From a virus: DNA of 64,000 nt. The translations under genes were made by a program, and so were the position numbers. Location of the stretch: IMG/VR virus record IMGVR_UViG_3300040786_000066; one strand, given 5' to 3'. Shown in pieces: positions 1 through 64,000 of the stretch (positions within the stretch are counted from its first letter, which is position 1; each line of letters starts with the position of its first letter). The notes beneath the pieces were generated by a model. It was not told the origin of the DNA. It was given only the letters and a program-made list of their open reading frames with translations, and made no database searches.

Positions 1-117
1 CCAGTCGTAAGCTTTTGAAACAGCTACAGTCCCTCCTTCTTGAAAAGCCTGTGTTTTTGCGGGTGCGTATCCTCGGGTACCGTATTTGAGAATACCCATT
101 ATCTTTCTTTTGTACAT
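1..117 (-). CDS. N-terminus of a gene running off the window (putative virion cargo protein)
   Basis: ATG at 115-117 just downstream of a GTATTATAATA motif (138-148). Reads ...TQAFQEGG after an apparent frameshift. Confidence 0.45.
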   Translation of the reverse strand, partial: MYKRKIMGILKYGTRGYAPAKTQAFQEGGTVAVSKAYDW

Positions 118-160
118 ATCAGCTAGTGTTAACTATTTATTATAATACATTATTAAAACA

Positions 161-186
161 AAAAAGGCCTCTGAGGACCTTTTTTG
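161..186 (-). terminator. intrinsic terminator
   Basis: aaaaaaggcctc-t-gaggacctttttt hairpin flanked by A/T runs, right after the stop of the large 188-3753 gene. Confidence 0.55.
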
Positions 187-187
187 A

Positions 188-3100
188 TTATGCTTCTAAT
201 GCTCGAAATTGGGTCTTGACTCCCATCATCTGTTTATCCAGTTCATCAGGATCAAACTTATTGAGTTGAATAAACTCAGTTTTATTTGTTTGACTTTATC
301 TGTCTCACCTGCAGCCACAGCTGTATCATACCTAACTTTGTACTCGTTGTTCCATTTGCTCTTCAAAGAAGCTGCATCATTAAACTGCTTGGTAAGCTGA
401 TCTGATTTCTTAGATTTCATTAAATCAGATATACCAGATACTGCAGCATTTGCAAGTCGGCCTTTTCTTTGTTGTTCTAATGTTTCGTATTGTGCTCTTG
501 CCTGAACTTTCTGTGCTACTAGATTTGCTTCTGCTGCATTATTAGCTTGTGAGTTTGCATTCATAGCATTTACAGAAGACTCCATGTTTCTGTTTTGATT
601 CGCAATCTCTTCATCTCTAGCACTCTCTACAAATCCTGCATTTCTTACAACAAGTTCTGCTCTTCTTTTCTCTCCGTCATTGTGCATGTCACGGCTCATT
701 TGAGTATTAGCAAAAGAATCAGAACTATCAGTTCTTGGCTGTAGCGTTGTTCTATTTAGACTCTCTTGTAACCGGGCATATTTCTCACTCCTCTTGATTG
801 AAATGTAGGAGCTATAATATCATCTCGAAAAGTAGTTCCTATATGTATCTTATTTGTACCCATCAAATCTGATGCTTTAAAACCTCTAGTCAACTTTGAG
901 ATTTCAGCAAGTCCCCATGGAGTTCTTTCTGCTTTTGAGCAGCAGCAATTAAAGCGTCATATTTAGCAGTAACAGCTGCTTTATCTTTATCATCTGTTTT
1001 AGCTAATTCTTCCGCTTTCATACCCTCAATCTCAACACTAGTCAATTCACCTACTGGTTTTACATCATTTGTTTTAATGCTGATTAGTTTGTTTTAGCCG
1101 CTTGCCTTGCTCTAAAATCATTGTTAATTTTGTTGACTTTAACATTCCAAGCAGTTGTTAATTTGTTTCTAGCTATCAAAGCCGCTCTTTTTTTATCTTC
1201 TACAACTGCTGCTTTGTAAGCAGGTTGCTCTTTATCATTCTTTCAAATTTAGCGCCTTCCTGAAACATCCTAACTAAACCTGCTGCAGATGATTCATTCA
1301 AAGTACCGCCGTAATGTCTGGTTTTAGGCCTTTTCTTAGACTCTAATTTAGGTGCGGCATTCTTCTTTTTTTCGTCTGTTTCTATGGCATGCAGCGCTTC
1401 CTCAATTGTTTCAAGCTGTACTTGTTTATTTCAGACAAAGCGTAGCCTTCTTTAACAAGCCTGCTTTTGCCTGCTCCATGTCATACTGGTAAAATCTATT
1501 GCCAGCAGCATCATCCACAAAATCTCCGTAAATAGTAGCCCTAGCCAAAGCTCTTGCGCTAGTGCCTCTTGATGCAACACTGCTCGGAACAACATTAGCC
1601 ACGCTAAGCGCTCCGTTTATTCCTTTTCCGGCTAAGCCAGATCCAGCTTTAACCTTTGCGAATAATTTGTTTTTTCCTTTTAATCCTTCAAAGTTCTTAG
1701 CTTCGGCATCCATCCCGTCTGTGATTCGTTTCATTTCGGCCACATCCTCAGGAGTCTTGTCCGCTTCTGCAACACCTTTATTCTTAGTCTCTAAGGCCAC
1801 TTTTTCTTTTGCAAAAGCATCCATCTTAGATTCCGATTTAGCTGCAGCAGTCACTACTGGTTTTGATGCGTCCAGTTTTTCTTGGGTTACCCCAGATTTT
1901 TCTGTGCCCTGGCTTTCAATTTGTTACCGATTATAGACCCATGCATTCTAACTGCTTCTTGTTCTGCTAGATCAAGGGCTGCTCTATCCTTTGCATTTTC
2001 TTGGTATAGTCTAAATTTATGTTCCTGTCATCGCGGTTATTAGTCATCGCGTCAGCTCGCTTCAATACCTCTGGCTGAGCGTCTTTTATTTTTTTAACCC
2101 TTAAATTTTTTGCGTCAATCAAGTCCAAATCCGCTTTATCATGGCTAGCTTTCAAAGCTCTTGATTCAACGCCTAGTTTCTTTTTTAAAGCGCTAATATC
2201 GACTTTAGGCGTAATTGGATTAATAGGGTATTAGGATTAGTCCGTATGGAACAGGAAGAGTAGGCATAGCGGCAGCAGTTCTCAGCTTCAGCATTAGCTA
2301 AATCTTTTGCCTTTAGCTGCAGCAACACTTCTTTCCCCTTAGCAACTAATTTCTGTTTTGCAAGCGCTGCACCTGCTTGGGTCTCTATCTTAGCTGTTCT
2401 CTTTAACAAGTTTTCTTGCAGTTTAGGGATCCTGGCTTTAGCCAATGCTGCAGCTTCTTCGAGTTTTGCCGGTTTAACAGTTTTAGAAAATCCCTAATTC
2501 TTCATTGGCCACTCTTGTTTTGTTGTAAGAGTTCCTCGTGTAGCGTACCTACTAGCGGCAGCTCCTCCGGCAGCTCAACCATGAACTGAGCCATAGAAGC
2601 CATCTTACGATAATCCTCCATTTCCCAAGTAGTATCTTTATCCATGGTCTTTTCCCAATCTATTCCGACAGCTGTGTCAAGAGTACCTTTAAGCATCATT
2701 AAGTGCATAGACTTTCTGAGTATTTTTCCCTTTGAAACCCCTTTAAGACTGCTTACTAAACTTACCGGCATTACAGAAACAGTTTCCATGGCTTCAAGCC
2801 CTCCTCGTATAGCCGCATTTTTCCACATTTCTCCTGCAGAGACGTCATTGTCCAATAAATCACCGTACATGCTCATACCTAATGCGGCTACACCTCCAGT
2901 TATGCTGGTGGCCACTCCAGCCCCTGCCATAAAACCAGTTCCCCAGTTGCCCCTGTTATCACTTTTCCAGTAACCCCGGCAAGCGAACTTACAAGGTCAA
3001 CTCCCAAAGCAGCCATATGCCATCTCTCAGATTCAGTAAACAAATCCTGATTAGGATCGTCGTTAATAAGTTTAGCTAATTTTTTAGGGTTTGTCTCAAC

Positions 3101-3753
3101 GTCTGTTACAGGAACCGGTACTCCCGTCGCAGATACGGGCCCGCTGAATTTATCCAGCAAATCCGCTACTTCAAGAATACCGTTAGAAGCGTATATTTTT
3201 TGCCACTTTCCATGCTTTCCATCCAGTACACTCCACCAGGCCCTTTCATAACATTGAAATTATTGGCCTTCATAGTGTCAAAATTTGCATGGCTCTTCCG
3301 TACTTAATTTGATCATCGGATGACAAATTGTACTTAGAGTCTTTAATATTTGCACGCATGGTAACTGTGTCTATGTCAACAAGAGATTTGTCGTCAGGAA
3401 CAAGCGTGTTCATAGTCGGCTGACCCCGGTCAATATAGTATGCAATGCATATCTTGAATCTGTATCGTTGACTGCATCAGCTTTAATATACCTATTAGCT
3501 AAATTACCGTCTATATCAGCAAGCTTCTCAGCATTGTATTGAGTTCTATTTATGGCTGTTCTTGAAGGTTTCAAGAAAGTATCCATCGCACTTGTCGGAG
3601 CTTTTGGCTTAGCCGGTGCCGTATTCTTTGGTTTCAAAGTAGCCGGAGCTTTGTAGCAGCCGGAGCTACAGGCACGGGATTACTTGGAAGAGCTGCATTA
3701 GCGCCACCACCACCTGCCATAGGGACTGATTTTTCTATTGTATCGTTTGCCAT
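188..3753 (-). CDS. large Ala/Lys-rich putative internal virion/ejection (cargo) protein, frameshift-fragmented
   Basis: Consecutive - strand fragments (3410-3637, 2900-3160, 2502-2930, 2185-2445, 1967-2155, 1426-1854, 226-699) with coiled-coil and Gly/Ala hydrophobic helices. The position matches cargo genes in crAss-like genomes. Confidence 0.5.
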
Positions 3754-3851
3754 GTTATTAGCTTGTGCTGATTAGTATGATAATAAAGAGACCCCTGCCT
3801 CATCGTTAGACAAGAAGGGTACTAGTTTCAAGGTATACTTAAGGAAATTGC

Positions 3852-4157
3852 TTAAGCTATTGTCCCTACAAATTTTCCACCTTTTCTAAATACTGGTTGT
3901 GCTTCTTGAGGGGCCATTTCTTCCTCACCTCCACCACCGCCAGCTTGAACTTCTTGCAAAATCATAGGAGCTAACATAGCACCTAGTTGAGCAGCAGCTG
4001 CTTGATCACCTCCTACAGTAGCCTGAGCTAATGCAAGAATTTCTTCCTCTTGTCCACCGCCGCCTTGTTCAGGACCTGCTTGAACTGGAGCCGCAGCCGG
4101 AGCCACACCACCTTCTTGAAATCTTCTTTTCTTTCCGTATGCGTTTAAATAACTCAT
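3852..4157 (-). CDS. small Gln/Ala/Gly-rich virion protein with FQEGG and FRKGG motifs
   Basis: Intact 101-aa ORF with the late-promoter motif upstream at 4193-4204. Confidence 0.7.
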   Translation of the reverse strand: MSYLNAYGKKRRFQEGGVAPAAAPVQAGPEQGGGGQEEEILALAQATVGGDQAAAAQLGAMLAPMILQEVQAGGGGGEEEMAPQEAQPVFRKGGKFVGTIA

Positions 4158-4217
4158 GATCTATTTATTTTAGGTTGTTGTAATTACTTCTTTAATATAA
4201 TACTCAAATTAATTCAA

Positions 4218-5315
4218 TTAATACTCCTCTACATACTTTCCATAAAGCAAGTATGGTTTGGGATCATTCAAAGGATTATCAAAATCCCTGAGGTCTTTTC
4301 CATCAGCTCCTATAGAAGAAATACTGACTTTTATATGTGGCCCTGTTTGAGATCCAGAACCTCTATAAGAACTAGCCTCATGTATCAAGTCTCCTCTTTT
4401 ATATTTCTTGTTCAAATGCTTCTCTTTCTCGTCCCAAAGTTTTGGATCAAGATGCATGTAATTAAAGTCTTTCCAGTAGCGTCGTCTCTCATTACTGCAT
4501 AGACACCTGCTGAAGCCCCTTTAGTAGGTGATATAATAGAGCCGTCTCCCTGCTTACGTATGCTTATTAAAGTACTGTCTGTCAATACTATAGGAAGATT
4601 ACTTGCTTTACCGTCCCTGCTATAGCCTACCATATCCATACCTTTAGAATGGTGCCCTCTCTTCCAGGAACAGCATTAGCCCGGAACGGATCCCAAAGTG
4701 TTAGTTACTTTGTATATATTATTACCTACGTTGACAGCGTCTCCAATGTTGACAGCCTTTTTACCATTCTTTCAGCAGCTGTAACATTAGTTGTTTTAAC
4801 AGCTTCTGCGGCAACCACTTTTGAGCGGCACTAGCGTACACTTCAGGTTCTATCAAAAGTCGTCTCCTGCAGAAGATTGAGCAGCCTGAGCTTCTTGCCC
4901 TTTTCCGGGCTATCATCCTCTATAGATTTCTCCGAAGCTTCTGCTTGTTGCTGTTTGCTGGCGGCAAGTTTTTCTATAGCAGCTCTCAAGCTTTCACTTA
5001 ATTCTAAGTTCTGCTCATCACCACTTTGGATTTGTTTGCTCATTCTATCAAGCTCTTTCTCACTATTCTGGCCCATCTCCAAAATCTTTTTCCTTGGGCT
5101 TTCTCCATCTGCTTTAATTTCTCATCATAATTAGCAGCTAGTTGATCTGTATCAGGAGTATTGTTTGAAGCATTAGCTGCTCTGTTAGCAACAGCTGCTG
5201 GTCTAAGCTCTTCAGAAACGCCGTCCATAGAGCGATCGAAGTCATAGTTAGACTTTCTTTTGTTATAGGATTTAGCTTTTAGCGACCTGTATGATTGTGA
5301 GTTGAGGTTGTCCAT
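4218..5315 (-). CDS. hypothetical protein, frameshifted; C-terminus loosely resembles an M23-like 'GS..TGPH' segment
   Basis: Fragments 5040-5315, 4843-5082, 4412-4639, 4218-4457. Confidence 0.45.
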
Positions 5316-6086
5316 TTAGGCGGCTTTTAAACGTATTCTGGTTTTGTGTGTTTTGCTTGTGTATAATCTGATTCATGAGCTCTCAAGTTCTTCCTCATTA
5401 GCTTCCCCTCTGTCTACTTTTTTTTGAAAGAGCCACTAATTTCTCAGTGTGCTCAATTGAAAAATACGCTCTCCGCCAACTATGTTCATCAAAACCTTGC
5501 CGGTATCGTCAAGTACCTGCATAGCATTAGCATCTGACTTTACCTGATCTTCGTATATTTTAAAACTACCGCCACTCTTAAAAGCTGCTTTGCGTTTTCA
5601 GGTACAGTAGATACTCTCACTATAATATTCACACTAGTAGGGGTGTCGTGTTTTGCGATACCCTCCTCAGCTTCTTCTTCTTCTTCAGTTTCTGCGTCCA
5701 CAAGAGGCGCTTCAGTTTCTTCGGCCATTCCAACTGCGGATAAAGATCTGACGTACAGCTTATAAGTTCCCCTACAAGTCCCGCGCCTTCATCTTTATTT
5801 ACTTCTAATACAAATCGAACGCCTTCTACTGAAGTTTCAAAGTTACCTGGCTTCAAAGAACGTACAGCTACTACTTCCTTGCTCATGTTGATAAAAATCA
5901 TATCCAATGGATAGTTCATATCTTTCATGTTCATAGTAACTTTCTGCTCTTTCTTGAAATCAAACAGCATGCCTTTGTTTTACCAAGGGCTGGTTTATTT
6001 GCAAGTCCTTCCTTCATCCTAGCCGGATCAGAAATCACAGCTACTTTGAATTCAGTATCCTTTATTTTAAGCGAATATAGACTCAT
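5316..6086 (-). CDS. DUF192-like domain protein with acidic linker, frameshifted
   Basis: GMLFDF...MNMKDMNYPLDMIFIN...RFVLEVN matches the DUF192 pattern. Confidence 0.65.
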
Positions 6087-6103
6087 CTTTGTTTTTATTA
6101 TAG

Positions 6104-7286
6104 TTATTCAAGTCGTTGAATTTATCTGTAAAGAATGCGTGTTGTTAAGCACCTGGCTTCTCACGTACTCCCTAACTTTTAAGGTCCCCAGACTTCACTA
6201 GTTTTTCTACATTTTTAGTAGCCGCTAAAGTAAAGATCATTTCATCTCTTTCAATCTCATACTTCTTTTCACAGGAGTTATTTTTGCATTTAACTACCGG
6301 CATGCCCTTATCTCCTAATTTATTGAACTCTTCGTGAAGGACACCATTAGGTATAATGTTCTCTGTAGCAGTGATGCTACCTCCACGCTTAAACTTTTTT
6401 GGCGGTTCTGCGTTTAGTACTTGAAGTCTTTTACAGAAGTGCTAGGCTTAACTGAGTAATGAAAAGATCCTCCAGTTTTTCTAGATAAATACCCTGTTAG
6501 ATTAGCTTCCTGAGTGTTTCCTGTAGTTGGAATACTTAATGCTAATGAAGCGTCTCTACCAGCTAGCTCCGCTCTTCTCTTAGCAGATGCTGCAGATGCA
6601 AACATTCTATCTTGTTCACCAGTAAGTGTTCTGGCTTCCTTCTTCATTTTCTTAGACTTAAATAGTCCAGAAATAACTCCGACTACTGCTCCTACTCCTG
6701 CGCCTATTGCGGTTCCAATTCCAGGCATTATGGTAGTCCCTAAAGAAGCCCTGTACCAACACCTTTAAAGTACTGCTCATCAAAACGCCTTTCTTCTCTT
6801 TTTTAGTAAAGGTAGCCGCGTCGCCATCTCCTTTGCCTATAGCAGATCCTAACATTCCTATAGCAACACCTGCAACACCTGCTGCTCCGGCCATATCAAA
6901 ACTTCCTCCTTTAATTTTAAGGTCCTTCATAGGGCTTGCTATTGAAGTAGAAGCCGCTTGTTTACCAAACATTCCGGCAGCACTGTTTTATTAAACGCTC
7001 CTTGAAACTTGTTTGCGCCAAAACCGCCTGAAAACTATCCACTGGAGCTGAGAATTGCTTAGCCACTCCTGTATTAAAATTATTAGATGCAGCTTTAGCA
7101 TACCCGTCTAAAGGATTTCTAGGGCTCTCATTCCAAAAGGAATACTAGGCTGCTTGCCAAATAAATTAGCGTCTCCAAATTGGTACCCTATAGGTTTAAC
7201 CTCCTCAGCTGAAAACGCGTTTCCTGTTTGAAATTTAGGGACCTTATTCCTTGTGTACATAAGGCCCGGTTTTTTGAATTTATCAT
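6104..7286 (-). CDS. glycine-zipper-containing putative cargo protein, frameshifted
   Basis: PGIGTAIGAGVGAVVGVISG segment. C-terminal NIIPNGVLHEE...YEIERDEMIFT motif of the kind seen in crAss-like virion proteins. Confidence 0.5.
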
Positions 7287-7292
7287 AATATG

Positions 7293-9736
7293 TTATGAGT
7301 TAGATATGTAAACAGTGTCATCTACTGGTAATGGACCTCCAGAGCTTCTTCCAGTTATTCTTACTGATGCATTATATGCAGCATCTCCAGGGCTTCCATA
7401 ATAACTAGCGCTTGCGTTTCCGTTTAAGTCTAATTGAACTGAGCCAGCTACTATATTATAAGTTGCAAACACTGTAGGAGCGCTTATTGGAGGTGCAAAA
7501 TCTAAAGAGCCAAAATAAACTGAATCAAAATAAGTCATTGTAATCGCTAGATTAAGAGACTCATTAGGTTCTCCTCCTGTAATGTTTATAGTACCACCTG
7601 CTTGAGTAGGTGCTGAAGTAGCAATTGTCAGTGCTCCTCGAGTAGTTGGTGTAGGCTCAGGCTCAGGCTCAGGTGCTGGTGCTGGTGCTGGTGCAGGTGC
7701 TGGTGCCTGGGCATTCTCCCATTAAGGTTATGATACCATGGCTCGCTGTAGCTGTGTTTTGTCTGGCACAGAATATATACTGAGAACCTAAGGCTCCGTA
7801 GTAATCACTGAGTCCGCCAGTTGTTCCATCAGGGTTTGTATACGTCAAAGTAACATAAGTGTCTTCAGTTATTCCTCCCAAAGACCATTCGTATTCCTTA
7901 GTAACTACGGCAGGTGCCGGCTCTGGAGCAGGTGCGCCACAAACAGTAAGCCCAGGTAATTGAGTAGGTGTAGTAACAGCCCTGTAAAGTAACTAGTTTC
8001 TTCCATACAACTTCCTTGACCACAGTCAGATGCTCTGCTTGTATAATTCATATAACTAACAGAGCTTTGTCCAGAAGCTATTGTCATTGGATAGCTATCT
8101 GTAAAAGGAGCAGAATTACATTGATTTACGTCAAGAGCTATGTAGAACGTATAAGGCTCAGCGGCCACCACTGGGTTTCCAGCCGAATTTCTCAATGTAA
8201 TAGTAATAGTTTCACTTTGAGTAGTGTAAGGAGTACCTAAACAACTCTCGTTAAATGAAGCATTAGTTACTTGAGTTAAACCATAACAGCTAATTGCGGA
8301 CGAAGCTGCCGGGATAAATTCTATTTCATTTGAATACACTAAAGGAGCATTTACACTTTGCATTCTAAATCTAGTAGTAACAGTAGGTGTAGGTATATCA
8401 CATCTAGGGCTAGTAAAAGATCCTGTATTGTTTGTCCATGTAGCGCCGTTATCAATACTAGTCTGTACAGTGATTGAAGCTTGAGCAGGTCCTGAAGTAG
8501 TAAAGTACAAGCAACCGCCTGTGAAAGAATTCAAAACAATAGATAAAACAGAGCAAGCCTGAAATTGACTAACAACATTTCCGTCCCAATATGCTTTGTT
8601 AGTTCCATCTGAATACCAACCTGGAGCGGCCTTAGTCACATTGTCTGTAACTAAAATTACAGATGAAGTACTAAAAGGCAGAACAGTAAGTCTAAATTCT
8701 GAAGTAGGAGAAGAGCATACATCCGATGTGACTGCTGTAGAAAACATCACAGAGAAATAAGTAATTACCTCTTCAATAATCCTTCTAAGCTTAAAATATT
8801 TTGTTTAAATAACCACATAATTACACGTTTAAAAGCTGTTTAAATAAGTTCATAACACTACACTTTTGTAGTTCCAAATACATAATACTCTGAGGTAGAA
8901 ATACCTTGCTCTATAAAAGCTTGGTCGTATCTATCTTTTATTCTAAATCCGTTAATAGCATTCTTAAGAGTCATACCAGCAGCACCTGTTAAAGTTACTT
9001 CACCGGCTCCGTCTCGTATAAAGCCAACTTGCATCTTTAACTGAAGAGCTACTGGTATTGTTATAGTAACTGCAGTAGCGCCGTTTATTATAACTAGCGA
9101 CTTGCCTTTATCAGCATCTAAAATAGTATAATTTGTGCCCACAAAATCAGCAGGGTAAACTATGAACTTCTGGTCCGTTAAAGCGCTGGCTCCTGGATCC
9201 CCTGGCAAACCTTTCAAAGAAGCTATCCACTGAGCTTCAGTACCAACAAAGCCGCCGTTCAGTGCAGAAGTATACGCAGATATTCCATTAACGCCATCAA
9301 AATAGTCAGTTCCTTTTACAGGAGTATAGCCATCGTTAGCTAGAAAGATGTGCGAAACACGTACCTGTCTATATCAAGAGCAGGATTAATCTCTACATCG
9401 TAAAACTAAAGCCCATCACAGACCCTACTGAGTTCATAGTAAGAATACCATCGCCGTTGTCAAACCCATTAATAGACGGTCTTGAACCTAGCGAACCATT
9501 ATCTATAAAATCAGCTATAATTGAAGAGTAGCCATAGAACAAAGAAATGTTTTGGTTACCTCCGTCAGCTCCTGGCGCAGCATAAGTAAAACCAAAGTCT
9601 GTGATCTAGGGTCATAAGCTAGTAAAACTTGTCTCCCATTAGTCTGTTCCCAGGTAAGGTTAAACAAGTCAAGGTCTTTGAACTCTTGTATTTCTTCAAA
9701 GGATACCCTTTGTATGTTTGGATTAGTGTCTCCCAT
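7293..9736 (-). CDS. putative tail fibre/adhesin with collagen-like segment and Cys/Ser/Thr-rich beta domains (one or more genes, frameshifted)
   Basis: GYTPVKGTDYFDG and WIASLKGLPGDPG segments; fragments 9515-9736, 8858-9217, 7905-8750, 7669-7881, 7293-7538; Pro-Ala/Pro-Glu linker near 7651-7710. Confidence 0.55.
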
Positions 9737-9739
9737 CTT

Positions 9740-10461
9740 CTTAGTTTTATACTTTGTTTATGATCTTTTAACTACGTGTAAGACCTGATCTACTATAATT
9801 GTTAAAATCACGCCTGCAACTGTGCCTTTTAAAAAGAATTTCTTACTTTTCTTCTGTTGTCTTTAAGCTGCTCTTTTGTATTGCTACTAAATTTTTTCTA
9901 TCTCACGCTGCTTTAGAATTATCACCTCAAGACTATCGGCTCTCATATCCTTTAACTGTATAACTTTGACATACAAAGTTTTAGTTGCACTGCACTCTGA
10001 TAAAGACTTCTTAAGAACAATAACTTTTCAGCGTCTATTTTACCACGTTGAATCTTTACAAAATACTGTCTCTCTGAAGTAATAGTACGTGTTGTCGGGC
10101 TACTCGTTAATTGCTTTTGTGAATAGACGCCACTTGTCGTCATCATTAGAAGAACTGTAACTAGCAAGAGAAGCTTTAAGCTTTTTTCGATTTCATAATA
10201 ACTGAGTTTATATTTTTCTTCAGAGGCTTGTAAGCTGTCTGCCTCAAGCATTAATTTATTGGCTTCGTTATCTAACACTACTACTGCTTTTCAAGATCAC
10301 CAATAGCCTGTTTTTGAGTTAAATTAATAGCCTCCTTTTTTCTTATCGATTCGCTGTAATCATTTGATATACCCACTTGTCTCATAATAGATAGGCTTAC
10401 TATTAAGACGATCACAGCAATGTATATGTAAACTCTGTCTGTTTTTCAGTTATTATTTTCA
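9740..10461 (-). CDS. putative spanin-like pair (transmembrane plus coiled-coil), frameshifted
   Basis: N-terminal TM helix, coiled-coil and an overlapping signal-peptide-like ORF, located after holin and endolysin. Confidence 0.4.
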
Positions 10462-10549
10462 TGTGTTAAATTTAAGTTTATCTATACAGCATTCTCATCC
10501 TGCTGTGTAGCGGAATCAGCTGACTTTAATCGGGTTAGAAAATTAAATT

Positions 10550-11132
10550 GCAATATCTCAAATATTTTTCTCCTAGCGTAAACAAGTAAGGCGCTTTTCC
10601 GTAGATAGCTTTTATGTTTTCTCCTATACTAATGAACTCACGAAATCCAAAAGTATAATAGGGACTACTGAAAATATTCTGATTAAAGTATGAAAACCTG
10701 CTGCTTCTATAGTTCCTGTCGCACGCGTAACAAAGCCATTTTCTACGGCCATTTCATAAACGCTATGTGATAAAACTAGCCAGAGGTATAAAGAAATAAA
10801 TTTAAATATGGTAAAAGTAATTTTGGTGCTTTTATTCTGTGCTTTTCGTATTCATCCATATCCCCTTTGTTTCGAGCAATAATTGCTTTAGTATGTGACG
10901 CAGCACTTCCAGTCCACCAATCCATAATTATAAAAAATCCAACTGTTACAATCATTCCAACTGTAACACCTAAAAAATCAAGTCTTAAAAATACAGCCAC
11001 AGCCTCTAAAGAAACTGCAGATAAAATAGAACCGCCAAGAAACTGGCTTGTATTTTGCCCTGCCATGGACTTTAATGGACCCAGCAATGGCGTATAGTAT
11101 GAAATCATATCTTTATAAACTCCCATTAGCAT
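10550..11132 (-). CDS. putative holin
   Basis: Several TM helices, a 'FIIMDWWTG' motif and a later 'REFISIGENI' motif typical of phage holins; next to the endolysin. Confidence 0.6.
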
Positions 11133-11254
11133 TATATTAGTAATTCAACATGCAGCGCCTGGCTGCCTTTAGTAGTTTCGTATTGTTTCTTATCTCCTAT
11201 TATAATACCAATAAATTCAATAATTGTGCACTTCTGTAGAGATTAAATTAGAAG

Positions 11255-11721
11255 TTAGTCCTTGACTTGAAAGTGCATCCAGTCATAGTTCTTTTCTCTC
11301 CCAAGACTTACAAAACCGTGCTTGTAAAAAATGTCTATAAATTGCTTGTATTCTGGACGTGCAAAACGAGCAGTCTTAGAAGTTTCTTTCAGTAAATTTC
11401 TGTCTGGATCTAGATCGATCGCAACACCCCAAGAGTGTAAACTAAGCTGGGTACCGCCTCTCATTTTTCTGTAGTTAAAGCATCCTCCGAAATCATCAAG
11501 CTGCAAAGCTTTTATTTTCTCTATTCCGTACACAGCAAGGATCTCTTTAAATATGGCAACTAGTTTGTCTGCAACTAGTTTATGACATGATATTTTTTTA
11601 ACTTTTGTACTAGAAGCCCAATTCAAAACATAGGATATGGCAAGTCAATAACTGTAAGATATCCTGCTCCGGTTGCATTAGGTGTACCGTATTTTTCTAG
11701 CAATGTTTTTTGACTAATCAT
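11255..11721 (-). CDS. endolysin, M15-family zinc peptidase
   Basis: [24 protein letters not shown]...DWMHFQ (SxHxxxxAxD and DxxH motifs). N-terminus frameshifted, start at 11721. Confidence 0.88.
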
Positions 11722-11812
11722 AATTTTATTGTTGTTTAGTTTTTCCAAATGGTTGTTAAACTATAATACTTTTAATTTATCAATTAATGTGGCTAAGAGC
11801 ATATGTTGTATA

Positions 11813-12278
11813 CTATTTAGACATAAGAGTACTGTAGTCTTCTGAAAAGATTAATTTCTGTGACTTTGTAGTTCTTCCTCTTTTAAAATACGAATAAGGT
11901 GTAAATACCAAAGTAGCTATAGTAAGCCCAACAAACTTGCTGTAAGAACTGTAAGAACCTTTGCCTTTTCGTTCTCCTCCTTTAGCAAGTAACCAATCCG
12001 CTTGCCATTTCATTTTAAGGTTTACTCCTGCGTTACATACGCCGTAATGGTAATCGTGCAGCAGCGTCCAAGTCTATGCCAGGCACATCCATAAGGTCTT
12101 TTACTATAGTAGCTCCGTCAAAGTCATCCGGGTTTTCCCAGAAGTAATCGAAAGCTTTTATATAAACTGCAATTTGTTCAGCAGAATACCCTTTTGCATC
12201 TAAAAGATGAAATACACGATCCCTTGACAAAGAATTACATGATCCGGCTATGAAAAATGTTGATTTAGATCCTAGCAT
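11813..12278 (-). CDS. hypothetical protein, frameshifted
   Basis: Fragments 12033-12278 and 11813-12013 read as one coding stretch. Confidence 0.5.
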
Positions 12279-12280
12279 AA

Positions 12281-14323
12281 TTAAGCTTTTATATCTCCAA
12301 GAAAATTATAGTTGTTGGTAGCAGTCCCATTAGATGCAGCAATCTGCATAAGAAAAGAATTGTAGTTCTGTCCTTTTATTTTAAGCCCTAGCATTGCGGG
12401 AATTTAATTACTGTGCTGGCCGCTACAAAGACACATCTCCTGTACCTAACTGAAGAAATCCAACTTCCATTTTAGCCATTAATCCTGCGGGTACAGTTAT
12501 AATAACAGGTGTAGCACCGTTGTCTACTACTATAACATATCCGTTATCCGCATTAGAAAGTGTGAAGCTTGTTGTTACTGTTCTTTGTAAATTCCTGGAA
12601 CATAAGCAGATACAATGCTTTCAAGGTATTCTCTTGTCACCAATGATTTAACACTTCCGGCCAAAATAAGTGCATTAGTTACACTTGGCAAAGTCATCAA
12701 ACCATTTTTCAATAGTTCCAACGCGTTGCTTCTGGTGGATGCAGACCATTTCCCAGACGGAACGTTTACATTCCGTTACCAACAATAAAAGTGGGGCTGT
12801 TTCAATATTAACACCTTGTTCAGTATTGGTGTAATCCGCGTTAGCTTGCCCTATTACAGTAGTGCCAAAACTCTTGTTTAATAAAGCAACTCCTGAAGTT
12901 AATCCAACAGAGCCGTTAACAACGTTCCCGTTACCAAAAACAGTTTTATGTCCTAAGTAAGTGTAAGGAACATTATTAAAAGTTCCATTTATAAATGAAT
13001 TGTATGAAGCATTAAAATTATTTCTTCCTGATATAATGGAGTAAGCTGACGATGAAGTTGAATGATTATACATACCCATTACAGTATCTGCATAACCTTC
13101 GGCTGAAACATTCCAGCCATATGCATAACTAGATGTTCTTAGCGCCCCATACTGCTCAGTAGGATGAACTCCTAGTTGACCTACCTGACCAAACGCGTCT
13201 CCAAAGCCCCTTTATTTGCATCACTAAAATCATAAACGTAGTCTCCAATAGGCCCGTATTGAGTCTCATCTCTTCCTCTAGGAAAATAAGAATCATTAGC
13301 TTTATCAAATGGAGGCAAATAGGCTACAGGTATATCTTCTAAAGTAGCTAGTGTGTAAACACCTGGAGTAGCTTTAGCGGGTATTTGAATAGTAGTGTTA
13401 GCCGTAGGATTAACAAAATTTAAAGCTGTATTAAGCGTCCCAAGAAATTTCATAAGACCGTATGCACTAAGCCTAGTGGCTCCGTAAACAGTATCGTCTC
13501 CGGTATGTACATCTATAGAGTTTGTAGATATCTGAGTGTACACTTGAGAAGCAGTACTACCTACAATAATATCTTCAGAAAATGTCTTTTGACCTGTAAT
13601 TATTTGAGTCCCGGCAATAAAACAAGCCCTGTTGGTATAGCGTCTGCAGTTATAAATCCGGAATCATTGCTTAATTGTGAAACAGCCGTAGCCGTAGGAG
13701 GTACTTCTGCCCACGCAGCGTCTTTCCTACCGTACACTTTACCATTAGAGGGAGCGTCATCAAATGCTCTAGGGCCTCTGATAGGACCTACTCCCCAACC
13801 ATCCCCGTCTGAGACCATACCGTCTCCAGAAACTACTATATTATTGTAAGAATCTAAACCATCGGTAGAAGATACCCAAATCATGTTAGAGATTGAAGGA
13901 GATTTTAATAGTATGTTTGCTGATGTATCTGTCCCTTTAAGAGATATAATCTGCAAGTCATTTCGGGTAGCATAAGGATTACCTGCAGAAGGTTCAGTAG
14001 CCAAATTCAATGCGTCTATCTGATCTTGAGAAAAGACTGATGCATCAAAGCTTCCTGAAGAAAGATTCTTCCAAGTAGTGGGGATAGAAATATGCTCTCC
14101 CTCTGCTCCAGGTATTAGAGAAAAATACACATTATTAAGATGTAGTACCAACGATCCAGCAACAGCATAAGTACTGCTTATATTTAATGTGGGTATTCTT
14201 AGATTATCCCACCTTACATTTCCTTGGGCATCTGACAAAGCTATCAATCCTTCTGCAGGTTGCAGACCTCCTGGGTTAAGTAATTGAAGCCTCTTTTATT
14301 GTTAATGATCCTCGTACTAGCAT
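12281..14323 (-). CDS. tail fibre/spike protein, frameshifted
   Basis: DAPSNGKVYGRKDAAW and VSQLSNDSGFIT fibre motifs; Asn/Gly beta-repeat region. N-terminus paralogous to 28245-29283. Confidence 0.65.
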
Positions 14324-14446
14324 GGCATCTATTTTATTGTGTTGTTGATAATTACGGGTTCTCGAAGCCCTATATACTTATCTACTAATACACAATAATA
14401 TTGAACTAATACGTCTTTATCCATTATTTAGTTAGGCTAGAAAAAC

Positions 14447-14922
14447 CTATAAAAAAAAGGAACACCTTTCGATGTTCCTTAAATCTATGTAAATCTCCTT
14501 AAGCTTCCAGAAGCTTGAAAACACTGGGAAGTTACCTCCAGATTCAACGTTCTTAAGGTCAGTTATAAAGAACTCTTCGTGCTCTATTTCTTTCTCTTGA
14601 GAAAATAACGCTTCCATTTCTCCTGCAAATTTAACAAAAGTAGGGTTAGGCATTTTAGTTACTTTCTTCTTTTATCCATCACATCAATAAGTTGAGGTAT
14701 TGAAAACCCACCGTCAGCAGTAACGTCACCCGAGGCTCTAATAGCATCATCTCTCAACGTGTTAACAGACACATCTTCATCAGCAGCAATCTTTGCTATT
14801 TTAGATAAGTGATATTTAAATACCATAGGTAGTACTTGGGACAATAGACCCTTTTCAGAATTTAATTCTGCATTCAGTTGACAGAGCTCTGCTACTGTTA
14901 GTTTAGTTTTCTTAATTGACAT
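14447..14922 (-). CDS. hypothetical protein (possibly DUF1617-like), frameshifted
   Basis: Fragments 14659-14922 and 14447-14653. Confidence 0.45.
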
Positions 14923-15108
14923 GTCGTAAATTTATAAATAGTTAAGACAAATATATGCAAAACTTTATCTATACCGCCTCTTTGTGCGAATTTTACAAAT
15001 ATTTATTGTGCCGTAACTTCGGCCGTAGGGTTTTCTGTATCAACTGGATTACCTTGTTCATCTAAGCCCGGAGGCGTTGGAATAGTTCTTTGTGCCATGG
15101 TGTTTTAT

Positions 15109-15939
15109 TTAAATAGTTATTGAATTAGAAACAGCAGAAATATTACCGGCAGCGTCAGAAGCTACTGCAGTTATTATAGTACCTACAGCTACAGGATCTG
15201 TAAGTGTGTACTCAAACAATCCATCAGGACCGGCAATTACACTATAAGAAGTAGTAACACCTTCAAAATCAAAATGTACGGATACAGTAGTGTCTACATC
15301 TGAAGTACCAGTAACCGATACATTATCATATGCATTCAATACTGGGGCTGTAATTATAGGAGTTGGCTCAGGAGTTGGCTCAGGAGTTGTCTCAGGAGTT
15401 GTCTCAGGAGTTGTCTCAGGAGTAGGGGCTGGCGCCGGTTCTGTTAAAGGCGTAGGTGCCGGTTCTGTTAAAGGCGTAGGTGCCGGTGTAGACTCAACAG
15501 TAACTGGCTCAGCAGGTATAGGATCAGAGTACGCTACCCAATCTTCGTAACCTGATGAATAAACAGTATCAGTCATACAAGAATATAACAAGACGTCTTG
15601 CAATAACTTATCTTCTAAATCAGATCCTGTAAGTCCAGATGTATCCATAAAAGAAAGTACGCTCTTTGATAATCGTACTCCTCGTAACTTTTAATGTAGT
15701 TTTTCTTCCAATCTCTCTCTTCCAGGGCTATCAATATATTGCAAACGCATTGACTCCGGCATTGAGTTTCTAATTGCAATAGTTATGTGGTCATTAATTG
15801 TATAATCAATGGCTACCAAACTATAGCTCTTATCTATGTCGTTTCTTTGAGTTATCTGAAAATCGATCTCGATAATCGCTAAATGAACACCTGCTCTATC
15901 AGCAGAGAAAGGTAAAGGAATAGTGCTTCTTACTTTCAT
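15109..15939 (-). CDS. protein with Pro/Thr/Glu-repeat linker and C-terminal Ig-like (Big) domain
   Basis: (PTPLTEPA)2 and (TPET)n linker followed by SVTGTSD...ASDAAGNISAVS. Confidence 0.6.
15361..15486. repeat. 12-bp and 24-bp tandem repeats encoding the PT-rich linker
   Basis: ggagttg(g/t)ctca about 5 times; gccggttctgttaaaggcgtaggt twice. Confidence 0.85.
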
Positions 15940-15983
15940 GGTTTAGTTTGTTTGTGATTAATAAGTTTTGTAAATTGCTAATC

Positions 15984-16293
15984 CTTCTGTTACTAAAGGT
16001 CATTGACATTAATCTCAACACCATCTACAGTAACAAGTACTTCAGCAAGGTATCTACCATACTTTTCAGTATTGTCTTTTGAGTTTTATAATTACCTCTT
16101 TGTCCATTATAAGTTCTCTCAGTCTGTCTCTGCTTTTTAATCCTTCTTCTCTTGACTCGCCTCTTACCTCTGGACAGTTAATCCTGAGCAGTCTAAAAGA
16201 GTTTGTGAATTTGAAAGAAAATCCTAAATCTACTTCTACTGTTATGGTGTCTCCATCATAAACTTTGGTAACTTTTGATTTATACGTGTACAT
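15984..16293 (-). CDS. thermonuclease (SNase-like) family nuclease
   Basis: KVYDGDTITVEVDLGF...RLLRINCPE; after the frameshift, KYGRYLAEV. Confidence 0.85.
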
Positions 16294-16310
16294 AATTTAT
16301 ATTTAGTTGT

Positions 16311-17803
16311 TATTTACGCTATTTCTAGACCACCACCACCACCACCATAAGTAGTTGCAAATACTGCACTACTTCGTGCGGAATAATTAGCTCCAGAATA
16401 AGCCAGTACTTGGTAATAGTATGTAATACCCGGTGTTAAAAATTATCCATATAGTTTATGCTAGTTGTATCTATTACAACATCATAAATTCCATTAGCCC
16501 TAGTAGAACGATACAAGACATACCCCGTTGCTCCTGCTGTTGCATTCCACCCTGTAGATATTTCTGTGTCACTAAAAGTGTTTGCATACAATCCTGTTGG
16601 TGTAGCTGGTCCTGCCGGTGCAGCAGCAGTATTAATTGTAGCAGACTGTCCTGGAGCAGAAAAGTTACCATCAATATCTCTTGCAAATATTCTGAAATAG
16701 TATGATGTTGAAGGAGAAAGTCCCGTAACATTATAAGTAACTGTTCCAGTACTTTGTGTTGAATTGATAACTACTAATGCTGTTGTGGAGGAATTTGCAA
16801 ATATGTGATACTGACTTATGCCATAATCATCTGTAGAAGCTGTCCAACTTATGGTTAAAGCATTAGAAGTTATATTACTTATAACTATATTTGAAGGAGT
16901 TGATGGCGGTACATCAGTAGCCCTAGTTGTTGTTGCAGTAGCAGTATTACTTACAGCTGATATATTACCAGCAGCATCTCTAGCATAAACTGTAAAATTA
17001 TACGCCGTGCTAGGAGTAAGACCATAAACAGTGTAATTTGTCGTATTACCTATAGTATCAATCAAACTTCCATTTCTATAAATAAGATAATTAGTTACAC
17101 CAACAGCATCGGTGGAAGCTGTCCAAAGTAAATTTAACTGATTGCTTAAAATAGTATTTGTTGAAAGTGATGTAGGGGCTGATGGTGCCGTACTATCTGC
17201 CACAGCATTTGCACCTAAAATTGTACTGTTAAATTTCGACCGTCCGTAGTGCCTAATATATTTGATGGTGTACTAATTATAAAGTCCACCAACCAGCACC
17301 GGCATCATAACTCATCATCATCGCGGTTCTGTTATAACCATTTCCGTCTACGAGTATTGTAGCCCAATCAATTGGTGGTGTACTTTCAGGCACCCCTGAT
17401 ACAGTAAATGAGAATGCATTGCTATACCATTTTATTCCTGCTATGTTACCATTTTTAAGTGGTGCAACTCCTAGATAAGGAGTAAGACTTCCATACAAAA
17501 GAGTACCAGTGGTACTTCTTTGGTATCCCCACTCTTTAAATGTACCTCCACTATTTCCGACAATAAGATTTCCTTGATATTGTATATTTGAAGCTACTAA
17601 CCAAAACTTTTTTGCATTAACTGATTGCCTAAAATATCATTTGATCCCGTAGTAGGTGACAAATTATACATAGCAAATGCCATATCTTTAGTCATCATTT
17701 GTAATGTGTTAGGATTTGTTTGCCCACTTTTCAATGTAAACCCGCCACTTGATGCTTGATTGTATGCAACCATTTGATTTGCTGCTAAGTCGTTAAATGC
17801 CAT
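16311..17803 (-). CDS. fibronectin type III repeat virion protein, frameshifted
   Basis: Three FN3 units (W TASTD..GV..Y...GL.PST.Y.F...ARD..GN.S). Confidence 0.8.
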
Positions 17804-20800
17804 TTTGTAATTGTTTAAGTTGTTTCTCCAAAGAAGCCACCTTAGCCACTAGAACTTGAATGTAGTTTACAGACATAAATCCTTTATCGTCAATATTTAC
17901 TGCATTAGGCATGTGTTCTTTAACTTTACTTGCATCATAACCCACTTGAATCACTCCTCCCATAGAGTTGTCTTTCCAAAGATAGGATATTTCTTCTATG
18001 TTTAATACGGAGCTTGTATGAACTTTATCTACAAGAGTTTTCAATCTCATATCCGATGGACCGTAAAAGCTGTAGCCGTAACACTAGATGAAAAGTAGAT
18101 GTACCATCCGTATTTAATGTTAATCTATCACCTCCGTTTACTGCAAAGGCTAAAGGCTGAACTATTTCTACTGATATTCTAGAAGCAGCTCCAGCATTAA
18201 ATTGTATATATCCAGTTCTAGCTGTATTTGCTGCATTATAAAAGAAATATATGCAGAAGTACTTACCCCTCTAAAAATTCTGTACTAGTAGACTGAATTA
18301 AGCCACTCATTATTCCTCCTGCTAAAGGTAGCTTTGTTGGATCAGTCGCAAACCCTGCTGTAGTTGCATAGTTTACAGATTGACCACCTATGTTACCTGA
18401 ATGAATAATCTGCCTCCATTCTGCAAAAGTACTACCTGTTAATCTTCTAATATATAAGTCGTCATTATCAACAAAGGCAATTTGCTTACCATACTGCGAA
18501 CCATGATTTGTTGTAAAAGTAATTACACCATTAGCATTGTTTCCACTAGCTGGTTTATTTGTAGCTGTAGTCACAAAAGTGTCAAATCTAACAGCGTTGT
18601 CATTTGGTACTATATTTAAATCAGAAATACTTGAAGTTGTACCTATGTTAATCAGTCTTGACGAGCCACCAATATTAAGTGCTAAAGCTGTGCCTGTTAA
18701 ACCTGTTCCAGGTCCACTAAATATTCCACCAGATGAGATAACATCTTTAGCTATAAAGTTTTCATAACCTGTGCCCGGATTATTAAATATTCCAATTCTA
18801 CCACTACTTTCCATGGCTATACTTGAAGCAACAACACTTTGCCAATGGAAAGCCAGTCTAGGTGCTGCTGACATTACACCACCCTGACCACCACCCGCGT
18901 TTTTTTCTAAGATTTGAACTGATTGTTGATAAGATGTACCTTGTGTAGTAGAATAAATTACAGGTACAGCACCAATTATATTAGTTGAATTAGATGAATT
19001 TCCAGAGATACTAATTGGCCAAGTACCAGTAGGAGTCCCTCCTAAAACAACAGTCGCTGCGGTTGGTCCAGTTGAACCTGTCAATGTTAATCCACCATAA
19101 CTACCTGAGGAAGTTACAGAAGTCACACCTGGGTTATCTCCTGTATTTGTACCTGAAAGGTTAGAACCAAGTACACTACCACTAACCGTTAAATTTGAAA
19201 TCCCGTTAGCTACAGGTTTCAGTGTCATTGCATCATAAACAACACTACCTGAAGGTGTAAATCTCCATCTCCACCAGTCGTTGTTATTGTCATCCGTTAA
19301 ATTAAAATCAAAATATGTACCGTTTGCATTTATAGTGGTAGATATTGATGCTGAATCACTTGGATCAGTAGCAAATGAAATTGATGTTACACCAGTTAAT
19401 GTAATGTGATTATGTGCTAAAGGAGTTCTTGCATCACTTAACCTACTATCCGTAGATGAAATCAGTGTTGCATCTGAAACTAAAGTACTTAATTGAGCAA
19501 TTGTAATTGCTGTGTGAGAAAGTAGACTATGAGAAAGAGGTGTTCTTGCATCTGTAAACCTGGAGTCATCTGTAAAAGCAACATCCTTAAAGTTGCATAT
19601 GCAGTAGCTGACCCGTAAGCTTGCTGCCAAACCCTCATTCCTATTCCTGACTTTAAAATGTAACTAAATTGTCTGACCCACCTGTTCCATCTTGGTAACT
19701 TCTTAAATGTAAAAGTCAGCATAAGGACCTGTATTATTATTATTCCAAGTAAATCCAAATTGTAGCCTGTTTGCAGTACCGCTTGATGGTGAAATTGTTC
19801 TTTGATCTACGTTTGTTAAAAGACCTGCTATTGTAGCTGATGCTGAACTACCTGTTACGTTAATTCCCCACGAACCTATTGCTCCTGTGCCATTTGGTTG
19901 AACGGGGTGTACGTCAACGCATTTGTAACATCAGCACTACTTAAAGTAACAGGCCCTGTTCTTGTGTTAAAACTATCTACTTTAGTACCTGTCAGGTAAG
20001 AGCCTGCAGGTTGCTTATTGTTAAAGGTGTTCCAGTCCGCAGCAGTTAAATGTCCGGCTACAGATGTCGTTGCTGCAGGCATGCTTATAACTGGTGTTAA
20101 ACCTCCACTAGACAAAACAGGCCCTGCTGCACCAACTGAAGTTAAAGGAGCAAACCAATCTGTACTATACACTTTAAACCAAGGCATAACCGTAGTACCT
20201 AAAGTATCGCTGCTCTTAAACTTGTTAGTAAAAATAGAACCTGTATTGACAGTTCCTAAGTCTATTGTAACAATAGCTGTGTTTATTTCTGAAGAAACAT
20301 TTGCTCCTACTGATCTTACCCAAGCTCCTGCAGAGGCAATATATATACCATTATTCTGCGATGCTGTTTGGTCTTTAACTAACACTCTGTCGTTCGCAAC
20401 AAGAACAATACCGTCGATTGTCAGAAGCCCTGAAAGCGTGGTAATATTTGCTGTCGAAGCAACACGACAAGTAGCCTTATAAGCCGCGCCTGGTATATCA
20501 GTCATTTCTAACGTCTTCCAAATAGGGGCTGCTCCAGCTGCGGATTGTAATACTTGTCCGGCTATTCCCACCGGTGTATAAGCGTGAGCAGATCCTGTTC
20601 CATATCCGACTCCTCCTAGTGTAGCAGCAGCTGTACTATTAGTTCCTCCATTTGCTATTGCTAAGACTCCCGCCATGGTTATTACTCCACTACCTGTAAT
20701 GGAAGCAGAAAAGTCATTCCTGTTGTTCCACCACTCAGTCCTATAGAAGTTACTGTCCCTAAATTTGAAGTATATCCCGCAGGGTTAGATGAGTTATATG

Positions 20801-21620
20801 GTGTATAACCTAAATTACCTTCTGCTATAGACCAGCTACCTACAACTTGAACAGGTGCATCAGAGAGTGCTCTGACAGTATCTCCTAAACTAACGGCAAC
20901 ACCGCCTAGAGTTCCTACTGCAGATATTGTCCAAATATCTCCTTTAAGAATTGCACCTCCTGCACCGGACCCTCCAGCAGATGGAAATACATTTGTAGCA
21001 GCGCTGTAATTTCCTCTATCATCCCATAAACCCACTACTAATCCATCTGCGTATGTCTTTGCAGAATTTAAAGTATTAGTATCAGCTGCAGCTTGTGCAG
21101 TAGAAACCGGTTTATTTGCATCAGAAGTATTATCTACATTATTTATTAATAATGAAGTCCTTGCTGTACCAACAACTAAATTTAAAGTTCCACCATCCCA
21201 TTGTCTTCTCTCATTAAAAGCAGTGTTCCAAGTTGCAGCACTAGTTATCCTAGCATCAGCTAAAGTACCGGCCCAACCAACTGTAATAGTTGTAGCAGCT
21301 AATAAAGCAATTAACGGAGAACCTCCAAGGGCGAGTGTTATATTTATGTCATCCACTTTAGACAAAGCAGCTGCAATAACGTCTCCAGAGTTAGTTCCAA
21401 CTAAACCAAGATCTGCTTTAAGAGTAGCCAATGTCTGCACTTCAGGAACACCTGTAGCCGCAGTTTTTCTATAAAAACAGATGCAGTAGGCACATCAGCC
21501 ATTTTAGCTAATGTAACCGCTTTATCCGCTACTTTGAAGTGATTACAGCCAAGTCGGCAATATCCACTGTCTGGATATCACCGTCTTTACCTGTAAAGTA
21601 CCAACTCTAGTTTGAGCCAT
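17793..21620 (-). CDS. long tail fibre with C-terminal intramolecular chaperone (peptidase S74-like) domain, frameshifted
   Basis: Fibre repeats (LAIANGGT, DSRLSDARTP, VDNTSDANKPVSTAQ, KLPLAGG). C-terminal SDMRLK...GYDA...VNYIQVLVAKV. Confidence 0.75.
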
Positions 21621-21639
21621 TTGTCAGTGTTTTAAATTA

Positions 21640-23670
21640 TTATACGAAATAAGTTGCAATTACATTTGAAGCAGTGAGCGGTGAGTTTCCAGCCTCGAAA
21701 GTAACTGTAGCCCCAGTAATTTGGTAATCGTTACCTGCTCCTCTTTGTTGCAAAACTCCATTCACAAAATCATCTCTGTTGAAGCTACTGGTGTATTAGG
21801 AAGTGTGAATACAAGGTTAATTCCATTCGCTACTCCTGCAGCAGTTACACCAGCTTTATAATTCGCGGCAGTTACTGCATCCATTTTAAGGGCAGTATTC
21901 CCGTTTAATTTTTGTATTGCAGCTAAGATAGAATCTGTAGCAGCTACAACACCTGGACCTGAAGCATACCCAGTTAACACTTTGCTTATTACAGCAGAGT
22001 TAAGTAATGTCACAGCGCCTGAAACGTTTCCTGTTCCATCAAAAGCACCTGTAGTAAACGTAGCTTCACCTGTTCCAGAAATTGTTCTACCTGCTGCTAA
22101 AGCTGTAGCCGTAGAAGCATTTCCAGTTAAAGCACCAACAAAGATGTCGAAGTGATTGACACCATTCCAGCAATTGTACTTACTGTTGAAAGAGCAGCAA
22201 TTGCTGTTGTTCCTAATGTAAACAATGTACCTGTTAATGCACTAGTCGCAACTTTACCTGCAGTAGTTATCTGTAACAATTTAGAATCTGCAATAGAGCC
22301 AGCAAGCATTGTGTTTGTCACAGTACCAGTATCACCAGAAGTAATCAATATTCCAGAAGTTGCAGGCATAGTAAGTGTAGTCGCTCCAGCAACTGCTGAC
22401 GGTACTAATGTTACGGTACCAGAAGTAGATCCAGGAAAACAATCGATAAAATTCCAGTTAAAGCTTGGTTAGCTGATGCTCTATTTAAAGCAACTGCTGT
22501 AGTACCAATAAAAAACGTGCTGTTACCTAAAACTGCAGCAGAGATAGTACCTGTTAAGTTAGCTGCTGTAAGAGATGTTAGTGCAGCACCATTTCCTGAG
22601 AATCCTGTTGCTGATAAAATACCAGTAGAAGGAACAAAAGATAAATTAGCACTTGAAACTTTGGTAGGCTGATTTCCTGAAGCAGCACTTACCCAAGATA
22701 AAAATACCGGAGTAGCAGTAGCCGCGTCGTTTGTAACACCTACGTTAACTGTATTTGTAGCATTAGTTGCATTAGTTGCGTTTGTAACAAACGTTGCCCC
22801 TATAGCAGCAACAATATCTGCAGCAGAAGCCACTGATAACGCTCCAACATTATTACCTCTAAGTAAACCACCAGAAGTAAATGATACAGCTCCTGTACCA
22901 CCATTCCCTACTGCAAGAGTTCCAGAAACTTCCGCCCCACCAAGAGCAATTGCTTGCGATATAAACGCTCCAGCTCCGTTACTCTTAACAGGACCAGCAG
23001 CCAGCGTAGTGCTCAATGTTATTACAGGACTATTTCCACCTGAAGAAGAGCCTTGTAATCCGTTTACCGTAGCTATAGAGATAGCTGAAATACCTACGCC
23101 TGCACCTGCGAATTGCGTAAATGTCATAGCAGTACCTGCAGCCCCACCAACAGTAATTGAATCATTTGTAGTTAAAACCCATGCAGTATCAGCAAGAGTA
23201 GTTCCTTCTTCTATGAACATAAAAGCATTGGCAGTCACCTCAGTATCTGCGTCAAAATCAGTAGCTCTATCCCATACACCGTTAGCTCCAGTACCGGCTG
23301 TAGTAACTACATATATACCGTTAGCAGCGCCGTTAGTTGAGTTCTTTACTAAGATTCTATTTGTTGCAATAAGCGTAACTCCGTCAAGTACGTTAGGTGC
23401 CCCAGTTATCTGACCTCTTGTAGAAGCCCTGCAGTTGCAGTATAAGTACCGACGTTAGCCGTTGTAGCAGTTCTCACAGATTGCTTAACATCAAGCCCTG
23501 CAGCAGAAGCTACTACAGCAAAATTTATTTGATCATCAACATACTTTTACTAGATACATCTGCATCTACTAAAGGAGTAATTGGAACCTGAGGAAGCACA
23601 GAAAACCGCTGGCTCGTCTTTAAAGACTGAAGTAAACGGAGCTGCTTTTGTGTAAGATAGTATTTGCCAT
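21640..23670 (-). CDS. tail fibre protein, frameshifted
   Basis: GLDVKQSVRTATT...DGVTLIATNRILVKN...NGIYVV...WDRATDFD fibre module; Ala/Thr/Gly-rich shaft. Confidence 0.7.
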
Positions 23671-23684
23671 TTTAGTTTAATTTT

Positions 23685-23732
23685 AGTTATTAAGTTATTA
23701 AGTTATTGAGTTATTGAGTTATTGAGTTATTG
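23685..23732. repeat. 8-bp tandem repeat (AGTTATTR)6
   Basis: agttatta x2 followed by agttattg x4, intergenic. Confidence 0.9.
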
Positions 23733-23745
23733 TAGGTGTAACCTT

Positions 23746-24121
23746 TATTTTATAGTCTACTACCAGTAAGTCATCCGGATCTAACGGCGAGTTCATCACC
23801 AACACGTTTCCAGTACCCTCTCTGTAGTCATAATAATTCCTCTTGTTAAACGCATACCATTAAGGTATACTTTAAGAGTACCAAGAACATACTCATGTGT
23901 TAAGTACATAAATGGAGTGTAATCATTTCTCTCCTGTTATATTGTAATTGTAATCAGTAAAGTCCTCAGTAAGAGCGTTCATCACATTTGATAACTCGTC
24001 TCTAGTCACAAATGGGTTATCAGCCTCAGGCAAATTCGCCGCGTCCATAGCTGCTTTTGTCCAAGTGTGGGTAACGTGGGTAATTTTAATTGCCCTGCTT
24101 TTAACTTTTAGTTGACTTCAT
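23746..24121 (-). CDS. small tail-associated protein
   Basis: ATG at 24119-24121; AANLPEADNPFVTRDEL and LKVYLNGMRL..DY.E motifs. Confidence 0.5.
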
Positions 24122-27100
24122 TAGTAATCGGTTTCAATATAAATTCGATTAATACCTAGTTGTATTGATGTTACCACTGCCACTGCTGCATTGTTTGCCA
24201 ATACTCCTGCTGTAAGCAGTGTTGTAGCCGCAGGCAAATTTAAAGTAGCTACACCTGATGTTTCTGCTGTATTTATTTCTACAATCCGCCAAGAAACCGT
24301 CGTACTATTTGGCGGGCAAAACATATAAAAGTCAAAGCCTTTAGCACTAGCCATAGTTAACCCAGTAGCCGCTTTTGTAGCAGCGGTTCCTCTTGTTAAA
24401 AAACTAATTGTTCTAAATCACCTGCATCAATGCAAAACCCTACGGTGTTGTTTAAAGCAGAAGGGTCCGCTGATACTACTGTAGTTGCTGTGTGCATTCC
24501 AACAAAAGGCGCCCTCCGTTAGTCCAAACATCCATTCCTGCCCTGGCATAAAAAGAAACCCCTTGTAACGCAATACTTCCTCTCGTGTACATAAGCTCTG
24601 TATTCCTTGCGCCTAATATTTGATTGGCAGTATTAACTACATTAGAGTATCTAGAACGAGTTACAGAAGTATAAACTGTAGTAGTAGTAGGTAATCCCCA
24701 TAAGTTCCTGTTGTAGCACCAACGGTACCAAGCCAAACACCTGCCGTGGCGTTAGTTGGATTCCACATTACAATGTTATTCTGCCAAAAGCGTTTTGAAG
24801 AGGTGTGTCTAGCCCAGAAGGGCCTTTAATCTTCGGCACCATTTTTCCAGCTACAGACTTAGCATATATTGTAAGAAAGTTTGCTGCAGGCGACGCTGGT
24901 TCGTTAGTTATACCTCCCATTAATATAGAAGGATTTGCTCCCGCTATAGTTTGAGTTTGAGTTAAAGCGTCCCAAAGAAAATTAACGTCGCCTTCAATAT
25001 TTACACCGGATGTCCAAACTCCAATTTGGTTGTTTAAAGACAATGTATCAGTAGTCACATTTCCACCACCAACTGCAGAGACCCACCTCAAACCTGTAGC
25101 TTGAGTAGAGTCAGCCGATAATACCTGGCCATTTGTACCTACAGCCAGTCTTGCGTCAACTGTACTAAACCCATAAAGATCTCCTTTAGTAGTAAGTGGA
25201 GAAGCCCTCCTGCTTGTTGATCTAATTGGTATCTAGGCCCGCCATTAACAGCTGTAAAATAAACATGCCCTGCAGCCATTTCTATAGCCCCTTGTTCTGA
25301 TGTAGTCATCAAAACCCTGTAGTCAGTTTAATTGAGCTGTCCCTACAGAAGCAGTACCCGCTTTAAAATGCATCGCTGCAGTAGGAAGACTTACTCCTAT
25401 ACCTATATTTCCTGTGTTTGTTCTTATTCTTAAAGGGTTTATCCAACTAACACCTGTCCAATGATAAAACCAAAATCACCCTCATCTCCAGGAAAACTTT
25501 TATGTGCAAACTGCCACTTCTTAGTCCCTGTAGAATTCCACAGTTCTAAAGCGGCGTAGTTATCCCCGTCAGAAACTCCTTGTAACCTTAAATAAATAGC
25601 TTCAGATGTACTTGAAGCGTGTACAGTACAATCAGGTACCAAAGTACCTATACCAAATCTTTTAAAGTTTCATTATATGCTGCACTTGCGCCAAAAATAA
25701 TTCTACCTTTAGTTGCATTAGAAGTTGAAGAAATTGTAACGTCTCCTGAGACAGAAGCCCTCCTAAAATTAAAGGCGTAGTTATGCTTGTTGTAAATACA
25801 GGCGAATCTATGGGAGCTAAGACTATGTTTCCAGACCCTAAAATAGATACAGAGTTAATGGTTTTAATATTTGTAGCCGAAACCAAGGTGTCTTGTTTAC
25901 TAGCAGCAAGCCCAGAATAAAGCGTGTTTACTGCATTATTCCCAGTATTAGTTCCAGATGTTGCCTGAACTATAGCTAGCTCTGCAGCAGACAAGTGAAA
26001 ATATTCAGCTAGTATTCCTCCTTGAAGTCCTGAAAGACTGTTATGAGACGTTACCGCTGAACCCGAAAAGCAACATTAAAAGCAGACTGTACTTGATCTA
26101 TAGAGGCAACTCCTGATACTAACGTAACAACAGCTCTTCCTATAAGCAGTGCACCTACTTGAAGCCTTAATGGTAAGTCAGCTGGCGGATTGGCGGATAA
26201 TACAGCAGCAAGTGTATTAATGTTTTCTCTACCATAAACCATAACAATATTTCCTGCTGGCCCTAAATAAAACCAGTAGTTACCAAAGTTTCTGTTTCCT
26301 ATTGTTGCAAGAGTACCTGATCCATTATCAAACTGACCTTCAGGTACAGCAATTTGAGTAGCCTCTCTTGTCCATCCTCCAGATCCGTTTCTGTAGTACC
26401 TGTCAAAATTATCAGTAGCATTAGAATCAAAAGAATTAAAAGTTTCTCTAATACCTCTGTACCAAGTAACAGCAGCAGTAACTGCAATTCTTTTACTCCC
26501 GACTGAGATATAATCAATCCGCCAAGCGCGTTTGCTCGGCTTCTTCCTGAAATTTCAAAGTCCATTCTAGACAACCTTCCAACTCCTCTACCAGAAGAAT
26601 GAGGAACATCATTTATATAGAGAATACCTCCTTCATTAACTACATATCCAAGAACAAATGACATTCTATAATCAGTAGTATTACTAGCAACAATACTGAC
26701 TATTGGAGTCCCTGCGTTATAATCTACAATTACGTAAGAAAGGCTGTTAAGAGGAATTGAAGCTCCATTTATTCCTAGCCATTCAAAGGAAAAGTGTTGA
26801 AGTATCATCCGAAGAACCTCTAATGAAGCCTTTTCCTGCTGATACATTAACAGTCTGACCCCGCCGTTAACTATATTTCCACCATCTAGATGCCCTGCAC
26901 TTCTAGTAAGGTCATGAATTTGTTGTAAATTTTAAAAGTAGTAGAACCTAATGCTATTGTGCTAATCTGCGCTGCTGTTGTAGCGCCTCCACCTACTACG
27001 TCGTCTGTATTAAGAAGTCTTTTTCAACTCCTGATTCAGTACGACTATAAATACCGTCAGCTTTAGCGCCAATAGCAACAAACCCCGCTGCTGGAACGGA

Positions 27101-27151
27101 GATTGCTGATTGTGTTTTAAGATCTCTTTGAGACAGTACTTGTTTAGCCAT
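24121..27151 (-). CDS. tail fibre/spike protein, frameshifted
   Basis: LTTKGDLYGF..ARLAVGTNGQVLSADS, GNIGIG and KQDTLVSATNIKTIN fibre motifs. Confidence 0.65.
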
Positions 27152-27154
27152 GGG

Positions 27155-28225
27155 TTATCCTTTAAGAGATACTACGTATTGATTCAAAGTAGGTGCAGTG
27201 TTAAATAAAACAGTAACACTTCCCGTACTAGTTTTTTGTACCTCTGTTTCTACCTCATCGTATGGAGCAGCGTTTCTGTGAATTGAAACAAGTACAGCTC
27301 TGGTATTTAGACCATGGTTAATCACAAAAGAAGTAGCAGCTGCATCTCCTATGATAGCAAATTCGTTTCTAGTTACAGTCTGTGATCCAGATAAATTAAG
27401 CTTAGCTTGAAGTGTTACTGAGTAACTGCTTTATTTGCATCTACTCCTGCGTTTACTTCTGCTTGAGTAGCTAAAGTTATAATACCAGCTACTGTTGTAG
27501 TAGCAGGAAGAATAGCCGGATGTTTTGTTAACTACAGTGTAATGTGCTAAAGTAGTAGGCGCATTTTGTTTCGAGATAATTAAATCTCCTGCTTCTACAT
27601 CTTCTGTAAAAAAGGTACCAGCAACTGTAACTACATACGTCCAACCTTGTTGAATTGCTCCAGCAGGAGCTACATCTAAATCAGGTGTGTTAGTTGCAGC
27701 ATCATAGCCTCCTTTAAAATAAGTGTTCCGGCAATTGCTCCGTTTACACCAGCAATCAATGCTAGCACTTTAGATGCTGAGAACAATTCTATAGTACTTG
27801 TTCCAGAGTCATTTATTAATCTGTGTTGAGCAAGATCTGCGATGTGAGCGTCTATTTGCGAGTGCGTATTTACTCCAACTGCTCCAAGATCCGAGTGTAG
27901 TAATTGTTGGAAGTTAGCTGCAGATGCTCCAGAAGCTCTAAGAACCATTCCTGCAGCAGCGCCTGAAATAGTATGCTCAGCCCTAAGGCCAGGTTAGTGG
28001 CAATTACGTGAGAAGTAGGTGTTCTTGAATTAGTCAAACGCGTATCTAAATCATCAACTACAGTAAGCCAAACTGTACCATTAAAGTACTTTACTTTTTT
28101 AATAGTTGTATTGTAATAAAGCCTAGACTCCGAGTTAGCCGGGTCAGTGGCAAGATTTTCAAGCTTAGCTTTAAGTAACTGATTCAGGTCTAAATCTAAG
28201 TTAGACAGTATAATTTTGTAGGCAT
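27155..28225 (-). CDS. tail-associated protein, frameshifted
   Basis: LDLNQLLKAKLENLATDP N-terminus; 'INHGLNT' C-terminal beta domain. Confidence 0.55.
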
Positions 28226-28244
28226 AATAAGTTAGTTTATAGTT

Positions 28245-29283
28245 TTAATTAAATGTTGCTGTTCCTCTTAAAGGGCGGAAAAGAATAGCCAAGTTGTTCT
28301 TGTCTATATGTCTTACTTCACCCTCATATTCCGCACCGTCAATTCCTATTACAGTTACTGAAGGATACTTTTGCATTCCGTGTCTTATCAACCAATTGTA
28401 AGCAAGCTCCGTTTGTATGTGTTCAAAATTACCTTCTAGCCTCAAGACGTTAATAGCCTGCTGTGCTGCATTTGATATTGGTTTATTAATATCAGAAGTA
28501 TTGTTTACATTTCCCAACCCTATATTTGCCGGCGTAATAGCTATATTTCCATCTACAGGAGTGATGTAATTTACTGTGACATTAGTGCTGGTTCCGGTAG
28601 AACTCCCTAGAGCAGCTTTCAAATTGTAAGTTGCTATAATATGATCTTCAGGATCTAACTCGTCCAGTATATTAAGCTGACGTAAGTCTGTAATGCTATA
28701 CTGGCTTTCATCGATAACTTGCCCGTTAACAGTAATAATAAAATTCTAACAACATCTGTTGACAACATAAAGCTTTGTGCTCCTATATAATCAAAGCTGT
28801 CTCTAACAAATTGGGCCCCTTCTAAAACAGGATCTACTAACGTAGTGTATATCACTAGTACCCCGTCTTCAAATTGAGAGTACCCTGTTACGTCTCCAAC
28901 CATTCTAAGCTCAGAAAATTACTTTGCAGATCTCCAAGGGTTACAAAGGATTAGTAATAGAAGGACTATTTGCTAAATTAATAGCATCTCGCTGCTCCTG
29001 AGTCAACGCGTCACTTCCTATTAGTCGTTTCCATATATAGGATTGGAGTAAGAAGAACCACTTGCTTTATTTACAAGAGAAAATAAACCGCACCGTTATG
29101 AGTAACTAATGCTCCCTTATCTGGATACGTTAAATTTAAGTCCAATGGAAGTATCAGTAAATTACCCCATTGCAGATTACCCTCTGCATCCGATAGCGCA
29201 ACTAATCCTTTAGAAGGAGTGGTTCCACCGGGATTAGGCAGGGTTAAATCTTTCGTTATCGATAATGAACCGCGTACTCGCAT
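28245..29283 (-). CDS. tail-associated/fibre protein, frameshifted
   Basis: IGLGNVNNTSDINKPIS motif. N-terminus paralogous to 12281-14323. Confidence 0.6.
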
Positions 29284-29284
29284 T

Positions 29285-29818
29285 TTATACTATTGTTATT
29301 TTAAATACTTCATTGATCTCCGGTATCGGATCGATGATAATTAAAAGACCTTCTGTTGTATTTTCAATGCGATCAGGAAACTCCATTCGCTTAAAATCTG
29401 AGCTACTGGATTTCATTGTTACTGATGCGCTATCCATATCTTTTAAAATATGGAATGGTAGCTTGCTCTTTGGAACAAGAAGTCCTGCTCCAAACAAGTA
29501 CCTCATTTCTAATTTACAAACCATGTCAAAAGCACAAAATTATACAGCTTTCCTGCATAGTTCTGCCCTTGAATATCATCATACCACTCAGGGTACGTGT
29601 ATCCAGTTGCCATAAGACCTTGTTGAGATTCTAACCAAATAAACGTTCTTTGGAATCTGCAAAGTAACCACCATACCATCGTACATTACGCTAGGCATTG
29701 GCTCCTTGTTTACCAAAATAGCGATCTCCTGTTCTGTACTTATAATTAATCTGTCATCTACGGGTGACGCCTCTGTAATGTGTATCCCAGCGGCGTTTGT
29801 TTTATTTATGTACTTCAT
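29285..29818 (-). CDS. tail-associated hypothetical protein, frameshifted
   Basis: Fragments 29588-29818 and 29285-29524. Confidence 0.5.
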
Positions 29819-31252
29819 TAGGCTTTCGGTTTAAGGTAATAATCAGATGGAGTTCCTACTGCTGAAGGCGCTATGTTATACAGATATGCTGTATACCCAT
29901 TTCCTAAAGATATCTTGTTAAATGCTGAAGCGTTTACTAAACCTAAAGTCTGGTAGAAGTTAACTGGACCCCAAGCATCTGGCAATTCAATTACAAAGTA
30001 AACAGCTGCAACAGTACCTTCAAAAGTATTTACTGGAGCTGATATAAATTCAAAAGAAGTTAAGTAAGATTTAGCTACATCCTTAGTGAATATTTCTCTA
30101 GGCACTCTGTTGGCGTATTCTACGGCATCTCTTGCGGTACCCAAAGAACCTATTTTCTTTCTCACATTATCAAACACATCTACAAAACTCATTATTGAAG
30201 CATCAAGATAACCGGCCTTAGCAAACAATGCTGCAGCTGGCACAGCAACAGTAACCTTATCGTTTGATATCATAGTATAAGTAGTAGCATTATTTTCTTT
30301 AATGTTCAAAGAGTATCTAATATCAAAGCTATCCCCTTCTTTTGTAGCTACAATTTCAGAATAAGTCCCAGATAGAAGCGTACTGGCTTGATTTCCCTGA
30401 CGAACTACTGTAGGAGCAGCTCCACTTATAGACTTAGTAATAGTCCAATCGAAAAGGCCTAAATCGTCTGGTCCACTATTAATTGTATAAGACACTCCTA
30501 TAGTATTGTATGCACTAATAGTACTAATCGCTGCTGGAGTTGCTGTTAAGAACCCAGTAACAGCTTGCTGATTAGATACTTTGTATACCGCAGTATTTAG
30601 TATTTTCTCATCAAGTCTACTTCCATCTTCTGTTAGATCGTACACTACAACTAATGTAAAAGAATATCCTGACCTTCTTTTGTAAGGAAGTCTTGCTCTG
30701 TAATAAAATGATTTAGCATAGTGCTTACATTACCTACAGTTGACACACCATTTACAGTCTGCAAAGAGTTACCAGAAAACAAAGGTGTTTTGCTTCCTTC
30801 TCTAAGTATGGACCAGAAAATATTCTTACCTCCGTTAGCAGTAATGCTGAAGTTAAAAATAAGCTCTGTATTCTTACCTGCATATTTGTTTAGAGTAAAA
30901 GAGTTTACCACAGGCGCTATTCTCACAGCGTTTGTTTTAAGAGGTCCTGCATAGTAGCTTACCAGGACAGTAGTAGTAAGACTTGGGTTCTTTCTCACAG
31001 GAGCCCCGCTATTACTAATTCTAACTGTTCCCTTGTCCGCTCCTAGCACGTAATGAACTCCTTCTGTTAAGACAAGACCATTTACTGTAACGTAGTTTAT
31101 CTCTCTAATCACCGCTTTTGTGGTAAAGATTGTAGTGGTTCCATCAGCAGAAATACTTTCTGATGTGCCTACCTCTCGAATTCTTGACGAAGTCTGTGAT
31201 TGTTGGTTCTGAGAATTAACTCACTGTCGATAATATTATAGATTTTCTTCAT
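29818..31252 (-). CDS. tail hub/fibre-attachment protein, frameshifted
   Basis: Fragments 30651-31112 and 29818-30645; directly follows the tail stabilisation gene. Confidence 0.5.
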
Positions 31253-34200
31253 TAGTTGTAGCTTATACTTAACATTGATATTATTGCTTGTAAAACGTCT
31301 CGTCGTTACCTTTATAAATAAATTTCACCTTGATACTTTTATCTCTTACTCTCTTAAACCCAGCTGCTTTTCTAAGGCTTGGAGATATTCTTCCTACCTC
31401 AATATACAATCCGCTGTTTTTATAATACGCGTTTTCATCTAGAATACCAAGACGGGGAGAAATTCGTCCACTTTTATTTCGAGTAATTATTTTTTGTCTC
31501 AAAACTCTATCTCCTGGAACGCTTCCCCAGATGTTTACAGCAGCATCGTTTTCGTCTTCAGATGTAGTATAAACAATCTCAAAGGCAAGCTCTTATTGGT
31601 AATCATCCTAATGTTGTCTAGCACTTTTCAAGCGCAGGCTCTTTATTCAGTACAATTTCAAACCCGTATTCATAATCAACTCCTCGAAGTCTGGCACGGA
31701 TAAATTTACCTGTAACAGGATCTGTAAGCTCGTCTTCTTTCCATATACCTGCTCTTGCCGAGTCATAGAACCCTGTTGTATAAGTACCAGATCCAATTGC
31801 CATAGAGAATTTATTTCCCTCAGATATCTCAGACATCCATTTTTGAAGTACAGTATTGTATGTTATTGTACCTACGTGGTACTGTTCTTTTGTTTGACTG
31901 TTCTCTGCAACATAAGAAATGTACATCGTATGTTTAGAGTGGTTAAAAGTAGCGTATACTCTAGATCTATAGCTAACAGCCTCATCATAAGGAGTATGGC
32001 CTCCTTTTCAATAGCCATTTTAAATTTCTCTAGTACTGTTTTAACAGCAAATTCACTTATCACCGTTAGCTTGTCCCCTTCAAAACCCACACAGCGCTGG
32101 GTTGTAATCCACTCCTGCTATTGTAGTGTCTGTTCTTACTATGGCCTCAGGATGAGATGCGCCAAACAAGTCAGATATTGTTTTAGAAGTAGGGCTTAAA
32201 GCTTGAGCAGTATTAACAAATACATCGCTTCCTTCCGCTACAAGAGTTCTGTCATCTACTCCAATAGCCAACACCCTGTAGGATGTATAGACAGAAGTAT
32301 ATTTTTAATTCCTATCAGCTTTATAATAGGACCAAATTCTACACCGTAATCCCTGTAATTAAATCCCTTGAGGTCTCTGAAGGCATTGAAAAACCCTTGC
32401 GTCTTGTTTCTTTCTGACAAAAGAATTCTGTTAGGAAACTCAGTGTTATATGAAGGAGAGTTTTCTGCAATTCTGCTATAAGATACCGGGTTTACATCAC
32501 CTGTATACCCATGGTTGTATCCTGTAGAGTCTGGTCTACTGTCACCAAAACATTCTGCGTGTTAGGATAAAATCTCTATCTCCTCCGTACATCAAGCTGT
32601 CTTCAGGACTAAAGACTTCAATAGATCTGATATCAGCATTTATGTTTGAAAAGAAACTAATTCTACTACCTGACCTACATCAAACAAGCCACGCCCTAAG
32701 TCATCCTGCTCATTCTCATTGATATCTGAGGTTTTAGTATTATCAGCTATCTCGGTCAATAACCCCAAGCCAAAATCAGCAGCATCAGCAGATGTTGCAG
32801 ATCTAGATGTCGGTATCCCGTTTTTATACACAGCCTTTTATATATCTTAGATATAAACCCATCTCCCTAAATACAGGTATTGAGACTTTAGACAATGGAA
32901 ATCTGTTACTCACTGCATGGTAAACCTTGTTGCTGTCATACTTATAAATATTTATAATGTCTTTTTCTTCCCATCGACCTGTCGACGATCTGAAAATATT
33001 TGCAAGATGTCCTGTATTAGTAAACTTCCTATTGTTAAGGTCTCCTGTAGTATCTAGCATTATACCGGCCAAATTAGGAAGCTCTGATGATGCTGACACC
33101 AGAGATCTCATGTAATTAAACAATGCTGATGGAATATTTGAACCACTAGGAATAGTTACTTCAATTCCTATGTATCTTGAATAAGACTGCGCTATCACAG
33201 AGCTTACTTTAAGCTTTCCGTCCAACCTTGTGTTTGACAACATTATACTGGCGTCCATGGTTTTATCCGATACTCTTCTAGTATCAGTTGCAAAAGGCTG
33301 TGTGTAATTTATTTTCTGAGTAGTTTCAATTAAGTTCTCAGCAGAGACGCTTATATTACTAGATATAAATCCAAGAGGTCTGTCTGCTTTTGCAGTAAAG
33401 CTGTCTTTAGAAAAGAAGCTCTACCGCTTTCCATAATAGTAGCCCTTACATTTAAAGAAGGAAAAATAGTCCATCCTGATTTACTCATAGATATTTTTTC
33501 CGCATGTCTAATTATTAAATTAGGCTCGCTCTTAAACAATGGAAGACCTGCCTTTAGTTCCGTGTATGTGTAAGCCACAGGTGAAGCGTTTCCAAAAGTT
33601 GCTGCACACGTATTTCAGGATTAATGCCATTGAGGTTTCCTTTAATAGCAGAAAAATTTAATTCTAATTCACAAGAATAAAAGCCAGGTGCATTTTATTT
33701 GTTTCCTTTCCAGTATCCTTATCCACAGTGCGCCCATAAACTGTAGAAGACACTTTCTGTCCTATACTACCTGCAACAAACCAGGATTTCTCGGAAGTGA
33801 CTACATTGATTAAAGGAGTAGGCTGAGGTACAAAACTGTATCAAAGTCATCGTTAAACAGGGCCTCATTATTACGATCAAATTTAGCTCTGTACTTAGTA
33901 TTCAATCCTAAAGTAGGGTTTGTAACCGGGTAGTGTTTCAACATGTATCTTCTACCAGCAGCAAGCCCTGCTTGATTCTTAGCCATGCCCTCAGGCAAAG
34001 AAGGGTACTTAGAAGGAAGTCTCAAAGTAGGTACAGCCATTCCCTGTAACAATATGTTTTTATTCTCTTGCGTCTAACTATAAAACCCAGAAGCTATCTT
34101 AGCAAGATCTGCATTAATTGCTGTAGCTGAGCAGTTTACTTCTATGTACGTCACATGTCTTCTTCCTTTTCCACCCGGTAATGGTTCGTAGATATCGCCT

Positions 34201-35694
34201 TCAGCAGAAGTTCTAAAATACCTTTATTGTTAATCAATAAAGTACTTCCAAACCATCAGTGATAACTCCAGCAGGCGGGTATTTACCACCTGTAATATTA
34301 GCCTGAGATCCAAAAGGTTGTCCATACCTGTAACTGGAAAAGCTGGCGAAAGGCCTTTATTCAATAATAAAATACCGCAGCAAATTCATATACCTCACCC
34401 TTCCAAAGACCTAAATATTTTGAAGCCATTTCAGGATCAGCATAAGATTCAGTTATTATCTTAGTCTTTTCCCAAAGAGTCATGCTTAGCGCAGCATTCT
34501 CCAGAGTTGATATATCTGATTCACTGATAGTAGCAGATGCTCCTGCAAGGGCTAGTCTGTCGTTTATAATAGTGGCTGTCGTTATTGTATCTATAGGAGT
34601 AAACCCGAGTTTATCTCAGAGGAGTCTACTAAAGAAACATCTTCTAGACCTGTGTGGCTTATAACTATACTATCAGTGTCCCCATAAGAGAATACATAGT
34701 TAATTTTAAAGACCTCCATGGTTGCCTCGTCTCGGCCGTCAAAGTGCGCAAAATAAACGCGAATTCCAGCATACGAAGAGTCAAGCTCTGTTAATGTAAA
34801 CTGAATCATTCTATCAGAAACCTGGTCTTTGTTTAGACCAAGCCCAGCATTAGAAATAGGAATCAAAGGCGACTCATAAAGAATCTCAGTAGTGTTCCCT
34901 TCTTGAGTTGAATATTTAAAATAATAACGGTATCCCCTCCTCTTAAGTAACCCCTTCCAATACCTTAAAGTCTCTTCGCCAAAAGCATCGACTACTTTTA
35001 CAGGGTAGTTAGTGTTTTGTATTAAAGCTACTCTATCCCAGTCATCGTCAGAATAAATGTTACTGTCTTTTGTACCGGTACGATCAGCAATACTTACTAA
35101 CCTACTTGAGTCAATCCTTTTAAATCTAGAGTTAATTATACCTGGGTTATTCTTGTCATCAGTAAATATAATGTTCACAGAACCGTCAAAATCCCTTGGA
35201 TATCCATATCAATAAACCTATTCTTTTCGAAGTTAAATTTATTGGTGATAAAAGGAGAGTTTGATAAAGGGTTGTTAACTACTCTAAAATTATGAAGAAA
35301 AGAAAACTTCTCTTCAAGCAAAGATGTGCGAGGAGCTCCTACTACTTGGCTATTAAGCTCAGTCCAGTTAGGGCTTGGAAAGTACCTATACCTCCTGTAA
35401 CAAAAGTACCGTCTCCTCTAAAGGCACCAACAAGAATGTATGCAATATTGTTATTTATCTTTATTCCTAAGGGAATGAACCGGCGCTTCTTGTTGCCGTC
35501 ATAAAACTCGGAAGATCTAATACATGCTTCTGCCCTTTTATATTTTGAAAAATATACTGGTTTTCACCCACGGTGATAAGCTCCATGTTAAGAGCGTTAG
35601 TAACCGTATTTGAAGGGCTGGATCCTACATGTAAATCGGACACCATTCCTCCCTCAAACGAATTCATTGCTGATATGTTACTACCTCTTCCCAT
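31252..35694 (-). CDS. crAss-type tail stabilisation/muzzle protein, frameshifted
   Basis: N-terminal NSFEGGMVSDL...TNALNMELIT.GENQYIFQNIKG resembles crAss-like stabilisation proteins; about 1450 aa; position is syntenic. Confidence 0.7.
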
Positions 35695-36448
35695 CTTTTA
35701 TTTCTTTTACTTTTTTTACCGGCTGTTCTCATGTTTGTCAAATGTTTTCGGCTGTAAATCCTAGCCACGATAAACCTATTCAATTTACCATTTTCCAGAA
35801 AGATTTCTTTGACCGTATGGTGAACCCTCTGTACCATACTCTCATATAACTACTAAGTTCCCCAGTTAAGCTTTTAACCATTCTGCGTAGCTCCTTTTTT
35901 TCTATCTCAGGAAAATATATCTCCAGTTCATCTACGTATTGATCAGCGTATTTTTCTGTCATTGCTTTTGTTTTTCCAAAATACCTTATTACTTTTGGAT
36001 ACTTCTTTCCTTTGTTCACCTCATCTATTAACATAGAGTATAAGTAAGGAGGAATAAAGCACTCACACACAGTTGAAGCTTTATATCCGGGTCAAAAGTA
36101 TTATTGGCATTCTGTAATTAGTTACTTTAAAGTCTACCAATGGAATTTTCATGTTCTCTTTATACCCTTACCCGATATAATTTCTTGTGATGCAGGTTTG
36201 TAATCTACGTAAAACATAGACTTTACATTTCGATCGAAGTATACTACATGCCCTGCAATAACGTCCATAATTATGAGCTCGAGTAATCGAAACAACACAG
36301 TGCTGTACACCCTGGAAGTACCTCCATCAGATGTAATAGTCCTAGAACCGTGGCCTGGTTTATACGTAATATTCTCAAGACGATCCTGCAGCAAATCTGC
36401 TACGGATACTATTACCCGCTGATCAGTCTCAAATCTCTTGTAACCCAT
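35690..36448 (-). CDS. conserved crAss-like protein, possibly IHF/HU-related, frameshifted
   Basis: Fragments 36149-36448 and 35780-36070; sits where IHF-like genes occur in crAss-like tail modules. Confidence 0.35.
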
Positions 36449-37161
36449 TTATCTGCTGTATTTTGTAGGTCTGTTATAACTCTTTTTATTAAAGGATGTC
36501 TTAGCATTTAACACCTCATCTAGCTCATTGTCCGTTAAATCCTCTGGAATTGACGCGGCTTGTGTAAGACGGGCAGCAACGCCAGTATAATATTCTACCA
36601 TAGCAGAAAGGCCTTTGTCTCCTCTGTTGGCACCTCTTACAGCAAGCACTCTCGCCGTAACTGCGGCCAGGGCATTTGCCTGCTTTCTTGTTATAATTGA
36701 AGCCCTTCTAAATCCGTGGTAATCCCTGTAAAAGCCAAAGCAATTTTATGGCCTGCATACTGCTTACCTACACTAATGTGTTTTCCTTCCAGCTGGTAAG
36801 AGATGTATCCTTTGCCTGCAGCACCTGCAAGTCCAGGGCGACCGCCTCTTCCCAAAGAAGTCATTATACCTTCCATAGTATAATAAGTATCTGTATTTAA
36901 AATTCCATCCATTTCAAAATCAACTCTAGTAGCATACGCTTTTCTGCCCATTTCCTGAGTAGTAACCGCATCTATGGTGTCAATATTACATGGAAGATGT
37001 GCTTTTCCAGAAGGATCTACAGTAATGTAGCTTACATATTCTGTAGCTCCAAAATGCTTTATATTTCTAAGTGTATCTACCGCTATGTCAATGTAATCGT
37101 ATTCGTCCATATGCATACTGTACATGGTCTTTAAAACTGCAAGACCTGCCCTGATGTTCAT
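36449..37161 (-). CDS. tail tubular/ring protein, frameshifted
   Basis: LPCNIDTIDAVT...; C-terminal LTDNELDEVLNAKTSFNKKSY; position in the tail module. Confidence 0.55.
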
Positions 37162-37173
37162 GGTATGTTCGTT

Positions 37174-37863
37174 TTAGCTACGTCTCTCTGTTCCATTATG
37201 CTTGCTGGGTGTTAGGTTTTGATTCATGTGCATCTGTCTGTAATAGTTAACATACTTTTGCGTCAAAGTGTCTATTACTTCCATCTGTACATAGCTTGGA
37301 GCATAGAATTCAGCCGAGGCAAATTGATCGTAATATTCCGTGTTAAGTAAATCATACGGATTGTCAAATAAAGCGTCCATCGATATAAACTGAAGTGCAT
37401 TGTATTTCCCCATATTAAAAGAAAAACATCGTGCATGCCATCAGAGTTAGGAGTAGAGCTCACCCATGCAAAAGGCATTCTTGAAGTAGCCAGCCTGTAT
37501 TTATGATACCTGTAGTCTCTGTCAAAGTAAACTTTAAAAGACAGCTCTCCATCCATTGTCCCTAAAACTGAATAGGATCAGCAATAGCCCTGTTGATGTT
37601 TGGAATTAAAAATGCGGGCGCCTATAGAAGACTCTACAGAGCAATTTGCTGATAAGTCCTTACATTCTATTCTGATACCATCGATTCTCTGGGTCAATTT
37701 ATTAATATCCACAACCCCTGAGCAGATAGTTTTACAATTACTGCTGAGGTAGTTAGAAGTATTTCGTCTTGTAGCTGCTCCAGAGAAAAGATGTTGAAGA
37801 TATGCCATTAAGGCCATCGGCAACATGGTTTCTAACTGCGCTTGCCATTTCGGAGAGTGTCAT
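37174..37863 (-). CDS. tail ring/neck protein, frameshifted
   Basis: Fragments 37578-37826, 37275-37556, 37174-37413; late-promoter motif upstream. Confidence 0.5.
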
Positions 37864-37900
37864 ACGTTTAGTGTTTAAGCTATTATTATAATACTAATTA

Positions 37901-37940
37901 TACTTAAAAAAAAAAGCAATCAAATTAATGATTGCTTTTA
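37901..37940 (-). terminator. intrinsic terminator
   Basis: aaaagcaatca-aattaa-tgattgctttt hairpin with a poly-A run (U tract on the - strand). Confidence 0.7.
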
Positions 37941-37963
37941 GTTTGGTCTTAAAAAGGTTTGGC

Positions 37964-38775
37964 TTATACTGGTGTTACCCCTGTTACCAATTTTGATAAA
38001 ATCACGATTGCTGCTGCTGCAGATGCTTCGTTCATGTATGCAGAGAACATTACGTTTCCGTATCTTGTCTCAGTGTTAGCATCTCCATAACCAAGCATTT
38101 CATGAGGAGCCCATCCTGGAGAAACATCTCCGGCTGCACTTGACCATGTAATCTCAGTATACTTACCTCTAACATCTACGGTGTCATTTCCACCTCTGCT
38201 TCCGTAAGGATCAAGGTTTTCTCCTGTAGAGTTCTGAACGCTTTCTTCAATATGACGGCCTAAACCAACACCTTCAGAAGGAGCAGTAGTGATTGCCCAA
38301 GTGTATTTTTGAGATACTCCTGTGTTCACATCACGAATTTCAATTGACTCAATTGAAACCCCTTCGTAACCTGGTTGGAATGTAGCAATTAAAGTAGTAG
38401 TTCCAGAGAACTTAACTACCTGATCGTTAAATCCTGCAATTTGAGCTGCAGCAAACGCCCCACCAATGTTAGTACTACCTGCTTTAGATTGGAAAGTCCA
38501 TACATCAATATCACTAAAGATATTAGACAATACTCTTTCTGAGCGAATACCAAGTACAATGTCGTACGTTTTAGTATCGTCATAAGGTGTAACCGAGTGA
38601 TTGTGTACACACCTGCCACTGCATTTTTTGCAACAGAAATTCCCCTTGTCTTCCTGCCGCAGCAGCAACTGTTGGGATTGCAAAGTTCCGAATCCTGCGA
38701 TGGAGATTACTCCATTTGCTTCTGTAACGTTCGCGTTACTGTTAAGCACAACTGTTTTGTTCCTAAGTTAAACAT
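37964..38775 (-). CDS. structural protein (possible auxiliary capsid protein)
   Basis: Beta-rich ~270-aa protein downstream of the MCP cluster, followed by a terminator. Confidence 0.5.
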
Positions 38776-38853
38776 AATCTTTAAGTTTTGCGAATAGCCT
38801 TGTACCAGTATAGACTACTCTAGTTTATAAAACCTTGGAGCTGGTGTCCCCAA

Positions 38854-39599
38854 TTATCTTCCGCCCTTTAAGCCTGTTGATACGTCACTAATACTTTGGT
38901 TTACCGCCATATTAGATTGTAATCTAGGATTAGAGCCTCTTTCTAATATTAATTTCAAGGCAACCTTTATAATCTCTTCTCCTACTTCCTTAGAGAATTC
39001 CAGTACCTGGCTCGTGTCAGCATCGCTTTCTATCTCGTCCTCCTGTAAATCAACTAATATGGGTTGAGAAAGGTATTCTATGGTTATAGTACTAATTTTT
39101 ACTCGCTTAGGATCGATATCACCGATATTAATTTTTATCTTATTATCTATGATCTCAAAATAAGGTCTATAAAACTTAGCCTCCAAATATTTATTGCCTA
39201 GTAATCCTGCTTTTATTTCAGACGACATTCTAGTGACTTTATAGGAAGTAGTTGTTCCTGGACGTTGGTCGCATTTGGTTATAGGCCTGCTAATAGCTAC
39301 GTCTATAATGCAACTCAAAAGGTGTCTGTATTCGTCTATCTTCACTGCTGTGCCCGGTATACTTTTGTATATACTGCTGATGGGAGTCTCTAAAGAGGAT
39401 GCCTGGAAGGACTTCTTCCAGGACCTCATATCATCTGCCAGCTGCTGGTTTGTTTCAAACACCTCATACCTAGTTTTCATATACTCACTGATCGCTTTAT
39501 TAAAATAATAAAGGTAATCCTCAAGATACAAAGTAGGTGCCTCCTCTTTACAAGTTCGGTCAAGATGTCGATGTAAGCCTGTCTAGCTGTTAATTGCAT
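38854..39599 (-). CDS. head-tail adaptor/ring protein
   Basis: LYLEDYLYYFNKAI...EYLSQP...EEIIKVALKLILE, typical of crAss-like ring proteins. Confidence 0.6.
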
Positions 39600-39600
39600 G

Positions 39601-40593
39601 GTTTATTGTTTGTTTCTTAAGTTTGCTTCTCTTGTCGCAAGACCTTTTGATAAGGTGTCATTGCTTGCATACTCTCCAACGTAGGAGTAAGAATACCTAG
39701 CTTAGAATCAGAAGTGTTTTCTGTATCAGTAGTATCTACATCCAGAGTTGTGCTCTTGATAGTATCCTCTCCGCTGTACGTGTCACTGTCTTCGTCTTCA
39801 TTACTACGCGCTTCATTTTCCAATGGATTTTGAACTAATTTTTTAGCTCCGTAAGTCACCGCCTCAATAGCTTTTGTAGTGATGTGGTTCTTAGGATTTG
39901 CAAAGAATGCTATTACAGCTCTATCCTCAACTCCTAACAGTATCTCAAAAGTAAACACACCGTTGCGGTTAGTGATCACGTTTTTCTTCATTGCATGCAT
40001 AAACATAAGCTCAAGAGAGAAAGTCTTACTTTCGTATACCGCTCTTACTTTAGCAGGCTCAGTGTTTACCATTAGAAGTAAAATTCTTTTACATCCGAGA
40101 TAACTGCATCTGACATATCCACACCTAAAATGCTTACTCTGTTGTATAAATTCTCTGAGTATCTTGAAGAATGTAATTCATCAATTCCACTCTCTGTTCT
40201 GTTTCGCTAACCTTCTTAGCAGATTCAAACCCTGGTCTGAAAATGTAGAAATAAGCTCCTGGAGTCCCTTGCCCTGATTGAAAATCTTCTGCGATCTCAA
40301 CACAGTGCTGCATCCACTCCCAGTCCTTAGCCCATGTAGTATTATTAAGGTCTATTTCTATTCCGTCATAAAGCTTTAGTCGGCTTTCAACTGAAGGCAC
40401 ATACCCCATTTCAAGTTTCTTAATCTCTGGATGTTCATATTGAGTCCCAAGTACCTTCCATTAATATCCTTAGTAGGAGAGATGGTACACTTGTCATCTT
40501 TAAAGAAAGATTTCAAAATTAATACTCTGTCTGAAGGCGTACCGTTTGCTAACTGAGCAGCTGAGTACCCATTAGTGTTTTATTAAATTCCAT
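39601..40593 (-). CDS. conserved crAss-like protein downstream of the MCP, frameshifted
   Basis: Fragments 40134-40409 and 39617-40072. Confidence 0.5.
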
Positions 40594-40630
40594 AATGTTT
40601 TATTGTTATTGTTCCTATTTTCATCTAATT

Positions 40631-40658
40631 AAAAAAGGGAGGGTTTTAAACCTCCCTA
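40631..40658 (-). terminator. intrinsic terminator after the MCP
   Basis: tagggaggttt-aa-aaccctccctttttt on the - strand. Confidence 0.7.
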
Positions 40659-40671
40659 TTTCTATTCTACC

Positions 40672-42090
40672 TTATGATGGTGTCACTGAAGAGTAAGCCT
40701 CTTTAACGATTGCAGCATTGTAAGGGTTAAAACTACAGCAGCAGAATATCCTAACAAGTGGTACTCACTTCCATCAACAGATGTAGCCAAGTCCGTATTG
40801 TTTTCTTTTCCGCTGAAACCGCCCATACCTTTCAATTTACCAGAAAGCATTTCACGCCCTTCTAATGTAAACATTGAGATACCAGAGTTTGCAGTTGTTT
40901 GATCAACACCCACGTTGATACAGAAACCGTATCCTGAGTAAGGATATTCATCAGACAAGATTTTGTCGACCATGAATACAACTGTATTCCCTTGGAAAGT
41001 ATAACTGTCATAATGAGCTCCTACCTTAATTTTGCTACCACCGTTATTGGTCCAGTAGTATTCACCATTTGCGTTTGCATTGAAACGTAAATCATCTTTC
41101 AACAATCTACCTAATTGGTCATACAATCTTTCGTTCACTACAAACGCGTATGTATTTCCGATAGAGTTTGCAGATTTCTCTCTCATAGACCATGATATCT
41201 TCTAACCAACGAGTAGTTAAAACAGAGTAAGCGAATTTCTCACAGTATCTTTCGATCTGCTTGATAACACCATCTCCAATTGGAATATCCTGACCTTTTC
41301 GTCTTGCATAGTACATTTACCATTAGCATCGAAGTTAGTTTCTCCGAAAAGTAAATGATTCTCACGTGCCCATAAGTACGATTCCAAAACATCTTTTCAA
41401 GTTTTTGTAATCTGAAGTACTCATATTCTAACTTACCGTTCATTGCGTTTTTAGCGCCTCTCTCGATGTAGAATTCTTGTGAAGCTGAATACTCAGCAGA
41501 CTGAACATCACTTGATCTGTGTTTAGACAAGTAGTTACGGTGCGTCTCTGTATTGAATTGATACTTAACATATCCTCTTACAGAAAGCTCTGGATGGTAG
41601 TTAGAGCGGAAACGTGTAGTACGTCCTTTCTTTAACATAGAAGCATCCGGGATTCCACCGTTGTTAGATACCATTTTAACTTTGTGCTCAAAGTTTTGGC
41701 TCCTTTGTAGATCGGAGGCGCTACAATAAACAATTGAGTTCCATTCTCTAAAGCGAAAGTCTCATTTTGTTGTAGTACTTCTCCTCAAGACTTACAGTAA
41801 ATACACCTGCAGTAGGCGTAGCATCAGCTGTAATCTTAACTTTTTAATGAAGTTCACATCGATTCTCCATTGGATTGCATAAGAGTTGATTGGCGTAAAC
41901 TGCCCTTCAGACTTCTTATTAGTGTACACGTTTCTTAAACCTTCAGTAAGATTACTGATAGTCAAACGTGGATACATACGTACTACTTGCCCCATTACGT
42001 GTGGCTTTTCTCCTAAGAGAGCCCCGAAGTGTTGGCGAGTTCTAGTCGTGTGTATGTTTTGTCGACAAACTTGCGATCTACAATTCTCAT
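40672..42090 (-). CDS. major capsid protein (crAss-like), frameshifted
   Basis: ~470 aa; RFRSNYHPELS.RGY.KYQ...E.HRNYLSKHR, IPIGDGVIKQI and LATSVDGSEYHLLGYS motifs; highly expressed codon style; portal-scaffold-MCP order. Confidence 0.85.
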
Positions 42091-42119
42091 ATTCTAGAAA
42101 TTTATAATTAATATTTGGG

Positions 42120-43265
42120 TTAGTTGTTTATTCTGATTGTGCTCTTTCAAAAGTTCTTCTTCAGTCAATTCTTTTCCGTAGGTCTGATTACCCTGCGCTA
42201 CTCTCTGACCGTTTTTGTTAACTCCTGCAATGTTTACAGGGTTTCCTGGCATACCATTTGTGGCTTGCATGTACCCTTCTTTACGAGCTTTGGATACTTC
42301 GTTTTTCAATAGCTATTTGTCTCTGTCATGTAAGCCTCACCGTAATTTAAAACCAGTTGGCTTTAAACATAGCCTCAGGACTTCCAAATAATTTCTCCAT
42401 CAATATAGGATCTCTGTTATCATTGAGTTCCATTATATCATGCAGCAAATATTCTTTCATCTCAGAGGAGATACTAGCACCGCCAATATCGTTTATGTCC
42501 TCTACAGTCTCAACAATCTCATGCCTTTGTGCTTCCAGCTGCTCGCTGAATACTTTATTGTTTTCTTCTTGCTTGTAGTAGTTGTCTTCCGCTTGTTGCG
42601 TCATGTACAGCTGTCTCATCGCTTCTGTTGTAGTAGCGTAGCTCGATAGATCTTTGCTTTAAATAATTCGTCTGCAATCTCCTCATCAGTAATTTCAGGG
42701 TAAGAATCACGAAGACTCTTTACAAAAATACCGTCGTCAGATACTGCTTCATAATCGGTAGTGCTCAGTTCTCTTTGTGCCGAAACGGCTTGCATTCTGT
42801 AATCAACTAAGCTGTTGATAAACTCCTCAGAAGTCATGTCGCTATCGCGCAGTGTGTTGAGTAAATTTACCTCGTCTTCGTCTAGATTGTATTTCTCTTC
42901 TATTGAAGGGACACTTTCTGATACCAAAGAACTTAATATTTCCGCCTGCTCAGCAGAATCAAGTTCTGAAAACGTGCTGAAGACCCATCTTCATAAGTAA
43001 TTACACCTCCTTGAACACCGTAAGCTGTTAAAAACTGCTCCACTCCTGTAAGGTCAGAACTCTCAAGAGGTGCTACATATCCTGCAGGTTCGTCAAGGTC
43101 AGTAATTTCTGGAGGATCTTGCGCAAAATTATCTGTTCCTCCTACTAACTCTCCGTCTAAAGCGCCGCCTGAAACTGGTTCTTGCCCTTGAGCAACAGAC
43201 CCGTCTTCAAACAATTCATCCTCGTCGATGATCGGACCACCGCTTTGAAATATTTTCTTTTCCAT
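42120..43265 (-). CDS. acidic scaffold-like protein upstream of the MCP, frameshifted
   Basis: Very Asp/Glu-rich and helical; directly upstream of the MCP. Confidence 0.55.
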
Positions 43266-43332
43266 ATTATTCTTATTTATTATTTTATTCTTAATTCTAT
43301 AATACACTTAATTTATTTAAACGTAAAGCGGA

Positions 43333-43681
43333 CTACACATTTCTCTTATCCTGAGATCCTTTTCTCATAGTAAAGACTAAGTTATTCTCCACCAGTGATG
43401 CTGTGCAGTAGAAGTGCGCAGATCCTTGAGGACCTAAAAGTACTTCCTGCTCATCAATCGAATCTGAATCCGGCAAGGAATAGATGCTAGAAAACTTTAT
43501 TGCCTTTGCAGTATTGTTGTTATTGACAATAGTGATCTCATGCAAGCTTCTGTCTTCTAAAGTAACTCCTTTCCATTTACGCACTTCTACAGAAGCCACT
43601 GAACTCACGTCCCATACTTGAATTGTGTTTCTGTTATAGAAATCCGGTACAAAATCTGCAGGTACTGTTACTCTTTTTCAT
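43333..43681 (-). CDS. hypothetical protein
   Basis: ORF fragment 43333-43608 plus an upstream start. Confidence 0.5.
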
Positions 43682-43723
43682 AGCCCTCATCGTGGAATTC
43701 ATCTTTGTACGGTCTGTATTTTC

Positions 43724-43990
43724 CTAGTCCCATTGTCTTAGATCTTTAGTTATTAATTTAATGCTGTTATACAAGCGAGCTACCACCAAATTATCTGCTG
43801 GATTATGATTAAACGGTACTTCAGTTATTGCTGTGATAAACGCATACAATTTAGTAGACAGCATCTGTTTCTTGTTGAAAATAGTTACGTCACCACTTAC
43901 ACGGGATCTTTTAGCAATGCTCAACTGAAGGCTCGCAATTTCTTCGTAGCCTTTATTTATTGCAGTATCTATGTTGTTTATTTGTAGCAT
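43724..43990 (-). CDS. hypothetical protein
   Basis: Intact 88-aa ORF within the operon. Confidence 0.6.
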   Translation of the reverse strand: MLQINNIDTAINKGYEEIASLQLSIAKRSRVSGDVTIFNKKQMLSTKLYAFITAITEVPFNHNPADNLVVARLYNSIKLITKDLRQWD

Positions 43991-43994
43991 GTCT

Positions 43995-45008
43995 TAGCAG
44001 TTTGAATTATACTTGCCTGGTGAGCAGATCTCTAGCAGATTCCATAATAATTTGAGCGTTCTCAAAAGCCCGTTCTGAAACATAACCGATGCGGCCATTC
44101 TTTTAAAGTAAGTTTCTGCCAGTTTTGAAAATCTACATAGTCAGTAGGCTCAGCAAAAGCAGCGGACACAGCCTCTGCAGTAATAGCGTCTCTAATTTGA
44201 TCCGTTACCAAAAGCTGCGAATGTATAAATACATTGTTTCCATGGGCCCCGGTTCCTGTAGTCTCGTTAAGTTGAAACAACAGTTGTGTGTAATCTTCAT
44301 TCTTTTGCACAGCCGCCTGAGCAGTTGTGTTATCTCCAGGCCTTAAAATTACCTTGTTGTTTGTAGCAGCATCTATGTACAGTTGACCGTTATCAGAAGC
44401 TTTGAATATAAACTCGTTCAAAGCATAAAAGTATCCTTAACTACTGTAGCTCCCTCAGCTATATTTCGAAAAATAATTGCTGTATATGAATACCACCCAT
44501 CCATAATTACCTTGTCGCCCACCATGTTTGGCATGCCTGTAATTTGAGTAGGATAAGCGCGGGACTCTTTTACGTAGTATGTTTTTCTCCGTTATGCAAC
44601 TCTCCCTGCGCATACCTTAGTACATCAACAGAACCGTTAAACATTTTGATATCAATTACAACTTCATCCAGCATCTCACGACTAGGACGAGAAACCATCC
44701 CAGGATCAAACGAAAGCACTGGGATATTTGACGAATCGAAAGTCCCTTTGATTTCTTTTACCACTGTAGTGAATACTTTATTGGTACCCAAGAGTGCCAT
44801 TATAGGCTAAGAATATTTTGTATGTCGAGTTGTGGATGTTAGGTACTGAGTCCAGCCTAACATTATCTAAAGCCACTGTAAGCATCCTGCTCTTTGACAC
44901 TTCGTCTGTAAGGCTAGCTGAGATGGTAGGATTATCTACGTGGATCTTGAATAGATCTGAAGCGAGGCTTCCGTTAGTATCTGAAATCAATACGCTTGGT
45001 ATGTCCAT
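43995..45008 (-). CDS. one or two hypothetical structural proteins, frameshifted
   Basis: Fragments 44778-45008, 44570-44800, 44062-44421. Confidence 0.45.
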
Positions 45009-45009
45009 T

Positions 45010-47290
45010 ATCGTCTAATTAAAAGTTATTTTTATTTCCTTTGCGTTTCCGGAATCAAACAACAGCTGCTCTTTTCAAGCTCAACAGTTTGTTTCTTAAG
45101 CACCACTTCTTGTTGGCTTATTTTATCTTCCTTCTTGTTCTTTTCTTCAGTAATGGTAAGCTCTCTAGCACGTAATGCTTCGTCAGCTTTAGCCATATTC
45201 TTATCCAATTCAAGGCGCTCCTTACTGGCCATAGAAGCGTTGTTTTCCAATCTAGCTATCTCAGCTTGTAGCTTAGAAATTTCTTCTTGAGCCTGATCAA
45301 GGGCCTGTTGCATTTTCTGTATGCTGGCCATTTCTTCTTTCTTAGCAGCTAAAGCTACCTTAAGAATATTCTCTACTTCATGAACAGACTTCTTGTTCAT
45401 AATACCCACAAGGACATCAGGATCAATAGCTTGAGCTTTTACAAACTCAGCCGCTAAAGCCTGAATTTTAAGCAGCTTCGCATTCTCAATTCCTGAAGAT
45501 ATAACAGTTACTCTGTAGTCTGTCAAAGAAAATTTAGTCGGTGAAACTATAAAGGCACCATAGCAAATCCATTGTTATAGATGCCTTGCTTAGGTTTATT
45601 CCTGTAAGCCCATTTAAAATTGTCAAGGGTTTCTTGTACGCCGCTGTTAAGACACCTGTCAATATCTCTAAACATCTCCAGGGAAAGTACAGATACCTGA
45701 TTAATTCCCACCTTTACATTTTCAACTGCGTCTCTCTGCTCGATTACACCTAGCATTTGTCTGGGCACCCCAGAGACAATGTCTGCTTGAACAGCAAGGG
45801 ATTCTAAAATAGCATTGACTGCATTAATAGCATCTCCTTGAATAGAGGCGTTAAAGTCACCGTAGTGTTGAAACAAGTTTGCGCCATCTTCCGTAGGGTC
45901 TACAAGCTCAAGTCCTTGCTTTCTGAGCGTAACCCATTTCGTCAACCTGGTCATGAAAGTTTTACCTAACGCTTTTGGTATAGCAGCGATGTTTACTCTA
46001 GATCCGGATACGCCAGAGTTGGCTACAGTATTATTTCTGAAAACATCATGATGTCATACAAATCCTGAAGCTCTCATGCTATTTACCATAGAATCGATAA
46101 CTCCGTTAGAGCAACATTGATAAGGGCTTTGTAACTCAGAGTAGTTTTCCATGGAGTATCTCTTCTTCTTGGTGCTTCTTCGCAACGACGTCCTCCCATG
46201 TGAAGTTCAGTACCTACTCTGTAACACTCATATCGATCTTCTCTGTAAACACTTCCGCCTTTTCCGTCTGGAATTCTGGTTGAAGCCAGCCACTCAATAT
46301 GATAAAGTCTACTAGATCTCCCGTCAATCCCCAGTACTGTTAGAGTACCCTGTGCCCAGTTTTGTATCCATTTCATGATTGCCTTCAGTTTGTATCATTA
46401 CATCTGCAGGACCATTCATTAGATCTATATCAGAACTAAGATTAGCGTAAGAATTGAAAAGAATTTCCGCTTGCTCTTTTGTTATTTTGTCCCCAAGTTC
46501 TTTGAGGATATTATGTACAGAAACGCGCTTGTGATTTACCACCACATCCGTGTTCTTAAGGTCTCTGTCATACCTTGGTTTGTTTGTGTATATGTACTCG
46601 GGCGTACAGACTCCTTTTAGGATCCTTGCCTTCCCCATATACCGCTCACGTGTGTAAGCTTCTCCTGTAATAAAGTAATCTTTGGAAATTTCTTTTTAAT
46701 ATTGGACAAGTCAATATCTGAATCAGTTTGAATCAGATTTAAAATGTGCTGCGCCGCTACCTCGTAAGACGATTTGTAGTTTTCCCGTATTTAGCGGTTA
46801 GTTTTTCAGCCAGTCCTTGGTTCCTTCAGAAGGTGCCGCGTTCTCTGCAGGTTTAGGGCCGTCCGGGTTATTAGCAGCGTTATTGCTATTCTGCGTCATA
46901 ACCCGACCCATTTCGGTTTTAATTCCGACAACACTCCTTCGAGCTTTTCTTCTGCAACCGCCTTTATTGTATCAGCATCGGTGTAAGCCACCCTGAAATC
47001 AGGCTCAGATAGTAAGCTGAGTCCGACCAAGGCATCAACCCGAGGCTTAATTATGTTTGTAAAACCTAGATCTATAGGATTTTGCATACCGTAAATATCT
47101 TCCAGGTATTGAAAATCAAGCTCGTCCCTAGTACTTGAATAGTAGTTTCTAGCGGCTGCTATATGGCCCTTGGTTCTCACCAAAGCAGCAATATAAAAGT
47201 CCGCCAAATCGTGAAAGTACGTATCGCTAAGCTTTTCTTTATCGGAAAGGAATACCTCTTTTGTAGAGATAAATAATTATTGATATACAT
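45010..47290 (-). CDS. portal protein, frameshifted
   Basis: FTNIIKPRVDALVGL and SGVPRQMLGVIEQRDAVENV motifs; C-terminal coiled coil; lies between terminase and MCP. Confidence 0.85.
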
Positions 47291-47304
47291 AGTCTACTTT
47301 AGAT

Positions 47305-48047
47305 TAATTATTTCTGTATAATGAATCCCAAGATATCGTTTGAGAACATTATACGGTATTTTTCTGAATCGGTAACTTCGTTAGCATTCATGGCCATTCC
47401 AACATAGGCGTCAAATATTATTACAGAACCTATTTTAATATCCTTATACGTCTTGCCGTATTCGTTAGTTGGTCCAACAGCTACAACTTTAGCCGTTTTG
47501 TTGCTACATCAGTGGTATTCATGGCGTCATCTTCACCTACCTGCATGATAATACCACCATCACTTTTACTGTTTTCTTTTCTATCATCTCCACCAAGATG
47601 TAGTTTATTCCCGGCTGAAATGTCTTCGGGTCAAATGATAATGTCTTTTCATTTCTGCTGCTTTTATAATTTAGAATGTCTCCTTCAGAGATGATTTTTG
47701 CGTGCCCTGTTTTTGTTGTTACGTGATGTCCAGAATACATTGACACTACGGCCACGTCTCCTTTTCCACTAGCTTCACATCTTCTCCAACAGCTATTACT
47801 TCAGTAACATACTGCTGACCTCTGATCACCGTGTAACTCTCTGGCATAAAGATTCCCTTTATACTCTGTGCAGGCCAAGCCTTAAGGGCTACTACAATCC
47901 TATCTCCTACAGGAATGATGTCTTCTAAATTGTTGTTGGCAGTCAGGTTTTAGCATACTCCATGCTTCTGATTTGTCCAAGACCTTCGTGTGTTGCGCGA
48001 ATTTGTTCCTTCACTGCACCTAAGTCCATGCTCTTTTGATTGTCCAT
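47305..48047 (-). CDS. co-chaperonin GroES/Cpn10-like protein with two tandem domains, frameshifted
   Basis: Domain 1: IIPVGDRIVV...EVIAVGEDVK...GDVAVV...IISEGDIL. Domain 2: PGINYILVE...DGGIIM...AKVVAVGP...KIGSVIIF...YRIMFSNDILG. Confidence 0.72.
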
Positions 48048-48089
48048 ATTATTCATATTAATTATTAAATCTGTTTATATAATACTAAT

Positions 48090-50270
48090 TAATTTTCGGT
48101 TTCTACTGCTGCGTCGGATCTATCCAACTAAATGCATTACTTTGTATTTCTTCTACTTCTTCCAAGGCTATTGACTTAAGTTCTGCCTGGCTGCTTACAG
48201 GTATCTCGCCCCATCTTTTCGACCGCTTGCGTCTTTGTATATTCCAAACATGGTCAGTTCCTTCGAAGCAGAACCTGATCCTGAAGCAGGCCTTCCCATT
48301 CCATCCTCATCCGCCAGCTCTGCCAATCCACAGGCTACTACGAAATCGAATTTAGTTCGATTGTCAGAAGAGTAATCTCTCATCTGCTCTAACACAGGAG
48401 GGTACAGTATCTGGTAGTAGTAGTCATCAATATAATCTGCTAGCTTCTGATCCTGATGGGCAATCACAGCTGAAGTAGCCGGTGTTCCAAGTAGTGTGCT
48501 AGCCTTATCTCCGCTTACATTGGATCCAATAGCAATCGATGGTCGTTGCAAAATTCTCCAAAACTGTTTCTTCATTCTGAAAAAGCAATAATATTTATCT
48601 TAGTGTATTCCACGTTAAGCCTGGCATGGTAAAGCATTGAAATCTTTAGCACGTTTTCATAATCCCATCGCACGTCATCTGATCTCTCGTTATAAAAGCA
48701 AACGTATAGGTTGCTGGTTCTGGAAAACATGTTGTTAGAGAATCGTTTCTTTATAGCACAAGCGAGCTTAGAGCCGTCCTTCACTAGCGAATCCTTTTGA
48801 CCCTGGTCAATGCTGTCGACCCCGCCGACATACAGATTGTTGCTTATAGATCCGTCAGGCTCCTTATCAGGCAGCTCAATTATTATAATTTTTCCACCGG
48901 CACATTCTACAAAGTTTACCCTGTAATTGTTCCATCAGGCAACATGGTATACTCTAAGCGCCCTTCCATCCAAGGCTTCTTCACCATGGTCTTTAGCTTG
49001 GTGAGCTGCTCGGCAATTTTATCTTGGTTGAATATGTTGGATCCTTTGATGGTAAACACCTCTTCCAGAGTAATTGGGAATTCCTGTAGTTCCTGCATGT
49101 AAGCGATAGGGTCTGTTTCCAAAGCTTTTCTAGAGTGGATAAGCTGCATCATTGCTAGCTCAATGTTAGGCACACCGCTAGATTCCCAGGTTCCCCGTAC
49201 TTTAAGAAAGCTGGAATAAAGATCCCTGTTTCCTGTCCCCATTCGTTGATCACGAGTAAGTTAAAACCTCTTGGATTAGTAAAACATCCTCGGCATCCTT
49301 GTTGTTTACAGATCCACCGGTACCTGTCATCATCACGAAGGCCTTCTTAATTGCCCCCATCACTTTCCAAGATCCTTTAGATTGTCCTAAACAGTTTTTC
49401 AGTGAGCCTTTTCCGGGTGAGAAGGAAAAGATGCAAACTCTTCAATATGCTGGAAGTGCGGACGACGCCCCTTGTAACGTTGGGATTGTCTGCATAAGTA
49501 ATTCTTCTAATTTCATTTTCAGATCCTCTTACTTGAAGGTCATTATTGGTATCGTAGTATTCAGTACCAGCAACAATCTTCTTGTTAGACTTCACCATCT
49601 GGTGTTGCTTAAGCCCGGTACTCTTTCTCTATGGCCTTAATAGTGTCTACCACTTTGTCCCAAGCTTCCTCGACAATTGGGTCAGAAGTTGCAGAGACTA
49701 TAATTTCCTGCTTGTCAAATATCATGTAGTACCAAGCCAGCACAGAGTCAGTGATAAAGGATTTACCAATACCCCTTCCACCCATAATAGCGGCGTACTC
49801 TTTCAGCTTATACCCTTTCCAAAGCAGATCAAAATATATCTATCAATAGTAGAATACAATGGACGCCCTGTTTCAAAACCTTCCATTGGGTTACCGTTGT
49901 CATCGTACACAGGATTTCAAAATAAACATGATCACCCAAAACAAAACATAGGATTGTAGTATTCTGCCCCTATATAAATACCTTCTTTCATGACCTTCAT
50001 GAGCTTTGTATAATAAAGCTGCATCTCGTAACTTTCCGGATGCACATCAGGCTTGTCTCTCAAAGCAAGTATAGCCTTGGGTATTGGACGGTATACTAAA
50101 TAATCTTTTAAGCGCACCTCTTCCTGGCCCGTACGAATGCCCTCTAGAAACTCCTTGGTCTCAGTGACATCCCAGTGGCCATTCATAATAGTGCCATCCT
50201 CTCCATAAGTAAGAAAAGGAAGTTTTGTTTTGCTATATCTCTCGTAAGAAGTCTTTGCGCTAATTCTCAT
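48090..50270 (-). CDS. terL: terminase large subunit, frameshifted
   Basis: Walker A IMGGRGIGKSF (~49757-49790), MMTGTGG coupling motif, nuclease VGGVDSIDQG, and QEFPITLEEVF. Confidence 0.9.
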
Positions 50271-50845
50271 ACGTGTCTGTTAAACGGCTCCTCTCTAAAA
50301 CTGGTTGAGACATCCCCTTTGTTTCTACCTGCTCCAACCGTTTTGGCAATAGCGCTCTGCAACAATACCTTACTCTTCATAATGGTCTCCAGCTTAGCGA
50401 AGGCATTAAGCATGATAGGTAAGTTAGAGTTGAACTTTGTTTCTCCTGAATTAGTCACAGACTCCTCTATGATAGGAATGTTATCATCTAGCATCGTAGA
50501 TATCTCGTCTATTTTTTTATCGATAGACTTAAGCATACGTATTTCAGGAGTACTGTTGTACATCAGGAAAAGGTCTGTAGCCAATTTGAATTTATCTTCA
50601 GTTGCCTTAGGAACTTTGAGCTCCTTCCAAGTGCTTTTGTTAAACACCGCCCGCAAGATATTCTCTTCCAGTACTCTAGCATCCAGCCCAGTGAAAGGGT
50701 TGTCTGGCTCTGTAGAATGGGTGTAGTAAATCACCTGAAGGAACTTGGGTCCGTCAGCACAATTAAATAAATCCTGCAAGTCCTTGAACAGAACAATGTT
50801 GGGGTCGAGAACTAGCTTTCCACTTGTTATGGTGAATCTAATCAT
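50267..50845 (-). CDS. conserved protein upstream of terL (terminase small subunit candidate)
   Basis: Intact 192-aa helical ORF overlapping the terL start. Confidence 0.5.
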   Translation of the reverse strand: MIRFTITSGKLVLDPNIVLFKDLQDLFNCADGPKFLQVIYYTHSTEPDNPFTGLDARVLEENILRAVFNKSTWKELKVPKATEDKFKLATDLFLMYNSTPEIRMLKSIDKKIDEISTMLDDNIPIIEESVTNSGETKFNSNLPIMLNAFAKLETIMKSKVLLQSAIAKTVGAGRNKGDVSTSFREEPFNRHV

Positions 50846-51107
50846 TGACTGGTTTTTTGATAATGTCCTTTGTGGAAAACCTGCTTTTCTGAAGTTTCAG
50901 ATCAGAGGAAAACCATATACAAGTTACTCCTAGCAAAGCCACTCGATCGCCTGAGGCAACCGGAAGTTTATCTATAGATTGTACAATCATAAAAGGCCTG
51001 TTTGGTATGTCGTGTTTTACCATTACGATGTCTCCTGAGGAGAAGAATATTTTTCAATTCTAGGTCTGAGGGCCTTCTCCTCTACGGCTGTAGTATTTTC
51101 CATATCA
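50838..51107 (-). CDS. small YodC/DUF2158-like protein
   Basis: FSSGDIVMVKH..P.MIV...VTCIWFS pattern. Confidence 0.45.
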
Positions 51108-51109
51108 TA

Positions 51110-51998
51110 TTAAATTAGTCTGTAAGGGTTCTCCAGGTAGACGGGGTCTTTGGATGAATCGTATATTTTATCTTTGTAATGTTTATATTTTGCATGCAGC
51201 ACGCCGTCGGTAGTAACCCAGATCTTCATCGGGATCGTGTGAACAAGCTCGTAGCCTTCTGGAGTAACAACCATAAGTCGTTTTGTTTTCACCTTCCTGC
51301 CAACGGCGCCCATCAAGTACCTGTATATCTCAAGCTGTATGCTGTAATGAGAGTAGTTTGTGTCCATCAATCTAGAGAACGGCCCGCTCATCATTTTATA
51401 CTTCCGAGTAAATCTGTTGTAGTAACTCTTTCTCTCTAGCGGTTCTTTAATGAATTTGTAATCTAGAATGTGGTACTCTGTAGAGTCTTCATTACGCATC
51501 AGTAGATCCACCTGTCCCGCCATTCTAAGCTCTAGAGAGTATACTAGAAGCTCTGTTTTCGCCAACACATATTTTGATGTCAGCTCTTTGTGTAGATCCT
51601 CCACAAAGCGTGTCTTGGCCAAGTCAGGCGCCTGCATTCCCCATTTATTAAACAAGGACTCACCGTAGCCGTGCAGGGTTGTCCCCTCAAAGAAGCCATA
51701 TCCCCAAGCATGTCCCAGGCAAAACAAGCTGCTCCCACGTAATGGAGAGCTTGTGACGTATCACATACTTCTTAGCCTCTGGTATAGTATCAAACTCCTC
51801 ATGAAAATCCTTGATCAATCCTGTCGGAGATCTGAAAGCATACTTGCTATTTTCAAAGGTAAAACTGTATTGTCCTGCGCATCATCCTCATGATAATACT
51901 TATGTCCTTCTTCAAGAAAGAAAACCCGTCCGTTTATGGACAGGTTTTCACTCTATATCTTTGCAGAACATTTTGGGTCTCCAGTCTTCTATTAACAT
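51110..51998 (-). CDS. PD-(D/E)XK (Cas4-like) nuclease, frameshifted
   Basis: GTTLHGYGE, AGQVDLL, ILDYK and HYSIQLEIYRY motifs. Confidence 0.8.
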
Positions 51999-52032
51999 AT
52001 CTTCTTATTTTATTCTTATTTACCAGCTAATC

Positions 52033-53078
52033 TTAGCTTAGTTTATTTTGTTGGGCAATAAAAATACCGCCATTTCTTTTGTAGTCAAATTCAACTGGGG
52101 CTTTGTCAAGCTCTCTTTGTGCTTTTCTGTACGCTCTTTTCTCCTGTCTCATCTCTTGCCTAGATTGCTCTGGACGAGCAATTCTTATAGGGTCCATAGA
52201 TCTATCAGTAGTAGCTGGCTTTTTTAGTGCCATAATCTGAGCAGACACTTCTTTATCCCTTGCATTAATTGCAGCAGTGGTTTTGATTCCTCTAATTCCG
52301 TCAACGTCTTTGTCGGTAAATCCAAGACTAATCTGTGTTTGTTTCATGGCCTCAAGTGCCGCCATAGATTTAGTTCCCATGATTCCGTCTACTTTCACAC
52401 CTAGCGTACGTTGTATCATTTTGTTTCTAGCAACCTCAGGAGAATCTTTACCGGCTCCCTCAGTTTTAGTTTCCCAGCAGCGGTCTTTTCTTTAGATCCA
52501 GTAGGCATATTTTTCTAACAATCTCTTCTTTTGCCGCATCTACTACAGCTTTACGATTAGCCGGATCTACATATGAAGGTATCTTAGCGATAAAATCTTT
52601 AGTGGCCTGTCTGTCAACCGGTGCTACATAGCTAGGAATTTTATTTATGAAGTCTTTAGTAGCCTGTCTGTCAATCGGTGCCACATACTTAGGGATCTTA
52701 GCAATAAAATCTTTAGTAGACTGCCTATCAACAGGATTTACATACTTAGGTATTTTATCTATATATGCCTGGGAAGCTAAAGCCTGCTTTTCTTTACCGT
52801 CTTTATAAGAAGGTATCTTAGCAATAAAATCCTTAGTAACTTTACGATTAACTGGTGCTACATAGCTAGGAATTTTATCTATATATTAGCGGCGGCAGCT
52901 TCTTTGCTAGATTTTTTGGCCCCAACAGGTGTGATCGATATTGATTAGAATCTTGTGAAAGATCCTCCGGCTGATAAACAAGAGGCCTGCCTTTACCACC
53001 AAAATTACGGGGAGCTATTGGAATGATATTTCCCAATTGAAATGCCTGGACAGTTTTAATATGTTTATAATAACTCAT
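52033..53078 (-). CDS. protein with 19-aa tandem repeats and C-terminal peptidoglycan-binding-like motifs, frameshifted
   Basis: (APVDRQATKDFIAKIPSYV)n, then IQRTLGVKVDGIMGTKS and VDGIRGIKT. Confidence 0.6.
52555..52885. repeat. 57-bp imperfect tandem repeat, about 5-6 copies
   Basis: Recurring atcttagcaataaaatctttagt...ctgtc units. Confidence 0.8.
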
Positions 53079-53120
53079 CTTGAATACATGTATTGATTAA
53101 AATTATTTTTTTATATACTA

Positions 53121-53580
53121 TCATAATACTTTATTTAGTAATAAAAATACCTCTGAGCTAAACTCCTTGCTCTTTAAATCCACCTTTCTTAATCTAGAGT
53201 CTTTATTTTTATTTTCTTTTATGATACTAGAACCCAAGGTAGTAGACAAATAAATTATATAATTGTTCTTAATATCGTCAACAGCGCGCTCAGAAACAGA
53301 CAGCTTGCTGCCTATTAAGAGCACGTCTTCTTTATTGCCAGGAAGTATAACAGACTTAGTTCGCTGCACATATCCCAACATAACTAGGACTTCAAGGCCT
53401 ACAAAATAGTACCCAAACTTGTTCTGTGATAGCTCCCATTCTGTGGTGGGGTCGTTAAGTCTAATGTTTTGTTTTCAAGAAGGTCTTGCACCAAAGAATG
53501 CAGGGTGACGTAAGGAAGGAATACTCCTTTGTCCACGGAGGCAATAAACTCGTCAAACTTCCTCCAGGGCGAAACCATTC
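53121..53580 (-). CDS. hypothetical protein, frameshifted
   Basis: ORF 53121-53381 plus an upstream fragment. Confidence 0.4.
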
Positions 53581-53589
53581 AGTTGCCCC

Positions 53590-53942
53590 GTTTAGTTTAT
53601 AGTCTTCGTTAACTATTCTGTTATCAGCGTACTTCGCGTGCAGAATATCTTCAACGTCTTTGTTGACTAAGGCTATTGGAGTACTTTGCCCCTAACACAC
53701 AGGCTCTTAAACCTGGCATGAGGGTCAGCGGTCTTGCCTATCTTATAAATATTTTTTTGAATGTCTTTAAGAACGTAGGTGTATACAAGCTTGTTTTCGT
53801 GTGATTCGTAAATAGCTTTCTCCTGGATATCGATAATATCCTTCTTTAATCCTTTGTTCTTTGCGCGTTCTGCAGACTTCTTTCTTTCGTATGAATCTGC
53901 GCTATATGTTTTGGTTTCTTCACTTGAGTCGTGCTTTAGCAT
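53590..53942 (-). CDS. GIY-YIG-like (T5orf172/MUG113-type) domain protein
   Basis: YTYVLKD...IYKIGKTADPHARFKSL. Confidence 0.65.
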
Positions 53943-54680
53943 CTCAATCTTTTAAGCAACACTTCAATACGTTTGTTAAGCACTACGATCTCTTCCTCAA
54001 AAGAAGCAAAGTTTTCGAAGATGTTAACTTTCGCACGAAGTTCCCTGTGCTCTAAGAGAAGTTTTTCTTCAGAATCCAACATAATGCTAGACACGTCTAG
54101 GATCTGAATCCCTTCGCCTATAGCACTATCTAACAAGTATCCCTTGGAATCTAAGTCTTCCAGAATTAGGTTTAAAGCCCTTCTCGATACACCAGTTTCT
54201 TTAACAAGAGCGGTAATGTTGCTGATGTTTGAAATTCTTTTTCTCCTAGCATGATGACTTTTATTATAAAAGCCTTCACGGAATGGGAGAGGTCCGGTCG
54301 AGAAATGAATGAGTAGGTTATGATTTGGTATTTGATTCGTAATTTGAGAATATTGGAAACGTAAGAAGTGCCTATTTTGTTTCTGAAAAGGAAGTTATTA
54401 TCCCTTTATCCTCCAGGTCTTTAATGCATTTTCTTACAGTGTTCTTGCTCAACCCCAGTACGGTAGTAAATGTTTCTAGTGAAAGAATTCTCCTGTCACC
54501 TCCTAATTTATAAGTAGAATCCAGAAACTGGTCTATATCTATAAAAGCCAAAACGATTAGGCTTTTTGAGTCTATGTTATCGAGCTGGAAAGGAACCCTG
54601 GAATGTTTTCCAAAAGCTGTGTCTTCCTTACCTCTGTGGGTTTCTATCTTTATCTTGTTGGTCTTATTTACTGCTGTCAT
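53936..54680 (-). CDS. winged HTH DNA-binding protein(s), probably joined to the downstream GIY-YIG module
   Basis: VLGLSKNTVRKCIKDLEDKGII and KETGVSRRALNLILEDLDSKGY HTH segments. Confidence 0.55.
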
Positions 54681-54806
54681 TTCTTATATATCTAGTGGAT
54701 AAATGTACTGAAAATATGCATGATCCCTCTCTAATAATACACTATTTTAATGTAATGCACCCTCTGGATAAAGTTCCATGAAAACTCTGAAAAATAAATA
54801 CTGCTT

Positions 54807-54839
54807 TTGTTGCAAGGCAGCATATTTTTGCTATATTTG
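54807..54839 (+). promoter_or_regulatory. Bacteroidota sigma-A-type promoter, tRNA operon 1
   Basis: -7 box TATATTTG (54832-54839), with TTTG/TTG upstream. Confidence 0.65.
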
Positions 54840-54844
54840 TAATC

Positions 54845-54913
54845 ATGAAAGCAATACTACTTCATATAGAACAACCACGACCGCTACTTTGTAACGGAGG
54901 AACTTCTGTATGA
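54845..54913 (+). CDS. attenuator leader peptide 1, MKAILLHIEQPRPLLCNGGTSV
   Basis: Intact 22-codon ORF between promoter and terminator; codons CTA, CAT, GAA, CAA, CCA, CCG match the downstream tRNAs. Confidence 0.75.
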   Translation: MKAILLHIEQPRPLLCNGGTSV

Positions 54914-54951
54914 TAGGCTGATTAAATAAAAATCGTCTTAGACACATATAC

Positions 54952-54980
54952 AAAATCCTTCTAGCAATAGAGGGATTTTT
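54952..54980 (+). terminator. attenuator terminator 1
   Basis: AAAATCCTTCTA-GCAA-TAGAGGGATTTTT, 6 nt before tRNA-Pro. Confidence 0.85.
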
Positions 54981-54986
54981 GCATTT

Positions 54987-55062
54987 CGGGGTGTAGCGTA
55001 GCCCGGTCTATCGCGCCTGCTTTGGGAGCAGGAGGTCGCAGGTTCAAATCCTGCCACCCCGA
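54987..55062 (+). tRNA. tRNA-Pro(TGG)
   Basis: Cloverleaf; CCTGC-TT TGG GA-GCAGG; GGTTCAAATCC. Confidence 0.95.
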
Positions 55063-55067
55063 CAAAT

Positions 55068-55142
55068 TCAGTAGATACAGTAATTGGAAACTGGTAACTG
55101 GCTGGGTCAGTGCATGGAAGGTTCGAATCCTTTCTACTTGAC
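55068..55142 (+). tRNA. atypical tRNA-like gene, anticodon unresolved (possibly Pro-GGG with a collapsed G run)
   Basis: D arm CAGT/ACTG, T arm GAAGGTTCGAATCCTTT, anticodon arm ACTGG-CTGGG-TCAGT with a 5-nt loop. Confidence 0.55.
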
Positions 55143-55180
55143 AAAGATGTTTATGCTTTTAACTTTAAAATAAAGCGCAC

Positions 55181-55252
55181 GGCGCCATCGTCTAACGGTT
55201 AGGACAGCAGGTTTTCATCCTGCAGATAGGAGTTCGATTCTCCTTGGCGCTA
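55181..55252 (+). tRNA. tRNA-Glu(TTC)
   Basis: GCAGG-TT TTC AT-CCTGC. Confidence 0.93.
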
Positions 55253-55257
55253 CAAAC

Positions 55258-55328
55258 TGGAGTATGGTGTAATGGTAACACAACTGTTTTTGGAGCAGTC
55301 GTTTTGGGTTCGAGTCCCGATATTCCTA
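55258..55328 (+). tRNA. tRNA-Gln(TTG)
   Basis: ACTGT-TT TTG GA-GCAGT. Confidence 0.9.
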
Positions 55329-55337
55329 CTAATACAT

Positions 55338-55423
55338 GGTGTTTGTTGCAGAGCGGTCAAATGCGCCAGGTTGTGGTCCTGGTACCCGTAAGGGTTTCGT
55401 GGGTTCGATTCCATCATTCACCC
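55338..55423 (+). tRNA. tRNA-His(GTG) with long variable arm
   Basis: CCAGG-TT GTG GT-CCTGG; G-1 and C73; extra hairpin ACCC-GTAA-GGGT. Confidence 0.85.
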
Positions 55424-55643
55424 AAAATACAATAATATGTTAGTAGATAAAAGAAGAGAAGAGGCCTTGAAAAGTCTGTACTACCTTGGGGAATAGCTGT
55501 TCAGATAAAAGACAGGTGCTATGGCAAAGTTATTGATAATTATAGGCATACAAATACCTGTATTGCTGTTATACCTTCAGATAAGACTTGTGTTGAATTC
55601 TATAGAATAGAGGAACTGGCAGTACAATAATAATAATGAATAA

Positions 55644-55725
55644 GCCTTCGTGATGAAATTGGTAGACATGCTAGATTTAGGATCTAGTGTCGCAAGACGT
55701 GTTGGTTCGAGTCCGACCGAAGGTA
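55644..55725 (+). tRNA. tRNA-Leu(TAG)
   Basis: CTAGA-TT TAG GA-TCTAG; class II variable arm. Confidence 0.95.
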
Positions 55726-55779
55726 CATATTAAATATTTAGTGATTCATAGTTCGAAAATAATTTACTATATTTGAACT

Positions 55780-56251
55780 ATGGAAAATAAAAAAAAGCTG
55801 TAGCAAGTAGATTAGGTTTTGTAGTAACAGAAGAAGGAGTTGCATACAATAAAAAAGTATTGTAGGATACAAAGATCCCAGAGGGTATTGCAGATTTACT
55901 TTTAAGCTAGTAGGAGTTTCAATAAACATAGCTATTCATAGGCTGCAAGCTTTTCAGAAGTATGGAGACCTCCTTTATGAAGAAGGTACAGTTGTTCGAC
56001 ATTTAAACGGTGATCCAGGAAGTAATGCTTGGGACAATATAGCAATAGGCACTATGTCAGACAACATGTTTGATATCCCTAAGCAAATAAGAATTCGAAG
56101 AGCTGAGCATGCGTCTTCTTTGTCACACAAGCACGATCACGTTAAAATTAAACAGTGGCACATAAATAACGGAGCATCTTATAAAAATACAATGATAGAA
56201 TTTGACATATCAAGCAAAGGCACATTAAATTATATACTAAAGAAAAGTTAA
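55780..56251 (+). CDS. HNH homing endonuclease, frameshifted
   Basis: IHRLQAF..YG...VVRHLNGDPGSNAWDNIAIGTMSDN motif with a C-terminal HTH-like segment. Confidence 0.8.
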
Positions 56252-56257
56252 ATAAAG

Positions 56258-56289
56258 TTTGGTAGTTAATACAACTTGTATTACATTTG
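56258..56289 (+). promoter_or_regulatory. Bacteroidota sigma-A-type promoter, tRNA operon 2
   Basis: TTTG (56258) - 20 nt - TACATTTG (56282-56289). Confidence 0.7.
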
Positions 56290-56318
56290 GCTTTCAATAT
56301 AAAACAAAAACACTTTCA

Positions 56319-56399
56319 GTGAACACAGCAATAAACATAGCAGTAGTAATTATGACCGGGGCCGATATGGCTTTGGAAGGATCTACGTGGTATGGCTAA
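56319..56399 (+). CDS. attenuator leader peptide 2, (M)NTAINIAVVIMTGADMALEGSTWYG
   Basis: GTG-start 26-codon ORF. The in-frame upstream KTKTLS suggests a true ATG near 56299 lost to an indel. Codons match the Ala/Ile/Gly/Met/Asp/Thr/Val tRNAs downstream. Confidence 0.72.
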   Translation: MNTAINIAVVIMTGADMALEGSTWYG

Positions 56400-56424
56400 A
56401 TTGAAAGCACATATAAAATAACAC

Positions 56425-56460
56425 AAAGATCCTTCTAGAAATAGAGGGATCTTTTTTTTT
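56425..56460 (+). terminator. attenuator terminator 2
   Basis: AAAGATCCTTCTA-GAAA-TAGAGGGATC-T9. Confidence 0.88.
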
Positions 56461-56530
56461 AGGTAAGCTCTATTGGACGAGCACCTGTTTTGCATACAGG
56501 AGGTTGCGGGTTCGGGTCCCGTCTATTCCA
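56459..56530 (+). tRNA. tRNA-Ala(TGC), 5' acceptor strand incomplete in this sequence
   Basis: CCTGT-TT TGC AT-ACAGG; T arm intact; the 5' end merges with the terminator T run. Confidence 0.75.
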
Positions 56531-56537
56531 CAATAAT

Positions 56538-56610
56538 AGAAGTATAACTCAGTTGGTAGAGTGCCCGCCTGATACGTGGGTTGTCGTAGGTTCGAGCCCT
56601 GCTACTTCTA
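56538..56610 (+). tRNA. tRNA-Ile(GAT)
   Basis: CCCGC-CT GAT AC-GTGGG. Confidence 0.92.
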
Positions 56611-56622
56611 CAAAATTTAAAC

Positions 56623-56697
56623 GCAGCAATCGCATAGTTGGTCAATTGTACCTGACTTCCAATCAGGATATCGTGAGTTCGAATCTCACTTGCTGCA
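56623..56697 (+). tRNA. tRNA-Gly(TCC)
   Basis: CCTGA-CT TCC AA-TCAGG. Confidence 0.92.
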
Positions 56698-56707
56698 CAG
56701 AATATAT

Positions 56708-56780
56708 TGCGAGATAGAGCAGCGGTAGCTCGTGGGTTTCATAAGCCTAAGGTCGTGGGTTCGAATCCCACTCTTCGCAA
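56708..56780 (+). tRNA. tRNA-Met(CAT), initiator-like D arm
   Basis: TGGGT-TT CAT AA-GCCTA; GAGCAGCGGTAGCTCG. Confidence 0.88.
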
Positions 56781-56785
56781 CAAAT

Positions 56786-56859
56786 GGTATTGCAGCATAT
56801 TGGCGTATGACGCTCCCCTGTCACGGGAGAGATTGAGGATTCGAATTCCTTCAGTACCG
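56786..56859 (+). tRNA. tRNA-Asp(GTC)
   Basis: CTCCC-CT GTC AC-GGGAG; G73. Confidence 0.9.
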
Positions 56860-56865
56860 CAACAT

Positions 56866-56938
56866 TCCCGAGTAGCTCAGTTGGTAGAGCGCTTGCCTTG
56901 TAAGCAAGATGTCGCAGGTTCAAGCCCTGTCTTGGGAT
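56866..56938 (+). tRNA. tRNA-Thr(TGT)
   Basis: CTTGC-CT TGT AA-GCAAG. Confidence 0.95.
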
Positions 56939-56942
56939 CTAT

Positions 56943-57017
56943 GCAGCAATAGCTCAGTTGGTTCAGAGCGTCTGGTTTACACCCAGAGGGTCGTAGGTTC
57001 GAATCCTTCTTGCTGTA
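56943..57017 (+). tRNA. tRNA-Val(TAC)
   Basis: TCTGG-TT TAC AC-CCAGA. Confidence 0.93.
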
Positions 57018-57022
57018 CAAAT

Positions 57023-57095
57023 CGCCCCATAGCTCAGTAGGTAGAGCACTCCCCTCATAAGGGATAGGTCACGAGTTCGAATCTCGTTGAGGCAA
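57023..57095 (+). tRNA. tRNA-CAT (elongator Met or lysidine-modified Ile2)
   Basis: TCCC-CT CAT AA-GGGA; standard D and T arms. Confidence 0.85.
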
Positions 57096-57115
57096 CTAAT
57101 TATTTTAACAAATAC

Positions 57116-57146
57116 TTGCACCGTATGTGTTATAGTAGTATATTTA
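57116..57146 (+). promoter_or_regulatory. Bacteroidota sigma-A-type promoter, tRNA operon 3
   Basis: TTG (57116) ... TATATTTA (57139-57146), one mismatch to TAnnTTTG. Confidence 0.55.
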
Positions 57147-57162
57147 CAGCTTAGAAAATAAA

Positions 57163-57234
57163 ATGAAAACACTTTCTTGTTCATATAATAGTTTTAATTC
57201 TTGGTTCTTCGGACCGAGCAAGACTATCGTATGA
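57163..57234 (+). CDS. attenuator leader peptide 3, MKTLSCSYNSFNSWFFGPSKTIV
   Basis: Intact 23-codon ORF; codons 5-16 are all Ser/Cys/Tyr/Asn/Phe/Trp, the tRNA set downstream. Confidence 0.8.
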   Translation: MKTLSCSYNSFNSWFFGPSKTIV

Positions 57235-57264
57235 TAAAGTGAACAACATATAAATCATCGAATT

Positions 57265-57295
57265 AAAGTCTTGCAGAAATGCAGGGCTTTTTTTT
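57265..57295 (+). terminator. attenuator terminator 3
   Basis: AAAGTCTTGCA-GAAA-TGCAGGGC-T8. Confidence 0.88.
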
Positions 57296-57304
57296 GTTTA
57301 ATAA

Positions 57305-57389
57305 GAGAGTCCAAAGTCAGCTTGGATCTGGCAGCCGGACTGTAAATCCGGTCTTGTTACGGGGAGAGGTTCGAGTCCTCGGGTTCTCA
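57305..57389 (+). tRNA. tRNA-Tyr(GTA)
   Basis: CCGGA-CT GTA AA-TCCGG; long variable arm. Confidence 0.85.
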
Positions 57390-57396
57390 CAATAAA

Positions 57397-57484
57397 GGAA
57401 GGTTAATCCAAGTTGGTCTAAGGGATGCGGTCTTGAAAACCGTTAGTCGTAATTGGCGTGTGGGTTCGAGTCCTACACCTTCCG
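57397..57484 (+). tRNA. tRNA-Ser(TGA)
   Basis: GCGGT-CT TGA AA-ACCGT; long variable arm; G73. Confidence 0.92.
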
Positions 57485-57488
57485 CAAC

Positions 57489-57576
57489 AGAAGAATGTCC
57501 GAGAGGCTGAAAGAGCTCGTCCGCTAAACGAGTGTGCATGGAATATGGCACCGTGGGTTCGAATCCACTTCTTCTA
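57489..57576 (+). tRNA. tRNA-Ser(GCT)
   Basis: CTCGT-CC GCT AA-ACGAG (C at position 33); long variable arm. Confidence 0.82.
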
Positions 57577-57583
57577 CAAATAT

Positions 57584-57656
57584 TCTTGTGTAGCTCAGTG
57601 GTCAGAGCGTCCGACTGTTAATCGGAGGGCCGTAGGTTCAAATCCTACCTCAAGAG
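57584..57656 (+). tRNA. tRNA-Asn(GTT)
   Basis: TCCGA-CT GTT AA-TCGGA. Confidence 0.95.
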
Positions 57657-57662
57657 CAAAAT

Positions 57663-57736
57663 ACGCTGGTGTCCGAGTGGTCCAAGGAAGATGTCTGCAA
57701 AACTGAAGAGCGTGAGTTCGAATCTCACCCGGCGTT
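57663..57736 (+). tRNA. tRNA-Cys(GCA)
   Basis: Loop CT GCA AA and U73; anticodon stem weak as sequenced. Confidence 0.8.
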
Positions 57737-57814
57737 CTAGAATCTACAGACTGTAGCGTGCTGTAGCTCTATCTTGTTGCCAATAAAATAAGACCTAATT
57801 TTAAAGTAAACATA

Positions 57815-58145
57815 ATGAATACAAGTACAAAACAAACTGAAAATTTAGCCAAATGTAGCGATAAGTCAAAACCATTGTTAGTGGCAGTTACTTGTCAATT
57901 AACTGAACGTGGTTTTCAACTAAAAACAGAGATAAAGTTAATGATGATAGGTTAGGTATAAAATTATCTTTTACAAATGAAGTTGGTAAATATGTTGAAA
58001 TTTACGATGAAGATACTTATTTGCATATTTTGCATTATGGATTTGATGGCAAATATTTACCTATTGGGTTTGATGTTTTATTTATAAAGATATTAAAAAA
58101 TATGGCGCGTTTTTAGACGGTATTTTGGCTAATTGCCTGTAGCAC
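57815..58145 (+). CDS. small hypothetical protein inserted in tRNA operon 3, frameshifted
   Basis: MNTSTKQTENLAKCSDKSKPLLVAVTCQLTERGFQLK...; AT-rich. Confidence 0.45.
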
Positions 58146-58211
58146 TTTGCTAAACGATATCAACTTAAGAGTGAGCCTTGTTATGATTGTCAAAAGTTGC
58201 TACAGTAAAAT

Positions 58212-58284
58212 AGTCGCCAGCATAATGGCATGCAGCAGGTCTCCAACACCTTGCATGGATGAGGTTCGATTCCTCAGGTGATTG
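58212..58284 (+). tRNA. tRNA-Trp(CCA)
   Basis: AGGT-CT CCA AC-ACCT; TGAGGTTCGATTCCTCA; G73. Confidence 0.8.
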
Positions 58285-58287
58285 CTA

Positions 58288-58358
58288 AGGAAAGTAGCTC
58301 AGGGTAGAGCACCAGATTGAAGATCTGGGTGTCGGTGGTTCGAGACCACCTTTTCCCA
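58288..58358 (+). tRNA. tRNA-Phe(GAA)
   Basis: CCAGA-TT GAA GA-TCTGG. Confidence 0.88.
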
Positions 58359-58592
58359 CTTATAAACCTACTGTTTATTTAATAAGCTAACACGTACTAA
58401 AAACTTGAGTTAAATTTTAATAGTATAAATTTGGTTATTATATTAATTTTAGTATATTCGTAGTCCCAAACCATTTGTTATGTATATGCTATTTTTTACT
58501 GTTGGAGTAGTTATAGGTATTATTCTATATCGTTTCTTTGCGACGATCCAAAATTAGCAAATAACCAGACAAAATCAAACCTACTAAAACCA

Positions 58593-58619
58593 AGCCCTGC
58601 CCCAAGCAAGGCTTTTTTT
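58593..58619 (+). terminator. intrinsic terminator closing the tRNA region
   Basis: AAGCCCTGC-CCCAA-GCAAGGCTTTTTT. Confidence 0.65.
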
Positions 58620-58687
58620 ATATGCCTCGGTTTCTGCTTTCTTTAAAACCTGATTTTAGTATTATAATAAGTACTAGCACATTCGAT

Positions 58688-60990
58688 ATGATATACTATA
58701 GCAAACAAAAGTACAGGCGGCACAACAGGGTGCTATATTACTAAACAACGATGCTCGATTGAGAAACGCTGTTCTAAGAAACGTAAGGACTATGGGCGGA
58801 CCAATGAAAAAACAACTCCGGTAACGCCTTTTAAAAGCCTCTATAGCCCCTTTAAAACAAAGTTTTCCTTCTAGAGTAAACGAGTCCACAAACGTTCCAA
58901 AATAAAGCCGCTCCTTACAACTCAAGAAGCAGCAAATAGCTTGACTGTTAAAGAAAAGCCGGAGTAGCAAAAGCCTACTTAAACGAGTGGATGGCTTCAC
59001 CCAGGTATATGGAAATGATCAAAACAAGCGCCCCTAAAACTTCCAAAAATAACGGAAAGAAGACAGGCTGATTTATACTCCGCGCAAGCAAGCTACATGC
59101 ATAGAGATAAAGGAAACACTGCTGCTGACTCCAGAAATTCGGACGGCAGTATTCGAGTATTCCGAAAAGGTGTAGGTACTAACGGTACTCTAGTGCATGA
59201 GATGTCGCACTCAAGCGACAGAACTGGCCGAAGTACAGGCGAAAGGCTGCCCATAACGGATGTAAAAGAATAGCAATGTTCTCCAATAGCGCTTATAGTG
59301 CAGTTAATAAAATAGTTCCAAATGAAAGAGCTGAAAGAAGAAGATGGGTATCTTATGTCACAGACCCTACAGAAACAAGAGCGCGATTAAATGACGTCCG
59401 ATTTCAGTCTAAAGAGCGCAGTATTTACGACCCCTAAGCAAAAAAGTTACTCCTGAAATATATGACAATATGAAAAGCCAAAATTTTGAAGATGAACAAC
59501 ACAGTGGCTTCGATGCTTTAAAACAGCTGAGAGGAATCTACTCAGACAAGGAAGTAATAAACTTATTGAACACCGTATCTGAAAATAAAAGAAAGCCCTT
59601 CCAAACAACATTGAACCACGATACTCATGATCTACTATAACAATAAAAGCGCCTCTGCCAAGTTACAGACCGGAGGTCAGACTCCCAAAGAATTCCAGAC
59701 AGAATACATCCAGTCCTCTAAATACGCAGCGCGACTTAAGAGTAGCGGATATCAAGCCATACCTAAAGTAGTTGAAAAAGACTTGGCCAAGTAGAACAAA
59801 CCGGGCTAAACAAATATAGAAAACACTGGGTGAGGCCTTGATGTCTTTCAAGTCCCTGCAGGCACCGGTAGTCATTTCGATAATTCAAGAGTCAACATAG
59901 ATTATAAAACTGATCTACATGATTTAAAAAAAGGATATCCAGGAATGACCATGCCTAGCCCAATAGAAGTAGAAGCACATGAGTTTTCTCATCCAAGTGT
60001 AGCCGATCTAAAAGGCTTATCACAAGATAATATCATGAACGATTACGACAACAGACAGCTTATTGGCAGAGGCCAGCGCCTTCCGTACGTAAACGACCAC
60101 GATAAAAGAGCCAGTGAAAACAAGGCGGACATCGACGCCTACAGGTACATGCTGAAACAGAAAGGTGTACGACGCCGGCAAGGAGACCTTCACGAAAGAA
60201 CATCTGAAAACAATTCCAAGAATTTCAGTCGAGAACGCCTTCAAAGAAACTACTCTGATAAAAATCTGATCTGGCTTATGAACAACGTGGCTTCATCTCC
60301 GTCAGTGCCTTCGGCTTCGCCGCCTGTCGCGGGATCGAGTCCTCTTGTACCTTATAATAATTCGCAGCGCGTAATGAAAGCCGGCATGCAAATGGATTGG
60401 GATGCAGTTAGAAATGTTAACGACAACGGCCTTGTGCAAACTGCTAAGATATTTGACCCTACTGGAATATCTTCCTATCCCGATGTGTACTATGCCTATA
60501 AAGATATGGTTGCAGGAAAAGGGTCCGCTACAAATTTGGGACTTAATATATTAGAGCTCTACCGGTAATAGGTAAAGCCAAGACTATATTTAGAATGGCC
60601 AAACTAAACAGGGTTGGAAAACCTACTGTAGGCTTAATAAAAGCAATGGATGGAGTAGCGTCAATAACCTCAAGCATAAACAAAGTTACCGGGGCACCAG
60701 TAGCCTACGCAAGAACTCTTTCAGGATCGAGCAATAGGGTAGTTCGAGGTGCGTCCTACTTAGCAAAAGGAGCTGATAATATAAGTACAAACCTCGCTAA
60801 AAAATTAAGGCCTACTGGAGAAAAGTATTCTTATAAAGTAATTACCAACTCTGACTATAAAACCTAGGAGTAGACGTGCTAGATACAGGAACTTTTACAT
60901 GACTTAAATGCTGCCGTATCTACAGCAGTGCCTACAAAGAAATCACTGATCGATAAAAATAAAAAAATTGTTTTACAGACTCGAATAATG
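58688..60990 (+). CDS. large putative virion protein(s) with two HExxH zincin-like motifs, frameshifted
   Basis: LVHEMSHSSD (~59190) followed by YVTDPTETRARL; EAHEFSHPS (~59975); late-promoter motif at 58657. Confidence 0.5.
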
Positions 60991-61024
60991 CTGAGAAAGC
61001 ATATACTAACATAAACCAATAACA

Positions 61025-61250
61025 ATGAACAAATTTGAAGAGGCAATACAAATAGCCAAAGGAGTAACTAACTTTCTTAGAATGAAAGCAAATATAGCCA
61101 ACAACGACATAGAAGAGCTGCATAAAAGAAGGTATGCAGTATGCAAGGTGTGCGAGTTTAGAAATCAGATAATGATAAATGCAATTCATGCGGATGTCCT
61201 TTGCAATTAAGAACGCGCTCCTGAAACTGCCTGCCCAAAAGAGTTTTGGA
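61025..61250 (+). CDS. small Cys-rich zinc-binding protein, frameshifted
   Basis: RYAVCKVCE...CNSCGCPLQLRTR..ETACPK. Confidence 0.6.
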
Positions 61251-61273
61251 AAGCGGTTATTTCGGTATAAAAG

Positions 61274-61314
61274 CTGCACTTTTGATACTCAAACCTGCAC
61301 TTTTGATACTCAAA
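61274..61314. repeat. 20-bp direct repeat, 2 copies
   Basis: CTGCACTTTTGATACTCAAA-C-CTGCACTTTTGATACTCAAA. Confidence 0.85.
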
Positions 61315-61522
61315 TGTTCGTTAACCCCTGATACCAGTGGGCTGCCAAGCTCCTAACAATAACAGTAAGAAACCTCGTCTTCACGTGCGTCTTGTTACGG
61401 GAGAACCCGGGTTTCTAATGACCTCCTCCCATTATTGTTTCACATAATTTCCCTCCTCCTAAAACAGAGGATTTTTTAAAGTATTATATAAATAATAAAT
61501 ATAAACAGCTAAATATTAGAAC

Positions 61523-62482
61523 CATGGCAGAATCATTTGAAGGCAAAAAATAATTAGTAACCCACTGGCAAATCTTCGCCCACAGAAAATGCAGTACGGT
61601 GCAAAGGTAGGTGGGTTCGGTAAAGTGAACAGACAGGAGGTCTTCACAACCACTGTAAAGGCTCCGATGCTAAGGGCATGTATACGGACACGAATAAAAC
61701 CAGGCGAATGATTTCTACCCAGGATCTCCTGCAAAACGCACACGGCCAATGCCTGGTTTAATGGTTTGACAGCGCAACAAAAGCTGCTCATAATACTATG
61801 ATGCGTGCTAAAGATGCTGCAGCAAGAATCCCAAGTGCTACTGTACCTGGAATGACCAGCACTAATAGAGTGTATGATCCTGTTGCACCAGTGGCCCCTA
61901 AACCAGGTAGATTCTGGACAGCAGAAGGTACAGGCATGAAGTTCGGAGGACACACCAACAGAGGAACTACTTCAGATCAAAACGTGATCAATAGCGGTAT
62001 GGCTAAGAACAAAATAGATATCCAATATCCTCAGAGTAAAAACAATACCTACGAATCAAGAGCGTTCACTGCTACGGAAAACGAGCTTTGGAAAAAGGTA
62101 AACTAAACAACTCTGACAATCCAATCGGTAGAGATACAATTGGTAGAGCTATGCAGCAAAAGATAATGCTTGCTTCTATGAACTCTCCAGTAAAAGAAGA
62201 GTTATCCAGACCTCATCAATAGCTACAAGAAAAGCAGGTGGAACAATGATGGCAAGTAAATCTTCTGGATGTGGTTGCGGTGATAGCAAAATGCAAGAAG
62301 GCGGACCTGTTACAAGTATGTCAATGCAAACAGCCAAAGGATCTATGATGGGCGCTACAACTGCTATGATGAAACAAAGAAAAGACAAAGTAAAGGCCTC
62401 ATCTGGTACTAAAACATTAGGTACAATATCTAACATGGGTATGAGTTCAACACCTAAGTATGGCATGGGAACTAAAAAGTAA
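61523..62482 (+). CDS. low-complexity basic protein with repeated M(Q/K)xGG motifs, frameshifted
   Basis: MQYGA, MKFGG, RKAGG, MQEGG; late-promoter motif at 61480. Confidence 0.5.
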
Positions 62483-63543
62483 TGCAAGATGGCGGCCCGG
62501 TAACCCCAAAGCCTAATGCTGTAAAGTACAAAGTGCCTTTAACTACTAAGAAAGCTTCCGGAAAGACTAATTCATCTGAGCAAGAAGAGCCAGAGGGGAA
62601 CCAGAAATCCTATAAGCCTGCAGCTGGAGCAAGAATGCCACAGCCTGGTAAACAAGTAGGACGCCGTCGTACTATGTACGCTGATGGTGGTAACATTCCA
62701 CAGATTGACGAGGAGTCTCCCATTAGATATCGACGCTAAAGTTTCGTTCTATAATCTATCGCCAGCACCTACTGTAATAGCTCCTTCGCCTGCGGCCGTG
62801 GCTACAACAGCTACTCCAGCAGCCCCAGTAGATCCAACAACAAGCGCTTTATTTGGAGGAGCCAGCTCAGCGCTAGAACATCTGTACAATGCTACCGACG
62901 GGACTAATAATTTCGATAAAGTAGTCGACTTTCTTGGCACCATGGCAGAGGCAGAAAGTTTTAAGGGTAAGCAGACCTACAGTCTCACCTCATCCGCCTC
63001 AGGAATATTCCATTTCCTTACAGGCAACGGAGGCGGGCACAACAAAGCAGGCGTAAAGAGGACCTAGGCCAGTATGATGCCAAAGGAGTTCTTAGAACAT
63101 CCTCTTTGAAACAGCAAAGAAAAGATTACGCGCCATGATGGGGAATCCTAAGTACTCTGATAGTATAAAGAAACAGCCCGGCTTAGTGTACGAGCTTTCT
63201 ACTGTACTTCAGGCACGCACACCGGACGATTTGTCCCCACAAAAGCAGGCTATCCTGGCATACGCCAACCTGAAGATGCAGTCCAACGATTTCTCTAGCT
63301 ATCTGCAGGAAAACAAGCTGCTTCAGACGTGTATGGCAAGGTTTGGGTAACCGAGGTAGCACACATAGCGACGGAGAGATCAAAACCAACTGGCAAAACG
63401 CTATAAAGAGAAGTGTCAACCAGAAATCAAACCACGCCTTCTTCGGTTTAGCCCCTATATCCACTATACCAGGTATACCCAACGTACTTCGTGACGGCGG
63501 AGCTTTCGATCTGAGAGTCCAACAGAAGAAGACTTTAATCTGA
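62482..63543 (+). CDS. putative virion-associated lysozyme-fold muramidase, frameshifted
   Basis: MAEAES...SSASGIFHFL...DLSPQKQAILA resembles lysozyme-superfamily motifs; N-terminal MQDGG and YADGG. Confidence 0.55.
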
Positions 63544-64000
63544 CAGCTTCCATTTCTGTAATATTTGTTTTAACCCTCCTTGTCTCTTACCTTGGAGGGT
63601 TTTATGTATCTTTACAAGTAAATAAAGAACGCCTACATGCTTTCTTGAAAAACTATTTCTGTCATAGGTAATATTAGGGTAACCCTGGGTGTAAAAGCTC
63701 AGGGTTTTTTGTGCCCTGCTTACAGCGAGCATACGCCAACCTAACTTGGGCAGGTCCCTTTAATCCTAACCATTCTTCAGCACAGCCCCATCTCCAGGAC
63801 CCGCGTGCAAACCCGAGAACCCGTGCTTCACATAAAAGGCCCCGCCCTTTCCCGGAGGCTTCGCCAAATGCTGTGTAAAAGGGGTAGGGTCTTCCCTGTA
63901 AAAAAATATTTAAAAAATTTTTGGAATTTTAAGCGCGCAGTGATACACATAGCTGAAAATCCCCGCCGAAAACGTCAGGAAATGGAATTTGTCGCCGAGC

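Follow-up and report, generated by a model that had tools for sequence, protein, structure and literature searches.

Candidate leader-peptide attenuators with control codons matching the downstream tRNAs precede three phage tRNA operons

Relation to described attenuators

Leader-peptide attenuation is a textbook mechanism, and its textbook cases govern amino-acid biosynthesis. Multivalent attenuators are known from enterobacteria, where the ilvGMEDA leader senses Ile, Leu and Val and thrL senses Thr and Ile; trpL, hisL and pheL are further examples. In Escherichia coli, the pheST (pheM) attenuator controls phenylalanyl-tRNA synthetase.

Here, we analyzed a 64,000-nt stretch of viral DNA (IMG/VR record IMGVR_UViG_3300040786_000066; hereafter the window), in which three tRNA units (U1 to U3) share the enterobacterial arrangement of a promoter, a short leader whose control codons cover several amino acids, helices 1:2, 2:3 and 3:4, and an intrinsic terminator adjoining the regulated genes. 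The genes placed under control are tRNAs rather than biosynthetic enzymes, so the product would feed back directly on the signal. Moreover, each phage leader samples 5-7 amino acids with only 1-3 codons apiece, fewer than in classic attenuators, and sensitivity to a mild shortage may therefore be low. The units are phage-encoded, carry Bacteroidota-type promoters, lack a Shine-Dalgarno sequence, have a 5′ UTR that is very short or missing, and show no sequence similarity to the enterobacterial attenuators.

The phage units resemble pheST in that a translation component is placed under leader-peptide attenuation that depends on how codons for its cognate amino acid are decoded; pheST, however, is a cellular element, not a viral one, that acts on a synthetase and responds to a single amino acid. 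With T-box riboswitches they share a choice between terminator and antiterminator, set by tRNA status ahead of translation-related genes, but a T-box binds uncharged tRNA directly, without an ORF or a ribosome. To our knowledge, T-boxes do not gate tRNA genes. Searches of positions 54000-59500 against Rfam returned no T-box match at E <= 1 and none to the curated leader families (Trp, His, Leu, Thr and others), only tRNA and chance-level matches. Our literature search likewise found no description, cellular or viral, of tRNA genes under leader-peptide attenuation.

Like the phage tRNA arrays discussed as compensation or counter-defence, this locus holds a large tRNA set able to replace host tRNAs. 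According to the abstract of one such study, a T5 tRNA neutralizes PARIS (PMC11464382); the abstracts on these arrays that our search found, this one included, make no mention of leader-peptide control. What is new here is the regulation, not the tRNAs.

Three tRNA units share one layout

In all three units, a Bacteroidota-type promoter-like site precedes an ORF of 22-26 codons, which is followed by an intrinsic terminator with a GNRA loop and then by the tRNAs (Table 1). Each leader ORF has its own start and stop codons and lies 27-41 nt 5′ of a hairpin followed by a T-run, and ACATATA stands between the leader stop codon and the terminator in every unit. From the end of the T-run to the first tRNA (tRNA-Pro, tRNA-Ala and tRNA-Tyr, respectively), only 2-10 nt remain. 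This interval is too short for any promoter, implying that the tRNAs can be reached by read-through only.

These observations bear out a reading made earlier from the sequence alone, which had proposed three units of a single layout, listed the leader codons, and pointed to the ACATATA motifs and GNRA-capped terminators; all of these were found where it placed them. Its TAnnTTTG-type promoters fared less well: sites were found before all three leaders, but the motif is loose, matching 37 times in the window versus 18 times in shuffled sequence.

The tRNA-Ala, tRNA-Cys, tRNA-Trp and second Pro-like genes were detected only by Rfam or by relaxed ARAGORN settings. Relative to a near-identical, independent contig (L004), an indel damages the acceptor stem of the window's tRNA-Ala; in L004 this gene is intact, as is the second Pro gene of U1.

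Table 1. Positions of the predicted elements of the three tRNA units in the window
Feature	Position	Strand	Remarks
U1 promoter-like site	54810..54839	+	TTG, 19-nt spacer, TAnnTTTG; loose motif, positional evidence only; leader start codon 5 nt downstream
U1 leader ORF	54845..54913	+	22 codons; control run at codons 5-15: Leu, His, Glu, Gln, Pro, plus Ile ATA and Arg CGA
U1 helix 1:2	54862..54913	+	54862-54871 with 54904-54913; anti-antiterminator; overlaps control codons and stop codon; full-leader MFE, z = -4.7
U1 antiterminator 2:3	54889..54967	+	54896-54901 with 54956-54961; 54907-54912 with ACATATA motif 54945-54950
U1 intrinsic terminator	54955..54980	+	9-bp stem (hairpin 54955-54976), GCAA loop, T-run to 54980
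U1 tRNAs	54987..55726	+	Pro-TGG (from 54987), second Pro-like gene (55068-55142), Glu-TTC, Gln-TTG, His-GTG, Leu-TAG
U2 promoter-like site	56259..56289	+	Motif match
U2 leader ORF	56319..56399	+	GTG start, 26 codons; control run at codons 3-18: Thr, Ala, Ile, Val, Met, Gly, Asp; sole outsider Asn
U2 antiterminator 2:3	56372..56439	+	56372-56384 with 56427-56439; inner helix uses ACATATA motif 56409-56415
U2 intrinsic terminator	56427..56460	+	Hairpin 56427-56452, GAAA loop, 9 T, T-run to 56460
U2 tRNAs	56462..57096	+	Ala-TGC (from 56462), Ile-GAT, Gly-TCC, Met-CAT, Asp-GTC, Thr-TGT, Val-TAC, second CAT
U3 promoter-like site	57116..57146	+	Motif match
U3 leader ORF	57163..57234	+	23 codons; codons 5-16 solely Ser, Cys, Tyr, Asn, Phe, Trp; both Ser codon boxes
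U3 helix 1:2	57181..57234	+	57181-57195 with 57220-57234; folding, z = -5.7
U3 antiterminator 2:3	57218..57274	+	57218-57225 exact complement of 57267-57274
U3 intrinsic terminator	57267..57295	+	Hairpin 57267-57288, GAAA loop, 8 T, T-run to 57295
U3 tRNAs	57305..58359	+	Tyr-GTA (from 57305), Ser-TGA, Ser-GCT, Asn-GTT, Cys-GCA (57663-57736), 470-nt insert, Trp-CCA (58212-58285), Phe-GAA

Leader codons match the tRNAs of their own unit

Across the three units, each of the 18 amino acids that the tRNAs serve (18/18) occurs in the corresponding leader, in line with the earlier claim that every identifiable tRNA has a cognate codon in its own leader. Leaders 2 and 3 each contain an unbroken run of 12 residues from their own set, a feature found in none of 549 background small ORFs. 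The match is weaker for leader 1, which is marginal when taken alone (21/549) and whose control run includes two codons, ATA and CGA, without a cognate tRNA in its own block; the window's array contains no Arg tRNA. Most control codons are readable by anticodons of their own block, and for Leu, Arg and Ser the match extends to the isoacceptor level.

The signal is specific to the reading frame. The mean own-set fraction reached 0.65 in the ORF frame versus 0.25 and 0.24 in the other two frames, and the ORF frame scored highest in 13 of 13 units.

Leader 2 lacks an ATG start: its sole in-frame start is the GTG at 56319, and an ACA occupies the position held by ATG in leader 3 and in the phage Calle_1. 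This GTG is conserved in an uncultured relative (L050) and in Cellulophaga phage phi17:2, and its context is not A-rich.

Leaders and tRNA sets covary among related phages

The three leaders are identical in L004, which excludes assembly errors as their source. All three modules also occur in L050, in which a neighboring protein is 64% identical, and in Cellulophaga phages phi17:2 and phi4:1; in two further cultured Cellulophaga phages, Calle_1 and phi40:1, they appear in changed order. No such layout was seen at the 40 tRNA loci examined in two Flavobacteriaceae genomes.

The layout is also found in phages with other tRNA groupings, and there the leaders follow the tRNAs. Control codons AAR, AGA, CGN and TTA appear in relatives that carry Lys, Arg-TCT, Arg-ACG and Leu-TAA tRNAs, whereas the window has neither these tRNAs nor AAR, AGR or TTR control codons. 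In one phage whose block reads Pro/Ala/Lys/Gly/Gln/Tyr/Thr, the leader is built from Thr, Lys, Tyr, Gln, Pro and Gly. When tRNA sets were permuted among the leaders of 17 units from independent phage lineages, none of 100,000 permutations equaled the observed match, so the predicted covariation of leader codons with tRNA content held.

Competing helices within the leaders

Folding predicted two alternative states that follow the three-helix logic of trp-type attenuators: helix 1:2 together with the 3:4 terminator, or, with a ribosome on the control codons, the 2:3 antiterminator. The window's full leaders are more stable than shuffled sequences by a wide margin (z = -4.7 to -5.7). Each ORF contains an internal segment complementary to the 5′ arm of its terminator, although the sequences differ from unit to unit (Fisher-combined p = 3e-9, 13 units); in the window, these segments end 6-12 nt before the leader stop codon. 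The resulting 2:3 helix, with its 5′ strand near that codon, is mutually exclusive with the terminator. With an automatic definition of the arms, U2 of phi17:2 gave no significant antiterminator signal.

Helix 1:2 over the control codons is clear in U1, U3 and all three L050 units. In U2 it is weak and appears only in the full-length MFE structure, and this unit is therefore predicted to be largely ON without translation (0.87). A ribosome modeled on the control codons favored 2:3 pairing (0.7-0.99), and one modeled further along, up to the stop codon, abolished it in most units. This model rests on thermodynamics alone and takes no account of kinetics or of pausing by the polymerase.

Proposed mechanism and alternative explanations

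We interpret each unit as a ribosome-mediated transcription attenuator of the trp/ilv type placed before a phage tRNA operon, a reading to which we assign a probability of about 0.8. The anatomy, codon match, covariation and competing helices are observed; we infer, without experimental data, that the leaders are translated, that transcription terminates or reads through, and what triggers the switch physiologically. The core of the earlier reading, attenuators whose control codons match the gated tRNAs, is thus supported on computational grounds only, by the frame-specific match, covariation, mutually exclusive helices and lack of room for a promoter.

Under this interpretation, transcription would start at the Bacteroidota-type promoter, and a ribosome would enter the short leader ORF almost immediately, the outcome then depending on how fast the control codons are decoded. 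With quick decoding, the ribosome would reach the stop codon and cover region 2, terminator 3:4 would form, and RNA polymerase would halt a few bases 5′ of the first tRNA. If an aminoacyl-tRNA were scarce, slow decoding of any one control codon would stall the ribosome, keeping region 1 open and region 2 free, so that 2:3 could pair, the terminator would be blocked, and polymerase would continue into the tRNA genes. Because the control codons are read by the same operon's tRNAs, such a device would be a negative-feedback, multi-input (OR-type) sensor supplying a tRNA set on demand. The phage probably makes a given tRNA set only while ribosomes slow on its codons.

The alternative that survives best keeps this hardware and assigns it to counter-defence, with leaders sensing tRNA loss to host anticodon nucleases and switching on the replacement set. 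One to three codons per tRNA would be better suited to registering that any one tRNA is severely depleted, as an OR gate, than to following graded starvation, and the isoacceptor-level match points to tRNA species, not amino acids. Phage tRNAs are also described, in the abstract cited above, as rescuing infection from the PARIS nuclease (PMC11464382). However, the data contain no link between these units and a defence system, the leaders cover almost all tRNAs of the array rather than known nuclease targets alone, and simple supply-and-demand feedback accounts for the same anatomy. We consider this purpose speculative, possible as one among others but unlikely.

It is considerably harder to sustain a switch that reports whether ribosomes translate at all, for instance in early versus late infection or upon host shut-off, with the codon match secondary. 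Without a ribosome, several units are indeed predicted to be ON (W_U2, 0.87; Cal_A, 1.0; L5_1, 0.94), with fast translation turning them OFF, and several leader starts lie 4-5 nt from the promoter -7 box, suggesting that initiation itself may be regulated. Such a switch nevertheless leaves unexplained why leader composition tracks the tRNAs of each block, even where Lys, Arg or Leu-TAA have been gained or lost.

A translation-independent RNA switch, acting for example through direct tRNA or protein binding, would use the alternative hairpins and make the ORF incidental. Those helices are present irrespective of translation, yet no T-box or other Rfam family matched at E <= 1, the signal in all 13 units is confined to one frame bounded by start and stop, and substitutions between relatives' leaders stay within the amino-acid set while the RNA sequence is not conserved. 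We regard this explanation as very improbable. The reading already disfavored, that ordinary small ORFs and terminators stand here without regulatory link and match by chance or shared ancestry, can appeal to the commonness of small ORFs and hairpins, the loose promoter motif and the weakness of leader 1 alone, but scarcely withstands the background (0/549) and permutation results, the conserved and covarying layout in several phage lineages, and the terminators abutting tRNAs that would then lack a promoter.

Implications

A broader proposal, which we offer tentatively, is that Bacteroidota phages, including cultured Cellulophaga phages, use ribosome-based multi-input sensors to detect when any one tRNA species is lost or runs short and then transcribe exactly the block containing its replacement. 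This would constitute self-regulating translational rescue, which may have evolved against tRNA-cleaving host defences, and the first leader-peptide attenuation of tRNA genes. The presence of the same layout in cultured Cellulophaga phages makes the idea directly testable at the bench. If real, these attenuators would mean that phages use the ribosome to meter the supply of their own tRNAs, one block at a time. This would bear on why phages have large tRNA sets, why their tRNA genes are grouped as they are, and how they deal with mismatched codon usage, host shut-off or tRNA-targeting defences.

Three tRNA units with a common layout

The tRNA array is organized as three blocks (U1, U2 and U3), and this three-unit feature is real and conserved. 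ARAGORN called 17 tRNAs on the + strand (54987-58359), and additional genes are listed in the table. The sequence-only reading had described three units of one layout, which we recovered in 3/3 blocks: a promoter-like site of the Bacteroidota type, a short ORF, the motif ACATATA, a GNRA-capped hairpin with a T-run, and then the tRNAs. In every block, only 2-10 nt separate the end of the T-run from the first tRNA, too little for a promoter, so that the tRNAs are reachable solely by read-through. We consider the units best read as ribosome-mediated attenuation, in a new variant, on phage tRNA operons, and assign this reading a probability of roughly 80%.

Features in and beside the tRNA array
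Feature	Coordinates	Strand	Basis or remark
HTH-domain gene	54372-54680	minus	just 5' of the tRNA array
Second Pro-like gene	55068-55142	+	relaxed ARAGORN; intact in the near-identical contig L004
HNH endonuclease ORF	55853-56251 (start possibly near 55780)	+	Pfam HNH_3, E = 1e-7
tRNA-Ala	56462-56530	+	added from Rfam; intact in L004
tRNA-Cys	57663-57736	+	added from Rfam
tRNA-Trp	58212-58285	+	relaxed ARAGORN

The window is phage DNA. PHROG hits of its larger ORFs are tail fibres and further tail or virion families, and among cultured viruses the Cellulophaga (Flavobacteriia) phages are closest to it in the tRNA region. On the minus strand of 1-54000, chains of short overlapping frames stand in place of long genes, and small indels distinguish the window from the near-identical contig L004, one of which (56460-56470) damages the tRNA-Ala acceptor stem; together these observations suggest that the assembly is probably indel-prone. 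Alternative genetic codes were considered as the cause of the many short ORFs, and none restores long frames. All three leader regions are identical in L004 except for one T in a T-run, and the leaders are thus not assembly artefacts.

The window HNH ORF, whose N-terminal part is apparently frameshifted, is located after block 1 and ahead of the U2 promoter, exactly at the position of Leu-TAA and Arg-ACG in relatives; in the uncultured relative L050, an HNH gene distinct from it has inserted into block 3, following a broken tRNA-Tyr. The 86-nt tRNA-His (55338-55423) carries an additional hairpin in the variable region and scores low against Rfam (30.9 bits); L004 shares this extended form, and tRNA-His of Cellulophaga phage phi17:2 is of normal length. 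Two stretches remain unexplained, namely a 220-nt spacer inside the block between His and Leu (55424-55643) and a 470-nt insert between Cys and Trp (57740-58210) containing small ORFs without a Pfam match. Past the last tRNA, a 25-codon hydrophobic ORF is followed by a hairpin with a T-run (58480-58620, + strand), which is likely the end of the tRNA transcription unit.

Codon match between leaders and tRNAs

For 18/18 amino acids served by the three blocks, cognate codons are present in the block's own leader, bearing out the earlier claim of codon matching, with 1-3 such control codons per amino acid. Codons 5-16 of leader 3 specify exclusively Ser, Cys, Tyr, Asn, Phe and Trp; this leader holds both Ser codon boxes, and block 3 has two Ser tRNAs. 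Leader 2 contains an uninterrupted run of 12 residues drawn from its own amino acid set, and a run of 12 for the leader 2 or leader 3 set occurs in 0/549 other small ORFs of the window. Taken by itself, leader 1 gives only a weak signal, as its own-set fraction and coverage are jointly equalled by 21/549 small ORFs; its run is broken by ATA, and also by CGA, a codon for which the array has no tRNA.

Across 13 units, the mean own-set fraction was 0.65 in the ORF frame versus 0.25 and 0.24 in the other frames, and the signal was specific to the ORF frame in every unit examined (13/13). For Leu, Arg and Ser the match extends to isoacceptors, which suggests that the relevant unit is the tRNA species and not merely the amino acid.

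Conservation and covariation in related phages

Related phages, and the covariation of leaders with tRNA content among them, provide the strongest evidence for leader-tRNA coupling. In phi17:2 and phi4:1 (genus Lightbulbvirus), the window's three blocks recur in unchanged order with a leader before each, and in Calle_1 and phi40:1 (genus Callevirus, another family) the three modules are reordered, each preceded by the same promoter. Exact-pattern scans with tRNA-Gly and terminator patterns retrieved only the same phage and a few others. L050, found through a neighbouring-protein search, possesses all three units beside an HTH protein that is 64% identical. Leader 2 begins with GTG in phi17:2 as well, and also in L050, which has an in-frame stop shortly before this codon.

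In these cultured phages and L050, block 1 additionally contains Leu-TAA and Arg-ACG and block 2 Lys-TTT and Arg-TCT, and the leaders of relatives with these extra tRNAs carry TTA, CGN, AAR and AGA control codons. All four tRNAs are absent from the window phage, and its control runs lack TTR, AAR and AGR codons, CGA alone remaining. In a different phage type (L005 and L017), the block comprises Pro, Ala, Lys, Lys, Pro, Gly, Gln, Tyr and Thr, and the control run of its leader consists exclusively of Thr, Lys, Tyr, Gln, Pro and Gly.

The predicted coupling also withstood permutation: when tRNA sets were exchanged among 17 non-redundant leaders, 0/100,000 permutations reached the observed match. 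The automatic unit finder, applied to 34 further viral loci, overlooked many units and, at locus ends, placed some block boundaries wrongly; its output was used for the permutation test only, and the examples described here were checked by eye.

Another phage type is represented by L010 (4401-4544) and also by L014, L022, L025, L028 and L038, where a single 46-48-codon leader includes all 20 amino acids, a coverage reached by 0.4% of random 46-mers. Behind it lies an array of 24-27 tRNAs, which at complete loci serves every one of the 20, and the leader ends in GTATGA, ACATATA and a terminator, arranged as in the window.

In leader C of Calle_1 (L008, 4038-4127), control residues 1-7 (Arg, Leu, Leu, His, Gln, Glu, Pro) run exactly opposite to the order in which the block's tRNAs are arranged (Pro, Glu, Gln, His, Leu, Leu, Arg). 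A trend toward reverse order is also seen in leader 1 of phi17:2 and of the window, and may be coincidence. Some leader ORFs of Cellulophaga phages are annotated in GenBank as hypothetical proteins (L001, 3135-3254; L009, 1308-1415 and 4025-4129), with starts placed upstream and running into the promoter; another annotated CDS (L001, 5076-5177) overlaps a tRNA-Ser-TGA called by ARAGORN.

Predicted RNA structure and mechanism

At full length, the window leaders fold far more stably than dinucleotide shuffles (z = -4.7, -5.5 and -5.7), and their minimum free energy structures consist of an upstream hairpin plus the terminator (helix 3:4). For U1 and U3, this upstream hairpin is the anti-antiterminator helix (1:2), with a 5' strand that falls within the control codons and a 3' strand that spans the final codons together with the stop. 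Each ORF contains, right after the control run, a segment complementary to the terminator 5' arm, the two forming the predicted antiterminator helix (2:3); in U3, 57218-57225 is exactly complementary to 57267-57274. This complementarity is kept though the sequences differ completely between units, and L050 likewise shows the window's architecture with different sequences. Homologous leaders were few in number and too divergent in sequence for a reliable alignment, so complementarity was scored per unit against shuffles in place of alignment-based covariation of the R-scape style, and it exceeded the shuffles with a combined p of ~3e-9 (13 units).

In modelling, helix 2:3 was the favoured fold when the terminator 3' arm was absent or when a 30-nt ribosome footprint covered the control codons, and the terminator formed when the ribosome was placed at the stop codon. 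In U1 and U2, ACATATA pairs with GUAUG at the leader end as an inner antiterminator helix, mimicking a similar sequence in region 1; the inner helix predicted for U3 uses sequence beside the motif rather than the motif itself. The folding models also suggest that leader 2 could be mostly ON if it is not translated. The competing helices and modelled ribosome positions conform to trp/ilv attenuation logic. Together with the codon match and covariation, they support the earlier proposal that the units are leader-peptide attenuators of the tRNA operons.

Comparison with known systems and host tRNA loci

Among known systems, the phage units come closest to the multivalent leader-peptide attenuators that control amino-acid operons in enterobacteria, and to the pheST attenuator; T-boxes have their logic in common with the phage units but achieve it by different means. 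Rfam at E <= 1 over the region revealed no family besides tRNA, full-text literature searches turned up no account of tRNA genes controlled by a leader peptide, and the phi38:1 transcriptome paper (PMC5335546) contains nothing on phage tRNA leaders.

The phage tRNA-Gly pattern had no match among bacterial genomes. Among 40 tRNA loci of two Flavobacteriaceae genomes, a small sample, the leader layout was not seen; a hairpin with a T-run lies just upstream in 3/40, of which one (L183) was not inspected. The other two represent one Thr-Tyr-Gly-Thr locus (L172, reverse strand, ~487-513; L204, ~658-684), where the GAAA-capped hairpin with its T-run abuts a TAnnTTTG -7 box, leaving no space for a leader ORF. 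This hairpin probably terminates the upstream gene, with the tRNA transcript beginning inside it. By eye only, that upstream gene is a possible hibernation-factor homologue.

Implications for phage tRNA supply

Leader translation, termination at the hairpin and the trigger are all inferred, without experimental data. Under the attenuation model, rapid decoding of the control codons would lead to termination, and a ribosome stalled on any one of them would let transcription continue into the genes of the tRNAs that decode them. A response to host anticodon nucleases is possible, although no data test it. The attenuation circuit would amount to on-demand tRNA supply by negative feedback, and since the layout occurs in cultured Cellulophaga phages, the model is directly testable.

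What the first reader, a model, noticed from the sequence alone, without database searches (positions are those of the whole stretch)
54845..54980. Attenuator 1: mutually exclusive RNA structures, CNN/GAA codon sensor
TCATATAGAA (54862-54871) pairs with TTCTGTATGA (54904-54913), enclosing CCG..CGG and sequestering GGAGGA (54896-54901). Alternatively GGAGGA pairs with TCCTTC in the terminator 5' arm, and GTATG pairs with CATAT (54945-54949), forming an antiterminator. A ribosome stalled on L-L-H-I-E-Q-P would cover region 1 and free region 2. The leader also has an Arg CGA codon although no tRNA-Arg is present, which may mean one was lost near the HNH insertion.
Basis: partly seen in the sequence, partly recalled or inferred. 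Interest (0 to 1): 0.85.

Follow-up and report, generated by a model that had tools for sequence, protein, structure and literature searches.

The report
Leader-peptide attenuator gating phage tRNAs
A 22-codon mini-gene, written largely in the codons read by the tRNA genes just behind it and coupled to a switchable transcription stop, probably lets this phage make those tRNAs only when ribosomes read these codons slowly. The same device sits in cultured Cellulophaga phages, so it can be tested at the bench.

Summary

**What is there.** Window 54832-54983 holds four things in a row:
- a Bacteroidota-type -7 promoter box;
- a 22-codon ORF (54845-54913) that starts 5 nt after that box;
- a hairpin with a U-tract (54953-54980);
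- tRNA-Pro, 8 nt further on.

**Codon match.** Of codons 5-15, 9 of 11 are read by the tRNAs that follow (Pro, Pro, Glu, Gln, His, Leu). The count is 10 of 11 if a tRNA-Arg(ACG) is included; relatives keep it, and this phage carries an HNH gene in its place.

**Switch.** I folded the leader with a ribosome footprint moved codon by codon. This gives the three classical attenuator states:
- no ribosome: terminator;
- ribosome on codons 3-14: antiterminator;
- ribosome on codons 15 to stop: terminator.

**Relatives.** Two paralogous modules gate the other two tRNA blocks. The same design occurs in metagenomic relatives, in Cellulophaga phages phi4:1, phi38:1 and phi10:1, and in Tenacibaculum phage Gundel_1. 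Leader codons track tRNA content.

**Weak points.**
- Unit 1 has one of the weakest antiterminators of the family, and it competes only kinetically.
- Column-based covariation tests had no power.
- There are no RNA data.

**Novelty.** I found no paper describing this. The scan had already noted the same design on other DNA, in at least 20 other phage genomes.

The parts
54832..54839 (+). -7 promoter box of the Bacteroidota type (TAnnTTTG). The start codon follows after 5 nt, so the mRNA is leaderless or nearly so (inferred).
   Evidence: Read. The same box lies 4-7 nt before the start codon in 10 of the related leaders (and sequences). The consensus itself is from my own knowledge (Bayley et al. 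2000).
54845..54913 (+). Leader ORF 1: 22 codons, ATG to TGA.
   Evidence: It is identical in two other assemblies.
54857..54889 (+). Sensor run, codons 5-15 (Leu Leu His Ile Glu Gln Pro Arg Pro Leu Leu). 9 of 11 codons are cognate to the downstream tRNAs.
54862..54871 (+). Region 1, the 5' strand of the anti-antiterminator helix 1:2.
54896..54913 (+). Region 2. GGAGGA (54896-54901) and TGTATG (54907-54912) pair either with region 1 or with the terminator 5' arm and CATATA. It contains the stop codon.
54945..54950 (+). CATATA, the inner 3' strand of the antiterminator. An ACATATA-like motif recurs before nearly all related terminators.
   Evidence: sequences.
54953..54983 (+). Intrinsic terminator (attenuator): 11-bp stem with one G-U, GCAA loop, interrupted U-tract.
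   Evidence: Its core motif occurs twice in the window against 0 expected.
54987..55726 (+). The regulated tRNA block: Pro(TGG), a second Pro(TGG) at 55068-55142 found only at a relaxed threshold, Glu(TTC), Gln(TTG), His(GTG), Leu(TAG).
55780..56251 (+). HNH_3 homing-endonuclease gene with its own promoter. It sits where relatives carry tRNA-Leu(TAA) and tRNA-Arg(ACG). It is broken in the window by three small deletions and is intact in the sister assembly.
56279..56460 (+). Paralogous unit 2: promoter box, GTG-started leader ORF 56319-56399, terminator 56425-56454. It precedes the Ala/Ile/Gly/Met/Asp/Thr/Val/Met tRNAs.
57141..57297 (+). Paralogous unit 3: promoter box, leader ORF 57163-57234, terminator 57265-57290. 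It precedes the Tyr/Ser/Ser/Asn/Cys tRNAs and, further on, Trp and Phe.

Best explanation
Unit 1 is a ribosome-mediated (leader-peptide) transcription attenuator. It controls read-through from a phage promoter into the Pro-Pro-Glu-Gln-His-Leu tRNA block.

**Proposed mechanism**
1. Transcription starts at or just before the AUG, and a ribosome loads at once.
2. If the tRNAs for the Leu, His, Glu, Gln, Pro (and Arg) codons of the run are plentiful, whether from host or phage, the ribosome runs to the stop codon. There it sits on region 2, so the terminator hairpin forms and RNA polymerase stops 8 nt before tRNA-Pro.
3. If decoding of any of these codons is slow, the ribosome stalls over region 1. 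Region 2 is then free to pair with the terminator 5' arm and CATATA before the 3' arm is made. Polymerase reads through and the tRNA block is transcribed.
4. With no translation at all, helix 1:2 forms and the unit terminates.

The net effect is negative feedback on tRNA supply.

**Shown here:** the anatomy, the codon match, the computed alternative folds, and conservation across phage families.

**Inferred:** the transcription start, translation of the ORF, stalling, and the regulatory outcome.
For: **Layout**
- The order is promoter box, ORF, terminator, then a tRNA 8 nt later. There is no room for another promoter.

**Codon match**
- 9 of 11 sensor codons are cognate: 13 of 10498 background windows do as well. 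With the ancestral Arg(ACG) the count is 10 of 11, matched by 0 of 10498 windows.
- Each of the three leaders matches its own tRNA block best: 9, 18 and 13 cognate codons on the diagonal.
- Over four genomes, 182 codons match their own block against a mean of 96. Only the true pairing reaches 182 among 1296 permutations.
- Over 16 leaders, 56% of codons are cognate in frame, against 18% and 19% in the other two frames of the same bases.

**Ribosome-position folding**
- Unit 1 shows the three states: 0.19, then 0.5-0.7, then 0.1-0.2.
- The same drop comes right after the sensor run in all 16 leaders.

**Pairing of region 2 with the terminator 5' arm**
- Region 2 pairs with its own 5' arm at -11.1 kcal/mol on average, against -7.6 for other leaders' arms (permutation p < 5e-5).

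**Co-variation of leader codons with tRNA content**
- The window lacks Leu(TAA) and has 0 TTR codons; all five relatives that have this tRNA use 2-4.
- The window lacks Lys and Arg(TCT) and has 0 AAR and 0 AGR codons in leader 2; relatives that have these tRNAs use them.

**Conservation**
- Helix 1:2 is kept in four orthologues with double changes: T-A, C-G and G-C at one position, A-T versus C-G at the third base of the Ile codon, and A-T versus G-C at another.
- The design recurs in Cellulophaga phages phi4:1, phi38:1 (three leaders) and phi10:1, and in Tenacibaculum phage Gundel_1. phi17:2 has the same tRNA order and a small ORF at the matching spot, but I did not read its leaders.

**Negative control**
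- In a sample of 79 unrelated phage tRNA loci, 30 of 32 candidate ORFs next to a terminator-like site matched 0-42% of their codons, 28 of them at most 25%.
Against: **Structure**
- On the full-length leader at equilibrium the terminator wins, P 0.97 and about 7.5 kcal/mol better, even with region 1 masked. Antitermination must therefore be kinetic.
- The duplex of region 2 with the 5' arm in unit 1 is only -8.2 kcal/mol (z -2.1). Its own arm ranks 7th of 14.
- The U-tract is interrupted, and the simple terminator scan listed units 2 and 3 but not unit 1.

**Codon match**
- Two codons of the run, ATA (Ile) and CGA (Arg), have no tRNA in this block.
- Over the whole ORF the match is only 9 of 21; 312 of 10498 background windows do as well.

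**Covariation**
- Column-based tests on four orthologues gave nothing. The compensatory changes come from per-sequence folds, which are biased towards finding pairs.

**Missing data**
- There are no transcript ends, ribosome data or reporter data.
- The start site and leaderless initiation are inferred.
- The contig carries small deletion errors, although the leader is identical in two other assemblies.
Confidence: 0.8

Rival explanations
1. The hairpin is only an ordinary terminator or insulator between transcription units, or a processing or stability element at the 5' end of the tRNA precursor. The small ORF is incidental.
For: The unit 1 terminator is modest and was not flagged by the simple scan. 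Hairpin-plus-T sites before tRNAs in unrelated phages mostly have no matching ORF.
Against: The terminator lies after the promoter box and 8 nt before the tRNA, so the tRNAs can only be made by reading through it. The ORF frame, its codon content and its complementarity to the terminator arm are all conserved, and codon content tracks tRNA content across several phage genera.
Confidence: 0.06
2. The leader is translated and does regulate, but by another route. Examples: translation blocks Rho loading, translation controls precursor stability or RNase access, or closely coupled ribosomes suppress the hairpin so that fast translation gives read-through (pyrBI-like, opposite sign).
For: In the longer orthologues (U5, M139, phi38:1 C) the stop codon lies beyond region 2. 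There the computed sequestration of the 5' arm rises again when the ribosome is at the stop, so the timing is not settled by folding alone.
Against: In the window's unit 1 the stop codon lies inside region 2, as in trpL-type attenuators. In all 16 leaders the switch point coincides with the end of the cognate run. Complementarity of region 2 to the terminator arm would not be needed in a Rho or stability model.
Confidence: 0.08
3. A translation-independent RNA sensor binds tRNA directly, in the manner of a T-box.
For: The regulated products are tRNAs, and alternative terminator and antiterminator folds exist.
Against: No T-box or any other Rfam family matches the leader at E <= 1. The signal is frame-specific, 56% against 18-19%. 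It is spread over 5-7 different amino acids, and synonymous codon choice follows the tRNA isoacceptors present.
Confidence: 0.03
4. The ORFs encode small functional peptides, and the match to the tRNAs is a by-product.
For: Some are annotated as hypothetical proteins (phi4:1 gp075, phi38:1 gp066). A short N-terminal Met-Lys-Thr/Ala motif and a Gly-Gly-Thr tail recur.
Against: Peptide sequences are not conserved beyond composition. The amino-acid repertoire changes with the tRNA block. The recurrent tail coincides with the RNA strand that pairs with the terminator.
Confidence: 0.03

Closest known systems
Leader-peptide transcription attenuators of amino-acid biosynthesis operons in Proteobacteria (trpL, hisL, leuL, pheL; the multivalent thrL and ilvGMEDA leaders)
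   Same: Both have a short ORF with regulatory codons, overlapping 1:2, 2:3 and 3:4 helices, a stop codon placed so that a finished ribosome covers region 2, and an intrinsic terminator just before the regulated genes. As in ilv and thr, several amino acids are sensed at once.
   Different: The regulated genes are tRNA genes, not enzymes, so the loop senses and corrects decoding capacity rather than amino-acid supply. The element is on a phage of a presumed Bacteroidota host. The mRNA appears leaderless. There is no sequence or Rfam relationship.
pheST (phenylalanyl-tRNA synthetase) leader-peptide attenuator of E. coli
   Same: It is a leader-peptide attenuator that controls a component of the translation apparatus in response to the decoding of cognate codons.
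   Different: It controls a protein enzyme for one amino acid. It is chromosomal, and the output is not itself the molecule read by the sensor.
T-box riboswitches
   Same: They sense tRNA status and switch between terminator and antiterminator.
   Different: T-boxes bind uncharged tRNA directly, without translation, and have a specifier loop and a T-box sequence. None is detected here, and the signal here is frame-dependent.
Leaderless polycysteine short ORFs acting as Cys-responsive attenuators in mycobacteria (bioRxiv 10.1101/834739, found; abstract only read)
   Same: A leaderless short ORF is the first element of a transcript and is enriched in codons that report on supply.
   Different: They control cysteine-metabolism operons in a bacterial chromosome, sense a single amino acid, and work by a mechanism that is not a hairpin terminator next to tRNA genes.
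Codon-matched leader attenuators before phage tRNA clusters, noted earlier by this scan on other genomes
   Same: Same architecture and same proposed logic. One of them is also leaderless.
   Different: These are unpublished AI notes on other phage lineages (lake giant phages, a Caulobacter phage). Here the family is traced to cultured Flavobacteriaceae phages and to a conserved three-way split of the tRNA array.

Membership tests
Ribosome-mediated (leader-peptide) transcription attenuator | A short ORF lies between the promoter and the regulated genes. | tested here: met
   The ORF is 54845-54913, 5 nt after a TAnnTTTG box. Its position relative to the box is conserved in relatives.
Ribosome-mediated (leader-peptide) transcription attenuator | Regulatory codons are clustered and cognate to what the operon supplies. 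| tested here: met
   9 of 11 codons (10 of 11 with the ancestral Arg). The match is frame-specific and specific to the leader's own block.
Ribosome-mediated (leader-peptide) transcription attenuator | An intrinsic terminator lies directly upstream of the regulated genes. | tested here: met
   The hairpin is -13.2 kcal/mol with a U-tract and ends 8 nt before tRNA-Pro. It is weaker than in units 2 and 3 and was not listed by the simple scan.
Ribosome-mediated (leader-peptide) transcription attenuator | A mutually exclusive antiterminator forms depending on where the ribosome sits. | tested here: met
   Footprint-masked folding gives OFF, ON, OFF. The antiterminator competes only before the 3' arm exists.
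Ribosome-mediated (leader-peptide) transcription attenuator | The alternative helices are conserved in relatives with compensatory change. | tested here: inconclusive
   Per-sequence folds keep helix 1:2 with double changes at three positions. Region 2 tracks its own terminator arm across 14 leaders. Column-based tests on four orthologues show nothing.
Ribosome-mediated (leader-peptide) transcription attenuator | Read-through responds to translation of the leader and to the supply of charged tRNA. | not testable with these tools
   This needs reporters, Term-seq or ribosome profiling.
Rfam amino-acid operon leaders (Trp_leader, His_leader, Leu_leader, Thr_leader, Phe_leader) | A match to the family covariance model. 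| tested here: not met
   cmscan of 54300-58800 at E <= 1 returns tRNAs and chance hits only, and nothing in 54845-54983.
T-box riboswitch | Stem I with a specifier, the T-box sequence, and a model match. | tested here: not met
   No Rfam T-box hit. The signal depends on the reading frame.

The most novel reading that the evidence does not exclude
The three attenuators together form an on-demand tRNA replacement system. Each unit monitors, through the ribosome, one codon class: roughly CNN plus GAR, ANN plus GNN, and UNN plus AAY and AGY. A unit switches its tRNA block on when the host pool for that class collapses during infection. The collapse could come from host tRNA decay, from host shut-off, or from anticodon-nuclease defence systems. 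On this reading, phage tRNA arrays are regulated counter-defence or homeostasis modules rather than constitutive codon-usage supplements. The module has spread as a unit between unrelated Flavobacteriaceae phage families.
Probability: 0.3. Interest if true: 0.9.

Novelty: new variant of a known kind. Interest (0 to 1): 0.82.

Why it matters
Why phages carry tRNA genes has been debated for about 50 years, with codon compensation, host tRNA decay and escape from tRNA-cleaving defences all proposed. How the genes are regulated is almost unstudied.

A leader-peptide attenuator whose sensor codons are read by the very tRNAs it controls would be a direct feedback loop on decoding capacity. It would also be an application of classical attenuation that I could not find described in the literature.

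It would imply that the phage measures tRNA sufficiency codon class by codon class. That gives a handle for finding out which tRNAs become limiting during infection.

The same modules occur in cultured, genetically characterised systems (Cellulophaga baltica with phi38:1 or phi4:1, for which infection transcriptomes already exist, PMC5335546). The hypothesis can therefore be tested now.

It also shows that several annotated 'hypothetical proteins' inside phage tRNA arrays are leader peptides.

Tried and rejected
- **Alternative genetic code.** I tested this as the reason for the scarcity of long ORFs. No single stop reassignment opens the frames. The cause is small deletions in the assembly.
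- **Close relatives in the phage collection by megablast.** None found. The nearest held record, G001, is identical and ends inside the leader.
- **Sister assembly L006.** Its leaders are identical, so it says nothing about covariation.
- **Terminator-motif scan of viral contigs.** It found only the known lineages plus an unrelated terminator, L011.
- **Leader-3 pattern scan.** It found only known contigs.
- **tRNA-Glu pattern scan.** It returned more than 120 unrelated phage tRNA loci. I used these as a negative-control sample, not as orthologues.
- **Column-based covariation.** One run used a terminator register that I had set wrongly, and a MAFFT alignment that does not align the 3' strand of helix 1:2. 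It gave no signal. A second call failed on a string-length slip. RNAalifold recovers only the terminator and the central hairpin, with no double changes.
- **Thermodynamic competition on the full leader.** The terminator always wins. I therefore dropped any claim of an equilibrium switch.
- **Literature.** Searches gave no description of leader-peptide control of tRNA genes. Nor did reading passages of PMC4810235, PMC7412058 and PMC5335546.

Full report
**1. Observation**

The stretch 54800-54990 reads, in order:
- a TAnnTTTG box (54832-54839);
- five bases;
- an ATG-started ORF of 22 codons (54845-54913);
- a 39-nt spacer;
- a hairpin (54953-54963 with 54968-54978, GCAA loop) followed by UUUUU GC AUUU;
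- eight bases later, tRNA-Pro(TGG) at 54987.

It also contains the enclosed CCG/CGG hairpin and the terminator. The fold is -36 kcal/mol, z -3.4. The 1:2 duplex alone is -11.1 kcal/mol and was matched by none of 1000 shuffles. No Rfam family other than tRNA matches the region.

**2. Context**

The tRNA array (54.9-58.4 kb) is split into three blocks. Each block is preceded by the same layout of promoter box, short ORF and terminator.
- Unit 2: ORF 56319-56399, GTG start, terminator 56425-56454. It precedes the Ala, Ile, Gly, Met, Asp, Thr, Val and Met tRNAs.
- Unit 3: ORF 57163-57234, terminator 57265-57290. It precedes Tyr, Ser, Ser, Asn and Cys, then Trp and Phe.

The terminator core of units 1 and 2 is a repeat found twice in the window, against zero expected.

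**3. Codon match**

I decoded each block's anticodons with standard wobble rules. The three window leaders then carry 9, 18 and 13 codons cognate to their own block, against 1-7 for the other blocks.
- Unit 1: the 11-codon run of codons 5-15 has 9 cognate codons. Among 10498 windows of equal length from long ORFs of the window, 13 do as well. With tRNA-Arg(ACG) added, none does.
- Four genomes with three leaders each: the true leader-to-block pairing gives 182 cognate codons against a mean of 96. It is the only one of 1296 permutations to reach 182. The genomes are related, so this is not 1296 independent trials.
- Frame control over 16 leaders: 56% of codons are cognate in the ORF frame, against 18% and 19% in the two shifted frames of the same bases. 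This excludes base composition as the cause.

**4. Structure and switch**

I folded the nascent leader up to the terminator loop. A 28-nt ribosome footprint (A-site -15 to +12) was held unpaired and moved codon by codon. I recorded the probability that the terminator 5' arm is paired with upstream sequence.

For unit 1 the values are:
- 0.19 with no ribosome, where helix 1:2 forms;
- 0.5-0.7 with the A-site on codons 3-14. Here GGAGGA pairs with TCCTTC, TGTATG pairs with CATATA, and a local hairpin is nested between them;
- 0.10-0.19 from codon 15 to the stop, where region 2 is covered.

The ON window coincides with the sensor run. All 16 leaders examined show the same sharp drop just after their cognate run. 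Units 2 and 3 lack a strong 1:2 helix, so their antiterminator is the default fold without translation.

Across 14 leaders, region 2 pairs better with its own terminator arm than with other arms: -11.1 against -7.6 kcal/mol, permutation p < 5e-5. Perfect 8-9-bp complements occur in window units 2 and 3 and in phi4:1 unit 3.

Unit 1 of the window is among the weaker ones (-8.2 kcal/mol, z -2.1). On the complete leader the terminator is favoured by about 7.5 kcal/mol, whatever is masked. The antiterminator can therefore act only because it forms first. From my own knowledge, this is also the accepted situation for the E. coli trp leader.

**5. Relatives**

I used the neighbouring HTH gene (54372-54680, minus strand; Pfam HTH_24/HTH_36) as bait and obtained:
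- a sister assembly with identical leaders (L006);
- a 64%-identity lineage, U5 (L005);
- two marine metagenome contigs at 73-78% identity, M139 and M138 (L139 and L138).

All have a unit-1 orthologue in the same place. The His-Ile-Glu core is conserved, with the same terminator and stronger antiterminators (7-8 bp).

BLAST of the tRNAs led to Cellulophaga phage phi4:1. Its array has the same order and the same three-way split, and it carries all three leaders. phi17:2 has the same tRNA order, but I did not read its leaders. Further leaders turned up in Cellulophaga phage phi38:1 (three leaders), phi10:1 (one) and Tenacibaculum phage Gundel_1 (one). These belong to different phage families.

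Some of the leaders overlap annotated hypothetical proteins, and one is annotated on the wrong strand.

**6. Co-variation of leader and cargo**

- The window is the only lineage without tRNA-Leu(TAA), and the only one whose unit-1 leader has no TTR codon. The others have 2-4.
- It is the only one without tRNA-Lys and tRNA-Arg(TCT), and the only one whose unit-2 leader has no AAR or AGR codon.
- All six unit-1 leaders keep exactly one CGN codon. In U5, M139, phi4:1 and phi38:1 a tRNA-Arg(ACG) closes the block.
- In the window that place is taken by an HNH_3 gene with its own promoter box.

**7. Helix conservation**

Column-based tests on the four close orthologues had no power. RNAalifold recovered only the terminator and a central hairpin.

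Per-sequence folds show helix 1:2 in all four. At one position the pair is T-A, C-G, G-C or T-G. At the third base of the Ile codon it is A-T or C-G. At another position it is A-T or G-C. This is suggestive, but it is biased by the folding algorithm. The shuffle z-scores of the 1:2 duplex are -5.2 for the window, and -1.1, -2.7 and -1.3 for U5, M138 and M139.

**8. Negative control and wider occurrence**

A scan for a phage-type tRNA-Glu motif returned more than 120 unrelated viral contigs. I ran an automatic search on the 79 that were fetched. It looked for terminator-like sites before tRNAs and took the longest nearby ORF. It gave 32 candidates:
- 30 had 0-42% cognate codons, 28 of them at most 25%;
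- two (L088 with 34 of 41, L090 with 26 of 31) look like further attenuators.

The scan's earlier notes report the same design in at least 20 other phage genomes. I treat those notes as leads, not as evidence.

**9. Mechanism and what is inferred**

The start codon lies 4-7 nt after the promoter box in most unit-1 and unit-3 leaders. This implies leaderless mRNAs, and it suits a host phylum that makes little use of Shine-Dalgarno pairing (my own knowledge). The transcription start, translation, stalling and outcome are all inferred.

The sensor cannot tell lack of tRNA from lack of charging. Amino-acid starvation would therefore also open it.

**10. Data quality**

The window differs from its sister assembly by three small deletions within 560 bases of the HNH gene. 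The gene is intact (159 aa) in the sister.

This explains the scarcity of long ORFs. It may also explain why four tRNAs fall below ARAGORN's default threshold. Leader 1 is identical in the two other assemblies.

**11. Novelty**

Six literature searches and three papers read in part gave no description of leader-peptide attenuation of tRNA genes. The mechanism class is classical. What is new is its target (tRNA genes), its setting (phages of Flavobacteriaceae) and its multi-codon, block-specific sensors. I therefore class it as a new variant of a known kind.

Noticed in passing
window 55780-56251 versus L006 5804-6283: The HNH_3 gene is broken in the window by deletions of 1, 4 and 3 bases at purine or T runs. 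It is an intact 159-aa ORF in the sister assembly. The window sequence therefore carries small deletion errors (or very recent decay). This also explains the few long ORFs in 64 kb.
   Followed up: partly
window 54987-58359; L005, L012, L015: The tRNA array is split by first codon base. This split and the gene order are conserved across several Flavobacteriaceae phage families.
- Block 1 reads CNN plus GAR (plus UUR in relatives).
- Block 2 reads ANN and GNN.
- Block 3 reads UNN plus AAY and AGY.
   Followed up: partly
window 55068-55142, 56462-56530, 57663-57736, 58212-58285: Four tRNAs were missed by ARAGORN at its default settings: a second Pro, Ala(TGC), Cys(GCA) and Trp(CCA). They are found by Rfam or at a relaxed threshold. 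The Pro and Ala copies are called normally in the sister assembly.
   Followed up: partly
between the leader stop and the terminator in nearly all units (for example window 54944-54950, 56410-56416, 57246-57252): An ACATATA-like motif lies 5-15 nt before the terminator, and a GTATG motif lies near the ORF end. Both recur across paralogues and phage families. They form the inner antiterminator helix, but they are conserved in sequence rather than co-varying. This hints at an extra role such as a pause site, a processing site or a protein-binding site.
   Followed up: no
L005 about 5380-5920 (minus strand): In the U5 relative, a tRNA-Tyr 5'-half-like sequence directly follows the unit-3 terminator. 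Next comes an ORF with an HNH-like Cys/His motif, and then an intact tRNA-Tyr. This may be a homing-endonuclease insertion or an intron remnant.
   Followed up: no
L015 (phi38:1) 853-960, 2314-2445, 3494-3676; L012 (phi4:1) 4635-4754: Annotated hypothetical proteins gp066, gp067 (on the opposite strand), gp070 and phi4:1 gp075 overlap the leader ORFs. They are probably mis-annotations of leader peptides.
   Followed up: partly
L088 7589-7717 and L090 6793-6891: Two unrelated viral contigs from the tRNA-Glu motif scan carry terminator-linked ORFs with 34 of 41 and 26 of 31 codons cognate to the tRNAs downstream. They are likely further attenuators in other phage lineages.
   Followed up: no
window 56319 (GTG), L005 about 8380, L012 about 4670: Unit-2 leaders start with a conserved GTG after a 20-30-nt A-rich untranslated stretch in three lineages. 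Most unit-1 and unit-3 leaders, by contrast, start with ATG 4-7 nt after the promoter box.
   Followed up: no
window 57815-57955, 57977-58087, 58480-58557: Small ORFs without Pfam hits lie inside and just after the tRNA array. The last is a hydrophobic 25-residue peptide, followed by a two-way terminator at about 58592-58614.
   Followed up: no

Follow-up and report, generated by a model that had tools for sequence, protein, structure and literature searches.

A probable leader-peptide attenuator ahead of a phage operon of eight tRNA genes, with sensor codons that match the tRNAs downstream

Leader peptides that respond to more than one amino acid are known from the multivalent attenuators of enterobacteria, where the ilvGMEDA leader contains Ile, Val and Leu codons and the thr leader contains Thr and Ile codons. 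A leader peptide can also control part of the translation machinery, as in the pheM-pheST system of Escherichia coli, in which the target is an aminoacyl-tRNA synthetase operon and Phe alone is sensed. The tRNA genes carried by phages, for their part, are usually viewed as being constitutively expressed and as compensating for codon usage or for tRNA loss. Here we describe a locus in a 64,000-nucleotide stretch of viral DNA (IMG/VR virus record IMGVR_UViG_3300040786_000066; the whole stretch is referred to below as the window) that is, in our judgement, probably a ribosome-mediated (leader-peptide) transcription attenuator placed before a phage operon of eight tRNA genes, in which slow decoding of the sensor codons would raise transcription of the tRNAs. 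Unlike the ilvGMEDA and thr leaders, this locus would have tRNA genes and not biosynthetic enzymes as its target, and a full-text literature search, with most subscription journals outside its coverage, returned no published case of leader-peptide attenuation of tRNA genes.

We call the locus attenuator 2, its leader being leader 2, and comparable units (attenuators 1 and 3, with leaders 1 and 3) precede the other two tRNA blocks of the same array. Its parts are promoter-like boxes, a short open reading frame (ORF), a competing 1:2 helix, an antiterminator in which an exactly matched 11-bp helix encloses a nested one, and a strong terminator directly adjoining the first tRNA gene (Table 1). 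An earlier, sequence-only reading had proposed both a leader-peptide attenuator with sensor codons matching the downstream tRNAs and a start codon damaged in the assembly. The first proposal was supported by the alternative structures, by ribosome-position modelling, by conservation in four lineages and by the way codons and tRNAs change together, and the second, a damaged ATG, was not.

Source sequences and the tRNA array

Open reading frames are fragmented across the whole window because bases are missing from the assembly. The IMG/VR contig L003 is 99.2% identical to the window over 12.4 kb (window 48706-61050), with 5 substitutions and 72 gap openings, and nearly all of the gaps are bases absent from the window, mostly in homopolymer runs, at a rate of about one base lost per 170. 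The window is thus an error-ridden copy and L003 the accurate one; an HNH gene is intact in L003 and two tRNAs that are garbled in the window are clean there, and across 56124-56459 the two sequences show zero differences. Stop-codon reassignment was also considered as a cause of the fragmented frames and was rejected, as no reassignment yields long frames.

Leader 2 was compared in four lineages, three of which are closely related: the window (as L003), L040/L041, L052 and L007, the neighbouring protein in the last three being 86%, 80% and 61% identical, respectively, to that of the window. The phage of the window is also represented by three further contigs of noisy assembly, L048, L049 and L051. 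A metagenome scan combined with contig look-ups by neighbouring proteins supplied only L040/L041 and L052 as extra copies of leader 2, most contigs ending at the tRNA array, and pattern scans of IMG/VR with the terminator and with the GTG context returned only the window lineage and L007, the remaining matches being due to chance. A search of the INPHARED phages gave no relative for either the leader region or the adjacent helix-turn-helix (HTH) protein; Phass-1, the sole INPHARED tRNA match, carries its tRNAs without preceding leader-terminator units.

The window holds about 20 tRNA genes within 54987-58359 on the plus strand, arranged in three blocks that are roughly sorted by first codon letter: mostly CNN plus Glu in block 1, ANN and GNN in block 2, and UNN plus Asn and Ser(AGY) in block 3. 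Several tRNAs that were missed by ARAGORN or are damaged in the window were recovered in L003 or with relaxed thresholds, namely a second Pro(UGG) at 55070-55143, Ala(UGC) at 56460-56533, Cys(GCA) at 57663-57736 and a weak Trp(CCA) at about 58210-58285.

Protein genes lie within and beside the array. The HNH homing-endonuclease gene mentioned above (55780-56251, corresponding to 7119-7598 in L003) encodes 159 amino acids, is frameshifted in the window and is preceded by a TATATTTG box of its own. Its neighbours are tRNA-Leu(UAG) on one side and the putative attenuator-2 promoter on the other, and in L036, L037 and L007 this place is taken by tRNA-Leu(UAA) and tRNA-Arg(ACG). On the minus strand of L007 (5905-5365) an HNH gene follows the 5' half of a tRNA-Tyr that ends just past the anticodon loop, and a complete tRNA-Tyr comes next; this arrangement resembles the trace that an endonuclease insertion with target duplication would leave. 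A 109-aa ORF inside tRNA block 3 (57815-58145; 9165-9494 in L003) is conserved in 31 database proteins, none with a recorded family. Finally, a 260-aa protein encoded on the minus strand at about 53900-54680 (5229-6011 in L003), divergent from attenuator 1, gives faint helix-turn-helix matches and is 52-86% identical in about 20 related phage lineages, whose assemblies often break beside it, at the tRNA array.

Promoter-like boxes, leader frame and RNA structures

The sequence-only reading had the unit extend over 56298-56460; its 5' limit has to be moved outwards, to a pair of promoter-like boxes at 56258-56289. In four of four lineages a TAnnTTTG box lies 28-29 nt 5' of the GTG codon at which the leader ORF begins, with a TTTG box (window, L040 and L052) or a GTTG box (L007) 20 nt further upstream, and the same TAnnTTTG box also precedes leaders 1 and 3 and the HNH gene. 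From the position of these boxes the transcript would be predicted to start at about 56296, approximately 22 nt 5' of the GTG at 56319. Two lineages have 29 nt from box to GTG and two have 28 nt, and since its length varies by 1 nt between lineages this stretch is noncoding. A Shine-Dalgarno motif was found before 0 of 48 phage genes, the upstream regions of which are A/T-rich like the leader UTR; the absence of this motif together with A-rich upstream regions points to a host of the Bacteroidota type.

Table 1. Features of attenuator 2 and the tRNA block that it precedes, in window coordinates.
Feature	Position	Strand	Description
Promoter-like boxes, Bacteroidota type	56258..56289	+	TTTG at 56258-56261, 20-nt spacer, TACATTTG at 56282-56289
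A-rich 5' UTR of the putative leader transcript	56296..56318	+	Contains an in-frame 'KTKTLS' stretch
Leader ORF	56319..56399	+	GTG to TAA, 26 codons; start, frame and stop position kept in 4 lineages
Sensor codons 2-18	56322..56372	+	Thr, Ala, Ile (ATA, ATT), Val, Met, Gly, Asp and two Asn
Region 1, anti-antiterminator strand	56337..56348	+	Lies within the sensor codons; pairing seen in minimum-energy folds
Hairpin inside the ORF	56356..56376	+	RNAalifold consensus of 4 lineages (columns 64-88), changes keep pairing; 3' strand overlaps the start of region 2
Region 2, antiterminator 5' strand	56374..56384	+	11 pairs with the terminator 5' arm
Nested antiterminator helix	56390..56414	+	GTATG with CATAT; spans the stop codon
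Intrinsic terminator	56425..56460	+	5' arm 56425-56437 (region 3), GAAA loop, 3' arm 56442-56454, T-run from 56452; found by terminator scan
Regulated tRNA block 2 (regulation proposed)	56460..57096	+	Ala(UGC), Ile(GAU), Gly(UCC), CAU, Asp(GUC), Thr(UGU), Val(UAC), CAU; ARAGORN and Rfam on window and L003

All four lineages have the GTG at 56319 in an identical ten-letter context, and this codon aligns with the ATG of the paralogous leaders, which start M-K/N-T; in L040 and L052 the residues K-T-L follow the GTG. As a start codon it has a weak context, with T at -3. The leader ORF measures 26, 27, 26 and 27 codons across the four lineages, and at 26 codons leader 2 matches leaders 1 and 3 in size. 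Its stop stays at the same aligned position although the codon itself is read as TAA, TAG, TAG and TGA, and indels within the ORF are of whole codons, the UTR and the post-stop spacer having indels of 1-2 nt.

In the reading made from the letters alone, a dropped G had removed an ATG 18 nt further upstream, and the leader would have been a longer peptide beginning MKTKTLS. The rate at which the window loses bases is a point in favour of such a start, as are 11 letters upstream of the GTG that are common to the start of leader 3. The KTLS stretch that leader 2 was said to share with leader 3 is indeed real at the DNA level, where these 11 letters coincide, but it sits in the 5' UTR and is not coding. 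Comparison with L003 restored no G at 56295-56305; this contig, which is free of the deletions that affect the window, has the same letters at the proposed break, and L048, L049 and L051 also have no ATG at 56298-56305. In L040, L052 and L007, moreover, the upstream frame is closed by an in-frame stop with no start codon between it and the GTG, and the UTR differs by 1 nt in length. We give the upstream start next to no credence and take the GTG as the probable start of the leader.

The minimum-energy fold of the whole leader has a predicted energy of -52 kcal/mol (z = -4.46), and 0 of 200 shuffled sequences were as stable. All three pairings that had been pointed out in the sequence-only reading are present. 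Region 2 (56374-56384) is fully complementary to 56427-56437 in the terminator arm, giving 11 pairs with one G-U, the short GTATG/CATAT helix (56390-56394 with 56410-56414) nests inside this long-range helix, and the leader segment suggested as a competitor, 56337-56348, pairs with 56383-56395 in the minimum-energy fold. The terminator has a 13-pair stem and then a T-run, which is 8 nt long in L003 and 9 nt long in the window. Calculated energies are -20.3 kcal/mol for the 1:2 helix, -16.7 to -17.0 kcal/mol for the terminator and -22.0 kcal/mol for the whole antiterminator, the order of stability being the 1:2 helix plus terminator (about -37 kcal/mol), then the antiterminator (-22.0), then the terminator alone (-16.7). 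Such a ranking is what one would look for in an attenuator.

When these pairings were projected onto the four lineages, 100% of the terminator cells remained paired, and so did approximately 90% of the antiterminator cells (88.6% for the region 2 helix) compared with 30-57% when the partner was slid. The nested helix retained 93.8% of cells paired where the sequences are alignable, and in L007 only 6-7 antiterminator pairs hold. Double-sided compensatory changes in the antiterminator and terminator were absent among the four leader-2 orthologues. Covariation is found between the paralogous units: the region-2 strands of leaders 2 and 3 each fit their own arm type only, with duplex energies for leader 2 of -15.9 kcal/mol with its own type of terminator arm versus -6.6 kcal/mol with the leader-3 type, and for leader 3 of -13.1 kcal/mol with its own type versus -3 to -5 kcal/mol with the other. 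Attenuators 2 and 3 also have an ACATATA motif at the same place. In the 64 kb of the window the terminator motif occurs at attenuators 1 and 2 only (0.01 expected), and GNRA-capped terminators are a feature of 14 of the 14 units that we collected. The hairpin inside the ORF may serve as a pause or timing hairpin.

Sensor codons and the tRNAs of block 2

The tRNA-Ala(UGC) gene starting at 56460, garbled in the window, is the true first gene of block 2. In L003 it begins at the base right after the T-run, and because it directly adjoins the T-run there is no room for a separate tRNA promoter. Codons 2-18 of leader 2 correspond closely to the tRNAs that follow: block-2 tRNAs read 12 of the 17 if wobble rules are applied strictly and 15 of the 17 if they are relaxed, and together the codons cover 8 of the 8 tRNA species of block 2, compared with 0 of 5 in block 1 and 1 of 7 in block 3. 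Leader 2 of L007 covers all 10 species of its own block and none of the 7 in its block 1, and each of the six leaders that we examined covers all tRNA species of its own block. Each block-2 tRNA is represented by just one to three sensor codons. Some leader codons lack a cognate tRNA in the block, such as AAC, which occurs twice in the window, and TTA, TCA and CTT, which occur in L040 and L052.

The simplest rival account is that these features have come together by chance, the hairpin being an ordinary terminator or a 5' processing hairpin and the ORF an untranslated accident. Short ORFs occur everywhere in this A/T-rich DNA, and the TAnnTTTG motif is not enriched over the whole window (75 found versus 70 expected), both of which would suit such an account. 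Yet among 52,172 stop-free 17-codon stretches in the six frames of the 64-kb window, leader 2 is the sole place that reaches this match to block 2, and in L007 the leader is likewise the sole place matching its tRNA block this well. Start, stop position and frame have been kept in four lineages while the adjoining noncoding parts take 1-nt indels, a promoter-like element stands between the upstream gene and the hairpin, and all three tRNA blocks are preceded by the motifs of the cassette, which are otherwise absent from the window. Taken with these observations, a chance origin is highly improbable, and we continue with the attenuator as the preferred reading.

Differences between lineages in the content of the block are accompanied by differences in the leader. 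A tRNA-Lys(UUU) gene lies between Ala and Ile in L007 and L052, and both of these leaders read GAT-AAG; there is no tRNA-Lys in the window and in L040, where the leaders read GAT-ATG and GAT-ACG, the second codon in each being one substitution away from AAG and read by a tRNA of the block. Similarly, tRNA-Arg(UCU) is found in L007 only, and AGA is found in the L007 leader only. At attenuator 1, the leader has TTA codons if, and only if, the lineage has tRNA-Leu(UAA), as seen in 6 of 6 lineages, and CGN codons accompany tRNA-Arg(ACG) in 5 of 6. These co-changes amount to a handful of events in a few, related lineages and are not a statistical result.

The sequence-only reading took two ATA codons in the leader as fitting a lysidine-dependent Ile2 identity for the second CAU tRNA of block 2; this may be so, the features observed speaking neither for it nor against it. 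Leader 2 contains ATA codons in each of the four lineages, and every block has two or three CAU tRNAs. The cloverleaf of the tRNA(CAU) at 57023-57096 has a C1-A72 mismatch in common with its L007 counterpart (6933-7005), and BLAST against annotated E. coli tRNAs yielded nothing informative on its identity. As a side observation, four of the five CAU tRNAs inspected have a C1-A72 or C1-U72 mismatch atop the acceptor stem, which recalls the bacterial initiator tRNA, other initiator hallmarks being absent.

The composition of the leader raises a second rival account, namely that the ORF encodes a working small hydrophobic peptide with a terminator of its own, the tRNAs being derived from constitutive read-through or from upstream transcripts. 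Being rich in Ala, Ile, Val, Met and Gly, the peptide could resemble a membrane segment, and the length of the ORF is conserved. In the four lineages, however, the N-terminal two thirds keep their composition only, and not the order of the residues; a sensor would be expected to behave in this way, and a working peptide would not. In the 3' third the nucleotides are conserved even at synonymous sites, a pattern that fits a constraint on the RNA, and leaders 1 and 3 have the same layout with markedly dissimilar, non-hydrophobic compositions that match their own tRNA blocks. We consider a working peptide very improbable, and favour the leader as a sensor whose message is read during its translation.

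Proposed switch and comparison with known systems

In the mechanism that we propose, a ribosome would translate the 26-codon leader while RNA polymerase moves on. If all sensor codons (2 to about 16) were decoded fast, the ribosome at the end of the ORF would cover region 2 and the terminator would form, so that the terminated transcript would end at the U-tract, one base before tRNA-Ala. With 25 nt between the stop codon and the terminator arm, a ribosome positioned at the stop would cover region 2 and not the terminator. If a charged tRNA were scarce, the ribosome would wait at any one of the sensor codons, covering region 1 and freeing region 2, which could then pair with the emerging terminator 5' arm (-22.0 versus -16.7 kcal/mol) and allow read-through into the eight tRNA genes. 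If there were no translation, regions 1 and 2 would pair with one another and the terminator would again form. Since it holds at least one codon per tRNA of the block, the sensor would work as an OR gate, and the released tRNAs would feed back on their own synthesis. We infer both leader translation and regulated read-through from the sequence and its comparison across lineages.

Ribosome positions were modelled by masking a footprint that reached 15 nt upstream and 14 nt downstream of the first A-site base and by folding the nascent RNA before the terminator 3' arm, the outcome depending on the footprint assumed. In the window, the modelled probability that the terminator 5' arm is held by upstream sequence is 0.81-0.99 with the A site at codons 1-15 and 0.55 at codon 16, falls to 0-0.01 at codons 17-26, and rises partially to 0.50 at the stop. 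A drop at codons 16-19 is common to the four leader-2 lineages under this masking, with a similar drop in other units, and it comes just as the matched codons run out. The AAG codons of L052 (codon 17) and L007 (codon 18) lie at the edge of the responsive stretch at the chosen footprint.

These results bear on a third rival account, a translation-independent switch in which the choice of terminator or antiterminator is made through binding of the leader RNA, either by a protein or by the tRNAs themselves, as in T-box, TRAP or PyrR regulation. Alternative terminator and antiterminator structures are common to all such systems, and the weak GTG context leaves some doubt as to translation of the leader. 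On the other hand, an Rfam search of 54000-59500 at E up to 1 identified no T-box or other leader family (His, Leu, Thr and Trp leaders included), with only tRNA matches and sub-threshold noise. A single leader would also need to recognise 8-10 different tRNAs, a conserved frame, start and stop would be needless for an RNA-only sensor, and the modelled response drops where the matched codon run ends. A switch of this kind is very unlikely in our view, and a translated leader remains the reading that we prefer.

On this preferred reading of a translated attenuator, the phage probably makes the block-2 tRNAs solely when the codons that they read are slowly decoded. If this is true, the phage gauges how fast each codon is decoded and produces tRNAs as they are needed, with the product feeding back on its own sensor, and the tRNA operon would be a new class of target for a textbook mechanism. 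The attenuator would then offer a direct experimental handle on why phages carry tRNAs, and the one-codon-per-tRNA design could find use as a compact, natural biosensor for the pool of tRNAs. Attenuator 2 adds comparative evidence in that gain or loss of a tRNA in the block is accompanied by gain or loss of a codon in the leader. Although speculative, and on balance doubtful, it is tempting to go beyond dosage homeostasis and think of the three attenuators together as a real-time monitor of the decoding capacity of the host, a counter-defence sensor through which replacement tRNAs are switched on block by block exactly when host tRNAs are lost. If so, that loss might come about through host shut-off or tRNA-cleaving defence nucleases, and the sorting of the tRNA blocks by first codon letter would reflect which tRNAs fail together.

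In its logic attenuator 2 would stand closest to leaders already described while differing from each of them. It resembles trpL in its four-region logic, in a stop codon close before region 2 and the terminator, and in the termination expected without translation; trpL differs in that it senses a single amino acid through two tandem codons, acts on another target and has no homology to attenuator 2. With the T-box it shares a link between tRNA status and the choice of terminator or antiterminator in a 5' leader, but a T-box needs no translation and makes direct contact with one uncharged tRNA by means of its specifier codon and T-box sequence, whereas attenuator 2 has a conserved ORF. The pheM-pheST leader is similar in being a leader-peptide attenuator that acts on a component of translation and responds to the supply of charged tRNA; it regulates the charging enzyme, whereas the product of attenuator 2 would be the tRNAs, such that the molecule sensed is the molecule made.

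Like the ilvGMEDA and thr leaders, attenuator 2 would have a multi-amino-acid leader in which 1:2, 2:3 and 3:4 pairings decide the fate of an intrinsic terminator and a stalled ribosome leads to read-through. Unlike them, its sensor covers 7-10 amino acids (across the attenuator-2 leaders) with one to three codons for each and no codon runs, in which respect it is weaker as a sensor than hisL or pheL, which have such runs, and it is borne by a phage, in a host type without Shine-Dalgarno use, with no sequence relationship to them in Rfam.

Follow-up and report, generated by a model that had tools for sequence, protein, structure and literature searches.

A probable leader-peptide attenuator in front of seven tRNA genes of a Bacteroidota phage

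Results

The third unit of the tRNA array

The window analysed here is a stretch of 64,000 nucleotides (IMG/VR record IMGVR_UViG_3300040786_000066) that belongs to a tailed phage, as judged from PHROGs matches to tail-fibre and virion proteins. Between 54.9 and 58.4 kb, the + strand of the window carries an array of 17-18 tRNAs (ARAGORN and Rfam). The array is built of three repeated units, and the element referred to as attenuator 3 heads the third one. In this unit the end of tRNA-Met at 57096 is followed by a promoter-like box, a short ORF (57163-57234), a terminator (57265-57295) and tRNA-Tyr, which starts at 57305. The features of the unit are:

57115..57146, + strand: promoter-like element of the Bacteroidota type, read from the sequence, function predicted
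57163..57234, + strand: leader ORF MKTLSCSYNSFNSWFFGPSKTIV, 23 codons, ATG at 57163, stop codon TGA at 57232-57234
57175..57210, + strand: putative control codons 5-16 (S C S Y N S F N S W F F), assigned by match to the downstream anticodons
57181..57234, + strand: predicted hairpin 1:2 (anti-antiterminator), folding, -18.6 kcal/mol
57218..57276, + strand: predicted antiterminator 2:3, folding, -16.0 kcal/mol
57265..57295, + strand: predicted intrinsic terminator, folding, -13.4 kcal/mol, in agreement with an independent terminator scan
57305..57657, + strand: tRNA-Tyr(GTA), tRNA-Ser(TGA), tRNA-Ser(GCT) and tRNA-Asn(GTT), ARAGORN and Rfam
57663..57736, + strand: Cys-like tRNA, Rfam tRNA match of 44.6 bits, weak call
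58212-58285, + strand: tRNA-Trp(CCA), called only at the relaxed ARAGORN threshold and without Rfam match, weak call
58288-58359, + strand: tRNA-Phe(GAA), ARAGORN

The promoter-like element consists of CTTG (57115-57118), a 20-nt spacer and TATATTTA (57139-57146; consensus TAnnTTTG). The same -7 box is located upstream of the homologous leaders in the relatives L016, L059, phi17:2 and Calle_1 described below, mostly with the ATG 6 nt further on. The ATG follows the -7 box after about 6 nt in all of the five lineages compared except the window phage, whose ATG at 57163 comes 17 nt after the box, and the mRNAs of the other four may therefore be leaderless. The ORF is short, its start codon is close to the promoter-like element and it lies 5' of the tRNA genes that it is proposed to regulate.

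The leader of the second unit (window 56319-56399; L013, - strand, about 4310-4385) has no in-frame ATG at its head. It starts with a GTG after AAAACA(C/T)TTTCA in the window phage and in the relative with 64% identity alike. As this start is conserved in the window phage and in L013, it is not a sequencing error.

A reading of the leader TGA as a sense codon was considered and rejected. If TGA or TAG is taken as a sense codon, no more than 7-8 additional ORFs of at least 200 amino acids appear, and the longest ORFs stay unchanged. With TAA as sense, 38 instead of 16 such ORFs are obtained; this gain was not taken as recoding, because TAA is the commonest stop triplet in AT-rich DNA, and the genome does not have a recoded look. 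Only one ORF of at least 350 amino acids is found in the whole 64 kb, and no reassignment of a stop codon restores longer ones. The scarcity of long ORFs reflects either very small genes or indel errors of the assembly.

The leader codons match the tRNAs encoded downstream

Codons 5-16 of the leader are TCT TGT TCA TAT AAT AGT TTT AAT TCT TGG TTC TTC. The sequence-only reading had described them as twelve consecutive control codons that cover all seven downstream tRNAs, and this description holds. All twelve are readable by the anticodons GTA, TGA, GCT, GTT, GCA, CCA and GAA, and no tRNA of the seven lacks a codon in the run, where the reading of TCT by Ser-TGA presupposes that U34 decodes the complete four-codon box, and where the Cys-like and the Trp tRNA are weak calls. 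Both Ser boxes are represented as had been stated, by TCT/TCA and AGT, respectively. In contrast, the tRNA set of unit 1 reads only one of these twelve codons and that of unit 2 none. Over the whole ORF 13 codons are readable by the own set, compared to 2 by the unit-1 set and 6 by the unit-2 set.

The triplets of the control set make up 27% of the six-frame triplets and 25% of the long-ORF codons of the window, which gives a chance (p^12) of about 2e-7 or 6e-8, respectively, for a run of twelve at a given position. The window has about 128,000 triplet positions, and these contain just one other run of at least twelve, in an off-frame stretch. The leader carries a run of putative regulatory codons which is linked to the function of the genes behind it, as found in leader-peptide attenuators.

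Downstream of leader 3, ARAGORN calls Tyr, Ser-TGA, Ser-GCT, Asn and Phe at default settings. The Cys-like tRNA has the anticodon loop CUGCAAA, and three of the five pairs of its anticodon stem are mispaired, with the remaining cloverleaf being normal; ARAGORN is not able to call its anticodon in the window. Counterparts exist at the same place of the array in L004, phi17:2 (annotated as pseudo), L059, L013 and Calle_1, and those of L013 and Calle_1 are named Cys-GCA by ARAGORN. The odd Cys-like tRNA is also seen in L001 (5736-5810), L004 (9013-9087) and L059 (- strand). It may be an unusual but functional tRNA and may perhaps escape a defence that cuts tRNAs. The Cys-like and the Trp tRNA are separated by a spacer of 470 nt (57740-58210) with an ORF of 47 codons (57816-57959), in which no terminator was called.

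Mutually exclusive RNA structures in the leader

Folding of the leader yields mutually exclusive structures with sensible energies. Hairpin 1:2 comprises 22 bp with two 1-nt bulges, and its 5' arm is formed by the control codons 7-15. Its apex hairpin (57200-57218) alone reaches -7.7 kcal/mol. The 3' arm, region 2, extends from 57218 to 57234, i.e., from GCAAGACT through to the stop codon. A competing helix between the control codons and this region had been proposed from the sequence alone; it is recovered by folding and, with 22 bp from 57181 to 57234, is longer than had been claimed. In the antiterminator the core is the pairing of GCAAGACT (57218-57225) with AGTCTTGC (57267-57274), with inner helices in between. 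The two segments are exact complements, as had also been proposed, and AGTCTTGC sits within the 5' arm of the terminator stem. The terminator itself has a stem of 11 bp (57265-57290), a GAAA loop and a U8 tract up to 57295 and ends 9 nt short of tRNA-Tyr. The leader ORF is in this way separated from the tRNA genes by an intrinsic terminator, the antiterminator shares the bases of the terminator 5' arm, and the anti-antiterminator overlaps the putative regulatory codons.

The minimum free energy of the whole leader is -39.9 kcal/mol (z = -5.2), and none of 200 shuffled sequences was as stable. In the ribosome-free fold hairpin 1:2 and the terminator are preferred. When region 1 is occupied, the advantage passes to the antiterminator, which exceeds the terminator in stability and is transcribed before it.

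To represent different ribosome positions, folds were calculated for an RNA that ended before the 3' arm of the terminator and in which no pairing was allowed from 15 nt upstream to 14 nt downstream of the A-site codon, the size of this footprint being an assumed one. With the A site on codons 2-14, region 2 captures the 5' arm of the terminator. The capture is weaker at codon 15 and is gone at codons 16-20, because the footprint then reaches region 2. The part of the ORF predicted to give read-through is therefore the part with the control codons. For a ribosome at the stop codon, the terminator is obtained in the fold of the full-length RNA. In the model, region 2 is accessible while the ribosome is stalled on the regulatory codons and is blocked once the ribosome has reached the stop codon. 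The leaders of L016 and L059 switch at the same place as that of the window phage, and most of the six other units examined show a similar switch; for unit 3 of phi17:2 the switch is not clean. Equilibrium folds of the full-length leader always favour the terminator, even with a stalled ribosome, and the attenuator model therefore depends on the co-transcriptional order of events, as classical attenuators do.

Relatives with a homologous leader

The nearest record, G001, ends where the tRNA array begins. Protein- and pattern-based scans led to further relatives. L004 is a near-identical contig with an identical unit 3. L013, L016 and L048 represent one relative, for which a flanking protein is 64% identical, and L059 is a metagenome contig that also has a unit 3. 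BLAST matches were obtained to cultured Cellulophaga phages, namely phi17:2 and phi4:1 (Lightbulbvirus) and Calle_1, phi38:1 and phi40:1 (Callevirus). A scan with the pattern TGTWSNTAYADYADYTWYAAYTYNTGG returned 65 loci; true leaders followed by tRNAs were only those of L004, L016/L048 and L059, and the others were AT-rich chance matches. A stricter leader pattern gave no match in the metagenomes. The unit-3 leaders of the relatives are:

L016: MKAIVCSYSNYNFWSIRSGGTSTV
L059: MKHIFCSYNSYNSWFFNRAGLLYD
phi17:2: MKTNYCTYNNSNWSFSYDTG...
Calle_1: MKTNMTYNNFSWYSNCSFSSYN...

The block of seven tRNAs follows the homologous leader in L013, L059, phi17:2/phi4:1 and Calle_1/phi38:1/phi40:1. In L013 an ORF for an HNH-type homing endonuclease (1282-1960, - strand) is located directly after attenuator 3, with a truncated tRNA-Tyr (5' part only) on one side and an intact tRNA-Tyr on the other, as is left behind when an endonuclease inserts into a tRNA gene.

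Covariation in the competing helices

The window phage, L016 and L059 were aligned over the entire unit (alignment A1; three sequences, 78% mean column identity). The helices behave as follows:

Hairpin 1:2, outer helix: 93% of cells paired, 1 pair changed on both sides
Hairpin 1:2, middle helix: 83% of cells paired, 0 pairs changed on both sides
Apex hairpin: 95% of cells paired, 3 pairs changed on both sides
Terminator: 100% of cells paired, 2 pairs changed on both sides
8-bp antiterminator helix: 100% of cells paired, 1 pair changed on both sides (A-U to G-C)

In total seven pairs are changed on both sides among the three relatives. When the partners of the 8-bp antiterminator helix and of the apex hairpin were slid by 1-3 columns, only 23-55% of the cells were paired. 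The change in the antiterminator helix occurs in L059, where a U of the terminator arm is replaced by C and its antiterminator partner A by G; the terminator pair, formerly U-G, is now C-G. This double change keeps both alternative helices at once. In shuffle controls 8 of 500 and 36 of 500 reach the observed pairing values, and since such controls are weak with three sequences, the covariation is taken as supporting evidence and not as proof. The amino-acid replacements within codons 6-15 of the three relatives all stay within S, C, Y, N, F and W.

The sequence-only reading had further pointed to covariation inside one genome, and this is borne out by the three units of the window. They differ in their antiterminator sequences (unit 1, GGAGGA/TCCTTC; unit 2, TGGAAGGATCT/AGATCCTTCTA; unit 3, GCAAGACT/AGTCTTGC) and keep the pairing. 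The antiterminators of phi17:2 (ACAGGATC vs GATCCTGT) and Calle_1 (GAGAGG vs CCCTCT) are unrelated in sequence and follow the same pairing logic.

Each leader follows the tRNAs of its own block

A tRNA array with the same three blocks and one leader per block is present in four lineages, i.e., the window phage, the uncultured relative, phi17:2 and Calle_1:

Block 1: Pro, Glu, Gln, His, Leu, Arg-ACG; leaders MKIQRLHLQELEQP... (phi17:2) and MNARLLHQEPLEQLRLP... (Calle_1)
Block 2: Ala, Lys, Ile, Gly, Met, Asp, Thr, Val, Arg-TCT; leaders ...TKTGITVIDKTKGARA... (phi17:2) and MKTIMNIATDIRTKGVK... (Calle_1)
Block 3: Tyr, Ser, Ser, Asn, Cys, Trp, Phe

For the twelve leaders of the four lineages, codons 2-18 match the own block with 0.53-0.88 and the other blocks with 0-0.29, and the true labelling of leaders and blocks is the single best of 1296 permutations, where the four lineages are not four independent trials because the ancestry of the cassette is shared. 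The leaders are strongly diverged across the lineages and have retained the block match.

The match extends to the choice of codons. In the window phage Leu-TAG is the sole Leu tRNA, and leader 1 uses CTN at all four of its Leu codons; TTR accounts for half of the Leu codons in the long ORFs of this phage. In relatives with both Leu-TAA and Leu-TAG, TTA and CTN are mixed in the leader. Within the control runs of the relatives the Arg codon is CGN in the block-1 leaders (Arg-ACG) and AGA in the block-2 leaders (Arg-TCT), where AGR makes up 75% of the Arg codons here. Arg codons outside the control run deviate, for example with AGG in unit 1 of L013 and AGA at codon 4 of unit 1 of Calle_1. Unit-3 leaders always contain both TCN and AGY. 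This codon-level tuning fits a sensor for particular isoacceptors better than one for amino-acid composition. Unit 1 of the window retains a CGA codon and two ATA codons for which the block has no matching tRNA.

Several further observations concern the array. Between tRNA-Leu and unit 2 (window 55740-56250) lies a frame-broken remnant that resembles an HNH endonuclease (...NGDPGSNAWDNIAIGT...). The Leu-TAA and Arg-ACG tRNAs, which relatives carry at this place, are absent from the window phage, and the CGA codon of leader 1 persists despite the absence of Arg-ACG. The tRNA-His (55338-55423) is 86 nt long and has an extra arm; it is equally long in L004 (6673-6758), and the Cellulophaga phages have 75-77 nt. 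A second copy of tRNA-Pro(TGG) at 55068-55142 is detected at the relaxed threshold only, its counterpart in L004 (6401-6475) at default settings, and it looks like a decaying duplicate. The three-way split of the tRNA blocks is common to L007 and L001 (Cellulophaga phages; Callevirus, Lightbulbvirus) and the window phage, with a different block order. As the split is shared across phage families, attenuator-plus-tRNA cassettes may move between phages as modules.

Discussion

A ribosome-mediated switch in front of tRNA genes

We consider it likely that the third tRNA sub-operon of this Bacteroidota phage is gated by attenuator 3, acting as a ribosome-mediated (leader-peptide) transcription attenuator. 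In silico this reading, which had already been put forward from the letters of the DNA, is supported by the exclusive structures, the switch point at the end of the control codons, the covariation and the block match. The seven tRNAs are probably made only when ribosomes decode the control codons slowly. The leader ORF would then be translated, transcription and translation would be coupled, and termination would respond to decoding speed.

The proposed sequence of events is as follows. Transcription would start from the TAnnTTTG-type promoter, and the 23-codon leader would be translated behind the moving RNA polymerase. If the codons for Ser, Cys, Tyr, Asn, Phe and Trp are decoded fast, the ribosome would reach the TGA at 57232 and cover region 2, or, if it has already left, region 2 would pair again with the control codons. 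In both cases the terminator at 57265-57295 could form and transcription would end before tRNA-Tyr. If decoding of any control codon is slow, the ribosome would sit on codons 5 to about 15 and hairpin 1:2 would be open. Region 2 would then pair with the emerging AGTCTTGC, no terminator would form, and read-through into the seven tRNA genes would result. As the products of read-through would relieve the stall, the circuit would be a negative-feedback supply loop for decoding capacity.

Amino-acid starvation also stalls the ribosome, and therefore the sequence leaves both tRNA loss and uncharged tRNA as the variable that is sensed. On the side of tRNA loss, a possible but clearly tentative extension is that the three attenuators act as class-specific alarms for tRNA loss in infection and together form an inducible counter-defence circuit. 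Host anticodon nucleases, tRNA-modifying defences or the decay of host tRNAs would deplete, e.g., tRNA-Tyr or tRNA-Asn, the ribosome would stall in the matching leader, and replacement tRNAs of that codon class alone would be transcribed within minutes. The context for this extension is given by what is known on phage tRNAs and host tRNA-targeting defences (PMC10264068). If it is true, the circuit would be an inducible counter-defence rather than plain housekeeping feedback.

On the side of uncharged tRNA, the attenuator would be real and would report amino-acid supply or general translational activity instead of tRNA abundance, so that phage tRNA synthesis is tied to starvation or to overall ribosome speed. 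We regard this as unlikely. A stalled ribosome cannot distinguish a missing from an uncharged tRNA, classical attenuators sense charging, and the sequence evidence suits both readings equally. However, read-through yields tRNAs, which are helpful only if tRNA is limiting, and the leaders track the isoacceptors of their own block (CTN only with Leu-TAG; CGN vs AGA for Arg). Since they follow isoacceptor content, the tuning appears to be at the level of the tRNA and not of the amino acid.

Less probable still, and in our view very improbable, is ordinary operon punctuation, in which the terminator would simply end the transcripts of the preceding tRNA block, and the small ORF would be a chance frame that is not translated or would encode a small protein. 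Small ORFs are abundant in phage genomes, and there is no terminator between tRNA-Met (57023-57096) and the leader, so that the terminator at 57265-57295 would stop upstream transcripts too. Punctuation would nevertheless leave the 8-nt antiterminator complement and the covariation without a role. In addition, the promoter-like box is located upstream of the terminator and not downstream, the match to the own block recurs in twelve leaders of four lineages, and the leader peptides differ among lineages whereas the codon set is kept.

Ribosome-free sensing, in which termination would be set T-box-like by direct pairing of tRNA anticodons with the codon row, agrees with the complementarity of leader codons and downstream anticodons but can practically be dismissed, as neither the T-box (specifier loop, T-box sequence, Rfam model) nor any other Rfam leader family (Trp, His, Thr, Leu, Phe and others) was matched in 53500-59500, where at E <= 1 only tRNA and chance matches appeared, the codons lie within a stable helix and not in a specifier loop, and the three alignable relatives all retain an in-frame start codon together with a stop codon at the end of region 2 (in phi17:2 the leader stop is further downstream).

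Comparison with known attenuators

The trpL, hisL and pheL leaders and the multivalent thr and ilvGMEDA leaders are attenuators of enterobacterial amino-acid operons. The pheL leader is described in PMC3082878. Attenuator 3 shares with the enterobacterial leaders the short ORF near the promoter in which regulatory codons follow one another, the mutually exclusive regions 1:2, 2:3 and 3:4, the intrinsic terminator before the regulated genes and a stop codon at a position where a ribosome that has not stalled blocks region 2. In difference to them, it would regulate tRNAs and not biosynthetic enzymes. Its run mixes six amino acids and seven isoacceptors with one to four codons each, whereas the enterobacterial runs repeat one or two amino acids, and the element lies in a phage and has Bacteroidota-type promoter signals and no Shine-Dalgarno sequence.

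In the attenuator of pheST, which encodes phenylalanyl-tRNA synthetase in E. coli, a leader peptide senses the decoding of its own codons. This system has in common with the phage element that a leader-peptide attenuator regulates a component of the translation apparatus; however, pheST attenuation controls a synthetase gene and one amino acid, and attenuator 3 would control seven tRNA genes together. In the T-box, uncharged tRNA is bound directly and no ribosome takes part; the genes under its control are synthetase or amino-acid genes. The common feature here is termination control that reads tRNA status by codon-anticodon recognition. In mycobacteria, leaderless polycysteine short ORFs are described as Cys-responsive attenuators (bioRxiv 10.1101/834739). 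There, too, the decoding of particular codons is sensed in a short ORF at the extreme 5' end of the mRNA, a position similar to that in the four phage lineages whose mRNAs may be leaderless, but the mycobacterial system regulates downstream protein-coding genes with one amino acid, where the phage attenuator would act on tRNA genes.

Full-text literature searches returned no published description of leader-peptide attenuation of tRNA genes, and the transcriptome paper on phi38:1 (PMC5335546) makes no mention of phage tRNA leaders. Judged by its sequence, attenuator 3 has every hallmark of leader-peptide attenuators and would be new in regulating tRNA genes.

The purpose of phage tRNAs has long been debated between codon compensation and the replacement of tRNAs depleted by host defences (PMC10264068), and the regulation of phage tRNA genes has hardly been addressed so far. 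The cassettes also occur in the cultured Cellulophaga phages phi38:1, phi40:1, Calle_1-3, phi17:2 and phi4:1, and therefore the idea can be put directly to an experimental test. For synthetic circuits meant to report how fast chosen codons are decoded, the design offers a compact and modular part. If the attenuator reading is true, leader-peptide attenuation extends from amino-acid metabolism to tRNA genes, and the phage would gauge decoding capacity directly and top up only the codon class that is running short.
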